From the IMG/VR virus record IMGVR_UViG_3300035670_000125: 64,000 nucleotides of DNA. One strand, given 5' to 3'. Below the pieces are notes generated by a model that did not search any database, was not told the origin of the DNA, and saw only the letters and a program-made list of their open reading frames with translations. Of the stretch, positions 1 through 64,000 are shown one piece after another. Every line of letters begins with the position of its first letter. Positions within the stretch are counted from its first letter, which is position 1. The translations under genes were made by a program, and so were the position numbers. Source of the DNA: a virus.

Positions 1-891
1 GTTGAAGATGTTGGTAGTCAAGTTAAGCTTGAAAAAATAAAGGACGAGAGGGATACTATTGCTCGTAAAAGAGATCCTTTAAGTTCCGAATCTAAGTTCG
101 CTAGAGATTTATTAAAAAACCAAGGTATAAGTGTTCCTGAAGGTTCGACTGCTGAAATATTAGAGAAGTATGCACCGTGGATAACTAATTTGTATAATCA
201 GAAGGAAAATAGAGAGTACCGTGCATTTCAATCTGAGTTAGCTAGACAAGATCGTCTAAGACAAGAGGCTATTGCTTCTGGTGAAAAAAAAGAGAAACTG
301 CGTTCAGAAGAAAAACAAAAACTAGAGAAAAGATTGGCTGAACCATCGGCGACTTTATCGGCGTTGAATAACTTAGAAAGTAATATTAGAACTGATTATC
401 TAAAAGATCCTAACTTTTCTTTAGATACCTTTAACATAAAAGAATACAAAGGGGATCTCCCTGGTTCTAATATTCCTGGGTTGGGTAGAACATCCTTTTA
501 TTCGTCTGATGCTAGACAACTTCAAAGAGACCTTGAAACTGTTTTAAACCAAATGATTCGTTCTTTTGCTGGTAAGGCTGTTACAAAAAATGAACTAGAA
601 AGAATTAAAACTCAGTTCTCCTCTGGTGTATTTAATAACGAAGAAGAGATGTTAGGTGCTATGGCACAAGCTAAAAAATTATTTCGTGAAGGAATGAAGT
701 CCGCTGAAGCGGCATTTTCTAAGGAAGCTGTCGAGGAGTATAAAGAAGGTGGCGGCATTACTTCAGAATATGGGTTAGAGCGCAGTCCTCAAAAAGAAAA
801 AGATCCTGAAATTCAAGAGTATGCCAACCAATATTTTAAAGGCGATTACGATCGCGCAGTACGAGCATTAAAACTAGAAGGACAATTATAA
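1..891 (+). CDS. hypothetical virion-module protein, 5' end outside window
   Basis: Frame 1 is open from nt 1 to the TAA at 889-891. The 'M' at 190 in the ORF track is a TTG, so the ORF probably starts upstream of the window. Lys/Glu/Arg-rich, coiled-coil-like. Stop overlaps the ATG of the next gene (TAATG). Confidence 0.6.
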   Translation, partial: VEDVGSQVKLEKIKDERDTIARKRDPLSSESKFARDLLKNQGISVPEGSTAEILEKYAPWITNLYNQKENREYRAFQSELARQDRLRQEAIASGEKKEKLRSEEKQKLEKRLAEPSATLSALNNLESNIRTDYLKDPNFSLDTFNIKEYKGDLPGSNIPGLGRTSFYSSDARQLQRDLETVLNQMIRSFAGKAVTKNELERIKTQFSSGVFNNEEEMLGAMAQAKKLFREGMKSAEAAFSKEAVEEYKEGGGITSEYGLERSPQKEKDPEIQEYANQYFKGDYDRAVRALKLEGQL

Positions 892-2912
892 TGGCTAAAT
901 CCCGTTTTAAACCACCGTCAGAAGAAACATTAAAACTTCTCGGAGATGGGTCGATTACTAGTCCACAAGCGGAGACTGGTTTTAAAGCTCCGTCGGAAGA
1001 GACTTTAAAATCGCTCGGAATTGAAGAGCCAAAATCGACCCTAGAATCTTTAGGTGAAACTGCGTCTGATTTTTCAAGAGGTGCCGCTTCGGGGATAACT
1101 TTTGGTGGTATTGAAGAGTTAACTGCAGGTGGTAAGGCCGCTTTAGAGTCTTTAACTAGCACCAAAGATGAATCATTAGAAGACCTTTATAGGAGATACC
1201 TTGAAATAGAAGAGAAGAAAACAAAAGAAGCACGAGAAAGAAGTCCTGTTGCGTCCATGGTTGGTGAATTTGCAGGTGGGTTAGCACCTGCCTTTTTTAC
1301 TGGTGGCGCTTCAATGGCTGCTACTGGCGGTAGTACTGTCGGGCGTTTGGTTGGAAAAGAGCTATTTAAGGCTGCAGGGAGACGGGCAGCAACTGAAGGA
1401 GCTATAGGAGCTGCAGGTGGTGCTCTTGCTGGTGGTCTAAGTAGTGAAGGTAAACTCATTGGTGCAACAGAAGAAGAAAAAAGTAAGCTGTTAGAGGATA
1501 TTATGTCTGGTGCTCTTACCGGGGGTGTCGCTGGGGGATCTATCGGGGGGATCTTGACTGGACTTGGTAAAATTGGTGGTGCAGTAAGTAAAGCCACTAA
1601 AGACTATGCAGGTAAGACCGTAGCTGGTAAGCAAATAGAGGAAGCCTTCGAAACGGGAGCCAAGGGTATAGGTTATACAACCATCCCGGATAAAACTGCC
1701 ATTAGTGTGGGTATTAAAACTGCCGTTGAAGATGCGACTAAATTAATGAGTACTACACTAAAAAGTGCCGGTAATACCATAGAAGAGGTCTTAAGTGAGG
1801 CAGATAAATTTGGTGTGAGGGTTTCTCTCCCAACTGGTGCACTAGACGATGCCATTTCTATTTTAAAATCAAAAAATAGAGAAGGATTGATCAAAGAAAT
1901 TAAGGACACTCTAGATCAGAAAATGGACCCTTTAACATTAACTAGACAAGAGGCCAATTCTCCGTCTGTTATAAGCAAAATTAGAAATCTTCTAAAAGAA
2001 ACCAACGACGATCCAAAATTATATGAAGCATTAAAACCGACTATAGATTCTTTAAAAGACTCAATACAAGAATCGTTTGAAAAAAGCCCAGGATTAAAAG
2101 AAAAACTTAAAGAATTGGGACTTCCTGCTTCATACAAAAAGGCAATGGAGAATTACACAAAACTTGCTAGTGCTGTTCCTGAAACAATCATTAGTAAGGG
2201 CGCGCCCCCAGAACTTAGATCTAAATTCATAAATGAGTATGGCGACCCCCCTGGCACTCTGAATAAGTCACTAGAGAGCCTTGTTAGTAAGTTATTCTCA
2301 CCTGGTGCAGACATTAAAGACTCCATTTATACAATGACCGTTTTAAAGAGTAATCTAGATAAAATAGGTTCTGACCCAGAGTTAGTTAGTGTTTTAAACA
2401 AGGCAATTAAAGACGCAGGGGGGGATCCAAAAATAACCAAAGTTTTCGGTGAAATTAAAAACATAGACGATTTTAAAAAGGCACTAATTTCTAAAATAGA
2501 AGACGCGGGAATTAAGGAATCAACTTTTAAAGGAGTGGTTGGTGAAAGCGCAAAACAATCCAATTATGGTTCGGGATTGATCTCTGAACTGAAAACTCTT
2601 GGTAGAGAGGGTGCACTTAGGATTTCTAATATTGCAGGGGGTGTGAGTGCTTTTGGTAAACGCGCCGCAAAGAGAGCATCCGAAACTGCACCAGTTAAAA
2701 TTTCATCTGCCTTATATTCTCTTCCAGAGACTGGATTAAGACGAGTTGCATCTAAATTAGAACAATCACCGGAGTTTAGTAAATATGCAAAAAGATTAAA
2801 TGATGCATTAGATGCCGGTGACACCGTTAAAAGAGACGCTGTCTTATTCTTACTAATGCAAAACCCTAAAATGCGAGCAATCGTACCCGATTTAATCGGT
2901 GAGGAAGAATAA
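891..2912 (+). CDS. putative internal virion/ejection-type protein with Gly-rich hydrophobic segments
   Basis: 673-aa ORF coupled to its neighbours. Repeated 'PSEETLK(L/S)LG' at the N-terminus. Long Gly/Ala-rich hydrophobic stretches (GGLAPAFFTGGASMAATGG, GALTGGVAGGSIGGILTGLGKIGG). The functional call is by analogy only. Confidence 0.6.
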   Translation: MAKSRFKPPSEETLKLLGDGSITSPQAETGFKAPSEETLKSLGIEEPKSTLESLGETASDFSRGAASGITFGGIEELTAGGKAALESLTSTKDESLEDLYRRYLEIEEKKTKEARERSPVASMVGEFAGGLAPAFFTGGASMAATGGSTVGRLVGKELFKAAGRRAATEGAIGAAGGALAGGLSSEGKLIGATEEEKSKLLEDIMSGALTGGVAGGSIGGILTGLGKIGGAVSKATKDYAGKTVAGKQIEEAFETGAKGIGYTTIPDKTAISVGIKTAVEDATKLMSTTLKSAGNTIEEVLSEADKFGVRVSLPTGALDDAISILKSKNREGLIKEIKDTLDQKMDPLTLTRQEANSPSVISKIRNLLKETNDDPKLYEALKPTIDSLKDSIQESFEKSPGLKEKLKELGLPASYKKAMENYTKLASAVPETIISKGAPPELRSKFINEYGDPPGTLNKSLESLVSKLFSPGADIKDSIYTMTVLKSNLDKIGSDPELVSVLNKAIKDAGGDPKITKVFGEIKNIDDFKKALISKIEDAGIKESTFKGVVGESAKQSNYGSGLISELKTLGREGALRISNIAGGVSAFGKRAAKRASETAPVKISSALYSLPETGLRRVASKLEQSPEFSKYAKRLNDALDAGDTVKRDAVLFLLMQNPKMRAIVPDLIGEEE

Positions 2913-3197
2913 ATGGATATCGACCGTATATACGAAAGTTTAGATAAAATTGATTCTGAATTAACCGAACTACGAATTATTTCCGCTAAACAAGAAGAAA
3001 ATATTAAAGAACACATTCGTAGAACAGAACTAGCAGAAGAAAATTTAACTATTCTGCGTCAAGAAATCGAACCCTTAAAACAACACGTCATTGTGATTAA
3101 TGGGATTTTACGCGTCATCGGTGTCGTTTCCGTTATTATTGGTTCTGCTGCAGGTATCTTCGAGATCATCAGTAAAATCATCAACTACATGAAGTAA
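2913..3197 (+). CDS. small coiled-coil protein with C-terminal transmembrane segment
   Basis: ATG directly follows the preceding TAA. Charged helical N-terminal half, then the hydrophobic stretch VIVINGILRVIGVVSVIIGSAAGIFEII. Last gene of the rightward block. Confidence 0.55.
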   Translation: MDIDRIYESLDKIDSELTELRIISAKQEENIKEHIRRTELAEENLTILRQEIEPLKQHVIVINGILRVIGVVSVIIGSAAGIFEIISKIINYMK

Positions 3198-3542
3198 TTC
3201 ATTTGTTTTATCGATCAGTATCGCTTTTTTATTTAATCTTAATTCATCTATTGATACGTGTGTACCAGACGCTTTAGACTTTGTAAGCATGTCTCGGTTA
3301 CGCGCATTGTTCCTTCTGTAGCAGTCTTGCTTTAGCTCTTTAGTGTTATGTAGATTTTTTTCTAGATTCTGACTATCTAAAGATGCATTGACGTATTCTT
3401 CGGTAAATTTATTCAACCAAGCTTTTTCTTCTTCGGTTAAATCATTTACATAATCATAGTCTATTAATTCATATCTAGTTTTTAGGTTTAGTTCTGGTCT
3501 TAGAGCGGGGTACTTGGCTCGCTCTCTTCTGTTTTTTGCCAT
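3108..3542 (-). CDS. hypothetical protein
   Basis: 144-aa ORF with a basic N-terminus (MAKNRRERAKYP). Its 3' end overlaps the convergent gene 2913-3197 by about 90 nt, and its 5' end overlaps the upstream ORF by 68 nt. Confidence 0.45.
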   Translation of the reverse strand: MAKNRRERAKYPALRPELNLKTRYELIDYDYVNDLTEEEKAWLNKFTEEYVNASLDSQNLEKNLHNTKELKQDCYRRNNARNRDMLTKSKASGTHVSIDELRLNKKAILIDKTNELLHVVDDFTDDLEDTCSRTNNNGNDTDDA

Positions 3543-4197
3543 TTTTCTTTTCCCATGCTAGTTGTAGATTAGTGAGAGTTTTTTTAGGGATAGTATTCAT
3601 AAATTCCTCGTTAACTCCAAACCACTGCATTCTACTAGTTGTGTTTCTCTTGTAGTCGAAGTAGAGCTTACAAAAATTAAATAGCTGCACTTCTGAAAAC
3701 ATTGATTTTCTTTTATTATTAAAACACCATTTATCATAATAATGTTTTAATACGTATGGTTGTATCCAAGATTTTCCTGGTTTTATGTTATAAAAACCTA
3801 TAAAGTCCTCGAAGTGTTTTCTCCACCCAGGGTACTTTGTTTTATCTTGGGTATTTTTCTCAATATACTTTAACAAAAATTCATTTATTTGTAAAGAATC
3901 GAAGTTTACTTTCCAAAAGGTTTTCGGACCCTTTGCGTGTGCTTCAAAGTATGCACCTATTTTCATACCAAAGTTGACTTTATTTAAAGGAAAATCACTC
4001 CAATTTGTGTACAGTTTGTAAAAAACAGATTTACATATTAAATGGTCTCCGGGTTTAAAATCAAAATATCTTAAAAAAGAAAAAACGTCATCCGTGACAC
4101 CCACAGAAGACGCTTCTTCTTTTGACTCTAAACTTTGTAGAAGTTCCTCTAAAGATTTCTCATAGATTAGACGTGAATTTGACGGCATAGGCACCAC
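3475..4197 (-). CDS. hypothetical protein
   Basis: 240-aa ORF in the leftward gene train with a Trp/Tyr/Phe-rich globular-looking sequence and a basic C-terminal tail. I cannot name a motif. Confidence 0.5.
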   Translation of the reverse strand: MVPMPSNSRLIYEKSLEELLQSLESKEEASSVGVTDDVFSFLRYFDFKPGDHLICKSVFYKLYTNWSDFPLNKVNFGMKIGAYFEAHAKGPKTFWKVNFDSLQINEFLLKYIEKNTQDKTKYPGWRKHFEDFIGFYNIKPGKSWIQPYVLKHYYDKWCFNNKRKSMFSEVQLFNFCKLYFDYKRNTTSRMQWFGVNEEFMNTIPKKTLTNLQLAWEKKNGKKQKRASQVPRSKTRTKPKN

Positions 4198-4591
4198 CTA
4201 TAACAGATAAAAATCCTAAGGCGTAGTATACAGCCTTTTCGATATTACTTGTTGTTCTAGCTTTAGATAGCTGTGTAGATAGTTTATCGTTTTGTTCTAA
4301 AAGAATTTTCGTTTTATTGTCTAAAATCTCTTCATTGCTTTTATAAAGGGCAATAGAACGCTCATATGATTCACTAAGTAGTTTATACTTATTGAGATCA
4401 TTATAAACCTCTATTGCCTTTTGCTCAGGTAGAAGTAGTCCGGTGAATGGTGCCTGTGATCCCTTTGGAAGCACCAAGGCTTCTTGAGCGGATGCGTTAT
4501 TTACGGCGATTGATGTAATCAGCAATGTCGATAAGAGTTGGAGTTTTTTCATCATTTTTAATCTCTTCTCTTTTTTGCTCTTCTGCTTCAA
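4160..4591 (-). CDS. secreted/membrane coiled-coil protein (signal-peptide-like N-terminus, C-terminal TM)
   Basis: N-terminus KKLQLLSTLLITSIAVNNASA/QEA resembles a signal peptide. Central heptad-like region. C-terminal YYALGFLSVIGGAYAV is hydrophobic. The 5' end overlaps ORF 4497-4748 in another frame; the true start may be the internal MMKK/MKK. Confidence 0.5.
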   Translation of the reverse strand: MKQKSKKEKRLKMMKKLQLLSTLLITSIAVNNASAQEALVLPKGSQAPFTGLLLPEQKAIEVYNDLNKYKLLSESYERSIALYKSNEEILDNKTKILLEQNDKLSTQLSKARTTSNIEKAVYYALGFLSVIGGAYAVKFTSNL

Positions 4592-4748
4592 TTAGACCTT
4601 GGTTTTTAACTACTTCTTTTTGTTTGTCTAAGAGATCTTTTTTTATTTCTAAATTATCGTTCAGTGCTTCTGCTGATTTAGCTTTCGATCTTTGAAAAAG
4701 AAAAGCACCCACTAAACCTACAATTAAAGCTGCTAGTGTTTCTATCAT
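4497..4748 (-). CDS. small membrane protein with N-terminal TM and charged coiled-coil
   Basis: MIETLAALIVGLVGAFLF is hydrophobic, followed by a Lys/Glu-rich helix. ATGA-type overlap with the upstream protease gene. Confidence 0.55.
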   Translation of the reverse strand: MIETLAALIVGLVGAFLFQRSKAKSAEALNDNLEIKKDLLDKQKEVVKNQGLIEAEEQKREEIKNDEKTPTLIDIADYINRRK

Positions 4749-5605
4749 AGTTGCATATCCAAAATCTTATGTCTCTCACCTCTATTTGGTGAGGGTAAAT
4801 AAGGCGTAACGCGTTCCTCGAATCCTTGTGTTGAATTTAGAACACGTGAAGGATCAAAAAGAACGTTAATTGTCCCATCACTAAAATGGGAGACCAAAGA
4901 ATCCTCGGCGTCAATCCATAGTTCAGCCGCCAATTTAGAACTTAAATCTTTAAACGACATCCCAGCTCGAGTTGCAATTTTTGCAATCATTTTGTTTATG
5001 TATCGATTCATAGATTTAAGTTGTGATAACATCTGAGGCATAGTTCCCGATACACCACCAGATGCCTCGTGAAACATCAAGAAGGATCTATCAACCATAT
5101 ATCGTTTTGTTCCGTGCTGGTGAATGATTGCACCCATGGAGGCGCAAAGGGAAAGACAAACTGTGTTTACTTCAACACCAGCTGACTCGATTGCACTGAT
5201 AATCTGCGCTCCAGCAATTACACTACCACCAGGACTATCAATTAGAACCCAAATGGGATCGCCCGAACGCGCTGCAAGTTTTATTGCATCAGAAACATTG
5301 AAAGCGTTTCTTCCAATAGGACCAGTAATGTGAATTACCTTTTCATCGGTTAAATCCACCATTTTAACATTACTTGTCTGAAGAGCCGTTTTAGGTTCTT
5401 TTGAATCAGCATCATCTACTTCAGGTAGTAAACTACTACTTACGTTAATGTTTTGTACCTTGGTTTTAACTCCAGTGTAAATTTCCCCTACGGTGTAGTA
5501 TGCTGCGTACCCGAGAGAAACTCCAATAGATAGGAAAAAAACATTTTTTACTACTGCTTTAAACATTATTATTTTTATCACTTTCTGACGTAAATTCACG
5601 TCCAT
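4745..5605 (-). CDS. ClpP-class (S14/S49-like) serine protease with N-terminal membrane anchor
   Basis: Motifs LIDSPGGSV, CASMGAII (Ser nucleophile context) and FLMFHEASGG (compare ClpP MIHQPxGG). Hydrophobic N-terminus VFFLSIGVSLGYAAYY. Alternative start at ATG 5566. Confidence 0.75.
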   Translation of the reverse strand: MDVNLRQKVIKIIMFKAVVKNVFFLSIGVSLGYAAYYTVGEIYTGVKTKVQNINVSSSLLPEVDDADSKEPKTALQTSNVKMVDLTDEKVIHITGPIGRNAFNVSDAIKLAARSGDPIWVLIDSPGGSVIAGAQIISAIESAGVEVNTVCLSLCASMGAIIHQHGTKRYMVDRSFLMFHEASGGVSGTMPQMLSQLKSMNRYINKMIAKIATRAGMSFKDLSSKLAAELWIDAEDSLVSHFSDGTINVLFDPSRVLNSTQGFEERVTPYLPSPNRGERHKILDMQL

Positions 5606-5804
5606 TTATACTAATTCTTCTTGAGAAGTACAAGGCAGAAGAAACGCCAAAATATTCTAATGCAATACTCGTATCTTCCACTTTACCCGAAAGATCGAGT
5701 GATGCTGCTACCAATAAAAAAACCGTCGATATCATCAAATTACTTAACGATACAGACGGCTTTTTAGTTATTGGATCTAATATAAAAGGTATTTTTATCT
5801 GCAT
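5559..5804 (-). CDS. small membrane protein
   Basis: 81-aa ORF with the hydrophobic segment LMISTVFLLVAASLDL. Overlaps the next gene. Confidence 0.45.
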   Translation of the reverse strand: MQIKIPFILDPITKKPSVSLSNLMISTVFLLVAASLDLSGKVEDTSIALEYFGVSSALYFSRRISINGREFTSESDKNNNV

Positions 5805-5821
5805 ACATTATAAATAAACAT

Positions 5822-6184
5822 CTAATCTTCTGATTTGTCAAGTTCTTTAAAAGATTTTCTCATTTCATCTTCTAACATAGTTTTAATTTCATGATCCATC
5901 TTACAAAGAATCTGGAAACCTTCGACATCACAGAGTAGATTATTTATAAAGTCATCCCACCCAGAGAATCCAACTGAAGGATTGATTACTGGTTTTATGT
6001 GATCGATGTGTACTTCGTCCTTTTTGAAGTTACCCTCACACATTGCACATCTGTATAGGCCGCGATCGACTCTTGCTTTTTTGAGGGCTTCATTCCTAGG
6101 AGGCCAACGTAATGATGCCCTTCTTAATGCTCCGGTGACAAAGGTTTTTCTGTTATGTTTTTTGAGCTTTGGTTCTTTTGCCAC
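5822..6184 (-). CDS. HNH endonuclease (free-standing)
   Basis: CAMCEG...VHIDHIKP...N...CKMDHEIK arrangement, typical of the HNH beta-beta-alpha-metal fold with flanking Cys pairs. Confidence 0.8.
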   Translation of the reverse strand: MAKEPKLKKHNRKTFVTGALRRASLRWPPRNEALKKARVDRGLYRCAMCEGNFKKDEVHIDHIKPVINPSVGFSGWDDFINNLLCDVEGFQILCKMDHEIKTMLEDEMRKSFKELDKSED

Positions 6185-6452
6185 AACTATTACACTTTCT
6201 TATTTTCCTACCAACAATTTCGAATTCTTCTACTTCGGTTTTATTACAGAATTCACAGGAATATAGTTTGGGGACATACTCTTCGTTTTTAAACTTTGTT
6301 TGTACGTCGGTTTCTTCGAATTCATGGTAAGTAAATTTTTTATCTATTTTTTTTAATCTTCTAACTAGAGACTTGTTGATTGCTTTTAATGTTCTTATTT
6401 GATCCTCGAGTTGCTCGATCTTGTCTTCGTCTTCACTCTTTTTTCTGCCCAT
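6153..6452 (-). CDS. zinc-ribbon protein
   Basis: CEFCNK...CNSCGK paired CxxC motifs after a charged helical N-terminus. Confidence 0.55.
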   Translation of the reverse strand: MGRKKSEDEDKIEQLEDQIRTLKAINKSLVRRLKKIDKKFTYHEFEETDVQTKFKNEEYVPKLYSCEFCNKTEVEEFEIVGRKIRKCNSCGKRTKAQKT

Positions 6453-6660
6453 TGTTTAGCCTCTGAACTAGATCTTTGTAGCTTTCTTTGAGTTGTTTAA
6501 TATGACTCTTTACGTTGTATAGTGCTTCCAAGGCAATTTCAGAATGTTCTTCATATCTAGAGGATTGAACGCTTTTGTAGCTGGCTATTAAATGGTCAGC
6601 GTTTTCTTCTACAGTTTTTAACGCTGTTATATAGCCTTTTATATAATCGTTGGTGATCAT
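6433..6660 (-). CDS. hypothetical protein
   Basis: 75-aa helical ORF overlapping both neighbours in the leftward train. Confidence 0.5.
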   Translation of the reverse strand: MITNDYIKGYITALKTVEENADHLIASYKSVQSSRYEEHSEIALEALYNVKSHIKQLKESYKDLVQRLNNGQKKE

Positions 6661-7100
6661 CGGCCAGAACTCCCAAATCCATGCAAACCTCTCTCACTTT
6701 CATCTAGGGAATCTGTTACCACAACTGAAGGGGTTTCGACTCTGTAAAAAAGTATTTGTGCTATTTTATCACCTTTGGAGATGAAATAACCTGAGTTTTC
6801 TATACCTGGGATTCCATGGGTTAGATTGTGTATGACCACTTTAACTTCTCCGGTATATCCATGGTCAACCACACCTCCCCCTGTCCGTAATCCTTTAGCG
6901 GCTAGGGATGAGCGATCTTCAATCTTACCCACGTAACCTTCCGGTACTGCAAGTGCAACTGAAGTGTTGACTACCACTGTAGAGCCTAATTTAATAAAGC
7001 AGTCTTGTGATGCGTAAAGATCCAACCCAGCGTCGGTAGATTTATTTCTAGTGGGGAGAGATGCTTTATCGTTTAAAAGTACGACTTTAATGTTATTCAT
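6657..7100 (-). CDS. dut: dUTP diphosphatase (dUTPase)
   Basis: Trimeric dUTPase motifs AGLDLYA, GVVDHGYTGEV and C-terminal RGLHGFGSSG. 147 aa. Confidence 0.9.
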   Translation of the reverse strand: MNNIKVVLLNDKASLPTRNKSTDAGLDLYASQDCFIKLGSTVVVNTSVALAVPEGYVGKIEDRSSLAAKGLRTGGGVVDHGYTGEVKVVIHNLTHGIPGIENSGYFISKGDKIAQILFYRVETPSVVVTDSLDESERGLHGFGSSGR

Positions 7101-7109
7101 ATTTTAAAA

Positions 7110-7352
7110 TTAAATATCCCAACTGATTAGTAGAGCAGTTTCAGATAGCTTAGATACAACATAGCCTAGTTCTTCTAGTGAGGACTTTGTGCTGTCCGCA
7201 GTTCCGTTTTGAACCGATACCGTGGTTACGAGTCCACCCGCTTCTGCTTCCTGCTCAATGATGTCATGTAGTCGTTCTAGTTGTGCTGGTTCTTGTTGTC
7301 TCTGTGATAAAATCTGTTGGGCGGTTTGTTTATTTTCTAATGCTGATTTCAT
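7110..7352 (-). CDS. hypothetical protein
   Basis: I trimmed the start to the internal ATG (MKSALENKQ), which has AAGAGGA 7 nt upstream and avoids overlap with the upstream gene. The ORF-track start at 7424 lies inside the preceding gene. Confidence 0.5.
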   Translation of the reverse strand: MKSALENKQTAQQILSQRQQEPAQLERLHDIIEQEAEAGGLVTTVSVQNGTADSTKSSLEELGYVVSKLSETALLISWDI

Positions 7353-7363
7353 ATTATATCCTC

Positions 7364-8020
7364 TTATTTTTTCTTTGGAATGAGATGTGGAACACCGTGT
7401 TCGATGTATCCAAACCCCACCCATACTTTGGTTAAAGAACTTGCCGCATAATCAAATGCTGAACTTTTGGGATCCACAGTACACCCCACGTCCATTGCGA
7501 ATATCTGTTTATCAAAACGATTTAAGTAGTGTAGTTCTGCTTTGTGGGAGTGTCCTTGGACAACGTTCATACCGAGTGTGGCGGCCTTCGCTTTAACCCC
7601 GCCGTGTAGCTCATCGCCGTGCATGAATGCTATCTTGTCTACAATAAGTGGATCAGGTCCAAGGTGCCATTTCCAGCCTTTATTGGGGATAAGCTCTGAA
7701 AGAGTTCTGATCATTATTTTAGGAATGCCGCTTTCAGCTGCCTTCTTTGCATAACGTCGATCATGGTTTGAATTTAGGATAACGAGTTCGGGAAACATTT
7801 TTGCAAATTCTTTAGCTGTTTTTAAAACCTTTTCCCATTCTGCCATTCCACCATCATCTTCCGGACCTTTGGGGAACCTACTCCAGTACTTCTGATCAGT
7901 CATATCACCTGTCGATATAACGATATCAGGCTTCGCTTTTTTAGCAAAGTCTCGAGCTTGCTCGATTACATCGAAGTCGGTGAATGGTAAGTGGGAATCG
8001 CCCAGTACAAGTATTTTCAT
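7364..8020 (-). CDS. calcineurin-like metallophosphoesterase
   Basis: Ordered motifs LGDSH, GD(MTD), NSNHD, HGDE and GHSH, typical of the metallophosphoesterase superfamily. Confidence 0.8.
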   Translation of the reverse strand: MKILVLGDSHLPFTDFDVIEQARDFAKKAKPDIVISTGDMTDQKYWSRFPKGPEDDGGMAEWEKVLKTAKEFAKMFPELVILNSNHDRRYAKKAAESGIPKIMIRTLSELIPNKGWKWHLGPDPLIVDKIAFMHGDELHGGVKAKAATLGMNVVQGHSHKAELHYLNRFDKQIFAMDVGCTVDPKSSAFDYAASSLTKVWVGFGYIEHGVPHLIPKKK

Positions 8021-8334
8021 TATTCTGTTTCCTTAAAAATGTTATTTGACTTTAAAAAATAATAAAAGGATTTCTCTAAAGCTAGAACTTGTTTCTCTGT
8101 CAAATCGACCTCGTGCTCCCCAGAAGTTGCATGAAGAACTTCGTGTAGATATGTAATGACTGTTAATTTGGGTGACATACTTTTTTTAATTGCTATCTGT
8201 CTTTTATCAAATCGCGTTTCACCCATAACATCCTGACTAGTAAACGAATCCACCCAAACAACTTCATAAGAATGAGTTTTTGTTATTTGAACTTTGCTAG
8301 GAATTTTCTTCAGGAGTTTTTTCCAACTTAACAT
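8020..8334 (-). CDS. small HExxH-motif protein (possible zinc metallopeptidase-like)
   Basis: LHEVLHATSGEHE contains HEVLH. 104 aa. ATGA-type junction with the upstream gene. Confidence 0.45.
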   Translation of the reverse strand: MLSWKKLLKKIPSKVQITKTHSYEVVWVDSFTSQDVMGETRFDKRQIAIKKSMSPKLTVITYLHEVLHATSGEHEVDLTEKQVLALEKSFYYFLKSNNIFKETE

Positions 8335-8620
8335 TTTCCATCTCTTCTTTTATTTTAAGAATTACTTTTTTGTATTTATTAAGATGAATCTCAAGAAGTA
8401 GTTTATTATTTTGCAACACAGAGATGCACTCCATAACGAACACATATCTTTTGAAGTTAGATAATCCGTTAATCGTTAAATCAAATATATACAACACTAA
8501 ACTAAGCTCTTCAACTACTTTTTCTGATTTTTCAAGTAATTTTTTCTTTTTGTTGTACTCTTGTACTTTTTTAAAGTCTAAAATATTATTTTCATCATTC
8601 ATTGCTAAATTTCTTCGCAC
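8297..8620 (-). CDS. hypothetical protein
   Basis: 107-aa Lys/Glu-rich ORF. Possible alternative start at MNDENN (8602). Confidence 0.45.
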   Translation of the reverse strand: MRRNLAMNDENNILDFKKVQEYNKKKKLLEKSEKVVEELSLVLYIFDLTINGLSNFKRYVFVMECISVLQNNKLLLEIHLNKYKKVILKIKEEMENVKLEKTPEENS

Positions 8621-8819
8621 TTCGTTGTTCTAATGCTCGTTGAATTTCATTGCTCAAATTTACTTCTTCTTTCAATGAAGTGTAGGACGATATTCTACTT
8701 GAGTTTTTTTCTAGCCTAAATGGTCTAGAATTAATTAATAAGTCGTAGTAGGATATTTTGTATTCTGCTTTTCGGTCATTTTTTCTACTTAGGTGTGAAT
8801 TTTTTATACGGTTATTCAT
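8595..8819 (-). CDS. hypothetical protein
   Basis: 74-aa basic ORF overlapping both neighbours. Confidence 0.4.
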   Translation of the reverse strand: MNNRIKNSHLSRKNDRKAEYKISYYDLLINSRPFRLEKNSSRISSYTSLKEEVNLSNEIQRALEQRSAKKFSNE

Positions 8820-9795
8820 AATCAGAAAACCCCATGCCTACGGACTTTTGTTTACTGAATGCCTTTTTATACTTTTCTATTTCTTTGACTATTTCAGAAA
8901 TAGTTTCCTTTAGATCCTTGTCATATATAGCGGATCTAATCACGGCTTCTTTAATGTGCGCTGGTGTAAACTCTGCACATTTATTGCTGGATATGAGATT
9001 TAGTGTTTCTTCGCTGGGCTTACCCTCTTTAGAAAAAAACCCCAACAGTTCTTTTCTTTGTTCTCCGTCCGGGTATCCGACTTCGATCTTGTCATCAAAC
9101 CGCTGTGGTCGGTTTGTTAAGTTGCCCAAAAATGCTTCTGGGAAATTAGTAGTTGCCAAAATAAGTACTGGTATTTTAAATGTTTTCTCTTGGTTGTCCA
9201 GTAAACTCAAAAGAGAAGAATCGCTTCTCATTCTAGTTTGATCGATTTCAATGCCACCAATATCTTCAACTATCAGTACCAACTTTTCGACTCCGCTGGT
9301 GTAGTTAAAAGACTTAACAAAATCTTTAACTTCAAAAGCTTCGAATTTGTCTGTAGTCCAGACGACGATAGCTGTCTTTGAATCGGTTTGGTATTGTTGA
9401 GCAACTTTATTTAGAACAGTGGTTTTCCCTGTTCCAGCTGGACCGTATAGAAGAATACCCCTTTTGGGGACTTCTATCCCATACTTTTTGTACACGTCGA
9501 GTTTATTAAAAAAACAATCGATTTTATCTGTGATATTTTTAGTGTGAACAAATGAGGATAAGATGTCGTCCTTAACAAAAGACGTTGGAACAAGGGATAA
9601 CTTTCCCATTACTTTTTGGATTGTCCAGATTCCAGGCTTTACATCATAGGCTGGAGATTCATCCTCGTCGTCGTGGTATTCCATTTGGACGAAGTTATTT
9701 TTTTGGGTTAGAATACTGAAATCCGATTCAGTGATTTTAGACCCAATTTCCATCTCATCTAGATTTGATTTAGCCTTGATAGTAAAGTAACCCAT
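8812..9795 (-). CDS. AAA+ ATPase
   Basis: Walker A LLYGPAGTGKTT, Walker B LVLIVEDIGG and a downstream TTN sensor-like motif (LATTNFP). Confidence 0.8.
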   Translation of the reverse strand: MGYFTIKAKSNLDEMEIGSKITESDFSILTQKNNFVQMEYHDDEDESPAYDVKPGIWTIQKVMGKLSLVPTSFVKDDILSSFVHTKNITDKIDCFFNKLDVYKKYGIEVPKRGILLYGPAGTGKTTVLNKVAQQYQTDSKTAIVVWTTDKFEAFEVKDFVKSFNYTSGVEKLVLIVEDIGGIEIDQTRMRSDSSLLSLLDNQEKTFKIPVLILATTNFPEAFLGNLTNRPQRFDDKIEVGYPDGEQRKELLGFFSKEGKPSEETLNLISSNKCAEFTPAHIKEAVIRSAIYDKDLKETISEIVKEIEKYKKAFSKQKSVGMGFSDYE

Positions 9796-10832
9796 TAGTT
9801 TTTCCCATGTGGTTTAGATTCAATCAATCCATTATTACTAATCTTAATAAATCTAGCATTCTGCTTTAACATTGTCAAATTAGAAGCACCTACGTAGGTT
9901 AGTCCCGATTTAATTCCAGCAGAGAGACTCTGTAGGACTCCGACCGCAGAACCTTTGTACTGAACATAGGTTGATTCACCTTCGGCAGTTCGGTGTTGGG
10001 ATACTTTGCCTTGAACTTCGTAAGACTCAAGTGATGCCGAACCACGGTATTTTTTACGAAAACCCCCACCATAGGCGTCGGTATATGCCACTAATTCCCC
10101 TGGAGTTTCATCTGTACCAGAAAGAAGACTCCCAATCATTACTGCATCTGCACCAGCTGCGAGAGCCTTTACAATATCACCGCTATTTTTAATGCCCCCA
10201 TCGGCGATAATATTAATTCCCAATTCATTTGTATATCTATAACAATCCATGACGGATTGTAACGTGGGCATCCCGCATCCTGTGACAATCCTAGTTGTAC
10301 ACATGCTGCCTCCTCCAATCCCAACTTTAAAAGTATTTGGCATCTGTGATGCTTTGGAATGGTATAGAAAGTCACTTATATCCCTGGCCGTGGCTACATT
10401 ACCGATAATAATTGAAGCATCTGATTTTACTATCTTCCTGAGTTCATCATATTGTTGAACGACGTGAAGTGCCGCTGCGTGTGCCACATCAATTACAAAC
10501 TGCTTGGCTCCCGCATAGAAAAGAGCTTCAGCCCTCTCCAATTCACCTTTGCCAATTCCAATTGAAACAATCGTTGACTTTGGAGAATCCAAGAATTCTT
10601 TTACATTATCCTCAATGGACATAAATCTATGAAGACACCCAACGCCACCACTTTGTTGCATTGCATTAGCCATTTTACTACCCGTGACGGTGTCCATGTT
10701 GGCTGAAATAATGGGCAAAGATAGATTTAAATTATTAACATTTGTTGAAATATCAACTTCTTTCCTAGAGCTTATCTTAGAGAAGGAGGGAACAATTAAC
10801 ACGTCATCAAAACAATATGAATTTTCGATCAT
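9795..10832 (-). CDS. guaC: GMP reductase-like enzyme (IMPDH/GMPR family, no CBS insert)
   Basis: [11 protein letters not shown], the catalytic-loop signature [11 protein letters not shown] and [26 protein letters not shown]. The 345-aa length fits GMP reductase rather than IMPDH. Confidence 0.75.
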
Positions 10833-11188
10833 AGCTTTTCCTCAACAAATCCGTTTTCTGTGGAGTAACAAATCTTCTTTATCCCTGATTCTTTTATAGC
10901 AAGCATACATGTAACACATGGCCTTGCCATACCCAAAGAACCGTCTTTTTTTTGTCTGTAAATATAAATGGAACAATTATTCAAATCTTCCGTTGCTTTA
11001 ATTATGGCGGATATTTCTGCGTGTAATCTTTTCCAACTATGATTCGATTTGGTGTGAGTTTTGTTCTTGTTGTAGCCCAGCGAAATGATTCTGTTGCCCC
11101 GTGTGATTACCGCACCCAACTTGTGTTGGGGATGATCGGAATGAACTGATATTGATTTAGCCAAATCAAAAAATCTTTTTTTCATCAA
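10829..11188 (-). CDS. dCMP/cytidine deaminase (zinc-dependent)
   Basis: HAE(ISAI) and PCxxC (PCVTCMLAI) deaminase zinc-binding motifs. 119 aa. Confidence 0.8.
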   Translation of the reverse strand: MMKKRFFDLAKSISVHSDHPQHKLGAVITRGNRIISLGYNKNKTHTKSNHSWKRLHAEISAIIKATEDLNNCSIYIYRQKKDGSLGMARPCVTCMLAIKESGIKKICYSTENGFVEEKL

Positions 11189-11370
11189 TTTAAATCTGTT
11201 CTTTTTGAAACATCCACACCAAATGATTCTTTATTTGATGTGTATTTCTTTATCATCTCACTCATCGAGACAATGTCATCTACCGCATTCGTGTATCCCC
11301 TTTTATAAAAGAAATATGCGGTAGCGTATAAAGATATTCCCCAAATAAGTCCAATTGATACAAACATCAT
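11185..11370 (-). CDS. small membrane protein
   Basis: 61 aa. N-terminal hydrophobic MMFVSIGLIWGISLYATAYFF. ATGA overlaps on both sides. Confidence 0.5.
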   Translation of the reverse strand: MMFVSIGLIWGISLYATAYFFYKRGYTNAVDDIVSMSEMIKKYTSNKESFGVDVSKRTDLN

Positions 11371-13502
11371 TTTAATAGTTCCTTCAACTTCTCTTTATTC
11401 TTTTTTAACTTATAGTTCGTGAAGGTTCCTTCTGGGAGAACCGTTTTAAATATCTCAGATGTTTTGAATATTTTTTCAAGCATTTTATCTTTATCGTAAT
11501 CGCCATCAAAATTTTCAACCAGAGCTAGGGTGCCGTCAGATTTAAAGAAACAATAAATTCTATCTCCCTCAGAATATTCTGTTTCCGATATAATGTCAAA
11601 TATCTTTTGTTCGTTTGTTCTCTGTGGGTTTAGTGTTTTCTCTGAGATAGTTTTCCTTGTAACCCATCTTTTGATATCTTTTATTTGCATAGCTTCTTTG
11701 ACGTATTCTTCATATATGCTGCTGTAGTTTTCCGAGCCTTCTATAATCGCACTAATAATTCTATTAATGAACTCTTTTAATGCTGGTTCTTTTGTTGTTG
11801 CTTTAATAGCAGAGCCTTTCGTTTTGATTTTACTACCGTCGAATAAAACGTAATTCTTCGCCTTAAATACAATTGTACATTTATATAAGCCGTCGTCCTC
11901 GAACTTAATAGTCGAGGGGAACAGTGCGTTTAATTCTTTTAGGGACGACATCTTTTCTTCTTCGGAGAATTCACCCTCGTTATATTTTGTGAAAGAAATA
12001 GAGTCGGTGTCAGCATTAACAATGATGTGATTTTTTTCTTGCGCCCACTCAATGGATTTTGTGAGGATGTCTCTTCCCATTTTCGTGATGAACGCTGCGC
12101 CCTCAGGCATGTTAAAATTTAACCCCGTGCTACCAAGAAACCCATAGCAACTGTTAATAAATATTTTAAATGTGGCTTGCATATCATCATGGTATTTATC
12201 CTTTTTGGATAGACCTTTATGATACAAACGTCGTTCTGTAAATGTTTGTACTAAGTTTAGGAAGTTCTTGTTGGGATCCTTTTCACGCGAATGTACTTTA
12301 TACTCGATCATGATTGATGGGTAAAGGGATGCTACGTCAACTTTAAAAACATTTCTGTAAACCCCTGGGTTCCCAAAACTAATAGCTCCTTCAAATTCTA
12401 CCGCAGGGGAAGCCTTGGGTATGCTGTGTCTCTCCTGGAGATAGCTTCTAACCATCACAGAATTAATTTGACTTCCAGAGGCAGATTCTATCATTGATTG
12501 GAAGCTTTTAGGTACAGATTGTGTCATGTAGAAAAACGGAGAAATCATCAGGTCAAACAATTTTAAGGAGTCGTCTGCATCATGTAAGCAGTACTCTTTG
12601 ATTTTTTCCCATTCATACGGATCGGTGTAATTGAATCTAATTAAAGAAGCATCATAAAAAACCCGATCCTTTGCTTCTAGGTTTTCTTGAGCAATGATTT
12701 TCTTTAGTCCATAGCTTTCATATTTTCTACCGATATCATACTTATACGCTAGGAACATGGTGTCTATTAGTTCACGACCATAACACCTCACCTTGTTGTA
12801 GTGGAGGTCGCGGGTGCCGTCTACTCTAAACTTAGACTCATATGATTCAAATCTAATTGGTGATCCGTCTCTACCCAATTTCAATTCGTGTTTATTTATA
12901 GCTAAGAATTCTGAAATATATTTCAAATCGAATGAATAGATATTGTGTCCACATATAACAGAAGGATCTATTTCATTAACCCAATTAGCCCATTCCAGCA
13001 GCATGTGTACGCTAGAATGGTAATCAGTGAAACTAAATAGTTTTCTGTTGGTGACACCATTTTTTCTATAGGTATTTGAAATTAGCAACACTTTAGCTTG
13101 GGGATCTTCTGCATTAAGAGAAGTGGTCTCAATATCAAAAGATAGGATAGACACATCCTGTGGTTTCATACCTTTAAAGTATGTGTAACCATCCTTAACC
13201 ATAATCGATTCTTTTGGATCGTGTATGGAATAAATGTCGTATCTGCCGTATTGCTTTTTAAAAGAAATAAAATCAGAACGTTCTTTGAACTGCTTACCCC
13301 ATTTATAGTGTAAGTTCCCATTTAAACGAACGAATGAATTATCGACATTTTGATTCGACAAAATCCAATACCTATTCTGAACCTGAGTTTCAGTAATAGA
13401 TCCATCTTCGTTTTGAGTAAATACAATAGCAAACTCGTCTTGTGGCTCAATTGACACTATCTTCTGTATCTGATTTTTGCCGTAAATTAGTTGGTCGCTC
13501 AT
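11367..13502 (-). CDS. DNA polymerase, family B
   Basis: Exo I FDIETT, Exo II HNIYSFDLKY, Exo III YCLHDADD, Pol A DVASLYPS, Pol B KIFINSCYG, Pol C NADTDS. GAGGA RBS before the ATG. Confidence 0.92.
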   Translation of the reverse strand: MSDQLIYGKNQIQKIVSIEPQDEFAIVFTQNEDGSITETQVQNRYWILSNQNVDNSFVRLNGNLHYKWGKQFKERSDFISFKKQYGRYDIYSIHDPKESIMVKDGYTYFKGMKPQDVSILSFDIETTSLNAEDPQAKVLLISNTYRKNGVTNRKLFSFTDYHSSVHMLLEWANWVNEIDPSVICGHNIYSFDLKYISEFLAINKHELKLGRDGSPIRFESYESKFRVDGTRDLHYNKVRCYGRELIDTMFLAYKYDIGRKYESYGLKKIIAQENLEAKDRVFYDASLIRFNYTDPYEWEKIKEYCLHDADDSLKLFDLMISPFFYMTQSVPKSFQSMIESASGSQINSVMVRSYLQERHSIPKASPAVEFEGAISFGNPGVYRNVFKVDVASLYPSIMIEYKVHSREKDPNKNFLNLVQTFTERRLYHKGLSKKDKYHDDMQATFKIFINSCYGFLGSTGLNFNMPEGAAFITKMGRDILTKSIEWAQEKNHIIVNADTDSISFTKYNEGEFSEEEKMSSLKELNALFPSTIKFEDDGLYKCTIVFKAKNYVLFDGSKIKTKGSAIKATTKEPALKEFINRIISAIIEGSENYSSIYEEYVKEAMQIKDIKRWVTRKTISEKTLNPQRTNEQKIFDIISETEYSEGDRIYCFFKSDGTLALVENFDGDYDKDKMLEKIFKTSEIFKTVLPEGTFTNYKLKKNKEKLKELLK

Positions 13503-13704
13503 AATATTCCTCGTAAATGTAAACTTTCCAGCTATCGCCTACCCAGATATTACCATTTGAAAGTAGTACCCAGGATTGTTTATCCTCAGTTTTTACGAGC
13601 GTGCCTATGATTATGTCACTATCTGATTCTCTTACCCTATCTGATACTTTATCGGTGATTATTACGACGCTTCCTTCTGGTAACTCATTGATTTGTTTCT
13701 TCAT
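13447..13704 (-). CDS. hypothetical protein
   Basis: 85-aa ORF. Its 3' end overlaps the polB start by 56 nt. Confidence 0.45.
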   Translation of the reverse strand: MKKQINELPEGSVVIITDKVSDRVRESDSDIIIGTLVKTEDKQSWVLLSNGNIWVGDSWKVYIYEEYYERPTNLRQKSDTEDSVN

Positions 13705-13969
13705 TAATTTCCTCTAGGAAGAGATCTAACGAGCCATTAAGTTCTTCTAATGTCAATGCTGCCACGAATATGCTTTTGGTTTCAAACACAGTCGGACATT
13801 CTTTTTCAAGAGTACTATAAATAGATCTAACCCTATCTGGTATTTTTTGATTTATGAAACACCTAGATGAAATAATGATATTTACCATATCATCATCCAT
13901 ATCATCTACGTATATGAAATCCGGGTTGAAATTTTTATAGAGCACTGACTCTATTTCATATAGTTCCAT
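13685..13969 (-). CDS. hypothetical protein
   Basis: 94-aa acidic ORF overlapping its neighbours. Confidence 0.5.
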   Translation of the reverse strand: MELYEIESVLYKNFNPDFIYVDDMDDDMVNIIISSRCFINQKIPDRVRSIYSTLEKECPTVFETKSIFVAALTLEELNGSLDLFLEEINEETNQ

Positions 13970-14301
13970 TAATTGAGATCTTCTTTTTCTGGGTCAGGCA
14001 TAGACTCTAACATCTCATCATATTTTGTTTTTTCGACGTGTACTTGAACCATACAAAGTCTCTTTTTAGAGATTGCCTGTGTGATTTCAAAGGGGTTATC
14101 ACCTAAATAAAGAAACATATCATCCTCGTCCAAAAGATAGCCGCGAGCAATCATTGGTGCATTTTGCTCATATGTCTGATCTTCAGTGTTGGCATAATCA
14201 ACAATCATAAGATCTGTAATCACGTTTACGTATTCGCCCATGAATGCCAGTGAAAATGTTTTTAATTCATCTGCATCTTTTTTTCTGATTGTTCTGGACA
14301 T
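13969..14301 (-). CDS. hypothetical protein
   Basis: Start trimmed to the internal ATG (MSRTIRKK), which lies 1 nt downstream of the primase-helicase stop. The ORF-track N-terminal extension lies inside that gene. Confidence 0.5.
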   Translation of the reverse strand: MSRTIRKKDADELKTFSLAFMGEYVNVITDLMIVDYANTEDQTYEQNAPMIARGYLLDEDDMFLYLGDNPFEITQAISKKRLCMVQVHVEKTKYDEMLESMPDPEKEDLN

Positions 14302-14302
14302 T

Positions 14303-16255
14303 TTATTCCCACCCTGTTGACTGCTTTTCGAGCGCCTCGAGCTTTGCTTGTTGTTTACGTTCTTTGAATTCAGCAAGTTGTTCCTCTTCTTCCTGAGTGA
14401 GTTCTCTAATGTCACCCGTGACACCATTCCAACTAAAATCACCTGACCAAAGAGATCCGAATCTGTTTTTAACAATAGCAAAAGAAATGTACCTATCGTC
14501 AAGCACAGTTTTGGGATTGTATCCTTCCCTCCATAATGTCAGAATCGTTGAACAACTTTGCTCAATCAAACTAGATCCCTTTACACCCTTTAAGGATAGT
14601 AGTGGATCGGAGACATCTGGTGTTGAGTGCTTTTGTGTTTGTAGCAGCAATAGAACAGCAACAGATAACTCATTGGCTAAATCTTTGAGTTGATTCGCAA
14701 TGAATCCCGTGTTTGCGGTTTGATCGGAATAGGGGCCAGCTAAACACTCGAGATAGTCGATGACTACGAGCTTAACCTTTTCCCCTCGTTCTTGTTGTTG
14801 CTCGACAATTGTTCTTTTCAAATCTGGAACAGTTAACCCCGATTTGAAATTAAACCCGACATTTTTATACATGTCTTTCAATTGTGAACTAAGCTCTGCT
14901 GCCTTTTTAGGATCGTCTTTGAATATAGCTAAGACTTCCTTAAAATTCATCCCAGTTAGCTTCTGTACCATTTTTGCATAGACAATAGGCATACCCATGT
15001 CTAAGCTAAAGAAAGTCGATTGGATGCCAGATTGGGAGGTGTTTAGGAGGTACTGCAAAGACATTGAAGTTTTTCCCGCACCTGGCTGTCCTAGCAACCC
15101 ATTTAATGTTGAGGCACAAATCATTGCTCTTTCATCTAATTTTGTGATGCCCGTCTTGATGATATTCTGTTCGAAATTTTGAGCATAGTTTGTGAATAAA
15201 CCACCCATGTCATCAATTTTGATTACTGGGGGTTCTTCTGCTTCATGTTTACATTTATGCTCACCTAGACTATTGCAGTAGCTTTGCAGCCAACCTGGTT
15301 TTTGACAGCTGTACTGGCCGCCTTCCCAATTGTCAGTGAATACCGACTGTTCAATGATGTTACTGTATAGTTCTTCCTTTGGGAACTCATCCTGACCAGT
15401 TGAGGCTGCTTGCTTTTTAAGTGCAGACTTACACATGTAGTATGTGGTGTCTTTGTCGTACCCTAAGCCTCTGCATGTGGCTGCAATCACCATGAGGGCG
15501 TTATGTCTTTCGCCTTCTTTGAAGTTACCTTGTAGGAGCGCCCACTTACAGTTCTTCCATTGTACTGGTTTTTGTGTAAAGTCTAGTGAGGAAGTTGTCG
15601 GTCTTACATCTTTTTTGGTTTCTTCAATATGGAGTAGTTCATCGTCGATGGATGCGACACCCCATTCGAACTCATCTTTAATGTTATCTAAAGAAGAAGC
15701 TAGATTTTTAATCTGTGAAATAGACATTCGGTGTAGTTGATTATACGTCAAGGGAACCTTATAAAGACCACTCTTCTGATGCCTTGTTCCTGGGATTCGA
15801 AAAATACGCGATGGATCATAAACCGCTTTATCCAGCGACTGAAGCCCACTTCCAAATTTTTTAACACAAATATTAAAAACTTGGTCAGGTGTAATTTGTC
15901 TATTGAGAGTGACAACTAAATGGAATCCTTTATTTCCAGAAAAATAAATTTCAATATTTTTCTTATCGATTCCGTATCTGGTCAATCGACGAACTGCTTC
16001 AATTGCATCGCGTTGAGCAAAGGATGTATCTACGGCGGTATCAAAATCAAACCAAATTTTATTGGTGACTACATCCTTGATACCTCGAACGGTTCCGGTT
16101 CTTTTAAATTCTTCAGCTTGTTTTTCGTTATAAAGAAAGGCTGAGGCGTAGTAGTCTTTGTCGCTATCCTCAATATTATCGAATACCTCATTCACAGGAA
16201 TAAGCTTACCCTTGTCAGCAACACCCTTAGTAAAGCGAACAAAATGAGACACCAT
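14303..16255 (-). CDS. bifunctional primase (AEP/prim-pol-like) - DnaB-like helicase
   Basis: N-terminal WFDFD and RIPGTRHQKSG (archaeo-eukaryotic primase-like). Central Cys cluster. C-terminal Walker A GQPGAGKTS, Walker B LVVIDYLE and DnaB/RecA-like motifs. Confidence 0.85.
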   Translation of the reverse strand: MVSHFVRFTKGVADKGKLIPVNEVFDNIEDSDKDYYASAFLYNEKQAEEFKRTGTVRGIKDVVTNKIWFDFDTAVDTSFAQRDAIEAVRRLTRYGIDKKNIEIYFSGNKGFHLVVTLNRQITPDQVFNICVKKFGSGLQSLDKAVYDPSRIFRIPGTRHQKSGLYKVPLTYNQLHRMSISQIKNLASSLDNIKDEFEWGVASIDDELLHIEETKKDVRPTTSSLDFTQKPVQWKNCKWALLQGNFKEGERHNALMVIAATCRGLGYDKDTTYYMCKSALKKQAASTGQDEFPKEELYSNIIEQSVFTDNWEGGQYSCQKPGWLQSYCNSLGEHKCKHEAEEPPVIKIDDMGGLFTNYAQNFEQNIIKTGITKLDERAMICASTLNGLLGQPGAGKTSMSLQYLLNTSQSGIQSTFFSLDMGMPIVYAKMVQKLTGMNFKEVLAIFKDDPKKAAELSSQLKDMYKNVGFNFKSGLTVPDLKRTIVEQQQERGEKVKLVVIDYLECLAGPYSDQTANTGFIANQLKDLANELSVAVLLLLQTQKHSTPDVSDPLLSLKGVKGSSLIEQSCSTILTLWREGYNPKTVLDDRYISFAIVKNRFGSLWSGDFSWNGVTGDIRELTQEEEEQLAEFKERKQQAKLEALEKQSTGWE

Positions 16256-16268
16256 TTCGACTCCTTAA

Positions 16269-16634
16269 TTATTTAAGTTCTGCGTGAACAAACATTGCTC
16301 TAGAATGATCGTGTCTTACATTGACAGTAATACTCAAATCTTTAGACTCTAGAATAAAAATATGAAACTGTCTGTAAACTTTTTCTATTAATTCCACATT
16401 ACCAAAAATACCGACGCAAGCAAACTCAGTGGAAAGTTTTCTGGACGACGATAAGTTTCTTCCGATTTTTTTGTTGTAGTTGTCTTGTGGTGAGCATAAT
16501 GCAAGACCACAATTCAATTCCAATTTTGTGTGTGGATTTAAAAGTAATTCTAAGAATTCTTCTTTGGGTGGGATATCTACGCAGACTGTATATTTTTGGG
16601 AGGATGGATTTGGTTGATGGAAAAATTGTTCCAC
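16269..16634 (-). CDS. hypothetical protein
   Basis: GTG start with AAGGAG 8 nt upstream. 121 aa. Confidence 0.55.
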   Translation of the reverse strand: MEQFFHQPNPSSQKYTVCVDIPPKEEFLELLLNPHTKLELNCGLALCSPQDNYNKKIGRNLSSSRKLSTEFACVGIFGNVELIEKVYRQFHIFILESKDLSITVNVRHDHSRAMFVHAELK

Positions 16635-16845
16635 TGTAAATCTCCTTAAACGTGGGGCGGCTGGGAATTACCCTTCCATCTTCTCAAAAACCCATTTGTA
16701 GAGAAGAACCCGCTTGCCGCCGAAGCGTCTGGACCTAGCCTCCAGAACTCACCATTCTCACTATTCAGATCAAAACGAATAGTTACACAGACTATTTGAT
16801 CTCGTCTGGTAGGTGACACGAATAGCGTAGCTAAAATATTAAGGG
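16635..16845 (-). ncRNA. candidate structured RNA / structured 5' leader
   Basis: A 211-nt gap that looks clearly GC-richer than its surroundings. On the transcribed strand, GGCGGC...GCCGCC (16656-61/16716-21) encloses TCTTCTC/GAGAAGA (16679-85/16701-07) and GGAA/TTCC, giving a three-way-junction shape. There is also a TCTGGA/TCCAGA hairpin (16728-46) and an 8-bp AGATCAAA/TTTGATCT hairpin. It ends at the RBS of gene 16269-16634. Confidence 0.35.
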
Positions 16846-17154
16846 TTAGCTACCACCAGACTCAACTAGAACAACCTCAAATCGAACCCAGTCTGGAATT
16901 TTTGAGATTCGATCTGCTTTAATTTTTTCAGCTAAATCTCCCGAAAGTTTTCCAGAAGAAACAGCTTGATCTAGACTGTCCATTTGGAATTTTTTACTTT
17001 CAAGTTTAAGTGAAATACCTTTAGTTTTATCAGCCTTCATCAAGGCACGTGCAAGTTCTTCTGCTGTGTTTCCACGTAGAACCAAATAGTCTGGCTTACC
17101 AGCATCTTTAGATTTACATACAGATCCAACAACAGTTCTTTTAGATTTAGCCAT
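16846..17154 (-). CDS. hypothetical protein
   Basis: 102-aa Lys-rich ORF overlapping the upstream gene. Confidence 0.55.
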   Translation of the reverse strand: MAKSKRTVVGSVCKSKDAGKPDYLVLRGNTAEELARALMKADKTKGISLKLESKKFQMDSLDQAVSSGKLSGDLAEKIKADRISKIPDWVRFEVVLVESGGS

Positions 17155-17518
17155 TATTAATTACCTCAGTTTGTGTTTCTAGAATATCAGAAGCTTTTGG
17201 TTCTTGCAACATCTCAGGATGATTTAACATGGTTTGTTGAATCATCATTAGCTTTGCTAGAATCAATTGCTCTGCAATAAAAAAAGTATCCTTTTCTGAC
17301 TGAGAAGAAAAGTTATATTCCTCCTCAACTAGTGGATACTCAACTAATGCTTTTAACACTCTTCGTAATGCCTTGTTGCTGAGTTTGTTAACCATGAGTT
17401 GAAATTTTGGCAAGTAGAGTGTGAACATTGTCGCTGCCGTATTTTCAACATGGCTACTGTCTGTGTTATAAACATTGGTTTCTTGTGTTAATTCTAAGGC
17501 TTCATTCCCATCCGTCAT
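17147..17518 (-). CDS. hypothetical protein
   Basis: 123-aa ORF overlapping both neighbours. Confidence 0.5.
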   Translation of the reverse strand: MTDGNEALELTQETNVYNTDSSHVENTAATMFTLYLPKFQLMVNKLSNKALRRVLKALVEYPLVEEEYNFSSQSEKDTFFIAEQLILAKLMMIQQTMLNHPEMLQEPKASDILETQTEVINNG

Positions 17519-18020
17519 TTTCAGCTCCTGCTGCTAGTTCGGTTTTCTTAGCTGGTTTCCTAAATGATCCCGCTTTAGTAGTTGATGTTGAAGCTACAGC
17601 TTGTTCTAAGTTGGATACAGTTGCTGCTGCTTGGCCTCTAACGTCCACTACTGGACTATCCACGATTCTATCTCCTTCGTCAAGATCAGAGATAGCGAAT
17701 TGTGTTCCGTACCCGAGCATAGCCAAAGCTCTCCCCACTGCAGAGGTTTCAGCCTTTTCAGTGTGGTCGGAGAAATCTTTTTTAGTTTCACGTTTAGTGG
17801 CACTAGCTCGTTTGATCTCTTTACCTTCTTTATCAAAAACAGTGACCACGGCTCGAGCAACAGTTTGGTCGTCGTTTACAAGAAGAAAATCAGTCTCGAT
17901 ACGAAAATTAGTTTCTGTTTCATTAAACCATTGAAGCCGATGTGCCACCAAAAGATAGTCCTTACCTTTTAGATTGGCGAGTGGTAATGAAGTTCCTTTT
18001 GGGGTAGTTACAGTTTTCAT
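17502..18020 (-). CDS. putative single-strand annealing protein (Rad52/Sak-like motif)
   Basis: EKAETSAVGRALAMLGYG resembles the conserved helix-hairpin motif of Rad52/Sak-type annealases. A RecB/Cas4-like exonuclease lies 2 kb away. This is a weak motif-level call. Confidence 0.4.
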   Translation of the reverse strand: MKTVTTPKGTSLPLANLKGKDYLLVAHRLQWFNETETNFRIETDFLLVNDDQTVARAVVTVFDKEGKEIKRASATKRETKKDFSDHTEKAETSAVGRALAMLGYGTQFAISDLDEGDRIVDSPVVDVRGQAAATVSNLEQAVASTSTTKAGSFRKPAKKTELAAGAENDGWE

Positions 18021-18036
18021 ATATTATCTCCTTTAA

Positions 18037-18300
18037 TTAGATTCTAATTTTTTTAGCAGCAATAACTTTAAATCTTTCACTAGCAAGATCTCTACTAGGG
18101 AATTCAGTTACATCCTGAACATCTGATTCCCCGGTATTTGCGTTGAACGCGATCTCAACCAATCCCCATTTCCCGTTTTGTAGCTTGGCGATTCCCAAGG
18201 CTAGACTGTTTAAAACGGCCTCCTGGGTGGGTTGAGTTACTGTTACTTCTTCTTGATTTAAAAAGTCTGTCAACGTTAGGTCTTTTTTCTTTTTAGCCAT
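18037..18300 (-). CDS. hypothetical protein
   Basis: 87-aa ORF. Confidence 0.5.
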   Translation of the reverse strand: MAKKKKDLTLTDFLNQEEVTVTQPTQEAVLNSLALGIAKLQNGKWGLVEIAFNANTGESDVQDVTEFPSRDLASERFKVIAAKKIRI

Positions 18301-18366
18301 CTGATGCTCCTGTTCGGATGTTGGTGGTTTTACCTTAACACATCCAAATACTATTGTCTATTTTTT

Positions 18367-18588
18367 TTAGTATTGTTCTTCATTTCCTTCTTCAACTTCT
18401 TTATCGTAACGCTGTTTAGTTAGAAGAAATATCACAACAGATGCAATTAGCCAAGCTACAATATATAAAAAATTAATATCTTCTTTTGAAGAAATCTTGT
18501 CTGATATATTATACCCAGTGTGGGTTAGGAATAAATAACATCCGGTGTAAAATATATCTAAAACAAATCTAAGAATATCTTCTTTCAT
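18367..18588 (-). CDS. small membrane protein
   Basis: Two hydrophobic segments (FYTGCYLFLTH; YIVAWLIASVVIFLL). Confidence 0.5.
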   Translation of the reverse strand: MKEDILRFVLDIFYTGCYLFLTHTGYNISDKISSKEDINFLYIVAWLIASVVIFLLTKQRYDKEVEEGNEEQY

Positions 18589-18662
18589 TTTTTATTTACC
18601 AATATAACAACAACACTTAAAAATATTGCAGCAAAGATAGCAAAGAAATAAAAACTAGCCAT
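18585..18662 (-). CDS. 25-aa hydrophobic peptide (below ORF-track cutoff)
   Basis: ATG at 18662 is preceded by GGAGG at 8 nt. Encodes MASFYFFAIFAAIFLSVVVILVNKK. Its TGA overlaps the ATG of the next gene (ATGA). Confidence 0.4.
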   Translation of the reverse strand: MASFYFFAIFAAIFLSVVVILVNKK

Positions 18663-18682
18663 TGTTCTACCTCCAAATCAGG

Positions 18683-19093
18683 TTACTTTTGATTTGAGTC
18701 TAAGTCAAGATGATCAATAAGATCCAACGAGCCATCGGTTTGAATTCCGATCTCGGTCAATGAATTTTTAAGATTTTTTAATACGATTTTTAAACTGTTG
18801 TTCTCAGTTTTTAATCTGGAAATTATATTCTCTTGAATTCTAATATGACTTTCTAGTTCTTGTTCTCGGTAACTATTAAATTCCATCTTGTTATTCATTT
18901 GGCTTCCTAATACTTCTTTTGCTATACATGGATCACACTGCTTTTCCAAAGCTACACACTCTTTTGTGCAGTGATCATCTGCTATTAGCACTAATGCTTC
19001 CCTAAAACAATCTCTTTCTTCTTCGATCTTTTTAATCTCTTTGATTACCCAAGGTGCTGCTTCACAATCCCTGAGTCGTTCATGTAGGCTCAT
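18683..19093 (-). CDS. hypothetical coiled-coil/Cys-containing protein
   Basis: Start trimmed to the internal ATG (MSLHERLRD), preceded by a G-run. The ORF-track N-terminal extension runs through a GC-rich hairpin region. Confidence 0.5.
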   Translation of the reverse strand: MSLHERLRDCEAAPWVIKEIKKIEEERDCFREALVLIADDHCTKECVALEKQCDPCIAKEVLGSQMNNKMEFNSYREQELESHIRIQENIISRLKTENNSLKIVLKNLKNSLTEIGIQTDGSLDLIDHLDLDSNQK

Positions 19094-19131
19094 GTTTCCC
19101 CCCAAAGTGTTCTTTCTGATGGTATTGTCAT
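19090..19131 (-). CDS. 13-aa upstream leader ORF (MTIPSERTLWGET)
   Basis: AAGGAG lies 5 nt upstream of the ATG. Its TGA overlaps the ATG of gene 18683-19093 (ATGA). Sits just after a terminator-like hairpin. Confidence 0.3.
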   Translation of the reverse strand: MTIPSERTLWGET

Positions 19132-19142
19132 AAAGACTCCTT

Positions 19143-19172
19143 AAAAAATTGGGAGCAGGGCGCGACTCCTGC
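19143..19172 (-). terminator. possible intrinsic terminator/attenuator
   Basis: On the minus strand, a GCAGG-N8-CCTGC hairpin followed by TCCCAATTTTTT. The T-run is offset from the stem, so this is weak. Confidence 0.3.
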
Positions 19173-19320
19173 CTACTGTTTTCAGGGATGGGATAGCAGC
19201 TTTCCCAATGACCTTTCACCCTTTGTCGTCATAGCGTGTCTCCAGTGAGTAACACTCCGCTTTCACGGTATCCGAGTTACACTCAACCCCCTCACAGCTT
19301 CCCACGCCGTCCCAATTAAC

Positions 19321-19677
19321 TTATTTAAACAAAGACCCAGACTTAAATCTAAACCCAGATCCAGACCAAGACCTAGATGTGGGCCCAGACAAAGACCCAT
19401 AGCAAGATCTAGATCTGAGGCCAGACACAGACACAGACCTAGACCAAGACCCAGACACAGACCTAGACCAAGACCTAGATGTGGGCCCAGACAAAGACCC
19501 ATAGCAAGATCTAGATCTGAGGCCAGACACAGACACAGACCAAGACCCAGACAAAGACCCAGACAAAGACCCAGACACAGACCTAGACCAAGACCAAGAC
19601 CCAGACAAAGACCCAGACAAAGACCCATAGCAAGATCTAGACCTAGACCATTTTTGTCTTAAACCACGAATATTCAT
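19321..19677 (-). CDS. X-Ser dipeptide-repeat, Arg-rich low-complexity protein (118 aa)
   Basis: Its ATG overlaps the TGA of the upstream gene (ATGA). It encodes (G/R/W/V/L)-S repeats with three copies of SRSCYGSLSG. Other frames are also open because of the repeat, so coding status is not proven. Confidence 0.45.
   Translation of the reverse strand: MNIRGLRQKWSRSRSCYGSLSGSLSGSWSWSRSVSGSLSGSLSGSWSVSVSGLRSRSCYGSLSGPTSRSWSRSVSGSWSRSVSVSGLRSRSCYGSLSGPTSRSWSGSGFRFKSGSLFK
19330..19652. repeat. (AGACNN)n hexanucleotide tandem array with 102-nt higher-order repeat
   Basis: The plus strand reads agaccc/agacaa/agacac/agacct/agacca units almost continuously, about 320 nt or on the order of 50 six-nt units. 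A 71-nt block at 19369-19439 is identical to 19471-19541 (offset 102 nt), and a third partial copy sits near 19605-19645. Confidence 0.95.
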
Positions 19678-19961
19678 CGCTTATCTGTCTTTCTATACGA
19701 CTCGATAGAATTAGATCTTACATAGAGATTGCCAACTTTTTGTGCATCCGCATATCTAGGAACATCAAATGGTCCTGTCTCATAAACAATAGCGGCGTCT
19801 TTAAGAAGAACGTCATGTGTATTTACTCCGGTTAGTGTGCCTGTGTAAATGTAATTCATACAAAACAATTCAACACGTTCACCGAGCAATCCAACCAACC
19901 CTTCTCCTTCAACTTCGTGAACGTTTATAATCTTCTTCATATAGTTTATAATCTTCTTCAT
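19674..19961 (-). CDS. hypothetical protein
   Basis: 95-aa ORF. The 5' end carries a 21-nt tandem duplication that includes the start codon (MKKIINY-MKKIINV), so either ATG (19961 or 19940) may be used. Confidence 0.55.
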   Translation of the reverse strand: MKKIINYMKKIINVHEVEGEGLVGLLGERVELFCMNYIYTGTLTGVNTHDVLLKDAAIVYETGPFDVPRYADAQKVGNLYVRSNSIESYRKTDKR

Positions 19962-19976
19962 ATAATACTCCTCTTC

Positions 19977-21065
19977 TTACTTATTCAGTTTTTCTAACCC
20001 GTCCATTGAGTCTTTGTAGCAAAGATTATAATAGACGCACTTACCGAAAGTTCTTACGCAGCTCGAGAAATTACGGTGATAGACACCGTTTTTAATAGCC
20101 GTGTTTATATAATCGAAGTTCTCTAGTACAATCTCTTCTGTTTTCTCTGGTATCTTATCGATTACGATTTGTACAAAAATCTCTGGGTCTAAGCTAAAAT
20201 CCCACTCACCGTTACATCTTATACCATCTGTTGTGTTATTACAAGTTTTGTGATTAGTTCCTTCGTTTGCGTAATTACATTTCTTGCAGGTTTTGGTGCG
20301 GTTCTTTCTTACGTTCTTATTTAAGACAATATACCCAGCTTTTCTTGTGTCTTTAAATTGATCACTAAGACAGTGAACATAAAGGGTTAGCTGTGGTGAA
20401 GTAAGTACTGAATCAGTCGCATAATCTTTTGCAGAGGTTTTGAAATCAAAAATAATAGGTTCATCGTGACCTTCCCATTCAGCTACCATGTCGGCATAGC
20501 CAACAATCATGTCACCTACTTCATTCTCAAGTTTACAGTAAACCTGTGCGCCATGCATTTTCTTAATTTTAGGTAACACTTTATTACGCACGGCTTCTAT
20601 CATGAGTAAGCCCTTACGATAGAGTGATAACCAATTAGCGTAATTTAAAAGTTTTTTTCTGTGCTCAGGTAATCCATCAAATCCGGCGTATTCCTTTTCA
20701 TCGTAAACCTTTTGCACCTCTGCTAAAGGATTCTCGATCTTAAATTCTTCGCGTATTTTGTCCAAGTCTTCGGCCAATAACAGTTCTTCATCGTAGTCGG
20801 AATTTGCATAGACGATATTTGTTGCTGTTGGTAGATATGTCTGTTTACCGTTGATGTCCTGAAACCTCCAGAAATAAGAGAACACGTCCTCTGGTTTTTT
20901 TTCAGAATTTTTAATAAGTGAAGTTACAGCTGCGTCTACTGCTGATCCAAACGCGAGTGCGGCATGTTGGGTTTTAGAACGTAGGCGATCCACATAGTGA
21001 TACTTCCATTTTGTTGGACAATCCATAAATTGGTTAGATGCACTGTGTGAAAGTTTGTTCTTCAT
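19977..21065 (-). CDS. PD-(D/E)XK exonuclease, Cas4/RecB-like with Cys cluster
   Basis: N-terminal DCPTKW Cys plus C-terminal C-x6-C-x5-C (SSCVRTFGKCVYYNLC). GYADMV...IFDFKTS nuclease core. Confidence 0.75.
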   Translation of the reverse strand: MKNKLSHSASNQFMDCPTKWKYHYVDRLRSKTQHAALAFGSAVDAAVTSLIKNSEKKPEDVFSYFWRFQDINGKQTYLPTATNIVYANSDYDEELLLAEDLDKIREEFKIENPLAEVQKVYDEKEYAGFDGLPEHRKKLLNYANWLSLYRKGLLMIEAVRNKVLPKIKKMHGAQVYCKLENEVGDMIVGYADMVAEWEGHDEPIIFDFKTSAKDYATDSVLTSPQLTLYVHCLSDQFKDTRKAGYIVLNKNVRKNRTKTCKKCNYANEGTNHKTCNNTTDGIRCNGEWDFSLDPEIFVQIVIDKIPEKTEEIVLENFDYINTAIKNGVYHRNFSSCVRTFGKCVYYNLCYKDSMDGLEKLNK

Positions 21066-21076
21066 AATTTTATACT

Positions 21077-21568
21077 TTATTTGAAAGTGTAGTTATTTAG
21101 AATAACCTCAGGTCTTTTACGATACCTGTGTTTTTTGTTTGCCTTAAGGTGTAGCTCTGAATACACCACGAGCTTGTCACGCATAGATTTAACTATCTTT
21201 AATCCTAAAGATTTAGCCATAGCGAAAGCAAATCCATTTGCAAATGATTCTTCTTGGTGGTGGAAATGGTTTCCGTGTAAAAGCATATGTCCAATTTCGT
21301 GTAGAACAACCAGGTCATGACCTACCTTGATAGATTGCACTGGATTGATAAATATATGGTGTCTACCTTTAGAAACAAAATGACATCCCGAAAAATAGTC
21401 TAGCTCATCTTCTGTTAGAAGATCCCTGATGTCAAAATCTTCATACGGACCCCCACAGACACGAACTTTATGTTTTCTTCTAATTTCATTTAAATATTTT
21501 AAAAGTGACTTACTTAGATTTAGCTTATATTTAGGATGCTTAAATAGTTTATATTTACGCGGCTTCAT
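21077..21568 (-). CDS. ImmA/IrrE-like HExxH metallopeptidase
   Basis: VLHEIGHMLLHG motif in a 163-aa protein. The context fits the COG2856-like family. Confidence 0.6.
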   Translation of the reverse strand: MKPRKYKLFKHPKYKLNLSKSLLKYLNEIRRKHKVRVCGGPYEDFDIRDLLTEDELDYFSGCHFVSKGRHHIFINPVQSIKVGHDLVVLHEIGHMLLHGNHFHHQEESFANGFAFAMAKSLGLKIVKSMRDKLVVYSELHLKANKKHRYRKRPEVILNNYTFK

Positions 21569-21771
21569 CCATCTAATCCTTTATAAGTTATAAGAAGTCT
21601 TTTTTGTTTTTCTTCTTTGATGAAAGCATCCACAATAACTAAGGCGAGTGTGATGCCGTGTAATCTACCAAGAGCGTATTGCTTTTCTTCTTCTTTAGCA
21701 GTCTCTTCAATCTTTTCTAGATCCGATCTTAGTTCGTAAAATGCTCTTTCGAGTAAATCTAAATCTTCCAT
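21565..21771 (-). CDS. hypothetical protein
   Basis: 68-aa helical acidic ORF with an ATGA overlap. Confidence 0.5.
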   Translation of the reverse strand: MEDLDLLERAFYELRSDLEKIEETAKEEEKQYALGRLHGITLALVIVDAFIKEEKQKRLLITYKGLDG

Positions 21772-21773
21772 TT

Positions 21774-22166
21774 TTATTCCTTTTTATCGTCACATTTTAC
21801 GCAATACTCGTACATTTCAGTGAAACCGAAGTACATTTTATATTCGTGCTTACAACCGTACTGGCCCTTTACCTCGTAATAAATTTTAATTTTAGTGCCT
21901 TCTAGTCCAGCAACAAATCTCAGTTCGGTGTAATTATAATCTATATGCTTTTGTACCCAGTAGTCGGATCCCTCGTATAGTATTGAGGTTTTTCCGGTGT
22001 ACTCGACTTCGTAGATGTAGGTATATTCTGGTAATATTTGGTTAATCACCAGCAGTCTAGCGGGTGGTATTGCCGCTTCAATCTTGTTGAAGTTTTCATT
22101 GTTCTCAAAATATACGCTCATTTTTTTATAGTGGCGTTTGTTTTTTCCAACAGGGTAAACGCTCAA
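21774..22166 (-). CDS. hypothetical protein with C-terminal CxH...CxxC motif
   Basis: The C-terminus CKHEYKMYFGFTEMYEYCVKCDDKK matches a motif shared with ORFs 24482-24679 and 30751-30906. Confidence 0.55.
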   Translation of the reverse strand: MSVYPVGKNKRHYKKMSVYFENNENFNKIEAAIPPARLLVINQILPEYTYIYEVEYTGKTSILYEGSDYWVQKHIDYNYTELRFVAGLEGTKIKIYYEVKGQYGCKHEYKMYFGFTEMYEYCVKCDDKKE

Positions 22167-22227
22167 AGCCCCTCGGTGTGGGATCGTCTCTATGGGCGTA
22201 CCATTAGTTCATTGATTTTACCACTAC

Positions 22228-23151
22228 CTAATCAATATTGAAAAGTTTTAAAAATAGTTTGAAGTGTTTATTCGAACATCCAACATTTAAACGGAAATTG
22301 TCTTTAGAAGAACCCAATGATTCACCATTTAAAAATGTTATCTGCTTTGGGCAATTTCCCTTTGCCCATAAAAACATACCATCTCTGTTTAAAATTTCAA
22401 AAGGAAATTTATCTTTGTTGGAATTTATTTTTTCCCATCTTTCCTTCATTATTTCTTGACCATAAGTGAACGCGCTATTCTGGTGTCTGAAGGGGTGGGT
22501 CTCATATCTCAATGTTGCTTCTGCTTTTATTTGTGCATCAATAGAAAGACCACCTGTTGTGATCTCTATCCATTGTTCTAGTTTTTTGGCTATGATCTTA
22601 TCTTTTATGACAGCCCAACCTATTCTCGTGTTAGCGAGCCCTAAGGCCTTGCTAAAAGAGAAAACCATAATTGAATGATTGTATTTAACTACCTCTTTAT
22701 ACTGAGGCCAGTTGTAACAAAGGTCTAAGATTTGGCAAGATGAATAATCGCTTATTGTTGAGTCAGGATTATTGGGATTGGTTACAATTTGAATTGTGTT
22801 ATAAACGGCATCTCTCCGCCATTCGAGTTTTGCGGCATCTGCAAGTAGGGGGAATCTTGAAAAGTGTGGTGCAGTCGCTGTTACTTTTTCATAAAAGTTA
22901 ACATCTCTTAAAACGCAAAGTAGACCGAAGATTATCTGAGACGCCCCTGCGCCAACTACAATGTGTTTGTTAGTTAAATCTACGTTGTTTGCTTTTTTAT
23001 GTAGCTTTTTGATTAATCTCTTCAGCGGTCTTCTGGAGCCGAACTCGTAATTTTTGGTTCTTTTTATGTGATCAGTTTTAATTTGAACTTTATTCCAATA
23101 AGGGGCTAAAAAGCTTGGGCTACCCCACGCCATATCTATTTTTTTATGCAT
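22228..23151 (-). CDS. PLP-dependent aminotransferase-fold enzyme, alliinase/TAA-like
   Basis: FSFSKALGLANTRIGWAVIKD is the class I/II PLP-lysine motif and closely resembles the alliinase-C pattern (TLSKxTGHAGxRxGWAxxKD). N-terminal WGSPSFLAPYW resembles the GDPxxxExYW pattern of that family. Confidence 0.65.
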   Translation of the reverse strand: MHKKIDMAWGSPSFLAPYWNKVQIKTDHIKRTKNYEFGSRRPLKRLIKKLHKKANNVDLTNKHIVVGAGASQIIFGLLCVLRDVNFYEKVTATAPHFSRFPLLADAAKLEWRRDAVYNTIQIVTNPNNPDSTISDYSSCQILDLCYNWPQYKEVVKYNHSIMVFSFSKALGLANTRIGWAVIKDKIIAKKLEQWIEITTGGLSIDAQIKAEATLRYETHPFRHQNSAFTYGQEIMKERWEKINSNKDKFPFEILNRDGMFLWAKGNCPKQITFLNGESLGSSKDNFRLNVGCSNKHFKLFLKLFNID

Positions 23152-23254
23152 TAGAAATCTCTAATAAGAGGATATAAGTGATCGGGATGCTTAGGTAAAC
23201 CAAATCTTAACGTCATACAACCAGAATTAGATAATAGTAGCGTGAGTATAGAGA

Positions 23255-23476
23255 TTAAGATGAACGTAACTTTGGTGATTTTTTCTGCTGTTTTTGTCTT
23301 GTGTATTGGGCGGCTTTTGTTAACCATTTTGCTAACCTCTCTAGTTCGTTTGGTGTCCTGGCATAAGTCGTAAGAATATCACATTCACAAGTAAGTGATC
23401 CATTCGACTCTAAGTAAAGACCATGTGTTGCACTATTTGCTTTAAATAGCGATTTAGGCTTTTTAACTTTACTCAC
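23255..23476 (-). CDS. hypothetical protein
   Basis: 73-aa basic ORF overlapping the upstream gene. Confidence 0.45.
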   Translation of the reverse strand: MSKVKKPKSLFKANSATHGLYLESNGSLTCECDILTTYARTPNELERLAKWLTKAAQYTRQKQQKKSPKLRSS

Positions 23477-23672
23477 GTTCTAACTCCCGTTTTAAATACC
23501 AAAGTGCCTTACTAAGATCTTCTTTTCTTTTGAGAGGATCTTTTTTACCTGCTCTAGCAATATATTTCACAACATTACCTAAATGGAATCCAAGATGCCA
23601 ATCTTCAATCGCATCGATAACTTCTATTTTGCCCGTATTATAATGACTAGGATGATTTACTTGATCTTTCAT
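23469..23672 (-). CDS. DUF3310-family protein
   Basis: HPSHY...IEVIDAIEDW...LGNVVKYIARAGKK...EDLSKALWYL is the characteristic DUF3310 pattern. Confidence 0.8.
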   Translation of the reverse strand: MKDQVNHPSHYNTGKIEVIDAIEDWHLGFHLGNVVKYIARAGKKDPLKRKEDLSKALWYLKRELERE

Positions 23673-24048
23673 TTTGAAGTTTACCCAGTAAAAATTCTAG
23701 AGCACTCATTGTGAGTGTAGATATTGTGAATTCTTTCCAAAAGATTATAATCGCAAATGGAACCAATATCAAGTACTCAATGGGATTTTCCCCATGAATA
23801 AACATATTCGCACAACCCATGAATAAAAAATAAAGACTAGTTGAGAGTAATGTTGTTGTTATGGAAAAAACCAAAGCATTTTTTATTCCAAATAAAATAG
23901 AAGCACTTATTAAGGTACTTGCCATTACTAGGAAAAATATCGGTAAGTTCTGTACCTCTAGGAATACGTTTCCTGGGAAGTTAGAACCTATTAAGGCTAT
24001 TGCTAGTAGGCTAGAAAAAACAGTTGCTGCTAGTCTAACTTCAAACAT
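23647..24048 (-). CDS. multi-pass membrane protein
   Basis: 133 aa with about four hydrophobic segments. Confidence 0.55.
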   Translation of the reverse strand: MFEVRLAATVFSSLLAIALIGSNFPGNVFLEVQNLPIFFLVMASTLISASILFGIKNALVFSITTTLLSTSLYFLFMGCANMFIHGENPIEYLILVPFAIIIFWKEFTISTLTMSALEFLLGKLQNERSSKSS

Positions 24049-24298
24049 CTGCTTGATCCTTAATTGAAATTATTTTTGTGTATCTATAAAATGATATTAA
24101 TTTATCTATTTGTTGTTGGACTTCTTTGGGGCTGTGTCCCAGGTGTTCTATGTAATAGTAACAAGATACAATAGCGGGAGCATAAGACGCTATTGCAATT
24201 AGAGATATGATCTCTTTATGAGATTTTGATGAATTATTCAAAGCAACATTTTTAACAGTCGGTCTTATGTTGTTGTAGTGATTTAAATCTATTATCAT
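24041..24298 (-). CDS. hypothetical protein
   Basis: 85-aa ORF overlapping its neighbours. Confidence 0.45.
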   Translation of the reverse strand: MIIDLNHYNNIRPTVKNVALNNSSKSHKEIISLIAIASYAPAIVSCYYYIEHLGHSPKEVQQQIDKLISFYRYTKIISIKDQADV

Positions 24299-24522
24299 TT
24301 TTTCTCATAAACTGTTACAAAATTAGTTCTAAGCATTTCATCTATTTCTTCTGGGGGTTCTATTACAAAAAAATAATCGTCGTCTTTAGTGCTTAGGGTA
24401 ATTTTTGTTCCCGTCACTACTTCGTTTTGAGGTAGAGTTATCGTCTCATTGGTATAATGGACAACTTTCTCTGCATTAAACCTAACCTTTTGCCCACCAG
24501 GGCAAGTAAGGATTATCATCAT
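24295..24522 (-). CDS. hypothetical protein
   Basis: 75-aa ORF with an ATGA overlap. Confidence 0.5.
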   Translation of the reverse strand: MMIILTCPGGQKVRFNAEKVVHYTNETITLPQNEVVTGTKITLSTKDDDYFFVIEPPEEIDEMLRTNFVTVYEKK

Positions 24523-24679
24523 CTTCGGGTTTCTCCCTTGATTTTTTATCGCATTTTTTACAAAACCAATAATGTTCGGTAAATCCTAAATACTCAACCC
24601 ATTGGTGGGAACATACTTTGTTGTCATCAAGATCTTCTGCTTGAGCATTTACCCACCAGAACTCGTCATCGTCATTCAT
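24482..24679 (-). CDS. small CxH...CxxC zinc-ribbon-like protein
   Basis: CSHQWVEYLGFTEHYWFCKKCDKK motif after an acidic N-terminus. Confidence 0.55.
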   Translation of the reverse strand: MNDDDEFWWVNAQAEDLDDNKVCSHQWVEYLGFTEHYWFCKKCDKKSREKPEDDDNPYLPWWAKG

Positions 24680-24887
24680 TTTCTACATAATTTTGAATTA
24701 ATTTAGTTACTTCTCTTTTTAATCTTTTTTTAACTAATCTCTTTTTTTTAGATCTTAGCCCAGATGAGTGTAAAACTAGCATCATCAGCCATACTGGTAC
24801 ATGTACCTTACCGTCTGCCGATACTTCCATATTTTCGTTTTCCCCCGAAACAGCAAACATTTTTTTATATCTATCTACTTTATTCAT
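24672..24887 (-). CDS. hypothetical protein
   Basis: 71-aa ORF with a basic C-terminus. Confidence 0.45.
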   Translation of the reverse strand: MNKVDRYKKMFAVSGENENMEVSADGKVHVPVWLMMLVLHSSGLRSKKKRLVKKRLKREVTKLIQNYVENE

Positions 24888-24900
24888 ATTAATACCTTTC

Positions 24901-26793
24901 TCACTTTACAGGACAGACGCCGCCGACGCACTCAAATGAGTCTTGAATATCTTCTTCTTTGATTTCGCAGGATGTAATTGGTTTTGTTCTAGATACCATC
25001 TCATCGTACTGAGACTTTGTGATTTCTTCAAGCGGAGCTTGTTTAAATCCATGTTCGTTGTGGAGAAGAAAGCTAACGGTTTTAAGATTATTGTTATAAT
25101 TTTCTTTTAGCCACTGTTTTATTTGTGGGAGTTCTTCTTTCCGGTAATAAACGGTACAACTAACTGAGTTATCACTCCAATTGGCTTGTAGTTCTTTCAC
25201 CACTTCCAATTGGTCAAGCGCACTCACATCATGTGCCAAAACCGTCTGTTCTGGGAACGAGCATGGGAAGGAAACAACAACAGTGTTATTATCATTGGTG
25301 CCGTCGAAGTTTTTTTGAAACTCTACATCATAACCATGTTGTCTACACACCTGGACAAGTGGGGATGAAGACGCCATCCTAATTCTTCTGATGTGATATC
25401 TAGAGTAACCTGGGTGTGCTCCTGGTGTTGTACCTGCCAATAGAGACAATGTACCACTAGGTTTAACTGTCGTGAGTTTTACTGATTCAGGGAACCCGTG
25501 CGCCTTGCTGTATGCTGCATCGAATTCTCGGATCTTTGAGTAGGTTTCTCTCAACCAGGATCTCTGCTCTTTCGTTGCTTGTAGGTAGCCCGTGACACCA
25601 ATACCCATTCTCATGTTCTTGTGAACAATCTTGGCTGTTTCTTCGTGGTGACAGTCCAAAGCTAATGAATGCTTATTGATACGGTACAGGTATGTCGCTA
25701 CTTCTAGCAATTCCTCTTTTGTTTCAATGTTTGGAAGGAAAATCTCAGCCAAACAGCAAGTTTCTTTATCCGCTAGAGATTGTTCTGCGCATGGATTGAA
25801 TCCAATTACTTCTGGATCAGGGCGGGAGGTGTCTCCGGTTCTCCCAACGGTCCTAGCTAAACCAAGATTGATTAACCCATAAGGTTCACCATTACCTTCG
25901 TAACCGTTCCAGAATTGTTCGGGTAGGAGATTCATATCATTACAAACAATTGAATTGTTAGACATTGCTCTCCAGTTTGGAATGTTCCCTAAATCCCAAC
26001 GCTTTGCATTTAGATACTGCAAATCATCCATATCACCGATTGCAATTTGTGCGGAACGACGAACGTTTCCAGCAACAACAATATACCCAATGATATTCAT
26101 AATATCCAAGCAATCGATTGGTCTTGCTTTTTTACCAGCACGTTCATTGAGTAGTTTGGAGATTTGTTCAATACCCCAGCAAAGTTCTTCTGGACCGGAT
26201 GCAACGCCACCGAATCCCTTGATGGGAGTTCCTTTACCTCTCACACAAATAGTAGAGAAGGAAAACCCCTTACCGGTAATAAAGTGTGTGGTAAGCGTTT
26301 TTTCTAGAAGTTCAACCCACCCCTCTCTTGTGTCGGGAACAATGAAGTCAGCATCCTGGGTATCCATTCGGACCACCTTAGCTTTCTTCACTTTAGGTAA
26401 AGCATACACGTATTCTCTTTGGATGTTATAGCCGACCCCGCTACCAAGCATGAGCATATCCATTGCCCAAGTGAAAGGGCGAATGGGATGATCTACTAGA
26501 GTTACGGCACAGTTTTGCAAGGAGGCAAGTCCCAGCTTATCGACTGTTTTTGTTCCTAACTGCCAAAGGAAGCGTCCAGCTACAATGCCTTTCAGAGACA
26601 ACATTATTTCTCTTAGGCGCAGTTTTTCCTTTGCACTAAATCCAACCTTCAGTTGGGTGTCAGTGGCTTTGATGATTCTATCAACGGTATTTTCAAATTC
26701 CTCGGTTTGATCTGTTTTGTTGTCTAGCTTTCTTGCGTAGGTCCTCTTGTAGGTGATGTATCCGAGTGGGCCCCAAGGTGTTTTTGTTTCCAT
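24901..26793 (-). CDS. nrdJ: ribonucleotide reductase, class II (adenosylcobalamin-dependent)-like
   Basis: NPCAEQSL...ETCCLAEIFLP (active-site Cys/Glu loop), VKPSGTLSLLAGTTPGAHPGYS and the C-terminal Cys pair CVGGVC. A single 630-aa chain with no separate beta subunit nearby. Confidence 0.8.
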   Translation of the reverse strand: METKTPWGPLGYITYKRTYARKLDNKTDQTEEFENTVDRIIKATDTQLKVGFSAKEKLRLREIMLSLKGIVAGRFLWQLGTKTVDKLGLASLQNCAVTLVDHPIRPFTWAMDMLMLGSGVGYNIQREYVYALPKVKKAKVVRMDTQDADFIVPDTREGWVELLEKTLTTHFITGKGFSFSTICVRGKGTPIKGFGGVASGPEELCWGIEQISKLLNERAGKKARPIDCLDIMNIIGYIVVAGNVRRSAQIAIGDMDDLQYLNAKRWDLGNIPNWRAMSNNSIVCNDMNLLPEQFWNGYEGNGEPYGLINLGLARTVGRTGDTSRPDPEVIGFNPCAEQSLADKETCCLAEIFLPNIETKEELLEVATYLYRINKHSLALDCHHEETAKIVHKNMRMGIGVTGYLQATKEQRSWLRETYSKIREFDAAYSKAHGFPESVKLTTVKPSGTLSLLAGTTPGAHPGYSRYHIRRIRMASSSPLVQVCRQHGYDVEFQKNFDGTNDNNTVVVSFPCSFPEQTVLAHDVSALDQLEVVKELQANWSDNSVSCTVYYRKEELPQIKQWLKENYNNNLKTVSFLLHNEHGFKQAPLEEITKSQYDEMVSRTKPITSCEIKEEDIQDSFECVGGVCPVK

Positions 26794-26811
26794 TTGATAT
26801 CCTCTTTGAAG

Positions 26812-27033
26812 TTAGTTTGTTTTGAATTCAACCCATTGATCGAGTTTAGCGGCAGGTATAGTCAGAGTCTCATCGCAAATGTATATCAGATCATAGTGGC
26901 GATTCAACCACTTTCCTTCTAAAATGTAATCATCAGTTGGTGAATGTTCTGATTTTTTTCTTTCTACTTTGTTTACTAAAAAAACAATATCCAAACAACT
27001 TCTATGCTTATAGATCTTATCCGTTTGAAACAT
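26812..27033 (-). CDS. hypothetical protein
   Basis: 73-aa ORF with a GGAGGAGAA RBS. Confidence 0.55.
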   Translation of the reverse strand: MFQTDKIYKHRSCLDIVFLVNKVERKKSEHSPTDDYILEGKWLNRHYDLIYICDETLTIPAAKLDQWVEFKTN

Positions 27034-27044
27034 TTCTCCTCCAA

Positions 27045-27083
27045 TAAAAAAGTGGTAGCACGGAAGAAGTAACGTGCTACCAC
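27045..27083 (-). terminator. intrinsic terminator
   Basis: Perfect 11-bp stem GTGGTAGCACG/CGTGCTACCAC (27052-62/27073-83), followed on the minus strand by TTTTTTAT. Confidence 0.75.
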
Positions 27084-27142
27084 CTCAAACTAACCACTAT
27101 TCTAAAGGAGTTAAGAGGAGTGGTTATTGTAAAAATTATCTT

Positions 27143-27328
27143 TTAGCTTGCTCTTAGTTGATTGCTACCTAAGATTTGTTTTTTCAAACGTGTGAGTGCT
27201 AGTTGCGCTGCTCGTTTTGTTTCATATCGCTTAGTGCGATATCTCACTCCGTTAACATTGACGGACCCGCGATAACTAGATGTTGAGGACTCAAAACTAA
27301 TACCACCAGAATTTAAAATACGAATCAT
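27143..27328 (-). CDS. small AP2-like DNA-binding domain protein
   Basis: GISFESSTSSYRGSVNVNGVRYRTKRYETKRAAQLA fits the AP2/ERF-type three-strand-plus-helix pattern seen in phage HNH-associated AP2 domains. Confidence 0.5.
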   Translation of the reverse strand: MIRILNSGGISFESSTSSYRGSVNVNGVRYRTKRYETKRAAQLALTRLKKQILGSNQLRAS

Positions 27329-27349
27329 ATTTACTCCGTTTTATATAAG

Positions 27350-27847
27350 TTAAAGGAAGTCAAACAAAGAAGCTGTTTCATCTACTAATTCATTAACATA
27401 GTATCCTTTGTATTGCAAGTATTTTGTTCCGAAAACATAAGGATACATGATTGTCTTGGGAATAGAACTTCTGATGCCGTATCTTCTAGCGTCAAGCATA
27501 GACTCATTGTGAGATCTATTTAAAAGACAATGTCCAAGTTCATGGTAAATTGTTTCTTCTTTTTCAGAGTCACTTAGCTTATTGAACTCTTCTGGATCTA
27601 CTTCGATGTAATTCTTATCGGTGTTATTGTAGTTGTAGCAAAGAGCAATTACGTATTCTTCCTGAATTTCTTTGAATTTAATAGGAATAATATTTTTTAA
27701 TCCAGTTTGCATTTGAAAATCTTCAACGTAGGCTTGGAATTCTGGTTCAACATACACATCCCTGCTCAAATCAACTACGCCACAAGCTGAAATCATAAAC
27801 AAGCTAAAACTAAATAATAGGCGCTTCGTTTTCTTCAATGATTTCAT
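27350..27847 (-). CDS. lipoprotein-signal HExxH zinc metallopeptidase-like protein
   Basis: Lipobox-like LFMISAC at the N-terminus, then IYHELGHCLLNRSHN. Paralogous to 39779-40228. Confidence 0.6.
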   Translation of the reverse strand: MKSLKKTKRLLFSFSLFMISACGVVDLSRDVYVEPEFQAYVEDFQMQTGLKNIIPIKFKEIQEEYVIALCYNYNNTDKNYIEVDPEEFNKLSDSEKEETIYHELGHCLLNRSHNESMLDARRYGIRSSIPKTIMYPYVFGTKYLQYKGYYVNELVDETASLFDFL

Positions 27848-28031
27848 GTAGTTTGTTTCTCACTTCTTGTAGGCAGTTGAATATTTCTTCGGTTTGAATT
27901 GTTTCGTACTTCAATCTAGATCTTAGATAGTTATCGAAGTCTTCTAGGCACCTTTTATATTTATGTGCGTTAGATGCTACTTCGAATTCATATTGGTCTT
28001 CTGGTAGTTCGAACTCTAGTTTGGCTTTCAT
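27810..28031 (-). CDS. hypothetical protein
   Basis: 73-aa acidic helical ORF. Confidence 0.5.
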   Translation of the reverse strand: MKAKLEFELPEDQYEFEVASNAHKYKRCLEDFDNYLRSRLKYETIQTEEIFNCLQEVRNKLHEIIEENEAPII

Positions 28032-28045
28032 ATTAAACTCAGTAA

Positions 28046-28124
28046 TGGTCGGCCCGGAGGGATTTGAACCCTCGTGTCACCGCTACCCTTTCTACCGCTT
28101 ATAAGACGGAGGGGATACGGGCCG
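28046..28124 (-). tRNA. tRNA-like gene with encoded CCA, non-canonical body (candidate anticodon loop CUUAUAA)
   Basis: Minus strand: perfect 7-bp acceptor CGGCCCG/CGGGCCG, T arm GAGGG-TTCAAAT-CCCTC, discriminator A and CCA. The 44-nt interior has one hairpin CCGT-CTTATAA-GCGG but no D arm that I can fold. Confidence 0.5.
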
Positions 28125-28153
28125 TTGCTTTCTTTTGTGGTAAGGAATTTATT

Positions 28154-28231
28154 TGGCTGGGGGAGCTGGGATCGAACCAGCCTCGTTCTCGGTTAACAGC
28201 CGAGCGCATTCACCTTGATTGCTACCCCCCA
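28154..28231 (-). tRNA. tRNA-Asn: tRNA-Asn (anticodon GUU), CCA encoded
   Basis: Minus strand: acceptor TGGGGGG/TCCCCCA, D arm GCAA-TCAAGGTGA-ATGC, anticodon arm CTCGG-CTGTTAA-CCGAG, T arm GCTGG-TTCGATC-CCAGC and a GCCA 3' end. Confidence 0.8.
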
Positions 28232-28477
28232 ATTAAATTTACTTTACGTCATCACTTTTTAAAACTCAATGGTTTTTTTAAAAACACAATGTTCTTTTGT
28301 GTTTGATTTTTCTCTTTGATCAACAAAGATAATTGAAATATGTTTACTGTATTTATCAGTACTTGAAACAAAAAATAAACAAGTAATTGTCGGTTGCAAA
28401 TGCAATCAAGGCTAATAAAGAAGTAACATAACTAAAAATCGATGTCGATATAATTAAACCTCTAGCGGTTGAATTTT

Positions 28478-28663
28478 TCATTCAGAAAATAATTTGAAAA
28501 GCTCTTCTTCAATTTCTTCAAGAAGTTTTGGGTTTTTCTTAGAAAGTAAATCAAAGATTTCCTCCGAGTGGGAGGGATCAGTGTCAATGATTTCATTTAT
28601 ATTCCTTACAAAATCTTTAGGTTTAAGGTTGTTCTTTTGAATCTCAATGCACACCAAACACAT
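28478..28663 (-). CDS. hypothetical protein
   Basis: 61-aa ORF beginning MCLVCIEIQ. ATGA-type junction. Confidence 0.45.
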   Translation of the reverse strand: MCLVCIEIQKNNLKPKDFVRNINEIIDTDPSHSEEIFDLLSKKNPKLLEEIEEELFKLFSE

Positions 28664-28860
28664 TAGTCACTACCCCACTTGATAGTTTCTTCGTAATCGT
28701 GAGTTTCTTTCTCTTCCTCGTCGTATCCGAAGAAATTACCCTTTTTATGAGATCTAACCTTTATGTTTTTATCTTTACAGATAGAACATTCTAGATTTCT
28801 CGGGCACCAAGAAAGACTCCAGACATTGCCGCAATATTTACATTCGAAGTCGTATTTCAT
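28663..28860 (-). CDS. zinc-ribbon protein
   Basis: CKYCGN...CSICKDK paired CxxC motifs. Confidence 0.55.
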   Translation of the reverse strand: MKYDFECKYCGNVWSLSWCPRNLECSICKDKNIKVRSHKKGNFFGYDEEEKETHDYEETIKWGSD

Positions 28861-29225
28861 TAGAGGTAATTAAAATCACCCATGTCGGTTTCGGTTTCTT
28901 TTTCCCAACAAGGAGAGCATCGGAATCTATTAATTGTTAGGTTTCCACATTTTTGACAATTAAATTTTTTATTGTTGAACAGTGGTTCTTCTGGACCCAT
29001 CTCGAGTTCCTCTTGCTCTTTAAAAGTTCTAATTTTGATCCGGTGACGGCCTTTGTTCCTTTTAATTAAAGGTTTTAATAGGTCTTCTTTAGTTACAGCA
29101 TCGGTGTAACTGATACTCTCACCGCTTCTATAAAGCCTATAAATATCAACGACAAGGATTGGGTTCCCAGTGTTCAGATTGATGATCTTTGAGTTGCTAT
29201 ATTTTACAATTTTGATTGTTTCCAT
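28860..29225 (-). CDS. hypothetical protein with C-terminal zinc ribbon
   Basis: CQKCGN...CSPCWEK at the C-terminus. Confidence 0.55.
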   Translation of the reverse strand: METIKIVKYSNSKIINLNTGNPILVVDIYRLYRSGESISYTDAVTKEDLLKPLIKRNKGRHRIKIRTFKEQEELEMGPEEPLFNNKKFNCQKCGNLTINRFRCSPCWEKETETDMGDFNYL

Positions 29226-29563
29226 TACTGCATACCTCTCATAAATCTTTTATCATATGATTCTAAAACATCAAGGAATAAACTTCTAGCCTTCGCCTGA
29301 TACAAAGCTTTTTTTAAAATCCCGTCCCATAGTGTAGAATTCTTGGGTTTGGGCATAGACAATGTGTTGTTTCTCAAGTGAGTGATGATGGTTTCTTCTT
29401 TAGGTTTTGTCTGCTCAAACTTCATCCCACTCAACATAAGTTGGTTTAGAATAAAGTCACACTCATTCATGAATAACCTTTGACTTTTTACGTTCTCAAT
29501 CTTTTTACAAAGAAATTTAGATTGCCAAAGAAATTGTTTAGTCAAAAATTCTATAGTGTTCAT
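29225..29563 (-). CDS. hypothetical protein
   Basis: 112-aa ORF abutting its neighbours. Confidence 0.5.
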   Translation of the reverse strand: MNTIEFLTKQFLWQSKFLCKKIENVKSQRLFMNECDFILNQLMLSGMKFEQTKPKEETIITHLRNNTLSMPKPKNSTLWDGILKKALYQAKARSLFLDVLESYDKRFMRGMQ

Positions 29564-29572
29564 GTGGTTCCA

Positions 29573-29821
29573 TCAGTTGAGTAAATTTTCAAGATCGGTG
29601 TCTTGAATTGCAATTAAAGCTTCTTCATAAGAACAACCAAGATCTCGAGTTATTTCTAGGCTAACCAAGAACCTAACTTTATCGTGGAATTGTTCTAGTA
29701 TCTCTTCTTTAAAGATAGGATCCTTTTCAATTAAACGATCCTTCTCGGCTCGATAGTGCTTTGTTAGTTCAAAAAAATTTTCTAAATTATTTTCAATGTA
29801 ATCAATGATTTCAGAATTCAA
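29573..29821 (-). CDS. hypothetical protein
   Basis: 82-aa acidic helical ORF. Confidence 0.5.
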   Translation of the reverse strand: MNSEIIDYIENNLENFFELTKHYRAEKDRLIEKDPIFKEEILEQFHDKVRFLVSLEITRDLGCSYEEALIAIQDTDLENLLN

Positions 29822-29860
29822 AAACCCCTCCCCCTCCCAGAATCTAGAAACAGCCCTGCA

Positions 29861-30334
29861 CTAAACTTTCGTTATATTAATCCATTCTGGGGGTAAACGG
29901 CGTTTCCAAGAGAATATATATGCCTTATGTTTATTGTAGTAATTGCGATAAGCTGAGACGCTCGAGGATGCTTTACAATCGTCTGGCATACACTGAGGGG
30001 GTTCTGTGAATCCTTGTGTTGGAAAATCAATTGCTGCTTGGTTCTGCTCGCACCATTTGATTATATCCAAGCTCTTGTGTTGCTTCCCGTATCGGTGTGT
30101 GTATTCATCGCAGATGCTGTAGCCATGTTGAATTAACCATTTATAGTTCTCTCTAGAAGTCCTGCTCCAAACGGTAGAGGGGTGGTTGTAATGAGTTCGG
30201 CGATAGGGTGCGGTTCCCTGGGGGAATGCACTACAGAGCATCTGTGCGGTCTCAAGTGGCATCTTAACGACGTGCTTATCAACTAACTGTTGCGCTGCGA
30301 TAGTGGGGTTATTGTCTAGATAAAAAATATTCAT
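29861..30334 (-). CDS. conserved hypothetical protein (MNIFYLD...DKHVVKM...ETAQML type)
   Basis: The N-terminal pattern MNIFYLDNNPxxAAQxLxDKHVVKMxLETAQML recurs in phage and large-DNA-virus proteins as far as I recall. I cannot name the family with confidence. Confidence 0.55.
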   Translation of the reverse strand: MNIFYLDNNPTIAAQQLVDKHVVKMPLETAQMLCSAFPQGTAPYRRTHYNHPSTVWSRTSRENYKWLIQHGYSICDEYTHRYGKQHKSLDIIKWCEQNQAAIDFPTQGFTEPPQCMPDDCKASSSVSAYRNYYNKHKAYIFSWKRRLPPEWINITKV

Positions 30335-30443
30335 TCTTCGGTTCCAGTAATTAGTTTATAAAGAAGGTATAAAAACCCGGGATTTAGTAGAACATACAAT
30401 ATAAGTATTTCAACAATATATTTGAAATTAATTTCTCGTTTCT

Positions 30444-30758
30444 TCAACGATCCGTCCATGACCTGATCCTCCAGGTAGTTCTGGTGGTTTTCATGAATCC
30501 TTTTGGGATAAGGATTTCAATTGAAGGATTATCCTTTGTGTAATAGGGAGCCGTTTCCTCAATAGTTACCAGCGTCTCGAGTTGCTCTTTAGTTAGTGCT
30601 TCGTATCCTTTGGGTACTATCTGGGATGGTTCAGCATTCGGTCTAGCCTTTGACCATTTTGTTGTTTTGACTATTAGCAAATCGCCTTCTCTTTTGAACA
30701 TAGCAAAGTCTTCTCCGCAATTGTGGAAAGCATACCATTCTTGGAATTCGTCACTCAT
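30444..30758 (-). CDS. hypothetical protein
   Basis: 104-aa ORF with a GGGGAG RBS. Confidence 0.55.
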   Translation of the reverse strand: MSDEFQEWYAFHNCGEDFAMFKREGDLLIVKTTKWSKARPNAEPSQIVPKGYEALTKEQLETLVTIEETAPYYTKDNPSIEILIPKGFMKTTRTTWRIRSWTDR

Positions 30759-30906
30759 CTAGTTTCTCCCCGCATTTTAAACAGTAATAATAACGTTCAG
30801 TTAATCCGATATACTCACTTGCATCGTGGAGACAGAAGGTGAGCGTAACATTCTGGGTTGTAATCTGTAGTGTTAAATCCTGTGATGTAGTTTGCTGTGT
30901 CAACAT
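30751..30906 (-). CDS. 51-aa CxH...CxxC zinc-ribbon-like protein (below ORF-track cutoff)
   Basis: ATG at 30906. Encodes MLTQQTTSQDLTLQITTQNVTLTFCLHDASEYIGLTERYYYCLKCGEKLDE. Its stop overlaps the next ATG (ATGAGTGA). Shares its motif with 21774-22166 and 24482-24679. Confidence 0.5.
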   Translation of the reverse strand: MLTQQTTSQDLTLQITTQNVTLTFCLHDASEYIGLTERYYYCLKCGEKLDE

Positions 30907-30941
30907 AAAAATTCATCCCCCACCCAATAATTAATAACATG

Positions 30942-31127
30942 TTAAACATTCTCAACTTCCTCCTGTGGAGGTGCCGGTTTAATTGCATGAACGGAAACCG
31001 GTTGCCATCCTTGTTGGATTAACTTTTTCCTGGCTTCATCCGCACTAACAGCATTGATGGTGCCTGAAGTGATGGAAGAAGTGTATGGAGTTAGAAGTGC
31101 TTTGTATTCAAAGATCCATTCAGTCAT
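30942..31127 (-). CDS. hypothetical protein
   Basis: 61-aa ORF with an ATGA overlap with the upstream ORF. Confidence 0.5.
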   Translation of the reverse strand: MTEWIFEYKALLTPYTSSITSGTINAVSADEARKKLIQQGWQPVSVHAIKPAPPQEEVENV

Positions 31128-31306
31128 TTTTTATATCCTCGAGATGAGTCTATCCGATTCTCTATAATAGTCAATGTATTAAATAATTTTGAAATTTTTT
31201 TCCAACTAGTTTTTTGTCCCAAGTTCTTACGAATATTGCGTAATTCTTTTTTTAGTCCCATGAGTTTTGAGGTTGACTTACTTTGGGTCCATTGCTTTTT
31301 TTTCAT
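31124..31306 (-). CDS. hypothetical basic protein
   Basis: I trimmed to the internal ATG (MKKKQWTQ). The ORF-track version starts at a TTG and reads through a hairpin-rich GC-richer stretch (31307-31447). No clear RBS, so confidence is low. Confidence 0.35.
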   Translation of the reverse strand: MKKKQWTQSKSTSKLMGLKKELRNIRKNLGQKTSWKKISKLFNTLTIIENRIDSSRGYKK

Positions 31307-31447
31307 AGATATGGTATTAATACTTCGTATGGTGATTACCTTGGAGCTGAGCGACCACATCAAGTGGGAGCGCGTATTACCCTGTAGCCCATATGGTTGA
31401 TACGGTAGAGCCTCGACTTTAAACTCTACCGTACCACCAAGCAAGTG

Positions 31448-31714
31448 TTATGATTCGCCTGTATCCCTCTGCCTTACTTCTTCTGAGAAGACTACACCTC
31501 TTGAAATTAGAGCACGTTTAGCTTTAATCTTTAGCATTTGGAGTGATGCTGCTGTTCCATTTTCCACGACGTTACCGGTCGAAGTATCAGTAATGACATA
31601 ACCAAGTTGAGAAGGGATCAGAGTGACGGTTAGTAAGTCAGCTCCAGCAACTAACGGGGTTCTAAGAACTAAGTTTCCGTTACTGTCTTTGTTATATCTG
31701 ATTCTTGTTACCAT
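31448..31714 (-). CDS. hypothetical protein
   Basis: 88-aa ORF, beta-rich sequence. Confidence 0.5.
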   Translation of the reverse strand: MVTRIRYNKDSNGNLVLRTPLVAGADLLTVTLIPSQLGYVITDTSTGNVVENGTAASLQMLKIKAKRALISRGVVFSEEVRQRDTGES

Positions 31715-31943
31715 TGCTTTCTCCTTTTATAAGTTTAGTTAAATGATCTAACGATTTGGATTTGAGTTGATTCAATCTTATTCTTGAAAGTACATCGACG
31801 GTGATATTCAGATTGTCACAAGTTAGTACCTTTAATGTTGCCCCAGATAATATCTCTTCCTTTAATTCGTACAGGCTAATATAGCATGAGTGAGTTAGGT
31901 CGTAATACTTACCGTTGTTATGGCGTCTTATTCTCAATAACAT
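31692..31943 (-). CDS. PhaR-N-like (PHB_acc_N-type) DNA-binding domain protein, divergent paralogue
   Basis: IRRHNNGKYYDLTHSCYISLYELKEEILSG...ITVDVLSRI parallels the adjacent gene's KKYRNRKLYD pattern. Confidence 0.5.
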   Translation of the reverse strand: MLLRIRRHNNGKYYDLTHSCYISLYELKEEILSGATLKVLTCDNLNITVDVLSRIRLNQLKSKSLDHLTKLIKGESNGNKNQI

Positions 31944-32170
31944 TAACCATCCTTCTTGATAAGATCGTGTAGGATCTCGGATGATTTTAAGGACTCGAGC
32001 TTCAGAAGGATCTGCACTAGCGTGTCAGCAGTTACATCCTTCTGTGTGTCGTGGTCGATGATTTCAACCTTGACACCCTTACTCACCGCATCCTGTACGT
32101 GAGATAGGTTTACATATTTGGAAGCTTGAACATCGTATAGCTTTCTATTTCTGTATTTTTTAATCAGCAT
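31943..32170 (-). CDS. PhaR-N-like (PHB/PHA accumulation regulator DNA-binding domain) protein
   Basis: IKKYRNRKLYDVQASKYVNLSHVQDAV...V...D...DVTADTLVQILL matches the PHB_acc_N consensus (IKKYxNRRLYDT..S.Y.TL.D). Confidence 0.65.
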   Translation of the reverse strand: MLIKKYRNRKLYDVQASKYVNLSHVQDAVSKGVKVEIIDHDTQKDVTADTLVQILLKLESLKSSEILHDLIKKDG

Positions 32171-32171
32171 A

Positions 32172-32339
32172 TTAACCCCTTTGGCTTAAAGTAAAAATGA
32201 AATACCCAATAACCCACACTAAAGAAGAAGAAAGAATAACTACACTAAGACTAACTAGAAAGTTGAGAACAAAGTAAACCAAGGTTCGTGTTGTTTCAAA
32301 CATCATAAACGCTCCGATTAATCCTAGTACCGTCAACAT
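32172..32339 (-). CDS. 55-aa two-TM membrane protein (below ORF-track cutoff)
   Basis: ATG at 32339 with GAAGGAG upstream. Encodes MLTVLGLIGAFMMFETTRTLVYFVLNFLVSLSVVILSSSLVWVIGYFIFTLSQRG. Its stop lies 1 nt before the next ATG. Confidence 0.55.
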   Translation of the reverse strand: MLTVLGLIGAFMMFETTRTLVYFVLNFLVSLSVVILSSSLVWVIGYFIFTLSQRG

Positions 32340-32340
32340 A

Positions 32341-32562
32341 TTACTCCTTCGGCTTTAACTCAATTACGTTATTTATTTGATTCTGTTCTGTAACTACTGT
32401 GGACATCATCCTATCGATCATGTCTTGCTCGTACGCATTCACAGCTGCATGGGCGATGAGTTCGGCAGGTTCGTAGAAGCTCCCCGCTTTCGCCAACCTC
32501 ATGCATTCCTCTTCTAGGAGTTGAATCCTTTTCTTTATCTCTCTGTACTTTACGTCACTCAT
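32341..32562 (-). CDS. hypothetical protein
   Basis: 73-aa helical ORF. Confidence 0.5.
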   Translation of the reverse strand: MSDVKYREIKKRIQLLEEECMRLAKAGSFYEPAELIAHAAVNAYEQDMIDRMMSTVVTEQNQINNVIELKPKE

Positions 32563-32568
32563 AGTCCC

Positions 32569-32784
32569 TCAGTGAATTTGTTTGAAGTATGAAATAGAGA
32601 CGTGTCTTTCGAGTTGTTCGATTTCGAATTCGTCGGGATCGTGTTCAAGGTAGGACTCGTCCTCTTCACTATATTTATGCACCGATAAAACATCAACTTC
32701 GCAGACTTCGTTCCCAATAAGAGTAACAGAAGCGCCTACAATATAGTGCCCAAGTCCTGGGATGGTTACGTCACATTCAAACAT
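32569..32784 (-). CDS. hypothetical protein
   Basis: 71-aa acidic ORF. Confidence 0.5.
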   Translation of the reverse strand: MFECDVTIPGLGHYIVGASVTLIGNEVCEVDVLSVHKYSEEDESYLEHDPDEFEIEQLERHVSISYFKQIH

Positions 32785-33058
32785 TCGGAGAGTCTCCTTT
32801 CTTCATCGCAATTTCACAAACTCGTCTCAGTGCATTTGTTACAAGGGAAACAGAACCAAAGTTCCACCAGTCCTTTTCGCCTCTACGTATCATTGACACA
32901 AAGGAGTCAACGTGTGCGCTTTCGTCCTCGGTTTCTTGTAACCCGATGTTTCTTAAGTAGATTTTATCGGCAACAAGTAAAACGTTTTTTAGTTCTGAAA
33001 GTTTTTCTTCGATTAGTTCAGAATCTTTAAACACTCGCAGTTGTTCAGTGTCCATCAC
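32777..33058 (-). CDS. hypothetical protein
   Basis: 93-aa ORF overlapping its neighbours. Confidence 0.5.
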   Translation of the reverse strand: MMDTEQLRVFKDSELIEEKLSELKNVLLVADKIYLRNIGLQETEDESAHVDSFVSMIRRGEKDWWNFGSVSLVTNALRRVCEIAMKKGDSPNV

Positions 33059-33447
33059 ACAAGCCCTCCAATGTAGTAATGTTTCCCATTGACAAGAAGA
33101 GTGTAATCATTGTCACTCATGAGTCTTCCTTCTTTAAGATCCCCTAGTTGTGTTGAGGCTTCACCTTCTGGAGTCAGGGATACAACTGAACACATACCGT
33201 CAGAATCACACTTCAAGTATGTTGTTTGTTTGTAAACAGTTAACAGACTGTCCTTCATGTGCGAATGATTCTCGGGGAGAATTAGTACCATCTCCCTTTC
33301 TTCCTTCGGACCAAAACCAACATGTCCGAGAGTTACAGGAACGTTCAAGTCCTTGAGTTCTTGGAGTGCAAGCTTCGTGTTCTTTACGTTATCTTGTTTG
33401 GTTAGTTCTGCTTTGAATACTGACACAATGTTACACGGTAATTTCAT
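33055..33447 (-). CDS. hypothetical protein
   Basis: Start trimmed to ATG 33447 (MKLPCNIV) with AAGGAG upstream. The ORF-track extension overlaps the upstream gene. Confidence 0.55.
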   Translation of the reverse strand: MKLPCNIVSVFKAELTKQDNVKNTKLALQELKDLNVPVTLGHVGFGPKEEREMVLILPENHSHMKDSLLTVYKQTTYLKCDSDGMCSVVSLTPEGEASTQLGDLKEGRLMSDNDYTLLVNGKHYYIGGLV

Positions 33448-33470
33448 TTTATCTATCTCCTTAAAATGAT

Positions 33471-33788
33471 TTAAATAAATCTTTTGTATGTTCCGTCTTC
33501 GTTGAACCATTTTTCCCACGTTGATTTCGCGGCATCTCTTGAACTTTGTGGGAAGATATCAGGGAATGCTAGGGCCACTTTGCACCATTCACAGTCTTCT
33601 TCATACCACCCATCGGGATTCTGTAATTCTCTCGGCATTTTCTTTAGCGTGGAGGGAGATACTTTGAACCCCCCATGTCCGGCCGTTCCATAAAAGGTAA
33701 CTCCTCTTGTGTATTTGTATCTATACTGTGCTTTACCCCAAGGTGTCCAAGTTCCAACAATTTTGTATTCTGGTTTGGTTTCCATCAC
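33471..33788 (-). CDS. hypothetical protein (Trp/Gly-rich; plasmid/ICE-type small protein look)
   Basis: WTPWGKAQY...FYGTAGHGGFKVS...WYEEDCEWCKVALAFPD. I cannot name the family with confidence. Confidence 0.5.
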   Translation of the reverse strand: MMETKPEYKIVGTWTPWGKAQYRYKYTRGVTFYGTAGHGGFKVSPSTLKKMPRELQNPDGWYEEDCEWCKVALAFPDIFPQSSRDAAKSTWEKWFNEDGTYKRFI

Positions 33789-33979
33789 TTACTCCACAAT
33801 AACAGTTCTACTTCTTCGAATCCATAAGAATAACACGCTGTTCCATTTTTTTCTAAATAATCCACCCATTCCTTTGTTGCCCTTGGGGAATAGACCTTTG
33901 ACTTTGCAAACTCCACAGCACGTTCTGTATCATCGAAAATTTTTTCAGGTTCATTTGTCACTTGTACTTTGCATTTCAT
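33785..33979 (-). CDS. hypothetical protein
   Basis: 64-aa ORF with an ATGA overlap. Confidence 0.5.
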   Translation of the reverse strand: MKCKVQVTNEPEKIFDDTERAVEFAKSKVYSPRATKEWVDYLEKNGTACYSYGFEEVELLLWSK

Positions 33980-33980
33980 T

Positions 33981-34259
33981 TCACACCACCCAAAGAGTTT
34001 GACCGTTAATTTTTACCAAGAGCAGACTCGAATCAAGAGGCACTGAACGATAATCTTTTTTCCCCATATCAAAAACTGTAATCAAATCATGCTCTTGTGG
34101 GCAGTAATTCAACCCCACACCTTTGACGTGCTTCTTAACTCCAAGCCGACAAGTCATGTCCCTAACGGTTCCGTCCTTCTTTAAGAATTTAACTGAAAAG
34201 ATTCTACCGTTTGAATTTTCAATTGCAGATTTCGCCAATTCCAAAGTGGTCACTTTCAT
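33981..34259 (-). CDS. small beta-barrel protein (DUF2693/WYL_2-like pattern)
   Basis: GRIFSVKFLKKDGTVRDMTCRLGV...ITVFD resembles the SH3-like-barrel DUF2693 pattern. This is recall-based. Confidence 0.45.
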   Translation of the reverse strand: MKVTTLELAKSAIENSNGRIFSVKFLKKDGTVRDMTCRLGVKKHVKGVGLNYCPQEHDLITVFDMGKKDYRSVPLDSSLLLVKINGQTLWVV

Positions 34260-34275
34260 TTTTTCCCTCCCTTTC

Positions 34276-34295
34276 AGAAAAGGCCATCCATGGCC
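34276..34295 (-). terminator. weak terminator-like hairpin
   Basis: Minus strand: GGCCA-TGGA-TGGCC followed by TTTTCT, between the DUF932 gene and the next RBS. Confidence 0.3.
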
Positions 34296-34320
34296 CGCAC
34301 TAACGTCCTGTTATATTATG

Positions 34321-35052
34321 TCACGCTGCCAATTTTGCAGCAATGTCAAAGAGTTTGCCGTTGATTTCTTTGAGTTTGTCAACGCTCTTAATTTCTCTCA
34401 GTACCCTAGTGCGTCCTTCTTCACTTGTCGCAGCTGTTCCGCCACGAATTAGATCCTCTTGGATTCTGTTATAGACAACAAAAAGATTCGTGCCTTGATC
34501 CTCAGGGCGTCGTGTTGTCCATTCGATTGAGGACACTTTATCGCCACGCAGTTTCTTAGCTTCTTCCTCAAAAGAGATGATCTGTGCCGTGGTGAGTTCA
34601 GTTGATTTCATTTTCTGAATAACTTCGGCAAGTGTTTTCGTTTGTGCCACAATTCGTTCGATTGATTCGTCCAACTCCTCAAGAATCATCCCAGTGTGTT
34701 TGTGTTTGAATGTCTCAAGAGCTTCCCCAACGATCATTCCGTTGGCGCATACAAACCGAAAAAAACCGAGTCCAATCATGAACCTAGAACTACCATCGAA
34801 TGAGTTAGTGATTACGAGTTGCAGTTTGACATCATCTAAACCCTTAACGCTGAGGAGTTCGGGATGGGAGAGTTTAACCATGTGTTTTCCGTAACCGCTC
34901 CCGCCATGGCGAGACTTCCGTTGGTGGATTGAATCCACTACAAACCCCAAGTCCTTAAATTTTTGAGCAATCAAATTTGTCTGCACAGTCTTATATTTTG
35001 GGGACATTTTAGGATGCGCTGTGTTTGAAACATTCAAGATTTGGTTTTGCAT
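34321..35052 (-). CDS. DUF932-family protein
   Basis: VITNSFDGSSRFMIGLGFFRFVCANGMIVG matches the DUF932 core (NSxDGSxxxxxxxGxFRxVCxNG). Start set to ATG 35052 (MQNQ) with AAGGAG 7 nt upstream. Confidence 0.75.
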   Translation of the reverse strand: MQNQILNVSNTAHPKMSPKYKTVQTNLIAQKFKDLGFVVDSIHQRKSRHGGSGYGKHMVKLSHPELLSVKGLDDVKLQLVITNSFDGSSRFMIGLGFFRFVCANGMIVGEALETFKHKHTGMILEELDESIERIVAQTKTLAEVIQKMKSTELTTAQIISFEEEAKKLRGDKVSSIEWTTRRPEDQGTNLFVVYNRIQEDLIRGGTAATSEEGRTRVLREIKSVDKLKEINGKLFDIAAKLAA

Positions 35053-35071
35053 TTTCGTTCTCCTTAGTAAT

Positions 35072-35100
35072 GTTATATAATGATTTGTCGCGTCAATCAA
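35072..35100 (-). promoter_or_regulatory. candidate sigma70-like early promoter
   Basis: Minus strand: TTGATTGACGC...17 nt from TTGATT...TATAAC, about 20 nt upstream of the RBS of gene 34321-35052. Confidence 0.35.
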
Positions 35101-35113
35101 GACAAAAAAGAAG

Positions 35114-35626
35114 TTAAGAGAGTTTTTTCTTCAACCATTTGATGAAACCCACAACATCACTCCCACGACGGGCACCCACGTGGAACATGACGGGTTCCGT
35201 TGATTTGCGGAATTTCTGAACACTCGGTAGGTCCGAATCATAGAGGCTTGTCTCTTTCCAGTCGTACACGGTGAACACTTCACCTTCAGTCGAAACAAAG
35301 GTCCATTCTCCGCTCACTTTGTAATCGTCACCACCCTTTGCCTCACCTAATGCCTGAGCTAGTTCCCCATATGTTGCTGCAATTTCTCCCATCAGGGAGG
35401 TGCCTTCGATATCAGCTTCATCAACAAGCTCGAATCTTTCAGGGAAATTGAGCCCCAAGCCTTGCAGGGCGAGGGCGTAAATATGGTTTGACTGTTCTCC
35501 TCCCGTTACTTCCTCCACGTCTAGTTCTAATTCACTGCAATAATCTAAGTAGTCATGGTAGAATTGATTTTCACAGTCAATAATCATTTGTAATGCTTTT
35601 TTTGTTGCGTTTTCTTTTGTCAACAT
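35114..35626 (-). CDS. hypothetical acidic protein
   Basis: Start set to ATG 35626 (MLTKENA) with AAGGGAGAA upstream. Acidic N-terminal half and a beta-rich C-terminal half. Confidence 0.55.
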   Translation of the reverse strand: MLTKENATKKALQMIIDCENQFYHDYLDYCSELELDVEEVTGGEQSNHIYALALQGLGLNFPERFELVDEADIEGTSLMGEIAATYGELAQALGEAKGGDDYKVSGEWTFVSTEGEVFTVYDWKETSLYDSDLPSVQKFRKSTEPVMFHVGARRGSDVVGFIKWLKKKLS

Positions 35627-35659
35627 GTTATTTTCTCCCTTAATTTTTTTTCTGTTCAC

Positions 35660-35866
35660 TTACTTAACAAACTTGAGAGCTTCCCGCAGTGTGGGGAATT
35701 TGTATGCCGGTAATTCATTCCCGTCCGAGTCTTCCCGCACCACCAGAAAAACCCCATCATGGCGGTAAACTGTGCCGATTTTGGAAGGGTCGGCAAGCCT
35801 TACTTCGGTGGCAGTTACAAACTCCTTTTTCCCGTTGTTTTCTTGGATCAAAATTTGTGCGCTCAT
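35660..35866 (-). CDS. hypothetical protein
   Basis: Start set to ATG 35866 (MSAQILIQ) with GAGGAGAG upstream. Confidence 0.55.
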   Translation of the reverse strand: MSAQILIQENNGKKEFVTATEVRLADPSKIGTVYRHDGVFLVVREDSDGNELPAYKFPTLREALKFVK

Positions 35867-35888
35867 TTTTTTCTCTCCTCTTGTTTCT

Positions 35889-35917
35889 GTTATATCCTGT
35901 TTACTGCAATGCGTCAA
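35889..35917 (-). promoter_or_regulatory. candidate sigma70-like early promoter
   Basis: Minus strand: TTGATTGACGC with TTGACG-17 nt-TATAAC, just upstream of the RBS of gene 35660-35866. Confidence 0.4.
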
Positions 35918-36128
35918 TCAATTTTTTTCTAGAAAGTGGACCTTCCACCTTAACTTCGATTAAATCTTTTCCGTTTACGCTCACCTGGCGATACCATCCC
36001 GCCTTCCATTTTTGGCCTGCACTAAAAAACTCCCGCTCATTCTTTAAGTGTTTGACAATCTTCGAAACAATCCCGCGTTTTTTTTCAAAATGAATTAACA
36101 TTTTTCTCTCCTCAGTAGGTGAATTCAA
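35901..36128 (-). CDS. hypothetical protein
   Basis: 75-aa basic ORF. Confidence 0.5.
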   Translation of the reverse strand: MNSPTEERKMLIHFEKKRGIVSKIVKHLKNEREFFSAGQKWKAGWYRQVSVNGKDLIEVKVEGPLSRKKLIDALQ

Positions 36129-36363
36129 TGACTGTTAGGTCTTTATCTAGACTCTCAAAATCGTGCGACGCTTGCACTATGTCTCCCGTTTCAGTCTCGC
36201 CTAAGTAGATCAAGCAACTCTCGTCTAAGAGATCCTCACCTACCCAATCGGCAGTGTGGATTTCAAAACCGGGCACATCTTCAGCATCTTCCACCGATAG
36301 GCCGATTGATTTTCTTACTGACAAAACATGCTTTCCACTTGTTAAGACATAAACATTTTTCAT
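36112..36363 (-). CDS. hypothetical acidic protein
   Basis: 83-aa ORF. Confidence 0.5.
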   Translation of the reverse strand: MKNVYVLTSGKHVLSVRKSIGLSVEDAEDVPGFEIHTADWVGEDLLDESCLIYLGETETGDIVQASHDFESLDKDLTVIEFTY

Positions 36364-36452
36364 TTTAGATCCTCGAAGTTAAGCTGATTATTTCGATCGT
36401 GGCAGTTATGCACCACGCTAGCACGATCCCGAACAAAAAAACCACTGTTAAG

Positions 36453-37100
36453 TTACGCATATTTTTTCCATCCCGTTTTTTCAATCTTTTTGAGCCCGTG
36501 ATATACAAGGCCGATTTTTGGGTTGCTACCGATAGCGAGTGTGTCGTCATGGCTTGTGTCAACGTACCCTGCCGCTAACAAAGCGTCAAGCGTCGGAAAC
36601 ACACGTGAATGTCGATCGGTTTCTTGATTGATTTTCGAGTCTTCTTTTCCTCCCAGTGAAAAAATCACTTTGAAATTCTGAGGGAAGTCACTGAAAAGAT
36701 TACGTTTTTTCAACATATCTACCATTTTTGTGTATGCGTAGAAGATAACGCTTGGATTTTGTTTCGCAATTTCAACCCACTTTTCGAGGTACTCGGGCGA
36801 GTAAAAGTCTCCCGCGTCATGAATCCGGACGAGATCGGCTCGATTGAGTTTGACTTCTAGACTCATCGCGTCGATGAAACCATCGGACCGTGTGGCGATG
36901 AAATTCAGGTGATGTTTTGCCTTAACCTTAGGCCACGAGTAGGCGCGTTCTCTTGCGTAGCAACCCACCGCGCAAGCCGACGCATTCGGGCAAGTCATGA
37001 ACCCATCATCAGTTTTTAGGGCAGGGATCGTGAAGTTAAAAATTCTTTTGAATTCAGAGTTTTGCGAGTTTTTAATTTTGGAATTTTTTGTCAATAGCAT
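36453..37100 (-). CDS. Cys-motif protein (CPxxxxCxxxCYA; Gp88-like recall)
   Basis: TCPNASACAVGCYARERAY motif. Start set to ATG 37100 with AAGGA upstream (the ORF-track start is a TTG). The family name is recalled, not verified. Confidence 0.55.
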   Translation of the reverse strand: MLLTKNSKIKNSQNSEFKRIFNFTIPALKTDDGFMTCPNASACAVGCYARERAYSWPKVKAKHHLNFIATRSDGFIDAMSLEVKLNRADLVRIHDAGDFYSPEYLEKWVEIAKQNPSVIFYAYTKMVDMLKKRNLFSDFPQNFKVIFSLGGKEDSKINQETDRHSRVFPTLDALLAAGYVDTSHDDTLAIGSNPKIGLVYHGLKKIEKTGWKKYA

Positions 37101-37190
37101 GATATTATCCTTATTCAATCTTTGTGCCAGTGATGGGAGCCGTTAAAACACCCCTCGGACCAAAAAAAGTGTATATTATTTAGACAGCTG

Positions 37191-37367
37191 TTAGGCGGCT
37201 TTGCGTTCGTCCTTGGTGGCACACTCCTCCAGGTGGCCAGTGTCAAGCAAGGCGCATAGTGTTAAGAGACGCTCAATAAGATGCAAGCGCTCGGTAGGCT
37301 CGGCACTCATGAGTTGGGCTTTAATAACTCCGATCGATCTCAAGATAAAAACTTGATCCTGTCTCAT
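37191..37367 (-). CDS. 58-aa hypothetical protein (below ORF-track cutoff)
   Basis: ATG at 37367 with GGAG 8 nt upstream. Encodes MRQDQVFILRSIGVIKAQLMSAEPTERLHLIERLLTLCALLDTGHLEECATKDERKAA. Confidence 0.45.
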   Translation of the reverse strand: MRQDQVFILRSIGVIKAQLMSAEPTERLHLIERLLTLCALLDTGHLEECATKDERKAA

Positions 37368-37454
37368 AAAATAACTCCGTTAGTTTACTAGCCTCTTCAG
37401 TAGCCGCGCTACGGCTAGACACTCGTCCGTGAGTGTTTCGGCTTGAGCCTCGAT

Positions 37455-37649
37455 TTACCGAGGGTTGATCAAATTAAGACTCTCCAAGAATTTGAGAGCC
37501 TCACCACGCGGCCCCACAAAAATTGTGTCCTCACCTAGAGACTTCTCCATACCCCACCGACTCCGAGAAATTTCTAGGATGTCTCCGCCTACTGAGGTTA
37601 GAAAGACTGTTTGTAGTTCGTCGTTAAACAACTGATATCCGACAGGCAT
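37455..37649 (-). CDS. hypothetical protein (first gene of leftward block)
   Basis: ATG with AAGGGAGAA upstream. 64 aa. Confidence 0.55.
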   Translation of the reverse strand: MPVGYQLFNDELQTVFLTSVGGDILEISRSRWGMEKSLGEDTIFVGPRGEALKFLESLNLINPR

Positions 37650-37669
37650 GTTTTTTCTCCCTTTGTTTT

Positions 37670-37698
37670 GTTTTACCCTAGTTAATTCTGTGCGTCAA
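37670..37698 (-). promoter_or_regulatory. candidate sigma70-like early promoter
   Basis: Minus strand: ATTGACGC, with TTGACG-17 nt-TAAAAC, about 20 nt upstream of the RBS of gene 37455-37649. Confidence 0.4.
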
Positions 37699-37972
37699 TA
37701 TTTTTTTTTGTTGTTCGGCCTCGGCATCATCACCGTTGCATGATGACACTCATTGCAGACCATGTGCCAACCCAAAGGACGATTTAAACCGATACAGGGA
37801 CCGACATTAGTCCTGTGAGTGTATAGGAAATACACACCCGATAAGGCCATCGACAACTTGCGTCAATTAAACTCATTCAGTAGTGGTCCTCAATTATTCC
37901 AGTTGACCCGATATATATAATAATAGAGGGGATTATTATGCAATAACAGTGCCAGGCATAGATCTTGCATTA

Positions 37973-38004
37973 TGTCGCTAATGACACACTGTGTCGCTAA
38001 TGAC
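37973..38004. repeat. direct repeat TGTCGCTAATGAC x2
   Basis: Identical 13-mers at 37973-37985 and 37992-38004, spaced 19 bp apart in the divergent control region. Confidence 0.9.
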
Positions 38005-38042
38005 GTAGGGGTGTCAACTGAATCAGTTCAGTGTGTAAATAT

Positions 38043-38110
38043 TTGACATGTATATGAATTTGACAGTGTGTAAGAAGTAGACAGCGGCTATTTGTTAGAC
38101 AGGGGGGGGG
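38043..38110. repeat. four T(T/A)GACA hexamers at 17-18-bp spacing followed by a G-run
   Basis: TTGACA at 38043 and 38060; TAGACA at 38078 and 38096. CAGTGTGTAA occurs twice. A palindrome AACTGAaTCAGTT sits at about 38013-38025. Poly-G at 38102-38110. Confidence 0.85.
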
Positions 38111-38201
38111 TAGGGTGCTCTCAGGTGTGGTGTGCGTTCACGTTAGCACATCCACGAATTTTATCACTCTAATATAGAAACAACTCATTTCCACCAATCT
38201 A

Positions 38202-38221
38202 TTAACAACTATTACAGAAAC
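38202..38221 (+). promoter_or_regulatory. late-gene motif copy TTAACAACTATTACAGAAAC
   Basis: First rightward copy, about 135 nt upstream of gene 38358. 19 of 20 nt identical to the copy at 42951. Confidence 0.55.
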
Positions 38222-38357
38222 ACTGTAACAGTGCGTTAAATCGTATTTTAAAGTGAATTAGTTATATTATCTAGTGATTATAGAAAATTGTATCTTGTAA
38301 GTTACTGTTTTGTAAGTTGTGTTTAAAATCAATTAACAGTCTTATATAGAGTTAATT

Positions 38358-38882
38358 ATGAACTTGTACCGTACCCTTAATGATTTATCTACCCCAGGAA
38401 TATGGGCAATTGTGAACGAAAGAGACCGTCTCGTATATCTTTCTCAAAGCAACAATGTTCTTGCTTCTATGTCTAGAAACATTGATATGATACACAATAA
38501 GTCTCACTCCTGTCGTAAGCTACTACGTGATAAATCCTTACTTAGTTTCGTAGTTTTAGAAGAAGTCAGTAGTACAGAAACTGATAGAAAGTTACGATTG
38601 AACTACTGGATTAATCATTACAGAAACAAAGGATACACCCTATACAGGAAGCATAACGGTGAAGCTACCTATACTCCAAAATTATTTGTTACAAAGGATT
38701 ATAAAGTACACGTAACCTTAGTTAACAAACGTAACGATAAACTAGTCGTAGGTGTATTCGATAAAATGAACGATGCTACCCAATTCATAACAACATATTA
38801 TTCCAATATCTTCTACACCATCACCTACTCCGATAATATTCTGACCAAAGAATATTACAATCGTAAGAAAGCTGTGGTGTAG
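38358..38882 (+). CDS. GIY-YIG-like domain protein with substituted catalytic positions (possibly degenerate homing endonuclease)
   Basis: PGIWAIVN...LVYLSQS...SHSCRKL...FVVLEEV...RLNYWINHYRNKGYTLY parallels the I-TevI N-terminal domain as I recall it. However, GIY becomes GIW and YxG becomes YLS, and the Arg and Glu positions appear replaced. Confidence 0.5.
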   Translation: MNLYRTLNDLSTPGIWAIVNERDRLVYLSQSNNVLASMSRNIDMIHNKSHSCRKLLRDKSLLSFVVLEEVSSTETDRKLRLNYWINHYRNKGYTLYRKHNGEATYTPKLFVTKDYKVHVTLVNKRNDKLVVGVFDKMNDATQFITTYYSNIFYTITYSDNILTKEYYNRKKAVV

Positions 38883-38886
38883 TAGT

Positions 38887-39129
38887 ATGGGTATGTATGG
38901 TGTTATGTATGGGTATATAGTTATAAATTTTCGAAATCCGAAAAAGAGTTTTCGTCTTTCTCAATTTATAAAGACACAGAGGAATGACTTAGATAGAATT
39001 ATTCTTAAACGTTTAACTGAAGTAGTAGGTAACGAGCTACGTACGTTGTGCGACTCGCTGTTTCTCGCTCGTCGTTGCTACGTAATCGCTCTCAGAAGCA
39101 CGACGTGCAACTTTAGTTATAGTTGTTAA
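38887..39129 (+). CDS. doubtful ORF
   Basis: The 80-aa ORF has a C-terminal half that runs through a GC-rich repeat/palindrome region. Its stop lies inside an inverted copy of the late motif. It may be non-coding. Confidence 0.25.
   Translation: MGMYGVMYGYIVINFRNPKKSFRLSQFIKTQRNDLDRIILKRLTEVVGNELRTLCDSLFLARRCYVIALRSTTCNFSYSC
39117..39129 (-). promoter_or_regulatory. late-gene motif copy in leftward orientation (TTAACAACTATAA)
   Basis: The plus strand reads ttatagttgttaa. No minus-strand ORF follows it. Confidence 0.4.
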
Positions 39130-39153
39130 TTTATGATAATATAATGGTGGTTT

Positions 39154-39384
39154 ATGGACATCTTTTTTGCTTTATTTTTAATGCTTATAGTTATTTTATT
39201 TTTTATGGCTGCTATGAAGGCTGTAGATGAGAAGTTAATTGAGCAACAACGTAAGTTTATAGAAAAGGAATTGAGTTTGAAAAAATGTCCTCCCCATAAA
39301 TGGTCTTATCATCCTCAAACGGAAAAACTTTGTTGTATTAATTGTAATTTTACAGCGGGGGAGAGTAGTCCACATGAACAATAA
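39154..39384 (+). CDS. small membrane protein with Cys/His motif
   Basis: N-terminal hydrophobic FFALFLMLIVILFFMAAM, then CPPHKWSYHPQTEKLCCINC. Confidence 0.55.
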   Translation: MDIFFALFLMLIVILFFMAAMKAVDEKLIEQQRKFIEKELSLKKCPPHKWSYHPQTEKLCCINCNFTAGESSPHEQ

Positions 39385-39583
39385 AATTAGAAAAATTCAT
39401 CGGCCAGTATCTAATAAATATCAAAGATTAAATAATCCTCGAATCATTAAAGATCATGCTGAGTATATTAAAACAAACGAAAAGGATGCACATGCGTTAG
39501 TGTTTGTGCCCTATTATTCGATGATATATTACTCACTACCCCCATTTAAAACGTCAAATCCAATGTATAAGAAAGTAAAGTAG
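39374..39583 (+). CDS. hypothetical basic protein
   Basis: 69-aa ORF overlapping the upstream gene by 11 nt. Confidence 0.45.
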   Translation: MNNKIRKIHRPVSNKYQRLNNPRIIKDHAEYIKTNEKDAHALVFVPYYSMIYYSLPPFKTSNPMYKKVK

Positions 39584-39585
39584 TT

Positions 39586-39795
39586 ATGGAATCAGATAAA
39601 AGATTATGTAAGATTTGCGGAGAACTAAAAATCCGCACTATGGTAGGAAAGTATCCTGACAATAGAAACAAGAAATTTGCTGACGAATCGGGTAAGTTGT
39701 GGAACGGTTCCGTTTGTGGTTCTTGTAATGTGAAAAGATCACATGAAAATATGAAAAAATTAAGACAGCGTATTAAGGGTGCAATCAGTGAATAA
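39586..39795 (+). CDS. zinc-ribbon protein
   Basis: CKICGE...CGSCN paired CxxC motifs. Confidence 0.55.
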   Translation: MESDKRLCKICGELKIRTMVGKYPDNRNKKFADESGKLWNGSVCGSCNVKRSHENMKKLRQRIKGAISE

Positions 39796-40228
39796 GAGGA
39801 CTTGGTTCTTATTGTTTTTCGTTGGGTTGTTTTTTACTTATGTCAATATACCCCTAAAAGAAATTGACCCCGATTTAACTCCATACTATGATGAATTTAT
39901 GGGTTTGTATAATGACATTTGTCCTAATAGGGAATTACCGAAAAAGGTGATAATACGGTTTAACCTAAAAGGTGGAACTGTGATAGGCACTTGCACAAGA
40001 TCATACAAACGTGCTGTTATAGAAATAGATCCCTTCAATTGGTACTTATCACCTTTAATGGATAGAAAACAACTCATGTTCCACGAATTAACACATTGTT
40101 TATTAAAGCTCGGTCATGTTGATGAAAAATATATTAATAATTACATGAATCCGGTGCTATATCCATTAGAAGAACCCGAGTTGAATTCACAAGTAATTAA
40201 TAATATGAGATATGTTTGTAGTGGATAG
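39779..40228 (+). CDS. membrane-anchored/secreted HExxH zinc metallopeptidase-like protein
   Basis: Hydrophobic N-terminus WFLLFFVGLFFTYV, then MFHELTHCLLKLGH. Paralogue of 27350-27847. Confidence 0.6.
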   Translation: MQSVNKRTWFLLFFVGLFFTYVNIPLKEIDPDLTPYYDEFMGLYNDICPNRELPKKVIIRFNLKGGTVIGTCTRSYKRAVIEIDPFNWYLSPLMDRKQLMFHELTHCLLKLGHVDEKYINNYMNPVLYPLEEPELNSQVINNMRYVCSG

Positions 40229-40238
40229 TAGCATTAGA

Positions 40239-40670
40239 TCAATACTTCCAACGACGTACTTTATCGTCTCTAATATCAACATGTAAGAAATTATTGGCAG
40301 TGCCAATGGATTTGAACTCTAATTCTGCTACTTTTAGTAGTTCGCCAGGAGTCAATCTAGAAACAGATATATCAGCGGCGTGACCTAACTCGTGGGTGCT
40401 TTTTTTAGCAACAACCGTCGATGTTCCAGAGCTACGAATTTCTTCTTGTCTTTTTGTACAACGATACCCAGACGTTATCCTCATTGGGCTATTGACGTAT
40501 TCACGTATTCTAGTGAGTCGTTCTATTAAATCCACAGATATTCTTTGTTCAATGCAATCGGGATTCTTACATTGACAAGTAAACTCGGTGGTTTTAAACC
40601 AATTATTCATCCAAAGAGTTTCGCCCTTTGTCCAAATATAGTACCCATTTTCGATCTTTATATTATTCAT
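40239..40670 (-). CDS. endolysin, peptidase M15 (D-Ala-D-Ala carboxypeptidase/L-Ala-D-Glu peptidase-like)
   Basis: SGYRC...STHELGHAAD...LHVD zinc-ligand pattern (H-x6-D...H). The only leftward gene inside the late block. Confidence 0.8.
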   Translation of the reverse strand: MNNIKIENGYYIWTKGETLWMNNWFKTTEFTCQCKNPDCIEQRISVDLIERLTRIREYVNSPMRITSGYRCTKRQEEIRSSGTSTVVAKKSTHELGHAADISVSRLTPGELLKVAELEFKSIGTANNFLHVDIRDDKVRRWKY

Positions 40671-40674
40671 ATTA

Positions 40675-40686
40675 AAAGTTGTTATA
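40675..40686 (-). promoter_or_regulatory. late-gene motif copy in leftward orientation (ATAACAACTTTT)
   Basis: Minus strand reads ATATAACAACTTTTAAT-ATG, directly before the endolysin start. Forms an inverted pair with the copy at 40689. Confidence 0.45.
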
Positions 40687-40688
40687 TC

Positions 40689-40705
40689 TTAACAACTATA
40701 AATAG
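40689..40705 (+). promoter_or_regulatory. late-gene motif copy TTAACAACTATAAATAG
   Basis: Upstream of gene 40783-41082. Confidence 0.55.
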
Positions 40706-40782
40706 GATTAATCGAGACAAAACCACCAACCGCATTAAGGTAATTATATTAAGTGGGTACGTCAACAAAAATCCTAAGAAAG

Positions 40783-41082
40783 ATGACTATGAAAAAAACT
40801 AATGTTATCAAAAATATCGTTTTAGTACTATTTACATTATTTTTTGTGAAGCTACTATCAACTGGTGTTTCTTTTGAAGATTCATTTATTGTCGCTATTC
40901 TATCCACACTACTTGGTTATTTGGAATTTAGAAGCGAGAATGAGGATTTAAAAGAAATCCGTCACCAAGCAGTACAGTTGAATCATAGTCTAGAAACAAC
41001 AAAGAAAGAGTTAGAAGAACTTCGTTCTCATGTTTCAACGGTAAAGCTAGCCCAACAGGTTAAAACGGTGAGTAGGCTATAA
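40783..41082 (+). CDS. two-TM membrane protein with C-terminal coiled coil (holin candidate)
   Basis: Hydrophobic IVLVLFTLFFVKLL and FIVAILSTLLGYL, divergent from the endolysin. ATG 40783 or 40789 is preferred over the GTG at 40753. Confidence 0.5.
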   Translation: MTMKKTNVIKNIVLVLFTLFFVKLLSTGVSFEDSFIVAILSTLLGYLEFRSENEDLKEIRHQAVQLNHSLETTKKELEELRSHVSTVKLAQQVKTVSRL

Positions 41083-41507
41083 TGTCTGACCAAATGGACA
41101 AAATGCTAGAACAGTTTAAAGACATGGCATCCTTGCAAAAGTATGCTGATGCTCAGTATAAAACTATTCTATCTCTAACTAAGAAGGTTAAACTTCTCGA
41201 ACAAGAGAATATGAATCTTAAAGATATTCTCGAGAAATCAACGCCTTTATTAGATGAGGAAAAAAAGACATTCAATCTACCGGAAGTTGAAGCTTCTAGT
41301 GATGAAGAAATGATTGCTAAGGTTCAGTTGGCGAGATTAAATGAAATCTCGTTAGATAGAGAACTAACATTGGAAGAAGCAAAAAGAGTGGAAATTTTCA
41401 CCAAGATTTTAACCACTAAGGGTGCAAATAAGTCCATTACCGTTCAAATGCAAAAAATGAACAACGATGATCTTCTAAAAATGTTAGAAAATGAATCAAT
41501 CCAGTAG
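41082..41507 (+). CDS. putative small terminase subunit (position-based)
   Basis: 141-aa coiled-coil protein immediately upstream of, and overlapping, the large terminase gene. Confidence 0.4.
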   Translation: MSDQMDKMLEQFKDMASLQKYADAQYKTILSLTKKVKLLEQENMNLKDILEKSTPLLDEEKKTFNLPEVEASSDEEMIAKVQLARLNEISLDRELTLEEAKRVEIFTKILTTKGANKSITVQMQKMNNDDLLKMLENESIQ

Positions 41508-42954
41508 ATCAAAAATAAGTAAACGTGATGCAATTGTCGAGTTGTGGAGTCGCGGAGAACTGTCTTGGAAGTGCCACGCGGTACAAAAGGACATGCGCGA
41601 TGTCTTCTACAAGTCGGAAGATAATTCCACCCTTGTATGGCTTCTTGCGCGTCAATCGGGTAAGTCAGTTGAATTGGCTATACTCGCATTAGAACAATGT
41701 TTACGTAAACCAAATTCAATTGTAAAACTTCTGACGGACACCAAGCTACATGCTCAAAGCATTTTTGATCCTATTTTTAGGATGCTCCTTGAAGATTGTC
41801 CAGAGCATTTAAAACCAACTTATATTGAGAGTAAATTTACTTATCACTTTTCCAACGGTAGCTCAATTCAGCTCGCTGGTAGTGATAATAAACACTATGA
41901 ACGTCTTAGGGGTCAAAAATCCGATCTTGTTCTAGTGGATGAAGCTGGGTTCTGTGATAACTTAAATCATATTGTCAAGTCCATCTTACTTCCAACATTA
42001 ACACACACTGGTGGAAAAATTGTTCTTGCCTCTACACCCCCAACCGATCCAGATCACGATTTTTATGGCTTTATTGAACAGGCAGAACTTAACAATACGT
42101 TAACAAAAAAAACAATATACGACAATCCACTTTTAGAAGACACCCAAGTTCAAAGAATAATAAAAGAAATGGGCGGAGTCAATTCCCCTCAGTTCAGACG
42201 AGAATATCTTTGTGAAGTTATACGTGAAGAAGAGAACGTTTTATTCCCAGAATTCACAGAAGATTTAGAAAAAGAAATCGTTAAAGAATGGCCTAAACCA
42301 CCATTTTACGACACATATGTTTCAATGGACTTAGGCTACAAAGATCTAACAGTTTTGTTGTTTGGTTATTATGATTTCAGAGCCGATAAGGTTATTGTAG
42401 AAGATGAAATTGTTTTATCTGGAAAAGAAATACAACTACCAGATTTAACCAGTAGGATTTTAAAAAAAGAAGCGGAACTGTGGACAGATCCATTAAGCGG
42501 GGAAGTGAAGCCCACATATCTACGCGTCAGTGATATTAATTATATTGTTACACAAGAAATTTCTCGCATTTCAAATGGTAATGTTTACTTTTTACCCACC
42601 AAAAAAGACGACAATGAATCAGCTTTGAACAACCTACGTGTGATGATTGCGTCAAAAAAACTTATCATAAATCCTAAATGTAAAACATTGATAAGACACA
42701 TAAGAAATTGTAAGTGGAAAAGCTCTGATAAAAAATCAACCTTTGCTAGATCTCCAGATAACGGACATTATGATGCAGTGGATGCAGCAAAATACCTAGT
42801 AAGAGCAATTGCTTACACAAAAAATCCCTATCCTGCTCATTATAATATATCATTAAGAGATGCTTTTGGTACCCCTGTGGTCAACATTAATTCTAGTTAT
42901 CAATATCAAAACGATATTTATAAAACCATTTTTAATGTAAAAAAAAGAAAATAA
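41491..42954 (+). CDS. terminase large subunit
   Basis: Walker A-like ARQSGKS, Walker B LVLVDEAGF, a C-terminal nuclease-like region (D...DAVDA), and position upstream of the portal gene. Confidence 0.8.
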   Translation: MNQSSRSKISKRDAIVELWSRGELSWKCHAVQKDMRDVFYKSEDNSTLVWLLARQSGKSVELAILALEQCLRKPNSIVKLLTDTKLHAQSIFDPIFRMLLEDCPEHLKPTYIESKFTYHFSNGSSIQLAGSDNKHYERLRGQKSDLVLVDEAGFCDNLNHIVKSILLPTLTHTGGKIVLASTPPTDPDHDFYGFIEQAELNNTLTKKTIYDNPLLEDTQVQRIIKEMGGVNSPQFRREYLCEVIREEENVLFPEFTEDLEKEIVKEWPKPPFYDTYVSMDLGYKDLTVLLFGYYDFRADKVIVEDEIVLSGKEIQLPDLTSRILKKEAELWTDPLSGEVKPTYLRVSDINYIVTQEISRISNGNVYFLPTKKDDNESALNNLRVMIASKKLIINPKCKTLIRHIRNCKWKSSDKKSTFARSPDNGHYDAVDAAKYLVRAIAYTKNPYPAHYNISLRDAFGTPVVNINSSYQYQNDIYKTIFNVKKRK

Positions 42955-42970
42955 CAACTATTACAGAAAC
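42951..42970 (+). promoter_or_regulatory. late-gene motif copy ATAACAACTATTACAGAAAC
   Basis: Overlaps the terminase stop codon, 15 nt before the portal ATG. Confidence 0.55.
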
Positions 42971-42985
42971 TAGGGGACTACACAC

Positions 42986-45052
42986 ATGGAAAATTTAAAT
43001 ACGGTCATCGATAATCAGCAAAATACAGAGCAATACTTTGCTTCTAAAAAGGCAGAAGATTGTGCTAGCATACTTTTAGCAAAAGGTGATAGTTTTTTTA
43101 ATGTTCTTAGGGCAAATGCCTACTTAGACAAAATGATGAGGATGTGGAGAGCCTATCATGGTGCGTGGTCTAATGATCTAGGGTACGGACACTCCATCCA
43201 ATTCACGGGCGAACAGGGTGAATTGGTACAATTAAATGTAAACCATTTTAGAAATATAGCCCAGCATATGTACACCATGATTACTGCTAACAGACCTATC
43301 ATGGAAGCTCGCGCTGTGAACACGGACTATAAATCTTTAGCCCAAACATATGTAGCTAATGGTGTTCTCGACTATTATATGAGAGAAAAACACCTAGAAG
43401 ATGCCCTTAAAAAAGCAGCGGAAATAGCTATTGTTCTCGGTGCGGGATTTGTCAAGCTAGAGTGGAATGCAACTGCTGGGGAAGCCTATGACGTTGATCC
43501 TGAAACCGGTGAATTTGCTTATGAGGGTGAGCTTGAATTTTCAAATTTATCACCATTTGATATTGTTGTTGACGGAACAAAAGAAACTTGGAATAACGAA
43601 TGGATTTTAGTTCGTTCTTTTCAAAATAGATTCAATTTGATGGCTAAGTACCCCGAATTAGCATACAAACTACAAGGTGTTAAAAGTAAAAACAGTAGCA
43701 ATAATTATAGACTAGCTGTTTTTAGCAATGATGATACCGATGATATTCCAGTCTATGAGTTCTATCACAAAAGAACTGAAGCTATGCCCGATGGTAGATA
43801 TATGCTGTTCGTTGATTCGGACATAGTTCTACTAGACACAAAAATGCCTTACCGCATTTTACCTGTTTTTAGGATAGTTCCTGGTGAAATTTTGGGAACC
43901 CCTTATGGTTACACGTCAATGTTTGACGTTTTTCCTATTCAAGAAGGAATAAATTCATTATATAGCACAATATTAACCAACCAAAATGCATTTGGTGTTC
44001 AAAATTTATGGGTTCCAAGAGGAGCAGATGTATCGATTAACAGCCTAGCCGGTGGGATGAACATCATTGAAGGGAACGCCAAACCCGAACCCCTACAATT
44101 AACCCAAACACCAGCTGAAATTTTTAATTTCCTACAGATATTGGTACAGTCTGCGGAAACGATTTCTGGAGTTAATAGCGTAACTAGAGGGAATCCTGAA
44201 GCTTCGCTTAAATCCGGGACGGCTTTGGCGCTAGTCCAATCGATGTCACTTCAATACATTTCTGGTTTACAACAAAGCTACATAAAAATGATTGAAGATG
44301 TTGGAACTGCAATAATTCAAATATTAAAAGATTTTTCAGTAACACCTAAAGTCATTGCTCTAGTGGGAAAAAATAACCGCCCACTACTAAAGGAGTTTAC
44401 TGGAGAGCAAATTTCGGCAATCAATCGGGTCGTGGTTGATGTTGGGAACCCTCTGTCTCGTACTATCGCTGGTCGAGTTCAGATGGCAGAACAAATGTTA
44501 CAAATGAATTTAATTAAGTCACCTGAGCAATATTTTCAAGTTATTAATACTGGAAAAATTGAAACAATGTTTGAAGGTGAGATGAATGAAATGCTTCTAA
44601 TTAAGTCTGAAAATGAACAAATGTTAGAAGGGAAAGAGGTCATTGTTTCACCTTTAGATAAACACCGACTCCATATTAACGAACATAAAGCAGTTCTTTC
44701 TGATCCAGATCTTAGAAGAGACCCTGAATTAGTTAGAACCGTTTTAGATCACATCGAAAAGCATTTAAATTCATTAAGAGAAACAGATCCGGCTCTATTA
44801 CAACTAGTTGGGGAACAACCACTACCCCCATTAGGTATGCAACAAGGACCATTACCAGGTCAAGAGATGCCATCTAATGAATCAATTCAAGGATCTCCTA
44901 TGGAAGAAATGATGAGAGCGCAAGGTGGAAATGTTGCTAGTGGTGAAACTTTAAACTTCCAAGGTCAGTCGGTACAAGTACCTAACATACCAAAACCACC
45001 AGCTCCTTTTGAAAATATGCCAGTTATGGCTGGTGATGTCTTACCCCAATAG
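42986..45052 (+). CDS. portal protein
   Basis: 688-aa ORF directly after the large terminase gene, with a Gln/Pro-rich C-terminal tail. Call is based on size and position. Confidence 0.7.
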   Translation: MENLNTVIDNQQNTEQYFASKKAEDCASILLAKGDSFFNVLRANAYLDKMMRMWRAYHGAWSNDLGYGHSIQFTGEQGELVQLNVNHFRNIAQHMYTMITANRPIMEARAVNTDYKSLAQTYVANGVLDYYMREKHLEDALKKAAEIAIVLGAGFVKLEWNATAGEAYDVDPETGEFAYEGELEFSNLSPFDIVVDGTKETWNNEWILVRSFQNRFNLMAKYPELAYKLQGVKSKNSSNNYRLAVFSNDDTDDIPVYEFYHKRTEAMPDGRYMLFVDSDIVLLDTKMPYRILPVFRIVPGEILGTPYGYTSMFDVFPIQEGINSLYSTILTNQNAFGVQNLWVPRGADVSINSLAGGMNIIEGNAKPEPLQLTQTPAEIFNFLQILVQSAETISGVNSVTRGNPEASLKSGTALALVQSMSLQYISGLQQSYIKMIEDVGTAIIQILKDFSVTPKVIALVGKNNRPLLKEFTGEQISAINRVVVDVGNPLSRTIAGRVQMAEQMLQMNLIKSPEQYFQVINTGKIETMFEGEMNEMLLIKSENEQMLEGKEVIVSPLDKHRLHINEHKAVLSDPDLRRDPELVRTVLDHIEKHLNSLRETDPALLQLVGEQPLPPLGMQQGPLPGQEMPSNESIQGSPMEEMMRAQGGNVASGETLNFQGQSVQVPNIPKPPAPFENMPVMAGDVLPQ

Positions 45053-45062
45053 GAGATGAGTT

Positions 45063-45440
45063 ATGACTAAACCATCAGCATCAAAATTAGACGCTTCTCA
45101 AGTTCTTAGACATGCATTTGATGATGAAAGTAGATCTCTACGCGTAAATACAGAGGCTACTGTCGTTGCTGGGAGTTTTGAGGTTTCAGTTGATCACCAA
45201 ACTGATTCAGTTAAAATCGGCGACGGAATAAACACGGTTGATGTTGCCAGTGACAACTCTTTAAAGGTTAGTTCAGGAATTGTAAAAGAAAAGTTTGATT
45301 ATTTTAGCGGACAACACACAGCAACATCATCAACGTACACCTATAGAAATGGCGGACCGTCGGGATCAATTGTTGCTATTGTCACCATTAATTACGTCGA
45401 TGATCAGAAAAAAGAAATACAATCCTTAGTGGTTTCATAA
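45063..45440 (+). CDS. hypothetical structural-module protein
   Basis: 125-aa beta-rich ORF. Confidence 0.55.
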   Translation: MTKPSASKLDASQVLRHAFDDESRSLRVNTEATVVAGSFEVSVDHQTDSVKIGDGINTVDVASDNSLKVSSGIVKEKFDYFSGQHTATSSTYTYRNGGPSGSIVAIVTINYVDDQKKEIQSLVVS

Positions 45441-45646
45441 TGTTTATATTGGCCTACGAACCCCTAACAACGGAAATTATTTTTAAGGACGTGGCCGATC
45501 CTGTTATTGTTGCCACCTTTACAGAGTTCTATGTTACAAAAGATCTAACTTTAACACAAGGAACTGTCGTTGTTTTAGGATTTATAGAAGTTGATCCTGG
45601 TGTTGTTTTAACTATTGATGGTCAATCTGTTTTGGAGATTAAGTAA
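45440..45646 (+). CDS. hypothetical protein
   Basis: 68-aa ORF with an ATGA-type junction. Confidence 0.5.
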   Translation: MFILAYEPLTTEIIFKDVADPVIVATFTEFYVTKDLTLTQGTVVVLGFIEVDPGVVLTIDGQSVLEIK

Positions 45647-46089
45647 TGAGTACTTTGGTTTTATATGAAAACACAAATGAAGCCGAAACGCCCGAATTAG
45701 GTAAAATTGCAATTTATGCTAAACAGGATGGCTATGTTTATGCTAAAGACGACACTGGTAGAGAAGTTTTATTATCCAACAGCGACACTGCTCTATTGGA
45801 TCACTTAACTGAAGCTGATCCTCATCCTCAATATCTAAAAGAATCAACGTCTAGAAAAATTGAGTATATTATTGTAACAGCAGAACAGATACAAAATAAA
45901 AAAATTATTCTTGACAACACCCCAATTAATCCCCAATCTTTACAAGCCGACTTAAAAAACGGCGGTGGTCCTCTTTTCTTTGGAGAAGATTTTATTGTCG
46001 AAGGAAATGAGTTTCTATGGGATGGTCTAGAATTAGATTTTATCATAGAAATAGACGATAAAATTCGAATTGTCTACGATCACCAGTAA
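45646..46089 (+). CDS. hypothetical structural-module protein
   Basis: 147-aa ORF with a TAATG junction. Confidence 0.55.
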   Translation: MSTLVLYENTNEAETPELGKIAIYAKQDGYVYAKDDTGREVLLSNSDTALLDHLTEADPHPQYLKESTSRKIEYIIVTAEQIQNKKIILDNTPINPQSLQADLKNGGGPLFFGEDFIVEGNEFLWDGLELDFIIEIDDKIRIVYDHQ

Positions 46090-46099
46090 CAACTAATAA
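46086..46099 (+). promoter_or_regulatory. late-gene motif variant GTAACAACTAATAA
   Basis: Overlaps the stop of gene 45646-46089, about 85 nt upstream of the fibre gene. Confidence 0.4.
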
Positions 46100-46182
46100 C
46101 AACAATATGTACTTTCCTTGGGTAGAAACAGTTTCTATTCAGGGATTTGTGCGTTCTAAAACTCATAAAAGGAGATTAAATT

Positions 46183-49100
46183 ATGAGTATTCAAATCAAA
46201 AAGAAGTTTATTAAGTCCCAGGTTATTGACGGGACCAAAGTACTCTTTCTAAACGAAGATTCGTTTAAAGCATTAAATTCCCAAGGGGAAGCAACTGAAC
46301 TTTTCAAACTATCAAGCGGCGATAAGCTCGTCATGCTTCAAATGCCACAGGTTTCATCTGACCCTGTTGCTGATGAAGATCTTGCACGTAAAAAATATGT
46401 GGATGATTCACTTGAAGTTGAAATGCTCGCAAGAGAAGCAGGTGATGAAGCTCTTTCTGAAGATTTAGCTACTGAAACTGCTGCACGTATCGCTGCTGTT
46501 TCTGCCGAAGAAGCCGCACGTATCGCTGCTGTTTCTGCAGAAGAATCACGTGCTATGGGTGTTGAAGCAGGACTTCAATCCCAAATCACTCAAGAAATTT
46601 CTGATCGCCAAGCCGCTGTTTCTGCTGAAGAAGCTCGTGCAATGGCAGCCGAAGCAGCTGAAGCAGCTGCTCGTGAAGCTGAAGATCTTACTTTCCTTAA
46701 GCTCGACGGAAGTCGTTCTATGGAAGCCGATCTTTCTATGGGGAGTGCCGGTGGCAGCAACCCAGTGATCTGGAGTGTGGAGTACACCAACGGTGATTTA
46801 TTCTTTGGTTTTATTTCACCAGTAGCTAGCCCTGGCGCTGAAATTAGACGGGTTGCCACAGGGGTTCAACCTGAAATGGGCAATTCTTTCTTCCTAACTT
46901 CCGTTACCGAAGGTGAAGAATCCGTCACTATATCTGGTGTTAACTTTCCAGTAGAGAGCGATGTTTATTATGTCCCAGTCAGCATGGCTGGGGGGGCACC
47001 TGAACCTGATTTTACTAATGCAGTTCTATTGGGAACCGCAGCTGCTAGTCCGACCGAACAATTCACCGTTGCTGAAACTGGTGGACCTTCGGTATCTTAC
47101 AAAATCACCAATCTCGCTGATGGCGTAGACTCAGGTGATGCTGTTAATAAGGGTCAAATGGATGCTGCTGTCGCAGCCCTTGAAGCTGAAGACCTTACCT
47201 TCTTAAAGCTAGATGGCTCTAGAGGGATGACCGGAAATCTCAACATGACTGTTTATGGAGCAGGTCCAGTTGAGAATAGCACTATTAGTGGATTTGATGT
47301 CACATTATCAATTAGATCCGATTTACAAGGAGCAGACTACTCTAAAAACTTAGTAATCGTTCCAATTGGAAGTTCTCTTACTGGTAATGAGTCACCAGCA
47401 GCTTCAATGGTGAGTGGTTCTTACAGTTTCAATATCGAAGGATTTTCAGAAGAAACCATGTATGACGCATACACGGTGGATGCTCCAATGTTCATGGGCA
47501 TTCCATTCGATGTAAATACCGCTGTAAAACTTGGTGTATTAAGAAAAGAACCACCAGCATTCTTTGCTGAAAATGGTCCTGCTCTTTCATCTCAAATCAT
47601 TGGTCTTGCTGACGGTGTTGAGCCATCTGATGCGGTTAATAAGTCACAGCTTGACGCTGTTGCTGCTGCTCTTGGTGATGATATTCAAGCTGCACTTGCT
47701 GCTGAAACTGCCGCTCGCGAAGCTGCTGACGCATCGCTTCAATCTGAAGTTGATGCAGTTGAATCTGCATTAGCTCAAGAAATTATCGACAGAACTGCCG
47801 ATGTTGATGCAGAAGAAGCTCGTGCTTTAGCTGCTGAGTCTGATCTTCAAGATGCAATTGACGCTGAAGAAGCTCGTGCAATTGCTGCTGAAACAACTCT
47901 TCAGTCTAATATCGATGTAGAAAAGGGTCGTATTGATGCGATTCTTCTCGCTTCTGATGCAGACAAAGACAGCTTCGCTGAAATTGTTGCATTAATTAAC
48001 TCAGTTGATACTGAAAATGACACAGCATTTGCGTCTTATGTTCTTTCAAATGACGCGGCGCTTGCAGCTGAAGTTGCAGCTCGCACAGCTGCTGATAGTT
48101 CATTATCACAAGATATCAGCGATGAAGAAGCTCGTGCTCTAGCAGCCGAAGGCTTACTACAAGACAACATTGATGCTGAAGAAGCTGCACGTATTGCTGC
48201 GGTTTCTGCGGAACAATCTGCTCGTGAAGCTGCTGATGCACAACTAACTTCTGACTTAGCTGCAGAAGTAGCACGTGCGACTGCTGCTGAAGGAGTATTA
48301 CAAGATAACATTGATGCTGAAGAAGCTGCTAGAATTGCTGCTGTTTCTGCTGAAGAAACAGCTCGTATTGCTGGTGATGATGCTCTTAGTGATAGACTTG
48401 ATGTTTTAGAAGCTGACGCTGTAACAAAGGCTTATGTTGATGCTGCAGATGCTGCTCTTCAATCTGAAATTGATGCAGTTGAAGCTGCTTTAGCACAAGA
48501 AGTTCTAGATCGTACTGCTGATGTTGACGCTGAAGAATCTCGTGCAATGGCCGCTGAAGCGACCCTCCAGTCGAATATTACAGCAGAAGAAACTGCTCGT
48601 ATTGCTGGTGATGCCACTCTTCAATCTAATATTGATGCGGAAGAGGCTCGTGCTCTAGCTGCTGAAGGTGTTCTCGCTTCTGACATTGCTGCAGAAGAAA
48701 CTCGAGCACTTGCAGCTGAAGCGACCCTTCAGTCAAACATCGATGCCGAAGAAACCCGAGCACTTGCTGCTGAGGGAGTTCTTCAGTCTAATATTGATGC
48801 AGAAGAAGCTCGTGCTCTAGCAGCCGAAGGCGTCTTACAATCAAATATTGATGTCGAAAAAGGACGTATCGATGCAATTCTTCTTGCTGCTGATGCAGAT
48901 AAAGATAGCTTTGCTGAAATCGTTGCCTTGATCAACAGTGTTGACACTGAAAATGACAGCGCATTTGCTGCTTATGTTCTTTCGAACGATGCTGCACTTG
49001 CTGCTGAAACTGCTGCTCGTGAAGCTGCGGACTCTGCAATCGACACAAGACTTGATGCTCTTGAAGCAAATAACTATGTTTTTGCTAAAGAATCATTCAC

Positions 49101-49326
49101 ACTCACTTCTGGTGATCTTGTTTATATCGATCTTGGCTATGAAGTTGAAGCTAACAGTATTTGTGCTTTCGTTGATCGTCTTGGTCTTCATCTTTATGAA
49201 GACTTCACTGTTTCTGTCGTTGGTGGCGTAACTCGCTTAACTTGGGCAGGATCCGTGATGACTGGTGGCGACGAAGAACTAGCTGTCGGTGATAAGATTA
49301 AAGTTACTTACGCTCGCCGTGTGTAA
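46183..49326 (+). CDS. long coiled-coil tail fibre protein
   Basis: 1047 aa. Ala/Glu-rich repeats (AEEARALAAE.xLQSNIDAEE). 'NKGQMDAAV/NKSQLDAV' and 'DLTFLKLDGSR' occur twice. A duplicated roughly 55-aa module GRIDAILLA.DADKDSFAEIVALINSVDTEND is present. Confidence 0.8.
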   Translation: MSIQIKKKFIKSQVIDGTKVLFLNEDSFKALNSQGEATELFKLSSGDKLVMLQMPQVSSDPVADEDLARKKYVDDSLEVEMLAREAGDEALSEDLATETAARIAAVSAEEAARIAAVSAEESRAMGVEAGLQSQITQEISDRQAAVSAEEARAMAAEAAEAAAREAEDLTFLKLDGSRSMEADLSMGSAGGSNPVIWSVEYTNGDLFFGFISPVASPGAEIRRVATGVQPEMGNSFFLTSVTEGEESVTISGVNFPVESDVYYVPVSMAGGAPEPDFTNAVLLGTAAASPTEQFTVAETGGPSVSYKITNLADGVDSGDAVNKGQMDAAVAALEAEDLTFLKLDGSRGMTGNLNMTVYGAGPVENSTISGFDVTLSIRSDLQGADYSKNLVIVPIGSSLTGNESPAASMVSGSYSFNIEGFSEETMYDAYTVDAPMFMGIPFDVNTAVKLGVLRKEPPAFFAENGPALSSQIIGLADGVEPSDAVNKSQLDAVAAALGDDIQAALAAETAAREAADASLQSEVDAVESALAQEIIDRTADVDAEEARALAAESDLQDAIDAEEARAIAAETTLQSNIDVEKGRIDAILLASDADKDSFAEIVALINSVDTENDTAFASYVLSNDAALAAEVAARTAADSSLSQDISDEEARALAAEGLLQDNIDAEEAARIAAVSAEQSAREAADAQLTSDLAAEVARATAAEGVLQDNIDAEEAARIAAVSAEETARIAGDDALSDRLDVLEADAVTKAYVDAADAALQSEIDAVEAALAQEVLDRTADVDAEESRAMAAEATLQSNITAEETARIAGDATLQSNIDAEEARALAAEGVLASDIAAEETRALAAEATLQSNIDAEETRALAAEGVLQSNIDAEEARALAAEGVLQSNIDVEKGRIDAILLAADADKDSFAEIVALINSVDTENDSAFAAYVLSNDAALAAETAAREAADSAIDTRLDALEANNYVFAKESFTLTSGDLVYIDLGYEVEANSICAFVDRLGLHLYEDFTVSVVGGVTRLTWAGSVMTGGDEELAVGDKIKVTYARRV

Positions 49327-49347
49327 TTTTTAACTTATAATAAATTT

Positions 49348-49383
49348 GGGGTGGGTTGTTTATTGCAACCCGCCCCTTTTTTT
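49348..49383 (+). terminator. intrinsic terminator
   Basis: GGGGTGGGTTG-loop-CAACCCGCCCC followed by TTTTTTT. Confidence 0.8.
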
Positions 49384-49396
49384 AAAGGAGTAATTT

Positions 49397-50131
49397 ATGT
49401 TAACTTTTAAACAAAAATTAGCTAATAGATTGGGTATTAATCTTTATTTAGGGGAATGGGACGCTTCATCTAACTCTCCGTCAATTTCTTCTGGTGTTGG
49501 TCAAACTAATGGTTATTATGTTGTCTCGACTGCCGGTAGTTCTTTAATCGACGGTGAATCTTCCTGGGGTGTCGGTGATTGGATTTATTTCAATGGAACT
49601 GAATGGAAAAAAATAGATAATTCTGAATTAGTAGAAGTGGTGGACTCTATGTCTGGCACTGAAACTGACAAGGCACCTTCAGTTTCATCAGTTAAAACAT
49701 ATCTCACTAGTAATTTTCCCACCGTTGCTTGTAGTGTTTATCCCTCGTCAAGTCAAACAATTAATAGTAGTGCAGTAACTAAAGTTTTATTTGATACACT
49801 GAATTTTGGTGATACTCATAATGCTTTTAATTTTACAACTGATAGATACGTCGCGCCAGTTAGTGGGTGGTATTCAATAAATGCCACAGTAGCATTTCCA
49901 GTAAATTCAAATGGTTCAAGAGTTGTTGGCTATCGAATTAATGCCTCTTTTGTTAGATGGATGAGTGGAACTCAATCTCCAACGGGAGATTTTGGTCGAA
50001 TTGGTGGTAGTGCTTTGGTTTATTTAAATACAAATGACTATGTTGAATTGTTTACTTATCAAAATTCTGGGGTATCGCTAGCAATTTTTACTGGTCCAGA
50101 TAATACCACATTTTCAATTCATAAAATTTAA
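49397..50131 (+). CDS. tail fibre/receptor-binding paralogue 1 (C1q/TNF-like C-terminal pattern)
   Basis: Shares a roughly 75-aa N-terminal module with 50223 and 52252 (LGEWDASSNSP...GYYVVS..G....DGES.W..GDWIYFNG.EWKKIDN). The C-terminus VLFDTLNFGDTHNAFNFTTDRYVAPVSGWYSINATVAF resembles a C1q-type jelly roll. Confidence 0.65.
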   Translation: MLTFKQKLANRLGINLYLGEWDASSNSPSISSGVGQTNGYYVVSTAGSSLIDGESSWGVGDWIYFNGTEWKKIDNSELVEVVDSMSGTETDKAPSVSSVKTYLTSNFPTVACSVYPSSSQTINSSAVTKVLFDTLNFGDTHNAFNFTTDRYVAPVSGWYSINATVAFPVNSNGSRVVGYRINASFVRWMSGTQSPTGDFGRIGGSALVYLNTNDYVELFTYQNSGVSLAIFTGPDNTTFSIHKI

Positions 50132-50156
50132 TTATATTGATTATACGGTATAAATT

Positions 50157-50191
50157 AGGGATAATGGGATGTTACCATTATCCCTTTTTTT
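50157..50191 (+). terminator. intrinsic terminator
   Basis: AGGGATAATGG-loop-CCATTATCCCT followed by TTTTTTT. Confidence 0.8.
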
Positions 50192-50196
50192 ATTCA

Positions 50197-50210
50197 TTAA
50201 CAACTGTTAT
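50197..50210 (+). promoter_or_regulatory. late-gene motif copy TTAACAACTGTTAT
   Basis: Sits between the terminator and the RBS of gene 50223. Confidence 0.5.
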
Positions 50211-50222
50211 CAGAGGTAAAAT

Positions 50223-51968
50223 ATGACATCATTTAAAACTAGATTAGCTAGAAAAATGGGCGTTAATGAGCATCTAGGTGAATGGAATGCACAAACAAAC
50301 ACACCCCAACTGACTTCTGGGGTGGGGCAAGTTAACGGATATTATATTGTTTCTGTTAGCGGTTCAACTGAATTAGACGGTGAATCAGATTGGAAAGTCG
50401 ATGACTGGGTTTATTTCACAGGAACTGTATGGAAAAAAATAGATAATACCGACGATTTGAGTGGCTCTAGTGGTAATGGAGATGGTGCCACCCCCGTTAC
50501 ATATGTTTCTTCAATTAATAATTTTACCCCAGGCGGTGCTGTTAATAATACATATTTTGAGCTTGAATTAGCTGCTCCTTTACCTCTTGATGGTAGACTA
50601 TATTGTATTAGTGAAGAGATATTTACTTCACAACTCACGCAAAATTTATTAGACTCCCTTCCTTCGGGTTACGTTTCCAATCAAAATAATACCGTATTCT
50701 TTTCGGGAATGGTGTCAGGAGCCGGTAATGCGGGAGTCAAATTTTACATTGTTTATGCTCCAGGGTTAGACATTGGCGGAGGCGTAAAGATACCTTTTGT
50801 CGATGTGCTTTTCCCAATAGCAGAAATTACCTCGTCTAGTAGTGGATTGCCCGATGGGTCACTGTTTCACCAAAACAATTATTTAGAAGTAGAAATAAAT
50901 ACTGCTTCCGTGATGGATGAACTGCGTTATCTTCATTCAAAACAATTAATTTCTACTGTTCAAAATGAACTTTTAGGTGAAGTTTCAACTTTAAACACTG
51001 AGATTAATTCAATTCAGTCCCAATTAAACGATAAATTGAGTGTAACTGGTGGTACTTTGAGTGGGCCTGTAACCACAAATTCTCATATTAATTTAAATTA
51101 CTCCAACCCAAGTAATGGACTAGCTGCCGTTAGTAAGAGTATAGTTGAAACTATGCTTACTCCTTACCTAAAAACATGGTTTCAAAGCCATGTTGATGCT
51201 AATTATAAAAATATATATAATTTACAAGGTTTGGAAACATATGAAATTAATTTTAAACCTAATTCATACATAAAACTCAACGGTGATCATACTATCTATG
51301 ATGATGTAAACGATAGAACTTTAATTAAATTAATAAACACTTATGTTTTTGGACAAACCGATCTTAATTCTTGGTCTGAAGTAGTAAAAATTTCACCAGT
51401 AAGCGGTAATACCGATCATTTAGTAAAATTTGATGCGTCATTAAGGATAAAAGAACAATCAAATGGTAGCAGTCTCATTGCCTTTTATAATACTGCTGGA
51501 ACGCAGCATGGTCAGATTGAAATTTCCGGTTCAACCGTATTTTATAGTAACTTCTGTGGCTCACACACTTCCCAATTACAAGAGGAATTCAATGAAATTA
51601 AAGTTGGGACGGTTATGGAATCCTTGGATGATATGTGTGGGTGGGTTGGTGAACCAATAGAGGATAGATTACCTAAGGCAAAGGTATGTGTAACCGAAGA
51701 ATCTAGCTCTGTTTACGGGGTTTATAGTGGTAAAAAAGAAGATAGTGACATATTAGTGGCATCTGTTGGTGTTTTTTATTGCCGAATAGCCCCGAATATC
51801 TCAGTGAAAAAGGGAGATTTACTCGTCTCTAATGGCGATGGTTGCGCTAGAGTACAATCTGATGATATAATTCGCTCTAAAACCATTGGAAAAGTACTTT
51901 CAACAACAATTGCACACACATACGAAGACGGTAGCTATACAGTTCCCGTTGCTTTATATTGTGGATAA
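50223..51968 (+). CDS. tail fibre/receptor-binding paralogue 2
   Basis: Same N-terminal module, with a divergent 500-aa C-terminal region. Confidence 0.65.
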   Translation: MTSFKTRLARKMGVNEHLGEWNAQTNTPQLTSGVGQVNGYYIVSVSGSTELDGESDWKVDDWVYFTGTVWKKIDNTDDLSGSSGNGDGATPVTYVSSINNFTPGGAVNNTYFELELAAPLPLDGRLYCISEEIFTSQLTQNLLDSLPSGYVSNQNNTVFFSGMVSGAGNAGVKFYIVYAPGLDIGGGVKIPFVDVLFPIAEITSSSSGLPDGSLFHQNNYLEVEINTASVMDELRYLHSKQLISTVQNELLGEVSTLNTEINSIQSQLNDKLSVTGGTLSGPVTTNSHINLNYSNPSNGLAAVSKSIVETMLTPYLKTWFQSHVDANYKNIYNLQGLETYEINFKPNSYIKLNGDHTIYDDVNDRTLIKLINTYVFGQTDLNSWSEVVKISPVSGNTDHLVKFDASLRIKEQSNGSSLIAFYNTAGTQHGQIEISGSTVFYSNFCGSHTSQLQEEFNEIKVGTVMESLDDMCGWVGEPIEDRLPKAKVCVTEESSSVYGVYSGKKEDSDILVASVGVFYCRIAPNISVKKGDLLVSNGDGCARVQSDDIIRSKTIGKVLSTTIAHTYEDGSYTVPVALYCG

Positions 51969-52000
51969 ATAAAAAAAATAATATAAATTATATATTAATT

Positions 52001-52033
52001 AGGGTAATAGCGTAATGTTATTACCCTTTTTTT
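52001..52033 (+). terminator. intrinsic terminator
   Basis: AGGGTAATA-loop-TATTACCCT followed by TTTTTTT. Confidence 0.75.
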
Positions 52034-52038
52034 ATATT

Positions 52039-52050
52039 TTAACAACTAAA
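52039..52050 (+). promoter_or_regulatory. late-gene motif copy TTAACAACTAAA
   Basis: Sits directly after the terminator and 4 nt before ATG 52054. Confidence 0.45.
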
Positions 52051-52053
52051 GGT

Positions 52054-52227
52054 ATGGCTGTTATAGTAGCTAAATCAAAAAATGATAAATCCAAGCCTAA
52101 AAAAGAGTTTATTGACTTAAGTTTAGAACATAAGCATTTTAAAGAAACACAAAAAATATATAAAATTCTGTTTTTTTGCTCTCTAATTGTTAATATTGGT
52201 TTACTTTTGTACGTCGGTTCGATCTAA
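52054..52227 (+). CDS. small protein with C-terminal TM
   Basis: Start trimmed to ATG 52054 (MAVIVAKSKND) because the ORF-track start lies in the terminator stem. C-terminal ILFFCSLIVNIGLLLYVGSI. Confidence 0.4.
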   Translation: MAVIVAKSKNDKSKPKKEFIDLSLEHKHFKETQKIYKILFFCSLIVNIGLLLYVGSI

Positions 52228-52251
52228 AATTTTTTTTAAACAGGAATTTCA

Positions 52252-53367
52252 ATGTCATTCTTACAAAGACGAATTAAAAAGTTAGGCGGTCTGGATTTTA
52301 AAGGTTTTTGGGATGCTTCTCAAAACTCCCCTGAAATTTTAAGTGGCGTCGGAAAAAGAAACGATTATTATATTGTTTCTGTTGGTGGTAATACCTCAGT
52401 TGATGGTGAAAATAACTGGGTGGAAGGCGACTGGATCATGTTCAACGACACGACCTGGCAAAAAATCGACACCACGGACGACGTTTTAACTGTTGCGGGA
52501 AGAACGGGTAATGTTGAATTAACCTACCAAGATATTGATGGATTTGATCATGGCAATTTGTCTGGATTAGATGACGACGATCATCTTCAGTATCTAAATA
52601 GAGATGGTTCCCGCCCAATGGCAGGTAATTTAGATTTAAATAATAATGATATTTCTAATATAAATAAAACATCCAACAAAATATTAGTGACAAACCCTCA
52701 ATATACAACCGTGACTACTGGGGGTACACTGACTTTAGACGATTCATCTAGCACTATTCAATTTTTAACAGGTGTGGCAGCTGGTTTTAATGTTGTTCTA
52801 CCAGATGCAACAACAATTTCCCCTGGAACCAATTATGAAATTTACAACAGAACTAGTTCGCCTGTTGTTTTAAAGTATTCAGACGGGTCTACTTTGGGTG
52901 TTATTTCAGTAGAATCTGTGGCGTCGTTGATACTACAGAACAACTCGACATCTAAAGGTGTTTTTTCGCCCTTCACAATAGAAATAGCCCAAGCTGCTGG
53001 TATTTTAAATTATTCAGCGTCATCGTTAACACCGTTCTCAACATCTTCAAGTGTTTATGTACCGGTAACGGATTTTGTTGTTGTACCTGCTGCTGGTAAA
53101 TATGCAATATGGTTTAATTGTTCCGCATCCTCTGTTACCAACAACTCTTTGACATATTTAGCTTTGTATAGAGGGAATACGATTATAGCAGAAAGCGAAA
53201 GAGTAACGCAGTCTGTCGCATCAAATTTCACATTTCAAATGAATACGTTGGCTGTAGCTGATTTTGATGGAACGCAGGAATTGCGTGTGTATGTGCGAGT
53301 TACAACTGGAACACTAACAGTGACAGCTAGAACTGGAGTAGCTACTCGCTTGGGTCCAATCGGTTAG
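52252..53367 (+). CDS. tail fibre/receptor-binding paralogue 3
   Basis: Same N-terminal module (FKGFWDASQNSP...DYYIVS...DGENNW.EGDWIMFNDTTWQKIDT) with a divergent beta-rich C-terminus. Confidence 0.65.
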   Translation: MSFLQRRIKKLGGLDFKGFWDASQNSPEILSGVGKRNDYYIVSVGGNTSVDGENNWVEGDWIMFNDTTWQKIDTTDDVLTVAGRTGNVELTYQDIDGFDHGNLSGLDDDDHLQYLNRDGSRPMAGNLDLNNNDISNINKTSNKILVTNPQYTTVTTGGTLTLDDSSSTIQFLTGVAAGFNVVLPDATTISPGTNYEIYNRTSSPVVLKYSDGSTLGVISVESVASLILQNNSTSKGVFSPFTIEIAQAAGILNYSASSLTPFSTSSSVYVPVTDFVVVPAAGKYAIWFNCSASSVTNNSLTYLALYRGNTIIAESERVTQSVASNFTFQMNTLAVADFDGTQELRVYVRVTTGTLTVTARTGVATRLGPIG

Positions 53368-53380
53368 GTGGAAGATAATT

Positions 53381-53644
53381 ATGGCTAAACCTGCAAAAGG
53401 TAAAAGATTTGTTAAGTTAGTTAAAACTGTTGGTGGTAGAACACGTAAAGTGTCTTATGGTCAGGCAGGTAAGGCTGCTGATGGGGGCGATAGAATTCGT
53501 CCTGGGACATCTAAAGGTGACGCCTATTGCTCGAGAAGTTACGGACAAATGAAAATGCACCCTTCCGCAGCAAAGGATAAAAACTCACCACTAAGACTTT
53601 CCAGAAGGCGCTGGAAATGCATCGGAAAAAAATCAAGTGGGTAA
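53381..53644 (+). CDS. small basic protein
   Basis: 87-aa Lys/Arg-rich ORF. Confidence 0.5.
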   Translation: MAKPAKGKRFVKLVKTVGGRTRKVSYGQAGKAADGGDRIRPGTSKGDAYCSRSYGQMKMHPSAAKDKNSPLRLSRRRWKCIGKKSSG

Positions 53645-53645
53645 C

Positions 53646-53957
53646 ATGGAAAAATTGGCTAAAATTTCAGCCCTATCTTCGCTAGTATCTCCGGGTAATA
53701 TTGATTTAACTAAAAGACCAAAAGTGAAAAATCCTGATGGTTCTTATAGTACAGTCAGAACTATAACTATTACAGATGATGAAGGTAAAGGAATTAATAT
53801 CCCGACAGTAATTGGTAATCAAGTTGTTAGTCCACAAGAAGCAATTAATCATTTTAAAAAAACAAAACAACATTTAGGTGTATATAGAACTGAAAAAGAA
53901 GCCTTAGACGCCGCAGAAAAATTACATAAAGAACAAGAACAAATGTACGGGCAGTAA
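53646..53957 (+). CDS. hypothetical protein
   Basis: ATG at 53646 (MEKLAKI), 2 nt after the preceding stop. The ORF track begins at an in-frame GTG at 53637. Confidence 0.5.
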   Translation: MEKLAKISALSSLVSPGNIDLTKRPKVKNPDGSYSTVRTITITDDEGKGINIPTVIGNQVVSPQEAINHFKKTKQHLGVYRTEKEALDAAEKLHKEQEQMYGQ

Positions 53958-54003
53958 ATCTAAAAGATCATAATACACGAACAAATCCGGGAGATATTGA
54001 TAA

Positions 54004-54651
54004 ATGGATGAGATAACTAAAATTTCTAATGAAGTGGCACCTGGTGTAACCCCGGAAGAGGTAAAAAACGCTTTAAAAAAAGCACAATTCAATGAATTGT
54101 ATGAAAAATATAAAAATTCCCTAATGGAATTAGTTGGCACACCCTCTGACCCAGAAGATGTTCAGTACATAGAAGAATTAGCCAAAAAAAATGCACTAAA
54201 TCAAATTAAAACCACAGAAAATATAACATCAAATCCCAAATTCACCGCACCAAAAACACCACCTACGCTCTCATCAGACGCACCTTCAACTACGTACATA
54301 GCCGACGATCCAGTCAGAGATATTAATATTGGTGAATATAGAAAGGCAAGAGCGATTGAACGTGGGTTAAAGGGTTTAGGGGCGGCGACTAGTGCTGGAA
54401 TGGCAGTGAAAGATATTCAAGAAAAAAATGCAGGGAATACTTTAATTGATTTAATAGAGGGTGGAGCTTCACTTGGTGGTAAGTTTATTTCTAGAGCGGC
54501 ACCCTTTCTAGAACTCCTACGTTCTACAGACACCGCGACGGAAGAGCAAGAAATGGCTGAGTTGGAAAAACATCGAGGAAGATTCAAGGGAATTAAAAAT
54601 ATGATGACAAACGGTGCGCAATCCAGCGAAAGAAGTCCAGCAAAAGAATAA
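54004..54651 (+). CDS. hypothetical virion-module protein
   Basis: 215-aa ORF. Confidence 0.5.
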   Translation: MDEITKISNEVAPGVTPEEVKNALKKAQFNELYEKYKNSLMELVGTPSDPEDVQYIEELAKKNALNQIKTTENITSNPKFTAPKTPPTLSSDAPSTTYIADDPVRDINIGEYRKARAIERGLKGLGAATSAGMAVKDIQEKNAGNTLIDLIEGGASLGGKFISRAAPFLELLRSTDTATEEQEMAELEKHRGRFKGIKNMMTNGAQSSERSPAKE

Positions 54652-54655
54652 TTAT

Positions 54656-54841
54656 ATGTCGAAATTTAAACGTCTTAAAAAAACACTAGGTCGTACGTCA
54701 GACGGAGCCAAACCCACGGATCCCGCGTTGTATTCCCGTGTAAAATCCGAGGCCAAACAGAAGTTCGATAGATTTCCCTCCGCCTATGCATCTGCATGGA
54801 TTGTTAAGACGTATAAAGCTCGTGGTGGTGGTTATAAATGA
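54656..54841 (+). CDS. small conserved basic protein (PSAYASAW...YK..GG.Y type)
   Basis: Start trimmed to ATG 54656 (MSKFKRL). The pattern KPTDPALYSRVK...FPSAYASAWIVKTYKARGGGYK recurs in many phages as far as I recall. Confidence 0.5.
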   Translation: MSKFKRLKKTLGRTSDGAKPTDPALYSRVKSEAKQKFDRFPSAYASAWIVKTYKARGGGYK

Positions 54842-55080
54842 GCCTAAAAAGATGGTTTGCTGAAAAATGGACCAACCAAAAGGGTGATGAATGTGGTTCT
54901 GGCACCACTAAGGGTACACCCAAGTGTAGGCCATCTAAGCGTGTGACATCTGAAACGCCCAAAACTTGGTCAGAATTATCCCCATCTGAACGTAAAAAAG
55001 CTATTTCCGACAAAAAGAAGGTTGGACATAAGACAAGTAAGGTGCGTTTTTCTAAGATTAAAAAGAATTTAAAGGATTAG
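54838..55080 (+). CDS. small conserved basic protein
   Basis: ATGA overlap. WFAEKW...C......CRPSKR...W..LS..E pattern. Confidence 0.5.
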   Translation: MSLKRWFAEKWTNQKGDECGSGTTKGTPKCRPSKRVTSETPKTWSELSPSERKKAISDKKKVGHKTSKVRFSKIKKNLKD

Positions 55081-55083
55081 GTT

Positions 55084-55548
55084 GTGGATAAAAGTAAATT
55101 TTTAGATATAATTCGTCTAATAGAATCTTCTGGTGGTAAAAACTTAAACCACGACACTATTAATTACGGTATACATAAAGGGGATGCTGCAATTGGTGAA
55201 TATGGTATAATGCCAAAAACAGCCAAGGAATTTGTTAATAGGCGAAAAATGCAAAATCAATATGGTCCAGATGAAGCATTGATGTCTAAAATGTCGTCAA
55301 ACGAACTTTCAGAATTTTTAAAAAATCAAGATAGAGTGGAACAAAATTTAGCTGAAGATATTGCCGATAGAGTTATAGCTCGATCCAACGGGGACATGGA
55401 AAAGGCAGCTTATATGTGGAATCAAGGTCATAATAAACTAGCTTCCTCTATAGACGATAAAAATTTAGATTCTTCTGATTATGTGAAAAAATTTAGAAAT
55501 ATTAGAGATTATTTGGATAAAAAAAGGGTTATTGCTAGTGAGGAATAG
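55084..55548 (+). CDS. lytic transglycosylase (SLT-like) domain protein
   Basis: IRLIESSGG (catalytic Glu-Ser context) and AAIGEYGIMPKTAKEF resemble SLT motifs. GTG start with AAGGA upstream. Confidence 0.55.
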   Translation: MDKSKFLDIIRLIESSGGKNLNHDTINYGIHKGDAAIGEYGIMPKTAKEFVNRRKMQNQYGPDEALMSKMSSNELSEFLKNQDRVEQNLAEDIADRVIARSNGDMEKAAYMWNQGHNKLASSIDDKNLDSSDYVKKFRNIRDYLDKKRVIASEE

Positions 55549-55687
55549 TAATTGATATATGTCATCTTCTAATACATTCCAATCATTAAAACCTATTTAT
55601 AAAGAATCTTACTCTGATTCTAAAAAGAAAAGATTTTCTAAACTCAAAAAGGCAGTTAAGAAAGAAAAATGATCTTTTTCTATAATG

Positions 55688-55707
55688 TTAACAACTATAA
55701 TAGAAAC
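55688..55707 (+). promoter_or_regulatory. late-gene motif copy TTAACAACTATAATAGAAAC
   Basis: Lies about 45 nt upstream of the scaffold gene. Confidence 0.55.
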
Positions 55708-55750
55708 CTACTCACAATGAGCGGTTCACTTAATTCTACCCGAAAGGGCG

Positions 55751-56701
55751 ATGAAAGGCAAATCTATTATGGATAACACAGAATCAGTACAATCCGTTTC
55801 CCCTGAAACCTCAACAGAATCAGTTGAGTCGTCTCTAGAATCATCAGATTCACAAGAACAATCCCAACAACTATCTCAGGAACAAGCCACCGCAGCTGCC
55901 AAAAAAGAAGCTGCTCGCTTGCGTTCTTTAAAGCTCAAAGTCGATGGACGTGAGATTGAAGAAGAACTCCCATTTGAAATTCCTGATGATCCCGAAGCTG
56001 TTGAATACATGACAAGACAACTACAAATGTCTCGCATGGGTTCTAAGCGCGCTCAAGAATACGCGCAACTAGAAAAAGAAATTCGTCAATTGATTACCGA
56101 GGGAACTAAAAATCCTCGCAAACTACTTAAAGAACTCAACATCGATGAACGAGAACTAGCTCGACAGATCATCGAACAAGAAATCGAAAACGCTCAAAAA
56201 TCACCTGAACAAATTCAACGTGAACAACTTGAGGAAGAATTGCGTTTAATGAAGGAAGAGCGTGAACGTGAAAAAACCGAACTTGAGCGCAGAGAATTCG
56301 AGCGTTTACAAGAACAAGCTTACGAGCGTTATGACAACCAAATGACTGCTGCTCTTGAGAAGTCTGAACTTCCTAAAGAACCTTATGTAGTTAAAAAGAT
56401 TGCAGATTATATGCTTGCTGCTCTTCAAGAAGGGTATGATGTATCTCCTGAAGATGTCATTCCTCTCGTTAAAGAAGAGCTTAAAAAGGATTTACAGTCT
56501 CTAGTTGGCGCGATGCCAGACGAGGCTCTTGAACAGTTTTTAGGAAAAGAGCGTTTAAACTCTTTCCGTAAAAAGAATTTAGCTAAAGCAAAAGAGGCAG
56601 CTAGTGTCTCTGCTGCAAAGGCTATAAAAGATACGGGCGTTAAACAACAAGAAAAACCTGTTGGAAAAAAAGTTTCTTTCAAGGACTTTTTTGGGGTTTA
56701 A
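55751..56701 (+). CDS. scaffolding protein (putative)
   Basis: 316-aa, highly acidic/charged coiled-coil protein (EEELRLMKEEREREKTELERREFERLQEQ) just upstream of the capsid gene. Confidence 0.6.
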   Translation: MKGKSIMDNTESVQSVSPETSTESVESSLESSDSQEQSQQLSQEQATAAAKKEAARLRSLKLKVDGREIEEELPFEIPDDPEAVEYMTRQLQMSRMGSKRAQEYAQLEKEIRQLITEGTKNPRKLLKELNIDERELARQIIEQEIENAQKSPEQIQREQLEEELRLMKEEREREKTELERREFERLQEQAYERYDNQMTAALEKSELPKEPYVVKKIADYMLAALQEGYDVSPEDVIPLVKEELKKDLQSLVGAMPDEALEQFLGKERLNSFRKKNLAKAKEAASVSAAKAIKDTGVKQQEKPVGKKVSFKDFFGV

Positions 56702-56821
56702 TGACGTTTTATTGGGTGATTCAAATTTGACTTCTCATAACCGGAAATACCGAGTGGGAATATCCTAAGAGAATCGCAGGGTAGTAATATTAACTAATTA
56801 AATTTATATATAGGAATATAT

Positions 56822-57172
56822 ATGTCATATCAAGCAAAAGATGACAAAGTACTTGCAGTTGCACTCAAAGTGCAAGAGCTTTGTTTAAAATTATCCGATA
56901 GTTCAGTAATGACGCAAGTTGTGGCTGGGGATGCTATTACCGTAACAATCGACATCGGTGAAGAACTCGAGGAAGTTAGATTGGTAAGTCTTGTTCAAAA
57001 AGCACCGGACTTATACGGCATACGGCATGACTTTTTGACCAACGTTCCAGGTTGGGTCACTGTCAGTGGCTCCACAATCACATTGAACTTGGGCGCTGCG
57101 CCTGGGTACAATCTCGCTAGTCCATTAGGCGAAGACGATTGTGTCATTGTTAAATATATCGTTAAGGAATAA
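56822..57172 (+). CDS. hypothetical head-module protein
   Basis: 116-aa ORF between the scaffold and capsid genes. Confidence 0.5.
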   Translation: MSYQAKDDKVLAVALKVQELCLKLSDSSVMTQVVAGDAITVTIDIGEELEEVRLVSLVQKAPDLYGIRHDFLTNVPGWVTVSGSTITLNLGAAPGYNLASPLGEDDCVIVKYIVKE

Positions 57173-57194
57173 CTTTTAGAAAGGTAAATAATAT

Positions 57195-57350
57195 ATGTCA
57201 ACTGCAAATACTGTTGTTAGTTTGAACGGAATGTTCAAAGAAACTTATGGAGACAAGCTCCAAGAACTTATTCCAGATGGAGTTAAGGTTCTAAATAAAA
57301 TCAAATTTCAGAGTAAGGATAAGACACCTGGTAACCTTTACCATCAGCCT
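57195..57350 (+). CDS. major capsid protein, exon 1 (52 codons)
   Basis: ATG at 57195 with AAAGG upstream. Encodes MSTANTVVSLNGMFKETYGDKLQELIPDGVKVLNKIKFQSKDKTPGNLYHQP, then an in-frame TAA. The reading frame resumes at 58501. Confidence 0.7.
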
Positions 57351-58500
57351 TAATATAAGGGGCTGTTTAAACCGAATCTGATTGACTCGGAAACCCTAAA
57401 AATATTAGTCTAATTTTAGGACAACGAGGCGGAACCAATGAAAAAAGTAGCAGACGACATTAAAATTGAAATCTTAATTAGTGATTATCTAGAATTAGAT
57501 AGTTCTTATAAGGTTGCACATAAACATGGCGTGAGTGCTACTGCTGTGAAGCGGCTTTTAAAAAAAGCAGGAGTGCTTAGGACTCAAAACGTAGCAGCTG
57601 AAATTAGATACAGAAAAAATCAATTCAATAAATACGAGAGAACCCCTCTTCAAAAAGAAAATCTTTCTAATTTAGCAAAACAAAGAACTGGTGAAAATAA
57701 TCCCTTTTTTGGGAAGAAACATTCTCAAGAAGTTAAAAACAAATTATCAGATAATGCTAAAAAAAGAACAAAGGATAGAAACCCCAACTACAAAAACGGT
57801 AAATATGTTAGAAGACCTAGAGATTATAAAATTTCGGAATTTAAACCTCTCCGTAGTTTTGTGTTTAATAGGGACAAGTTTACTTGTTTTTATTGTAAGA
57901 AAAAGGGTGGACATTTGCATGCCCATCATATTCTACCCTACTGGATTAAGCCAGAAGCTTTTCTTGATGAAAAGAATTTGATTACTGTATGTACTACTTG
58001 CCATTTTGAAAAGGCGCATAATTCAAATTGGCACACTTTTGATATTAGTTTAATAACAGAGGAATTAGTAGTGAAATACTCATTGGACCGTGAACGACTA
58101 AGTGATTTGGCTGTTTTGAAAAAAACAGATGCAATAGTCTGAACTGTGGGAATAAATAAAGCCACAGAGAAGAATCCGAAGAGGTTCTTCCCCTGTAGCC
58201 AATACAGGCGTAACATTATGATTATTTTAGGACTAGAACACGGTAAACAGTAATGCCGTGTATAAATTGGTGAAAAAACTTGGAAAGCTACAGAGAATTA
58301 ATTCTCCATGCTAATCAGAGCGGAAGTTCTAAGGGTAATACCTCTGAACACGCGCAACGACTAGGATTTGAACCCGCTTTAGCGGAATAAAATAATCCCA
58401 CGAGTCACCAACAATCTCAATTACAGGGATTGAAAAGATAGTCTGACCTTATAGGAAACTATAAGAAGTAGGGGATAAAGAGCCCTTACGATAACACTAG
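57351..58500 (+). mobile_element. putative group I intron carrying an HNH homing endonuclease ORF
   Basis: The 5' exon ends in U (57350). Intron GGGCUG (57360-65) can pair with exon CAGCCU, giving a U.G pair at the splice site (P1). The intron ends in G (58500). The 3' 360 nt is dense in hairpins. Joining 57350 to 58501 is in frame. Confidence 0.7.
57438..58142 (+). CDS. intron-encoded HNH homing endonuclease with NUMOD3-like motif
   Basis: GENNPFFGKKHSQEVKNKLS (NUMOD3-like) and CFYCKKKGGHLHAHHILP...N...CTTCHFEKAH (HNH). Confidence 0.85.
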   Translation: MKKVADDIKIEILISDYLELDSSYKVAHKHGVSATAVKRLLKKAGVLRTQNVAAEIRYRKNQFNKYERTPLQKENLSNLAKQRTGENNPFFGKKHSQEVKNKLSDNAKKRTKDRNPNYKNGKYVRRPRDYKISEFKPLRSFVFNRDKFTCFYCKKKGGHLHAHHILPYWIKPEAFLDEKNLITVCTTCHFEKAHNSNWHTFDISLITEELVVKYSLDRERLSDLAVLKKTDAIV

Positions 58501-59559
58501 GTTACATTCGCAAGTTCTGATGATGACGCGTTTAATCTCCAGACTCCAGTTTCTGGTCAGATCAAGGACGCACAGGTTAAAGGTTATCCAGCAGTTCTAC
58601 GTTCCGTTCTCGGATACGTAGCTGCATCTCGTGCTGCTCTTGGTGGACAAAAGGCTTTCATGGATGCAACCAAGTATCTCGTTGCAAACATGCTTCGTTC
58701 TATGTCCAAAAAGCTTGAGATTGAAATGCTTTATGGTCAAATGGGTTATGCTAAAGTGGATGGTGCTTTAACCGCTGCCACTGTTATACCAATTAAGGCA
58801 CAAGAATGGGCTCCTGGAATTTGGGCAGGTGCCGAAGGGATGCCTATTGAAATTCGTCTTGGATCTACGCTAAAGGCTTCGGTTAAAGTCACTAAAGTCG
58901 ATATGGCAGCAAGAACTATCACAGTCGATGGTCCTGTGACATGTGATGATGGAGATGATATTTATCATCGTGGTGCTTATGGAAATGAATTCCCTGGAGT
59001 TCATAAAATCCTCACCAATACTGGCACTCTTTTCAATATCGATGCTAGTGCTTATAACCTTTTCAAGGGTAACGAATATGATGCTGATGGAGCCCCCCTT
59101 TCTTTCACTAAGTTAGGACAGGCTTCCACTCGTGCGGTTGAAAAGGGTCAAGAAGGAAAACTTCTTGCTCTTGTTAACCCACGTGCATGGCAGGATATGC
59201 TTTCGGATCAAGCTGCTCTTCGTGACTACGACGGTAGCTACACCTCCGCAAAGATGGAGAACGGCGCTCGCTCACTCCTCTATCATTCCCAAGGTGGAGA
59301 AATCGAGATCGAATCATCTCTTTATGTTAAAGAAGGTCATGCTTTCCTCCTAAGCCTCGAGGATTGGATGCGTGTTGGTTCTTCCGACATTTCATTCAAG
59401 CGTCCTGGTCAAGGGGAAGAGTTCTTCCGTGATCTTGAGAATAGTGCTGGTTACGAGCTTCGCCTCTATACCGACCAAGCTCTCTTCTGTCAGGCTCCTG
59501 GACGTAATACCGTCATCGTCAATATTGTAAATTCCGATGATGTTGTAGCAAGTCCATAA
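58501..59559 (+). CDS. major capsid protein, exon 2
   Basis: The frame is open from 58501, just after a TAG at 58498-500: VTFASSDDDAFNLQTPVSGQIKDAQVKGYPAVLRS...FMDATKY. The ORF-track ATG at 58660 is internal. Call is based on position after the scaffold gene and on size (404 aa once joined). Confidence 0.7.
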   Translation, partial: VTFASSDDDAFNLQTPVSGQIKDAQVKGYPAVLRSVLGYVAASRAALGGQKAFMDATKYLVANMLRSMSKKLEIEMLYGQMGYAKVDGALTAATVIPIKAQEWAPGIWAGAEGMPIEIRLGSTLKASVKVTKVDMAARTITVDGPVTCDDGDDIYHRGAYGNEFPGVHKILTNTGTLFNIDASAYNLFKGNEYDADGAPLSFTKLGQASTRAVEKGQEGKLLALVNPRAWQDMLSDQAALRDYDGSYTSAKMENGARSLLYHSQGGEIEIESSLYVKEGHAFLLSLEDWMRVGSSDISFKRPGQGEEFFRDLENSAGYELRLYTDQALFCQAPGRNTVIVNIVNSDDVVASP

Positions 59560-59574
59560 TAACGGTCCTTTAGG

Positions 59575-59612
59575 GGAGGGGTGGGGTGTGTTCCCCATCC
59601 CTCCTTTTTATT
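59575..59612 (+). terminator. intrinsic terminator
   Basis: 12-bp stem GGAGGGGTGGGG/CCCCATCCCTCC (one G.U pair) followed by TTTTTATTT. Confidence 0.8.
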
Positions 59613-59651
59613 TAATATAATCAATGTAATATTAATATATTTTAACCATAT

Positions 59652-59667
59652 TTAACAACTATAAAAG
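59652..59667 (+). promoter_or_regulatory. late-gene motif copy TTAACAACTATAAAAG
   Basis: Ends 1 nt before ATG 59669. Confidence 0.5.
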
Positions 59668-59668
59668 T

Positions 59669-60154
59669 ATGAGTGTTGTCATAGAGATAAAAGGAACGCC
59701 AATAGAATTTCCATCCACAGGAGAATCTCCTAATTGGGCTCCAGCTGTCATACAATTCGCACAGTCCGTTGAAGAAGCACTACTAGCTTCAAGTATCTCG
59801 ACTGATATTGCACCACAAGTTTATGATATACCCGCAGATGCACTTACTGAACCTAGGGTAATTATTAATCTAAAGTTTGATTCGTCTTTGGTTAGAGCAG
59901 CATTTATTAATTATTCTTTATATTTTGATGACAGTGGTGAGGAAGGGAAAACTTCCGAAAGCGGAACAATTACAGTTACATACGACGGCTCAATTTGGCA
60001 TTTGTCGAGAGAATATGTCCGCCAAGCTTTAGATGGTTCGATTATTTTTGATATTGACAGTAGTGGGCAGGTCACGTTACAGACGCCTCCATTAGTAGGA
60101 TACACTACATCAAGAATTAGTTTTTCAGCTAAAACATTATCTCAAAGTTCATAG
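59669..60154 (+). CDS. hypothetical virion protein
   Basis: 161-aa ORF after the capsid gene. Confidence 0.55.
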   Translation: MSVVIEIKGTPIEFPSTGESPNWAPAVIQFAQSVEEALLASSISTDIAPQVYDIPADALTEPRVIINLKFDSSLVRAAFINYSLYFDDSGEEGKTSESGTITVTYDGSIWHLSREYVRQALDGSIIFDIDSSGQVTLQTPPLVGYTTSRISFSAKTLSQSS

Positions 60155-60162
60155 AGGATTTA

Positions 60163-61800
60163 ATGGCTATTCAATTTAGAAAATTTATAGACGGAATCCG
60201 GGTTGTTCCAAAAGACACATTAACCGAGGATTTACAAAAGGGCGACCTACAAGTCAAGGACGACGCCGCTGGAAAGCTTCGCTATTACGATGGAACCACT
60301 GAATCTGCAATTGTCACTGAGACACATACTGCCACTCTTGAAAATAAAACAATAGACAGTGAAGATAATAACACTATTTCAGTTGGATTATCTTCGTTAA
60401 AAACAGCATTGGATGACGCGAATAAGGTTATACGGAGGGATGCTGCAGGTGCGGTTGTTTCGGGGAACTTGGTTCCAAACACTAGTGAAATTGTCACATT
60501 GGATGCAACTCAGAGTTTTACCAACAAAACATTTGACGCGGAAGGCACTGGTAATTCCCTCACCAATATAAAAGATTCTAATATTAAGGTCGGTGCTAAC
60601 ATTTCACGTGCTAAACTAGCAACTGGAACAGTTAATACTGTTGTTGTGAATGACGGTACAGGGGTAATGTCCACCTTAGGGTTAGCACCAGCACAAATTA
60701 TTTTAGGTAGTATTTCTAATGTTCCAACTGCAAGAACAATAACAGGTGAAGTGACAATCGATGATTTGGGTGTTACCACCGTTGGTACAATGGCGAATGT
60801 TGCTACTTCTGGTAAATTGAGTACACAAGTTCAGGAAGTTTCTGTTGAGTCAACAATTATCGTATCTAAGTCTTTCGTTAGACTAACTTCGGGCACCGGC
60901 ACCACAATCAATGGTATCACAGCTGGGTTATATGGGCAACATCTTGTTATCTCTAATCTAACTGGTACGAATATAACAATTGCCAATCAATCTTTAGCGG
61001 AATCGACCCCAGAAAATAGAGTCGTTACTGGAACGGGCGAAGATATTCTGCTTGAACCAAATGCTTCGTTGTTTCTCATCTATGATGCAACGTTACCTAA
61101 TCCAAAGTGGATGGTCGTTGGTGGATCTGGTGGTGGAGCTTCATCCACAATCTCGGTAGTTGCTGGTGAGTCACTTAGTCCAGGCGATGCCGTTTATTTA
61201 AACTCTGACGGTAAGGCATTTAAAATAAACCCTAGCTCAGATGCTTCTATTGAATATATTGGTGTTGTTATTGATTCTGCACTTACTAATGTACCAACTC
61301 GAGTGCAAACATCGGGTGAAGTAACCATCACTGGCGCGTCTTTTACAAAGGGTGAACCTGTTTTCATCAATACAGCCCCATCAGGCGCGTACACGCAAAC
61401 TGCACCGTCAGGAGCTGAACAGTGGATTATCCAAGCAGGTATAGCTACTGCTGCTGATAAGATGTTGATTAACGCTGCTGGATCTGCCACAGCCGTTAAA
61501 ATTACATCTGAAGTTACCCAAATGGTTTATGCTGATGTTGCTTCTGTTAACACAACACAGGTATTAACAAATAATAATAACATTGTTTTAGCAACAGGTG
61601 GTACAAGTGGTATCACGCTAACGTTACCCTCACCAACTAATGGTAAGATTTTTAACATTAAAAAGGTTGATACTGGAGCTGGGGCAATTACAATCAATAC
61701 TTCTAGTGGAACTATCGATGGTTCTGCTTCAAAGATTATCACAGCACAGTACGATTCATTGACAATTGCTAGTAGCGAAACCGATTTCTTTATTATTTAA
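60163..61800 (+). CDS. tail fibre/tailspike-like protein
   Basis: 545 aa, Thr/Ser/Gly/Asn-rich beta sequence with repeated xTNKTxD motifs (LENKTIDSE, FTNKTFDAE) as seen in phage fibre proteins. Confidence 0.6.
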   Translation: MAIQFRKFIDGIRVVPKDTLTEDLQKGDLQVKDDAAGKLRYYDGTTESAIVTETHTATLENKTIDSEDNNTISVGLSSLKTALDDANKVIRRDAAGAVVSGNLVPNTSEIVTLDATQSFTNKTFDAEGTGNSLTNIKDSNIKVGANISRAKLATGTVNTVVVNDGTGVMSTLGLAPAQIILGSISNVPTARTITGEVTIDDLGVTTVGTMANVATSGKLSTQVQEVSVESTIIVSKSFVRLTSGTGTTINGITAGLYGQHLVISNLTGTNITIANQSLAESTPENRVVTGTGEDILLEPNASLFLIYDATLPNPKWMVVGGSGGGASSTISVVAGESLSPGDAVYLNSDGKAFKINPSSDASIEYIGVVIDSALTNVPTRVQTSGEVTITGASFTKGEPVFINTAPSGAYTQTAPSGAEQWIIQAGIATAADKMLINAAGSATAVKITSEVTQMVYADVASVNTTQVLTNNNNIVLATGGTSGITLTLPSPTNGKIFNIKKVDTGAGAITINTSSGTIDGSASKIITAQYDSLTIASSETDFFII

Positions 61801-61808
61801 GGTGAAAT

Positions 61809-62183
61809 ATGAGTTATAAGTCAAATCAAGAAAAATTAGTAATTAACGCAACAGGCGATTTAACTGCAAATTCACTGACAGTTACTACAACAATCTATGC
61901 GGGGGGTGACATCACTGCCTTTTCCGATGAGGCGTTAAAGGACGACGTGCAACCCATTGAAAACGCTTTAGACAAAGTCAATTCACTAGTTGGTGTTACA
62001 TATATAAAAGATGGAAAACAAAGCATTGGTCTAATTGCACAAAACGTAGAGGCTGTTATACCACAGGCTGTTCAAAAAAATAGTGAGTATATGTCTGTTG
62101 CATACGGAAACTTGGTGGGAGTTTTGGTGCAAGCCGTTAAAGAATTAAATGAAGAAGTTAAAAGATTAAAGGAGAACAGATAA
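61809..62183 (+). CDS. stand-alone peptidase-S74-type intramolecular-chaperone domain protein
   Basis: FSDEALKDDVQPIENALDKVNSLVGVTYIKDG...IGLIAQNVEAVIPQAV...VAYGNLVGVLVQAVKELNEEVKRL matches the tail-fibre C-terminal chaperone (endosialidase CIMCD) pattern. It is preceded by only about 38 aa. Confidence 0.75.
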   Translation: MSYKSNQEKLVINATGDLTANSLTVTTTIYAGGDITAFSDEALKDDVQPIENALDKVNSLVGVTYIKDGKQSIGLIAQNVEAVIPQAVQKNSEYMSVAYGNLVGVLVQAVKELNEEVKRLKENR

Positions 62184-63139
62184 TGGCTCTCCCTGCTTCT
62201 GGACCTATTTCTTTTAGTCAATTAAATAACGAACTGTCTAAAATTGAATCCAGATCGACTACTTCACCTATCTCTTTAAATACATTAAATGTTAGAAGAC
62301 TATTAAAAACACAAACAAATCCATCTAGTAATACTGAGATAAAAATATCTGAAGCCCGATCCAAATCATCGACATTTGATGTTTCTTTTTCTAATGTAGT
62401 AAATGCTGTTACTGGTACTGGCAGCGGTCAATTGCTTTTTGGATGGAATGGGGTAGCGAGACCAATAATAACTGTTATAAATGCTAGTGCAAGTTCAACT
62501 AGTAACGCGGCTATTACAGTAAGCGGTTCTTATATTTGGGGAATAACGCTAAGAACTTATGGGGCGATCTATGGTAGAGGTGCTCCTTCTAGGTATAATA
62601 GGTTTACTTCACCCGCAACGTATGACGCTGCTACATTTTCCCAAACCAATATAAATGGTTTACCCGGAGGCGCGGCTTTGCTGATTCAAACCCCTTGTAG
62701 GCTTGAAAATTTTGGGACAATTGCAGGTGGTGGCGGTAGTGGTGGAAATGATAGATGTGAAATAAAACAAATCTCTGGAGCATACTTCCCCAATATTGAC
62801 GTTTTAGTTGCGGGTGGGGCTGGGCAAGGAGGGGGGCCGGAGTATCTCCCCCCCATAAACCAGGAAGTAGAGTGGGGGCTTACCGGTGCCTTGTTCTTCA
62901 GTAATGGTAGATTCACTGTGTTAAAAACGAATTTTACCGCTGAAGGTGAAACCACTATTAGCTCTGGGGTGGGGAACGGTGGACTTGGTGGATCCCCAGG
63001 CTCCGCTGGTGGCGCTGCAGCCTCAACAGTAGCTGGTGCAGGTGGCGCTGGCGGCGCTGCTGGTAATTCAGTAAAAGGTACAAATTTTATTACCTTTTCC
63101 CCACAAGGAACCCTATTGGGTCCAACTTCACCAACATAA
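62183..63139 (+). CDS. glycine-rich fibre-like protein
   Basis: N-terminal ALPASGPISFSQLNNEL. Gly-rich tracts GGGGSGGN, GGAGQGGG and GNGGLGGSPGSAGGAAASTVAGAGGAGGAAGN. Confidence 0.55.
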   Translation: MALPASGPISFSQLNNELSKIESRSTTSPISLNTLNVRRLLKTQTNPSSNTEIKISEARSKSSTFDVSFSNVVNAVTGTGSGQLLFGWNGVARPIITVINASASSTSNAAITVSGSYIWGITLRTYGAIYGRGAPSRYNRFTSPATYDAATFSQTNINGLPGGAALLIQTPCRLENFGTIAGGGGSGGNDRCEIKQISGAYFPNIDVLVAGGAGQGGGPEYLPPINQEVEWGLTGALFFSNGRFTVLKTNFTAEGETTISSGVGNGGLGGSPGSAGGAAASTVAGAGGAGGAAGNSVKGTNFITFSPQGTLLGPTSPT

Positions 63140-63153
63140 TGAGGAATTTATAA

Positions 63154-63399
63154 ATGGATAAAGTTTATATTGTTTATAACCCCTTGAATGGAATGAATGT
63201 TGAATTTGACGACATTGAATCGGCTAAAAATTATCTAGTTTCAACGTGTTTGGAATTATACTTAACCACTACACAAGGTCACACCATATCAGAAAAAATC
63301 ATAGAAAATGATACAGTTAAAATAACAGCTCCATCTAGAGAAGAACTTTCTAAATTACATGATGAATATTTAGAAGAATTAATGAAAAAATTAGAATAA
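63154..63399 (+). CDS. hypothetical protein
   Basis: 81-aa ORF. Confidence 0.5.
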   Translation: MDKVYIVYNPLNGMNVEFDDIESAKNYLVSTCLELYLTTTQGHTISEKIIENDTVKITAPSREELSKLHDEYLEELMKKLE

Positions 63400-63410
63400 A
63401 TTTTATAATT

Positions 63411-63965
63411 ATGCTAACCCTACCAAAAAGAAAAACAGTAGAATTAAATGCTCTTATCATCCCAGAAAATTGGGAGAGCATTGAGTCTTTTGCTGATTGG
63501 TATGTGGCCAATGGATTACCAATTCGATTACCTATTGATCATGAAGTTTTTCTATCAGACGATGCAACGGCTGTTTGTATTTTTAGACATAAACAATTTC
63601 AAGTTGAAACATATTTAATTCACCCGAGTCCTTTAGTTCCATTGCACGAACATCCAGGTGTAGAAGTGATTAAGGCTAGGGTTGTTGATGATAAAATTCT
63701 ATTGTCAGAAGTACTAAGAAAAAACGAATCACACGGCGCGGGATTTAGGGTGGAGTTTGAAAAAAATGGGTTTTTTCTATTAGCAATACAGAAGTGGGAT
63801 GAAGATTTAACACCGAGTACCGTAGCTGCGAGATGGAGAGGTCGGACCGTCGGGCCTAAGCATCGTGAGATTATAAAAAGATTCAGTCCAAACGCATTAA
63901 TACTAGAAGACTACGCTGATGTAACTAAAACAATGGATTATATTAAGGATTATAAAAATGAGTAG
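63411..63965 (+). CDS. hypothetical protein (possible cupin-like His motif)
   Basis: 184-aa ORF. LHEHPGVEV is reminiscent of a cupin metal motif, but this is weak. Confidence 0.5.
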   Translation: MLTLPKRKTVELNALIIPENWESIESFADWYVANGLPIRLPIDHEVFLSDDATAVCIFRHKQFQVETYLIHPSPLVPLHEHPGVEVIKARVVDDKILLSEVLRKNESHGAGFRVEFEKNGFFLLAIQKWDEDLTPSTVAARWRGRTVGPKHREIIKRFSPNALILEDYADVTKTMDYIKDYKNE

Positions 63966-64000
63966 GCTTATAGAAAAAGAAATTATGGATGATCCAGAAC
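63958..64000 (+). CDS. hypothetical protein, 3' end outside window
   Basis: ATG at 63958 overlaps the previous stop. The frame is open to the window end (MSRLIEKEIMDDPE). Confidence 0.4.
   Translation, partial: MSRLIEKEIMDDPE

Follow-up and report, generated by a model that had tools for sequence, protein, structure and literature searches.

A hexanucleotide array in an uncultured phage genome as the putative coding sequence of an X-Ser repeat protein coupled to a predicted Sm-like partner

Organization of the locus

The DNA analysed here, henceforth referred to as the window, is a 64,000-nucleotide stretch from an uncultured phage (IMG/VR record IMGVR_UViG_3300035670_000125). Within a replication and recombination module, the minus strand carries an exonuclease gene (19977–21065), a small gene for an Sm-like protein (19674–19940) and then an array of six-nucleotide units. 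The exonuclease gene had originally been predicted to border the array; the Sm-like gene lies between the two. Neither this upstream partner nor the structured element directly downstream of the array was part of that prediction. The features of the locus are as follows.

19674–19940, minus strand: partner gene, acidic 88-aa protein of predicted Sm/LSm fold, directly upstream of the X-Ser ORF
19674–19677, minus strand: ATGA overlap of the Sm-like gene stop and the X-Ser ORF start, indicative of translational coupling
19321–19677, minus strand: ORF for an (X-Ser)n protein of 118 aa, with the leader MNIRGLRQK, about 54 dipeptide units and a TAA stop
19651–19677, minus strand: basic N-terminal leader MNIRGLRQK of the X-Ser ORF, ahead of the first unit
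19327–19650, minus strand: hexamer array proper, (NNGTCT)n on the minus (coding) strand, equivalent to (AGACNN)n on the plus strand
19363–19541, minus strand: higher-order 102-nt repeat (Tandem Repeats Finder period 102, 2.2 copies, 91% identity)
19146–19319, minus strand: conserved structured RNA-like element, directly after the X-Ser stop codon

The partner ORF as listed by the ORF-finding program starts at 19961 (19674–19961), and the start was assigned to 19940 from an alignment in which relatives begin at the second Met. The overlap of the ATG of the X-Ser ORF with the upstream TGA, described in the original prediction, was seen against this ORF.

The AGACNN units between 19321 and 19677 are present as first described. 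GTCT ends 36 of the 55 hexamer units on the minus strand, the others being one- or two-base variants (e.g. ATCT, CTAT, CCTC and GTTT), and all units lie on the same strand. A pattern of four consecutive GTCT units matched 21 times in the window, always within the array, and was not found in 100 shuffled sequences. Periods of 6, 12, 24, 36 and 102 were returned by Tandem Repeats Finder. The proposed 71-nt identity between 19369–19439 and 19471–19541 is exact and extends to 77 nt (19363–19439 and 19465–19541), while the proposed third copy is weak, agreeing at 44 of 71 positions. The make-up of the repeat by itself leaves two of the three minus-strand frames open. In agreement with the earlier reading, the second of these (19263–19628) encodes Leu-Gly/Leu-Cys repeats, and the ORF listing contains no plus-strand ORF with a start codon that covers the array.

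The X-Ser frame is filled almost entirely by the repeat. The 118 residues include 44 Ser, 17 Gly, 14 Arg, 10 Leu and 7 Trp, and X is drawn near-randomly from Gly, Arg and Trp, with Leu and Val in some units. No Pfam domain was detected above threshold in this ORF, and the combination of RS domain and RRM that defines an SR protein was not found. A single-sequence AF2 model gave a pLDDT of only 37.6, so the protein has no confidently predicted fold. A standard protein search with an X-Ser sequence yielded 2635 word-sharing candidates and no significant match.

The downstream element is represented by nine distinct copies. Its three core helices are paired in 99.3% of alignment cells, compared to 31–44% when the helices are slid, and include four compensatory pairs. 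With its covariance model (R1), a single copy is found in the window (174.7 bits), and Rfam returned no match at E ≤ 1 within 18000–20500. The 3' hairpin and U-run of the element are terminator-like. The idea that it is a general third component of the cassette described below was rejected, since R1 finds copies only in the clade of this phage.

Coding evidence and evolution of the array

Serine codons were surveyed at 80 loci chosen via the partner gene and not via the repeat. These comprised TCG (547), TCT (474), AGC (250) and TCA (163); within any one array essentially a single Ser codon is used, and the codon chosen varies from array to array. AGC differs from TCN at both of the first two positions and is still used in homologous arrays. 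Judged from these codon counts, the conserved feature is Ser and not GTCT, and the codon-position conservation that had been put forward as a check in related phages is present, with Ser kept across all four codons. A TAG stop, which would arise in the X-Ser frame wherever NN is TA, was found in none of 1713 junctions against 38 expected, and in an independent sample once in 1392 junctions against 11 expected.

Start signals are likewise retained. Of 63 cassettes sampled independently, 33 have the 4-nt stop/start overlap, and in 60 of the 63 the start is no more than 11 nt away. At several loci with a spacer (L041, L063 and L017), an SD-like GGAG precedes the X-Ser start. Leaders in relatives are basic and 8–13 aa long, with a recurring R-[GS]-x-K-Q-K-[WY] pattern despite differing DNA. 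Preservation of Ser across codon families, avoidance of stops and the presence of start signals are the marks of a coding gene, and from these sequence statistics we infer that the array encodes protein, in a gene that is genuinely translated. The original prediction of a basic X-Ser protein encoded in the start-coupled frame was thus supported by protein-level conservation, the test it had itself named.

Other proposals of the original prediction were not supported by the comparison. Neither a DNA-level array of binding sites, a decoy or an origin nor a GUCU-rich RNA sponge is supported, the GTCT/AGAC motif being absent from most homologous arrays. The same applies to the suggested link with the T(T/A)GACA hexamers at 38043–38101. 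The TTGACA and TAGACA hexamers there look like ordinary −35 boxes, and the AGAC resemblance is coincidental, given that most homologous arrays in relatives lack AGAC altogether.

Array length is hypervariable. Between near-identical contigs, the only differences are array indels of 6, 42, 48, 84 and 90 nt, and the array of this phage differs from that of its closest relative (L001/L135) by indels of 6, 18, 24, 42, 6 and 18 nt. Every indel observed is a multiple of 6 nt, so the copy-number variation expected among relatives was found in steps of the unit length; of the proposed slippage-prone contingency locus, the length variability stands and the frame switching does not. Lengths were taken from short-read metagenome assemblies, which the arrays themselves tend to break, 17 of 80 contigs ending no more than 450 nt past the partner gene. 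At four loci (L151, L175, L173 and L203) the array has shrunk to four units or is gone, which indicates that its length is not tightly required.

Composition is far more regular. Across arrays, Gly accounts for about 37% of X positions, Arg/Lys for 29% and aromatic residues for 26%, a mix common to loci of 30–66% GC; the spread between arrays equals binomial sampling, residue order is random, and all three classes reach at least 10% in 76 of 81 arrays. About 95% of X codons family-wide are NGG (GGG 524, TGG 353, AGG 238 and CGG 165), with only 28 Gly codons other than GGG. GG at a 6-nt period is retained in all arrays except that of L193, which uses NNC codons without GG, with Tyr in place of Trp; GUCU is not conserved. 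Synonymous variants within arrays, counted by hand, affect about 3.5% of X third positions versus about 2.6% of Ser third positions.

Because Ser, the open frame and the composition are conserved and GTCT is not, the regularity of the hexamers is best read as a by-product of in-frame slippage. Units are probably gained and lost via slippage or unequal recombination, in frame and in steps of 6 nt. These processes would keep codons near-uniform within each array while selection would keep the Gly/Arg/aromatic mix and the open frame. Trp may anchor the codon family, since it is encoded by TGG alone and single first-base changes interconvert Trp, Gly and Arg; this would account for the family-wide NGG.

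Two further coding arrangements were considered and rejected. Dual coding with the Gly-Leu frame would explain the fixed positions 2–6, but that frame has no conserved start and becomes Gly-Arg, Gly-Ala or Gly-His/Gln under other Ser codons. Fusion of the Sm-like and X-Ser proteins by programmed frameshift is contradicted by the relative frame, which on hand reading varies by locus (−1, +1 or 0), and no fused protein occurs among 150 family representatives.

The Sm-like partner and the two-gene cassette

The AF2 model of the partner (pLDDT 87.4) contains five strands. This agrees with the Sm/LSm fold, which is defined by a short N-terminal helix and a strongly bent five-stranded antiparallel β-sheet, although ahead of strand one the model has no more than a helical turn of three residues. 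The top 50 Foldseek matches in the PDB are all Sm, LSm or LSm-domain structures with a probability of 1.00, target-normalised TM scores of up to 0.85 and rmsd of 1.4–2.5 Å. At the sequence level, Pfam LSM (PF01423) remained below threshold (E = 0.034, 14.3 bits versus a cut-off of 23.4; 2 of 32 members), hhalign gave no match to the archaeal Sm protein SmAP1 of M. thermautotrophicum, and a PDB sequence search with the Sm-like profile returned a spurious Mx1 match alone. The assignment therefore holds at the level of the modelled fold, with ring formation and RNA binding putative. As judged by eye, the partner-family alignment varies at the loop-3 positions that contact uridine in archaeal Sm proteins.

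Relatives of the partner have a pI of 4.4–5.6, and the charge is about −3 per monomer. This acidity is unlike most RNA-binding Sm/Hfq proteins. A basic polypeptide as ligand would suit it no less than RNA does, and the X-Ser proteins carry a net charge of about +10.

The Sm-like family comprises 917 homologs in 495 clusters at 50% identity. Sampling of Sm-like genes without reference to the repeat gave 88 distinct genes; 82 of these have at least one X-Ser ORF directly behind them, and the ORF may be present in tandem copies, up to eight or more. X-Ser ORFs also come after the genes of a second Sm-like subfamily that is about 15% identical to the first (hhalign probability 96.7%). The X-Ser gene is the downstream half of a self-contained, translation-coupled cassette, and its product is strongly basic and of low complexity.

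The cassette is found in unrelated genomic contexts, and no neighbour other than the Sm-like/X-Ser pair itself is conserved over the 88 cassettes. Surrounding genes are early and replication genes, not lysis genes. The architecture recurs in independent metagenomes, in hundreds of uncultured phages. Searches of GenBank phages by DNA and protein gave no match, and the one GenBank record that holds the Sm-like family leaves it unannotated. Neither gene has a family in PHROGs or Pfam, and literature searches, including peptide-string queries, retrieved no paper on the Sm-like gene, the X-Ser gene or the two-gene unit. Only 15 matches were obtained in bacterial genomes, and as all of them are metagenome-assembled bins, no host was assigned from them.

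A short semi-conserved leader followed by a variable core is a trait shared with RiPP precursors. This identity was rejected, as the cassettes have no conserved enzyme or other conserved neighbour, the largest neighbour cluster being present in 4 of 88.

Interpretation and comparison with known systems

The best overall explanation, which is held with moderate confidence, is that the array is a slippage-evolved gene for an X-Ser protein that works with its Sm-like partner as a disordered polycation acting on RNA. The functional part of this statement is a proposal, in which the Sm-like protein is joined by a disordered polycation that probably acts on RNA. The polypeptide would be multivalent, its stickers being Arg and Trp and its spacers Gly and Ser, and would dock on the acidic Sm-like oligomer via its short conserved leader or by charge. 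Together the two proteins would bind nucleic acid, most likely RNA, and ribonucleoprotein assemblies would form in the early, replication phase of infection. As a tentative extension, many phage lineages may carry an acidic Sm-like ring with one to many hypervariable sticker-spacer copies that forms RNA-protein condensates or captures host or phage RNA early in infection.

The opposite charges of the two products could also mean that the X-Ser polycation serves as an effector or toxin directed at a host target such as the membrane, ribosome or nucleoid, with the acidic Sm-like protein neutralising or delivering it as a chaperone or antidote. Antimicrobial peptides are known for an Arg/Trp-rich composition similar to that of the X-Ser protein, the close coupling of translation points to the two products being made in a fixed ratio, and hypervariability with tandem expansion to eight or more copies would suit an arms race. 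Some LSm domains bind peptides and not RNA, and 6f9w and 5lop are among the Foldseek matches. The X-Ser protein, however, lacks a hydrophobic or amphipathic helix segment, a 40% Ser content in random order is unusual in membrane-active peptides, and the cassette lies amid early and replication genes and not lysis genes. This reading is considered unlikely.

Rather less probable is a function of the mRNA itself, or of the mRNA in addition to the protein, in which (NGGNNN)n is a periodic ligand of the Sm-like oligomer for autoregulation or as an RNA scaffold. Binding would be to spaced triplets, as with TRAP or HutP, and translation would merely keep the RNA clear or stable. NGG is kept whatever the Ser codon or genome GC, with other Gly/Arg codons at about 5%, the partner fold is of an RNA-binding type, and gene order and adjacency are invariant. 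Conversely, L193 has the same architecture without GG, and the partner is acidic. An RNA ligand would need neither Ser across TCN and AGC codons nor avoidance of TAG, and the fixed Gly/Arg/aromatic proportions are an amino-acid property. The rarity of synonymous variants at X and Ser third positions is expected from homogenisation alone.

It is very doubtful that the ORF is a neutral slippage-prone passenger or an assembly artefact. The wide length variation with collapse to 0–4 units, the frequent assembly breaks and the frames open by construction would suit such an origin, but the ORF follows 82 of 88 Sm-like genes in two subfamilies of about 15% identity, with coupled starts and conserved leaders, avoidance of TAG, no drift of composition to a single unit type, and the same architecture from independent metagenomes.

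A function of AGAC/GTCT at the DNA level (iterons or origin, primase sites, a type III restriction decoy or early-protein binding sites) can be dismissed as exceedingly improbable: the array does sit in a replication/recombination module with its units all on one strand, and includes GGGTC, TGGTC and GTGTC units and AGACC, which we take to be T7 primase sites (GTC) and the EcoP1I (type III) site, respectively, but in relatives the corresponding position is occupied by (NGGTCG)n, (NGGAGC)n or (NGGTCA)n arrays, in which there are 0–2 GGTCT motifs, and the cassette moves among unrelated contexts. The primase-helicase of this phage shows a weak match to the archaeo-eukaryotic primase small subunit and a DnaB-type helicase domain, with no Toprim domain detected; T7-type primase sites and an EcoP1I decoy were specifically rejected on this basis and on the lack of GTCT in homologous arrays. 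A decoy for PAM (NGG) and a G-quadruplex were also considered and judged unlikely, as an additional fifty GG would count for little in a genome of 64 kb and L193 has no GG.

The preferred reading, an X-Ser polycation paired with an Sm-like protein, was compared with several known systems. Staphylococcal Ser-Asp repeat proteins are coding simple-sequence repeats that evolve by slippage, and share hexanucleotide coding repeats, in-frame length polymorphism and within-array codon homogeneity with the phage arrays. The Ser-Asp repeats are spacers of large surface proteins, whereas the phage repeat is nearly the whole protein, basic and tied to one partner gene. The array also illustrates that a striking DNA periodicity can be a mere by-product of protein-level selection and slippage.

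SR proteins carry RS domains of alternating Arg-Ser, which are disordered regions of the sticker-spacer kind. Alternating Arg-Ser, high Ser content and a constraint on composition and not position are common to these domains and the X-Ser protein. Gly and Trp are as frequent as Arg in the X-Ser chain, which has no RRM or other folded domain and no associated kinase and belongs to a bacterial virus. RS repeats have been reviewed (PMC4822317).

Among phage proteins, T4 GoF, MotB.1 and Frd.2, all early proteins, have predicted LSm-like folds, and an effect has been measured for GoF(D25Y) alone, on mRNA stability (PMC12152347). They are described as small early proteins with a suspected role at the RNA level and no detectable sequence relatives outside phages, in which they resemble the Sm-like partner; an X-Ser partner gene is not described for them (PMC12152347).

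Rof (YaeO), a Rho inhibitor of about 86 aa (PDB 1sg5 and 8ptm), has the size, acidity and Sm-like β-barrel class of the phage partner, and a function in anti-termination would be fitting for an early gene of a phage. Homology was rejected, with an hhalign probability of 0.5% and Rof absent from the top 50 Foldseek matches, and Rof has no repeat-protein partner.

There is also a likeness in design to eukaryotic Sm/LSm proteins with low-complexity Arg-Gly tails, such as SmB, SmD1, SmD3 and LSm4, and to Scd6/LSm14 with RGG motifs. In both, an Sm fold is combined with a repetitive, Arg/Gly-rich, disordered and basic sequence, and the (GR)n tail of SmD1 shares the dipeptide periodicity of (X-Ser)n. 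The phage repeat differs in being a separate translation-coupled polypeptide, never fused, with Ser at every second position and Trp at about a quarter of X positions. The phage Sm-like part is acidic and has no sequence homology to the eukaryotic proteins (Pfam LSM below threshold), and the system is viral and hypervariable in length. If the proposed function is correct, phages would pair the Sm fold with repetitive basic disordered sequence as the proteins of eukaryotic snRNPs and P-bodies do, and the cassette would amount to a viral counterpart, split over two genes, of the RG-tailed Sm/LSm proteins, its valency tuned by hexamer slippage. It would then offer a very small, genetically tunable model of how repeat length and sticker composition govern ribonucleoprotein assembly.

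Array locus in the window

The window is a phage genome in which a long minus-strand early/replication block faces a plus-strand late block. No relatives were found by DNA or by exonuclease protein among 50,697 GenBank phage records.

Features of the window
4745-5605, early block: ClpP-like protease
9795-10832, early block: GMP reductase/IMPDH-family enzyme (E 2.6e-91)
19146-19319, minus strand: conserved element, 174 nt, immediately 3' of the X-Ser stop codon
19321-19677, minus strand: X-Ser ORF, 118 aa, with X-Ser units after the leader MNIRGLRQK
19977-21065, minus-strand early block: PD-(D/E)XK exonuclease
22228-23151, early block: alliinase-like PLP enzyme
24901-26793, early block: class II ribonucleotide reductase
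28154-28231, early block: tRNA-Asn
Minus-strand early block: family B DNA polymerase
Minus-strand early block: primase-helicase (DnaB-type helicase domain; weak match to archaeo-eukaryotic primase)

Re-reading of 19321-19677 bore out the hexanucleotide array of the original prediction. On the minus strand the array reads (NNGTCT)n, with GTCT ending 36 of 55 hexamer units and the remainder being one- or two-base variants. A four-unit pattern gave 21 matches, every one within the array, and none in 100 shuffles. Tandem Repeats Finder reported periods of 6, 12, 24 and 36 together with a 102-nt higher-order repeat (2.2 copies, 91% identity), and the 71-nt internal identity described earlier holds exactly and is part of a 77-nt one (19363-19439 = 19465-19541). 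The ATG of the X-Ser ORF overlaps the TGA of the ORF at 19674-19961. A second minus frame, reading Leu-Gly/Cys, is also open across the array, and none of the plus-strand ORFs listed for the window covers it from a start codon.

The immediate upstream neighbour of the array is a 95-aa ORF rather than the exonuclease; its product probably begins at the second Met, giving 88 aa, matched nothing in Pfam or PHROG and is referred to as the partner. A perfect 21-nt tandem duplication at the 5' end of this gene (19923-19964) has doubled the start codon plus the first six codons (MKKIINY-MKKIINV); the relative L001 has it as well, and other relatives lack it. Four T(T/A)GACA hexamers followed by a G-run lie at 38043-38101, in the divergent region separating the early and late blocks. 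These resemble -35-type promoter boxes, and the AGAC that they share with the array units is coincidental.

The Sm-like partner and its pairing with X-Ser ORFs

Assignment of the partner to the Sm fold comes from its predicted structure; sequence methods fall short. The AF2 model of the 88-aa form was confident (pLDDT 87.4), and its best 50 PDB matches were all Sm, LSm or LSm-domain proteins (target-normalised TM up to 0.85; rmsd 1.4-2.5 A for the best-fitting). Pfam LSM reached only E=0.034, and neither the partner profile searched against PDB by sequence nor hhalign against an archaeal Sm protein found anything. The 917 partner homologs fall into 495 clusters at 50% identity. The family is acidic (pI 4.4-5.6, monomer net charge ~-3) and consists almost always of stand-alone proteins of 85-125 aa, in which a fusion to X-Ser was never seen. 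Two tandem Sm-like domains occur in one polypeptide in P0121, P0135 and P0177.

A distant second Sm-like subfamily (hhalign probability 96.7%, E 4e-10, 15% identity), with the motif IRTVTM..G.L...ASWIADTGRF...EVEP and no Pfam match, lies ahead of X-Ser ORFs in another ten loci (L034, L054, L080, L094, L097, L110, L118, L131, L133 and L028).

At least one X-Ser ORF directly follows the Sm-like gene in 82 of 88 distinct genes; 73 have a single copy, and the maximum is 8 or more. In L017 (~5480-8950, minus orientation), one Sm-like gene is followed by at least 8 complete tandem copies, and up to 14 ORF segments, which all have separate leaders of the MITKR(S/T)(R/K)W(R)RR type; in L054 (1539-3179), 7 copies follow a gene of the second subfamily. 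The X-Ser start codon shares a 4-nt overlap with the partner stop in 33 of 63 cassettes and lies within 11 nt of it in 60 of 63, and a GGAG-type Shine-Dalgarno sequence is often found 5' of the start where a spacer is present. These junctions indicate that X-Ser expression is coupled to that of the Sm-fold partner. The leaders are basic, 8-13 aa long, and loosely share the pattern R-[GS]-x-K-Q-K-[WY].

No other conserved neighbour was found beside the cassette of partner and X-Ser ORF, so the pair is a self-contained, mobile module. It is confined to metagenomic records (one GenBank record and 15 metagenome-assembled bins). In the sole GenBank phage record, MW202825.1 (L215, 2911-3562), neither the Sm-like gene nor the first X-Ser ORF is annotated, the second carries the label hypothetical protein, and the array mixes TCG and TCT.

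Among 14 IMG/VR loci sampled through the exonuclease, five carry the arrangement of the window, doubled in two of them: a small protein, an overlapping MNIRGLKQKW(X-Ser)n ORF, a stop codon, and conserved sequence beginning GTTAATTGGGACGGCGTGGGAAGC. The 174-nt element that follows the stop codon in the window has three conserved helices with variable domains in between. The helices covary (AAUUGGGA/UCCCAAUU, GCGUG/CACGC and GCAGG/CCUGC), with pairing in 99.3% of cells across 8 aligned sequences versus 31-44% in slid controls, and with compensatory changes at four pairs. A hairpin with a U-run at the 3' end of the element looks like a terminator, and no Rfam match was found. The element is limited to the phage clade of the window (10 IMG/VR contigs), where it sits after different genes and sometimes twice in tandem (L010/L012); it lies outside the general cassette.

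Selection on the X-Ser protein

A seven-unit GTCT pattern matched at least 120 IMG/VR stretches; about half were small ORFs in which (Gly/Arg/Trp-Ser)n comes after a short basic leader. Hexamer position 1 was free in these arrays and positions 2-6 were 85-97% fixed, with the third base of the Ser codon, a synonymous site, no less fixed than the other bases, and a DNA or RNA motif was therefore first suspected; this sample is circular because it was chosen by GTCT itself. A repeat-blind sample of 80 IMG/VR loci was fetched via the partner alignment (A1), and ~75 of them had a (Gly/Arg/Trp-Ser)n ORF directly 3' of the partner. Serine was encoded there by TCG (547), TCT (474), AGC (250) and TCA (163), nearly uniformly inside one array and differently from array to array, and GGTCT was wholly absent from many arrays. 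Since AGC departs from TCN at the first two positions, serine rather than GTCT is the conserved feature.

Selection also keeps the frame itself open. At junctions set by nucleotide pattern alone, NN=TA, which creates TAG in the X-Ser frame, occurred at 0 of 1713 (38 expected from marginal frequencies), and AA, CA and GA occurred 18, 46 and 53 times; an independent sample gave 1 of 1392 with 11 expected. Retention of serine across codon families and of an open frame supports the first-listed role of the original prediction, a basic Ser-rich protein translated from the start-coupled frame.

Composition was analyzed in 81 arrays of at least 15 units. The X residue was Gly in 37%, Arg/Lys in 29% and aromatic in 26%, with between-array SDs of 0.12, 0.10 and 0.08 versus 0.10, 0.09 and 0.09 from binomial sampling. 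All three classes reached at least 10% in 76 of the 81 arrays, and neighbour frequencies were near random. Selection thus acts on amino-acid composition and leaves the order free, the pattern of sticker-spacer disordered proteins. The median X-Ser protein length is 64 aa, Ser makes up 40% of the residues, and the net charge is always positive (~+10); a single-sequence model of the window protein gave no confident fold (pLDDT 37.6).

X codons were NGG ~95% of the time in all arrays except one. An RNA-level role for periodic GG in the array mRNA is kept as a rival explanation of this bias. By argument rather than test, the bias is attributed to the protein: Trp has only TGG, and first-base changes then swap Trp, Gly and Arg; GGA, AGA or CGA units, each one mutation from TGA, also count toward this explanation. 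By hand count, within-array synonymous variants were similarly rare at the X codon (~3.5%) and at the Ser third base (~2.6%). The exceptional array (L193, ~1760-2050) uses the NNC codons TAC, CGC, GGC, TGC and CAC with TCG for Ser and encodes (Tyr/Arg/Gly/Cys/His-Ser)n; its replacement of Trp by Tyr fits a need for an aromatic residue.

Dual coding with the Gly-Leu frame was rejected, as that frame becomes Gly-Arg, Gly-Ala or Gly-His/Gln in other arrays. Every reading dependent on AGAC/GTCT falls with the loss of GTCT conservation, including the predicted binding sites and GUCU sponge, a ligand for the upstream protein, and the candidate T7 primase sites or EcoP1I site AGACC; the function does not lie in the DNA periodicity as such.

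Comparison of relatives gave within-array changes that were all multiples of 6. Where contigs were 99.8-100% identical in aligned flanks, the sole differences were indels in the array, of 6, 42, 48 and 90 nt. An 84-nt array indel separated a pair at 97% identity, and comparison of the window with its closest relative showed indels in the array of 6, 18, 24, 42, 6 and 18 nt; in one contig pair a whole 241-nt gene copy was present or absent. The array evolves by gaining or losing whole units in frame, and codon uniformity inside arrays with divergence between them is what concerted evolution by slippage would predict. Of the contingency locus originally proposed, the length variation holds, but frame switching was never observed. 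X-Ser ORFs in the exonuclease-sampled relatives span 34, 62, 64, 68, 76 and 80 aa versus 118 aa in the window; arrays break assemblies, so absolute lengths are uncertain and need caution. Indeed, 17 of 80 IMG/VR contigs stop no more than 450 nt beyond the partner gene, at a point in the array or shortly behind it (L142, L143, L151, L159, L164, L166, L168, L170, L191, L207, L210, L212, L214 and others).

Proposed function and known analogues

The basic, multivalent X-Ser polypeptide may act jointly with an acidic Sm-like oligomer, on which it would dock via its leader or charge, and early in infection the complex would target nucleic acid, with RNA the likeliest kind. An effector-plus-chaperone pair is the chief competing reading, and sequence data do not tell the two apart. 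No description of the Sm-like/X-Ser pair was found in the literature, peptide strings included. The novelty is that a phage Sm-like protein is paired with a Gly/Arg/Trp-Ser repeat protein driven by slippage, in a combination that is conserved, widespread and undescribed.

The nearest analogues are the RG-tailed Sm/LSm proteins of eukaryotes and LSm-domain proteins that carry RGG motifs; these lack a separate hypervariable X-Ser partner gene. Rof is likewise acidic, Sm-like and similar in size to the partner, but it shares no sequence similarity with it and also has no separate hypervariable X-Ser partner gene.

Follow-up and report, generated by a model that had tools for sequence, protein, structure and literature searches.

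The window, by which we mean the whole stretch of 64,000 nt of viral DNA that we analyzed (IMG/VR record IMGVR_UViG_3300035670_000125), carries a major capsid gene whose coding sequence lies in several pieces on the + strand (Table 1). The gene opens with a 52-codon ORF (57195-57353) that is preceded by an AAAGG Shine-Dalgarno-like site and closed by a TAA at 57351-57353; the capsid frame is open again from 58501, directly after a TAG at 58498-58500, and an ORF with HNH and NUMOD3 domains lies between the two. An earlier note on this DNA had described these elements correctly and had read 57351-58500 as one group I intron of about 1.15 kb that carries a homing-endonuclease gene. The kind of element was right, as the insert carries group I intron RNA bearing an HNH/NUMOD3 homing-endonuclease gene, but the interval holds two introns, and treating it as one would cost the protein eight conserved amino acids. 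The forecast that automated gene calls would give a truncated capsid was borne out by P0014 (289 aa), on a contig identical to the window. The major capsid gene is very probably the host of two independent group I introns, A and B, which are separated by 24 nt within a part of the gene that is highly conserved (codons 52-60).

Table 1. Coordinates in the window of the capsid gene, the intron-encoded gene and the predicted RNA elements.
Feature	Position	Strand	Remarks
Capsid exon 1	57195..57350	+	52 codons, ends NLYHQP; from the ORF list; last base U57350 pairs in P1 of intron A
Intron A	57351..58220	+	870 nt; compact, probable group I family without P2 and P7.1/P7.2
Intron A P1	57345-50/57360-65		CAGCCU/GGGCUG, splice site after CAGCCU; U57350.G57360
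Intron A P3	57372-78/58104-10
Intron A P4	57386-89/57425-28		4 bp only
Intron A P5	57394-401/57414-20
Intron A P6	57429-32/58088-91
Intron A P6a	57435-40/58081-86
HNH/NUMOD3 homing-endonuclease gene	57438..58142	+	234 aa; in P6a loop of intron A
Intron A P7	58094-100/58135-40
Intron A P8	58111-17/58122-28
Intron A P9	58144-49/58162-67
Intron A P9.1	58169-76/58183-90
Intron A P9.2	58192-97/58203-08		poorly supported, 50% paired
Intron A terminal G	58220
Exon 2 (24-nt mini-exon)	58221..58244	+	ATT ATT TTA GGA CTA GAA CAC GGT = IILGLEHG; last base U58244 pairs in P1 of intron B
Intron B	58245..58500	+	256 nt, without ORF, IA2-like architecture
Intron B P1	58238-44/58255-61		ACACGGU/GCCGUGU, 7 bp; U58244.G58255 at splice site
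Intron B P10	58250-54 with exon 58501-05		GUAAU/GUUAC, 5 bp
Intron B P3	58267-73/58405-11
Intron B P4	58279-83/58316-20
Short open frame, not a gene	58280..58390	+	inside intron B; from the ORF lists
Intron B P5	58287-311
Intron B P6-P6b	58320-53
Intron B P7	58357-63/58439-44
Intron B P7.1/P7.2	58364-98		nested: GGAUU...AAUCC around CCGC-UUUA-GCGG
Intron B P8	58412-18/58426-32
Intron B P9	58448-65
Intron B P9.1	58469-88
Intron B terminal G	58500
Capsid exon 3	58501..59559	+	352 codons plus stop; from translation

Uninterrupted homologues of the capsid protein measure 408-417 aa and carry the peptide IILGLEHG between NLYHQP and VTFA. This peptide was present in every full-length homologue that we aligned, and each of its columns reached at least 70% conservation in an alignment with 17 homologues. 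In the window, IILGLEHG is encoded inside the supposed single intron, and we therefore read the gene as one of five parts, three exons with introns A and B between them. The join from 57350 to 58501 proposed in the earlier note does keep the frame, but its junction, NLYHQP followed by VTFASS, leaves out the 24-nt mini-exon; when the resulting 404-aa product was aligned with uninterrupted homologues, a gap of eight residues fell exactly at the proposed junction, and the mini-exon fills it exactly. Joined in order, the three exons translate into a major capsid protein of 412 aa, a product that requires two junctions (57350/58221 and 58244/58501). P0001, the best homologue, has the same length of 412 aa and is ~82% identical to the window capsid, exon 1 aligns with residues 1-59 of the uninterrupted homologues, and the protein matches the major head protein family PHROG 14242 (4e-11). 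Among cultured phages, the only relative found for the capsid and the terminase was a distant one, a Silvanigrella phage with 28-32% identity, and a comparison of the window region with INPHARED gave no near match save for the 3′-terminal 72 nt of intron B. The predicted capsid peptide spanning both junctions is TPGNLYHQPIILGLEHGVTFASSDDDAFNLQTPVSGQIK.

The P1 helix that had been proposed for the single intron, with CAGCCU paired to GGGCUG and a terminal U.G, is real, but it is part of intron A, and that intron ends at G58220 and not at the far end of the insert. The in-frame TAA lies just 3′ of the intron A 5′ splice site, a 3′ terminus conserved throughout the family (GUAACA-N4-G) places the terminal G, and exact excision of the intron restores both the reading frame and the conserved peptide. 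To examine the fold we used an alignment (A3) of 46 intron A family members, from which the 636-nt ORF loop of the window copy had been removed. The structure was built by hand and derived from the same sequences on which it was tested; with that proviso, 92.8% of the cells at its 52 pairs can pair, against 39-44% when the partners are slid. Changes on both sides are seen at 40 of these pairs, and the covariation score of 0.525 (0.16 when shuffled) was reached by none of 500 shuffles. P3 is 98.8% paired and all seven of its pairs covary, as do most pairs of P6/P6a, P8, P9, and P9.1; P7 was fixed by the search pattern used to collect the sequences and therefore adds no evidence of its own. Particularly, P6a closes across the ORF loop (CCAAUG/CAUUGG in the window) and covaries among relatives, being CUAAUG/CAUUAG in L003, AUAGUG/CACUAU in L086, UUAGUG/CACUAA in L088, and GGAUAU/AUAUCC in L089. 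The core thus has the group I topology P3-P4-P5-P6-P7-P3′-P8-P7′-P9 with a P3/P7 pseudoknot, supported by covariation.

The search with Rfam models that the earlier note had recommended gave a divided answer. Model RF00028 matched 58213-58465, which covers intron B (50.3 bits, E 4e-11), but at E<=10 it matched neither the window copy of intron A nor its ORF-less counterparts in L088 and L189. Two other members of the intron A family gave sub-threshold matches of 27-30 bits (E 5e-4 and 6e-3). The Rfam miss weakens the formal group I claim for intron A and has no bearing on the evidence from the fold; this single model appears to be insensitive to the family. Taking together the hand-built structure, its covariation, and the sub-threshold matches of two family members, we regard intron A as a probable group I intron. 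Relatives of the intron and of its gene were gathered with a degenerate P7...P7′ pattern, from the protein database, and by looking up contigs. The family is abundant among phages from the environment (at least 118 pattern matches in IMG/VR), while only four blastn matches were obtained in cultured phages; close relatives of the HNH gene or of intron A were not recovered from IMG/VR by protein pattern or by an exact 22-mer. Within the window, intron A holds the only copy of the P7...P7′ motif, whose gap range cannot accommodate the P7-P7′ distance of intron B.

The protein encoded in intron A combines a catalytic motif with a DNA-binding module, as Pfam finds both HNH (1.2e-5, 25.8 bits vs. 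a cut-off of 21.4) and NUMOD3 (6.2e-8) in it, in agreement with the original assignment. Besides NUMOD3, it carries I-TevI zinc-finger-like motifs. It matches 17 PHROG families, mostly HNH or homing endonuclease families, and has 131 homologues at E<=1e-10; residues H161, H163, H164, H189, and H194 are invariant in 28 relatives. Comparison with PDB sequences gave only weak matches (5h0m, 9e-4; the I-TevI DNA-binding domain, 3.6e-3). The HNH region has a GC content of 30-35%, vs. 43-48% in exon 3. Gene and ribozyme are interlocked: a GAGG Shine-Dalgarno-like site (57426-29) lies within P4′/P6, the start codon (57438-40) within the P6a 5′ strand, the final ~20 codons encode P6a′, P6′, P7, P3′, P8, and P7′, and the UGA stop (58140-42) coincides in part with the end of P7′. 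The window and L003 share 100% identity at positions 58093-58132, against 68 to 98% in other 40-nt bins of the ORF, and the C-terminal ERL (GAA CGA CUA, the P7 5′ strand) shows no change among 28 aligned members of the family. Both observations suggest that the 3′ end of the ORF is under dual constraint.

The last 360 nt of the insert, whose many hairpins had been taken for a single ribozyme core, comprise three things, namely P9-P9.2 of intron A (58144-58208), the mini-exon, and the whole of intron B. The G at 58500 is indeed a splice-site base, but it is that of intron B, which has a P1 of its own. Consistent with a group I intron, intron B shows a U.G pair in P1, the terminal G, and a P10 pairing with the 3′ exon, and all the elements of a P3-P7 pseudoknotted core with P4-P6 and P8 could be placed and are covered by the Rfam alignment. 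The RF00028 score exceeds the gathering score of 50 by a small margin, and the L189 copy of the intron scores 52.8 bits. P1 and P3 also appear in the minimum-free-energy fold, and an in-frame TAA is found inside the intron at 58251-53. Compensatory changes were seen in P8 (L189, L208) and in P7.1, P7.2, and P9.1 (L210), in a comparison of few sequences, with four relatives. Subgroup IA2 is said to have been defined by Michel and Westhof by extra P7.1/P7.2 hairpins between P7 and P3′, and intron B, which we assign by its architecture, resembles this subgroup. The last 26 codons of the short open frame inside it (ANQSGSSKGNTSEHAQRLGFEPALAE) match the C-terminus of a GIY-YIG endonuclease (Pfam GIY-YIG, 2.4e-8) whose gene sits in the P5 loop of intron B in L208. 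This L208 protein had no match among PDB sequences.

Comparison with relatives revealed a presence/absence polymorphism of both introns. L003 has intron A without intron B, and its mini-exon segment is contiguous with exon 3; L208 has intron B only, with its GIY-YIG gene, and there the segment is contiguous with exon 1; L211 has neither intron. In L189, a diverged IMG/VR contig, an ORF-less intron A, the same mini-exon, and intron B recur in a capsid gene with three introns in total and exons of 30 and 24 nt. ORF-less copies of intron A occur at the same site in L189 and nearby in L088. The wobble bases at the splice sites differ with intron content, intron-bearing alleles having CCU and GGU directly before the introns and intron-less ones CCA and GGC, and the wobble U58244 is specific to B-bearing alleles. 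This polymorphism, at one exact site, is found among capsid genes ~80% identical at the protein level, and it lends indirect support to the presumed homing by the HNH enzyme. Altogether, insertions fall at five sites within 30 nt in the relatives, with exons down to 8 nt and endonucleases of three families (HNH, GIY-YIG, and LAGLIDADG) at this hotspot. A metagenome scan for further B-bearing capsid genes, meant to show whether an ORF-less intron B accompanies intron A, returned the L208 contig again and chance matches only. The presumed intron-less target sequence in the L211 capsid gene reads CACCAGCCAATTATCCTTGGTCTAGAACACGGCGTTACC.

Could the insert nevertheless be one ~1.15-kb group I intron, 57351-58500, giving a 404-aa capsid? 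Its ends join in frame, and both its P1 (57345-65) and its terminal G58500 are real splice-site elements. Such an intron would, however, remove IILGLEHG, whose codons are intact in the DNA, and would swallow the separate P1 and P10 of intron B, which make use of the mini-exon; moreover, introns A and B are found apart in relatives, and the wobble U58244 is confined to B-bearing alleles. We consider this reading very unlikely. The same junction could arise as a by-product, since exon skipping is documented in Twort orf142 according to the account in PMC10136302, and 57350/58501 would then represent no more than exon skipping, with a product that is probably non-functional.

Equally little probability attaches to a gene in pieces, in which intron A is not spliced, the capsid gene is broken in two by the HNH gene, and a 52-aa peptide assembles non-covalently with a protein that begins at an ATG at 58218 (M-IILGLEHG). 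Phage Aeh1, where mobE reportedly splits nrdA, would be an analogue. The ATG (58218-20) does stand in frame directly before the mini-exon, so that a C-terminal fragment could start there, and gene callers begin the L003 capsid at this codon (P0075). Yet no convincing Shine-Dalgarno site precedes 58218, and the 'AUG' is the tail of the family-wide GUAACA-N4-G terminus. Nor would the insertion of a free-standing gene explain the ORF-less versions at the same site (L189). The sequences on either side of the HNH gene, together with its last ~20 codons, also make up a group I fold that is conserved and covaries, P6a across the ORF included. A dead gene or an assembly artefact, that is, a defective genome or a chimeric contig, might be suspected of a sequence that comes from a metagenome assembly and not from an isolate, but we hold this to be extremely improbable. 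The window matches an 81-kb Logan contig without a difference over 8.87 kb and, from 58465 on, also a contig of a second run (SRR10854513), again without a difference; the HNH protein occurs on three contigs, one of them from JGI. None of the three exons is damaged, they share ~82% identity with uninterrupted homologues, and the layout of intron A, mini-exon, and intron B is repeated in the diverged contig L189.

The reading with two introns extends a known theme. What is new is the example from the capsid gene of an uncultured phage; this kind of selfish element, and tandem phage introns with short exons between them, were known already. The group I introns in the DNA-polymerase genes of Bacillus SPO1/Bastille-like phages encode HNH endonucleases (I-HmuI, I-BasI). 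Intron B is akin to the Eyuki/Bastille-type polymerase intron, as 66 of 72 nt (92%) are identical from P7′ through P9 and P9.1 to the 3′ end, a similarity that stops at 58500, and both have the IA2-type P7.1/P7.2 insertion. The Bacillus introns, in contrast, belong to another host gene and phage lineage, and the I-BasI ORF of Eyuki appears, on our reading of its sequence, to lie in the P8 loop, whereas intron B has no ORF in the window and a GIY-YIG gene in P5 in L208; unlike their endonucleases, the window HNH protein carries NUMOD3 N-terminal to HNH.

Closest in layout is orf142 of Staphylococcus phage Twort, with three group I introns, the second and third of which (IA2) flank a 23-nt exon and show exon skipping (Landthaler and Shub, 1999, as cited in PMC10136302). 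Both genes have tandem group I introns around a mini-exon of ~24 nt in one phage protein gene, and a skipped product would also be in frame in the window. Unlike those of Twort, the window introns come from different structural families (A without P2 and P7.1/P7.2, B IA2-like), one of them houses an HNH gene, the host is the major capsid gene, and splicing is predicted from sequence. In Coxiella burnetii 23S rRNA, an IB2 and an IA3 intron flank a 34-nt exon (PMC10136302), again two group I introns of different subgroups around a very short exon, but in a bacterial rRNA gene and not in a phage protein-coding one. Capsid genes are known hosts as well: gp13 of mycobacteriophage LittleE has an 819-bp intron with a putative endonuclease gene and splicing proven by RT-PCR, and lactococcal phage Tuc2009 has a capsid-gene intron (PMC3706429). 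As in the window, the interrupted gene is a highly expressed one for the major capsid protein, and the intron, probably of group I, has a putative homing-endonuclease gene, with U as the last base of exon 1 and G as that of the intron; those are single introns, whereas the window has two and L189 three. In T4, the ribosome-binding site and start codon of an intron ORF are sequestered in RNA structure (PMC2988022). The start region of the intron A ORF is likewise paired, and intron B of L208 shares with td/I-TevI a GIY-YIG gene; unlike in td, the ORF lies in P6a (intron A) or P5 (L208 intron B) and runs through the catalytic core. A search of PDB sequences detected no sequence similarity to the I-TevI catalytic domain.

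These features suggest how the gene would be expressed. In the late pre-mRNA, two separate ribozymes would fold, each would use guanosine to cut after the P1 U that is paired with G (U57350 for A, U58244 for B), and ligation would follow the terminal G (G58220 and G58500). The two splicing events, 57350 to 58221 and 58244 to 58501, would yield the mRNA for the 412-aa capsid, and the stop codons just within each intron would block ribosomes on unspliced RNA. With the ribosome-binding site and start of the HNH gene paired in P4/P6/P6a, and P7-P3-P8 encoded by its 3′ end, translation of the endonuclease and folding of the ribozyme should be mutually exclusive on any one RNA molecule. When relatives co-infect, their intron-less capsid alleles are presumably cut or nicked by the HNH enzyme near codon 52/53, so that repair would copy intron A in by homing; intron B, only 24 nt away, would then be co-converted with it.

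A further idea, which we think unlikely, is that the 30-nt stretch encoding YHQPIILGLEHG followed by V is contested ground on which introns pile up because each of them blocks the endonuclease of another. I-TevI-type GIY-YIG enzymes cleave 23 and 25 nt upstream of the insertion site of their own intron (PMC2988022). The intron A site lies exactly 24 nt upstream of that of intron B, which in L208 contains a GIY-YIG gene, so that the cleavage site of the intron B endonuclease may be occupied, and destroyed, by intron A. If this were true, A-bearing genomes would be immune to the B enzyme, and decay of the B endonuclease gene could follow. In both lineages where intron A is present as well, intron B is without an ORF, a correlation over three lineages that we offer as speculation.

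For this phage group, gene callers fragment the major capsid (here into 52 aa plus 289-299 aa), and a naive repair with a single intron would produce a protein without eight conserved residues. As the Rfam group I model is blind to the intron A family, surveys that rely on it will undercount phage introns, and alignment A3 could seed a dedicated model. In this uncultured lineage, mobile introns with three classes of endonuclease are densely clustered in the N-terminal region of the capsid gene, a hotspot that offers a natural system for the study of endonuclease competition, co-conversion of neighboring introns, and the ways in which ribozymes cope with exons of 8-30 nt.

The capsid gene very probably contains two group I introns, predicted to be spliced from either side of a 24-nt mini-exon. 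The earlier note had placed a single group-I-like intron of about 1.15 kb at 57351-58500, and what it observed is real: a 52-codon ORF is present at 57195-57353 with an AAAGG ribosome-binding site upstream, and the capsid-like frame is open from 58501, immediately 3′ of a TAG at 58498-58500. Joining 57350 to 58501 keeps the frame and yields a 404-aa product for which a protein search returned more than 2,000 homologues, the best of them uninterrupted, 408-417 aa long and approximately 70-82% identical. However, the alignment reveals a skipped middle exon at that junction, as every full-length homologue aligned has eight further residues, [IV]ILG[LM]EHG, between ...NLYHQP and VTFA.... Within the supposed intron, the 24 nt at 58221-58244 (ATT ATT TTA GGA CTA GAA CAC GGT) encode IILGLEHG, which argues for a three-exon capsid gene whose joined product equals in length the best homologue, P0001, from an intron-less gene. 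We thus rejected the 57350/58501 junction as the source of the mature capsid product, since it amounts to middle-exon skipping and drops a peptide found throughout the homologues. The original interpretation was correct in kind and wrong in anatomy.

Coordinates of the capsid gene features and distribution of introns among relatives (L-numbers, relative contigs; hotspot positions in P0001 numbering)
Feature	Position	Length	Details
Capsid exons	57195-57350, 58221-58244, 58501-59559	412 aa joined	Middle exon is the mini-exon
Intron A	57351-58220	870 nt	Compact group I architecture, from comparison of relatives
Intron A P3	57372-57378 with 58104-58110		Followed by P4, P5, P6, P6a
Intron A P7	58094-58100 with 58135-58140		ACGACUA with UAGUCU; P8 between strands
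Intron A 3′ end	last base G58220		Hairpins P9, P9.1, P9.2, then family-wide terminus GUAACA-N4-G
HNH gene	57438-58142	234 aa	
Intron B	58245-58500	256 nt	Segment detected by Rfam
Hotspot	His57|Gln58		L088, ORF-less
Hotspot	Pro59|Ile60		Window, L003, L189
Hotspot	2 nt downstream of Pro59|Ile60		L086, L087, L088
Hotspot	Gly63|Leu64		L089
Hotspot	Gly67|Val68		Window, L189, L208
Neither intron			L211 (P0001)
Intron A only			L003
Intron B only			L208
Both introns			Window, identical contig L004, L189

The gene order at the locus (terminase, P22-like portal, coiled-coil scaffold-like gene, capsid gene) is that of a phage morphogenesis module, and upstream lies a replication module with a family B DNA polymerase, a DnaB-primase and a class II ribonucleotide reductase. 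The replication-module half of the window also holds a tRNA gene at 28157-28231 on the minus strand (Rfam RF00005, 45.5 bits). Directly 3′ of the capsid stop codon, an inverted repeat rich in G+C (GGGGAGGGGTGGGG...CCCCATCCCTCC) and the T run behind it (59573-59612) look like an intrinsic terminator. The sole cultured relative, a Silvanigrella phage, is distant (28-32% identity).

A covariance-model search does find a group I intron inside the insert, but the match to RF00028, the Rfam group I model, spans 58213-58465, the intron B part, and not the whole of 57351-58500 (50.3 bits, gathering score 50, E 4e-11; the only group I match in the 64-kb window). Likewise, G58500 is indeed the terminal G of an intron, but of intron B, separate from intron A. 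All the elements of intron B could be placed, namely P3, P4-P6b, P7 with an IA2-type P7.1/P7.2 insertion, P8, P9 and P9.1, together with a P1 pairing ACACGGU of the mini-exon with GCCGUGU (58255-58261), with U58244.G58255 at the splice site, and a 5-bp P10 between GUAAU (58250-58254) and exon GUUAC (58501-58505). An in-frame UAA lies just 3′ of its 5′ splice site. L189 has intron B at the identical site (RF00028, 52.8 bits), as does L208 (847 nt, 5660-6506; same contig as L216), where its P5 loop holds a GIY-YIG gene (221 aa) whose reading frame continues into P7.1; a short open frame in the window, 58280-58390, matches the C-terminus of that gene. In L003, which lacks intron B, GGC GTT is contiguous. 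Compensatory changes were found in P8 (L189, L208) and in P7.1, P7.2 and P9.1 (L210, a more distant capsid homologue).

RF00028 did not detect intron A in the window, so intron A was tested independently of Rfam; its ORF-less copies in L189 (same site) and L088 (two codons upstream) gave no match even at E<=10. Five contigs with HNH homologues (L003, L086, L087, L088, L089) have this interruption either at the identical place in the capsid gene or close to it, and the CAGCCU/GGGCUG pairing proposed in the earlier note is borne out as P1 of intron A. P6a pairs and covaries across a 636-nt loop (CCAAUG/CAUUGG in the window, CUAAUG/CAUUAG in L003, AUAGUG/CACUAU in L086, UUAGUG/CACUAA in L088, GGAUAU/AUAUCC in L089). 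We tested a hand-drawn structure including the P3/P7 pseudoknot on an alignment of 46 sequences, made up of the window's intron A minus its ORF loop, relatives, and family members that have no ORF. In this structure, derived from the same 46 sequences and with P7 fixed by the pattern used to collect them, 92.8% of cells were paired, versus 39-44% when partners were slid by 1-3 columns; both sides changed in 40 of the 52 pairs, and the covariation score of 0.525 (0.16 when shuffled) was reached in none of 500 shuffles. P9.2 was weak.

The HNH/NUMOD ORF noticed between the exons is confirmed (Pfam HNH, 1.2e-5; NUMOD3, 6.2e-8) and also matches many PHROG HNH and homing-endonuclease families. It lies in the P6a loop, with its start codon and a Shine-Dalgarno-like GAGG within P6a and P4′/P6, while its last ~20 codons encode P6a′-P6′-P7-P3′-P8-P7′ and its stop codon overlaps P7′. 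Because the 3′ end of the gene also encodes ribozyme elements, 58093-58132 shows 100% identity in the comparison of the window with L003 (68-98% in the remaining 40-nt bins of the ORF), and all 28 aligned family proteins share the C-terminal 'ERL' (GAA CGA CUA) without variation.

A degenerate P7...P7′ pattern gave at least 118 matches to A-type introns in IMG/VR (loci L090-L207), often two or three per gene (for example L094, L103 and L119). RF00028 scores only 27-30 bits on two members and is effectively blind to this family. Only four catalogued phage records with it were found by blastn: uncultured Caudoviricetes sp. MW202674 (in a 'P22 coat protein' gene), Roseobacter phage CRP-118 and two records of Desulfovibrio phage 7757.

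Across relatives, five intron positions fall within 30 nt. LAGLIDADG introns occur near codon 20 in L086-L089 (RF00028, 51 bits in L089) and after codon 49 in L189 (IMGVR_UViG_3300044638_004427), whose first 70 capsid codons hold three introns (reverse strand, 1873-3505) in the order LAGLIDADG intron, 30-nt exon, ORF-less A, 24-nt mini-exon, ORF-less B. In L088 (JGI Ga0673020_0000041, 2232-2440), an 8-nt micro-exon (CAACCCGU) separates two A-family introns, one without an ORF and located after His57, the other with an HNH gene; this exon is shorter than the inter-intron exons of Twort (23 nt) and Coxiella (34 nt) cited in PMC10136302. The intron load reaches beyond the codon 57-67 hotspot, since in L210 (4800-7160) a B-like intron carrying a GIY-YIG gene interrupts the capsid gene at codon 86|87, and codons 23 and 35 flank a LAGLIDADG ORF.

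Capsid genes whose proteins share roughly 80% identity show all four A/B combinations, and GC content is 30-35% in the HNH region versus 43-48% in the exons; independent presence or absence together with an AT-rich HNH region is a mobile-intron signature, and homing is inferred. When window positions 57350 and 58244 are compared with L211, L003 and L208, the last (wobble) exon base is U in intron-bearing alleles (CCU| at A, GGU| at B) and the intron-less codons are CCA and GGC, all differences being synonymous. P1's U.G pair requires this U, which would account for both sites; co-conversion during homing fits the differences as well. The insertion site of intron A precedes that of intron B by 24 nt, and in L208 intron B carries a GIY-YIG gene. 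Given that I-TevI cleavage falls 23 and 25 nt 5′ of the site where its own intron inserts (PMC2988022), intron A may occupy the cleavage site of intron B's enzyme, an idea we consider unlikely and on which only three lineages bear.

The last 72 nt of intron B (58429-58500) share 92% identity with the 3′ end of the I-BasI DNA-polymerase intron of Bastille-like Bacillus phages (Eyuki KT207918, 105415-105483; L001, 3001-3069), and the similarity ends exactly at the splice site. One copy interrupts the capsid gene of an aquatic uncultured phage and the other the DNA polymerase gene of a Bacillus Herelleviridae phage, and this shared end suggests that distant phage lineages exchange intron modules. 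The introns belong to an already known kind, given the tandem group I introns of Twort orf142, where exon skipping is documented, and of Coxiella 23S rRNA (PMC10136302), the capsid-gene introns of mycobacteriophage LittleE and Tuc2009 (PMC3706429), and the T4 intron ORF whose ribosome-binding site is sequestered in RNA structure (PMC2988022). What stands out is that a capsid gene holds two introns of differing structure separated by 24 nt, that an ORF is threaded through a ribozyme core, and that an intron family lies beyond the reach of Rfam.
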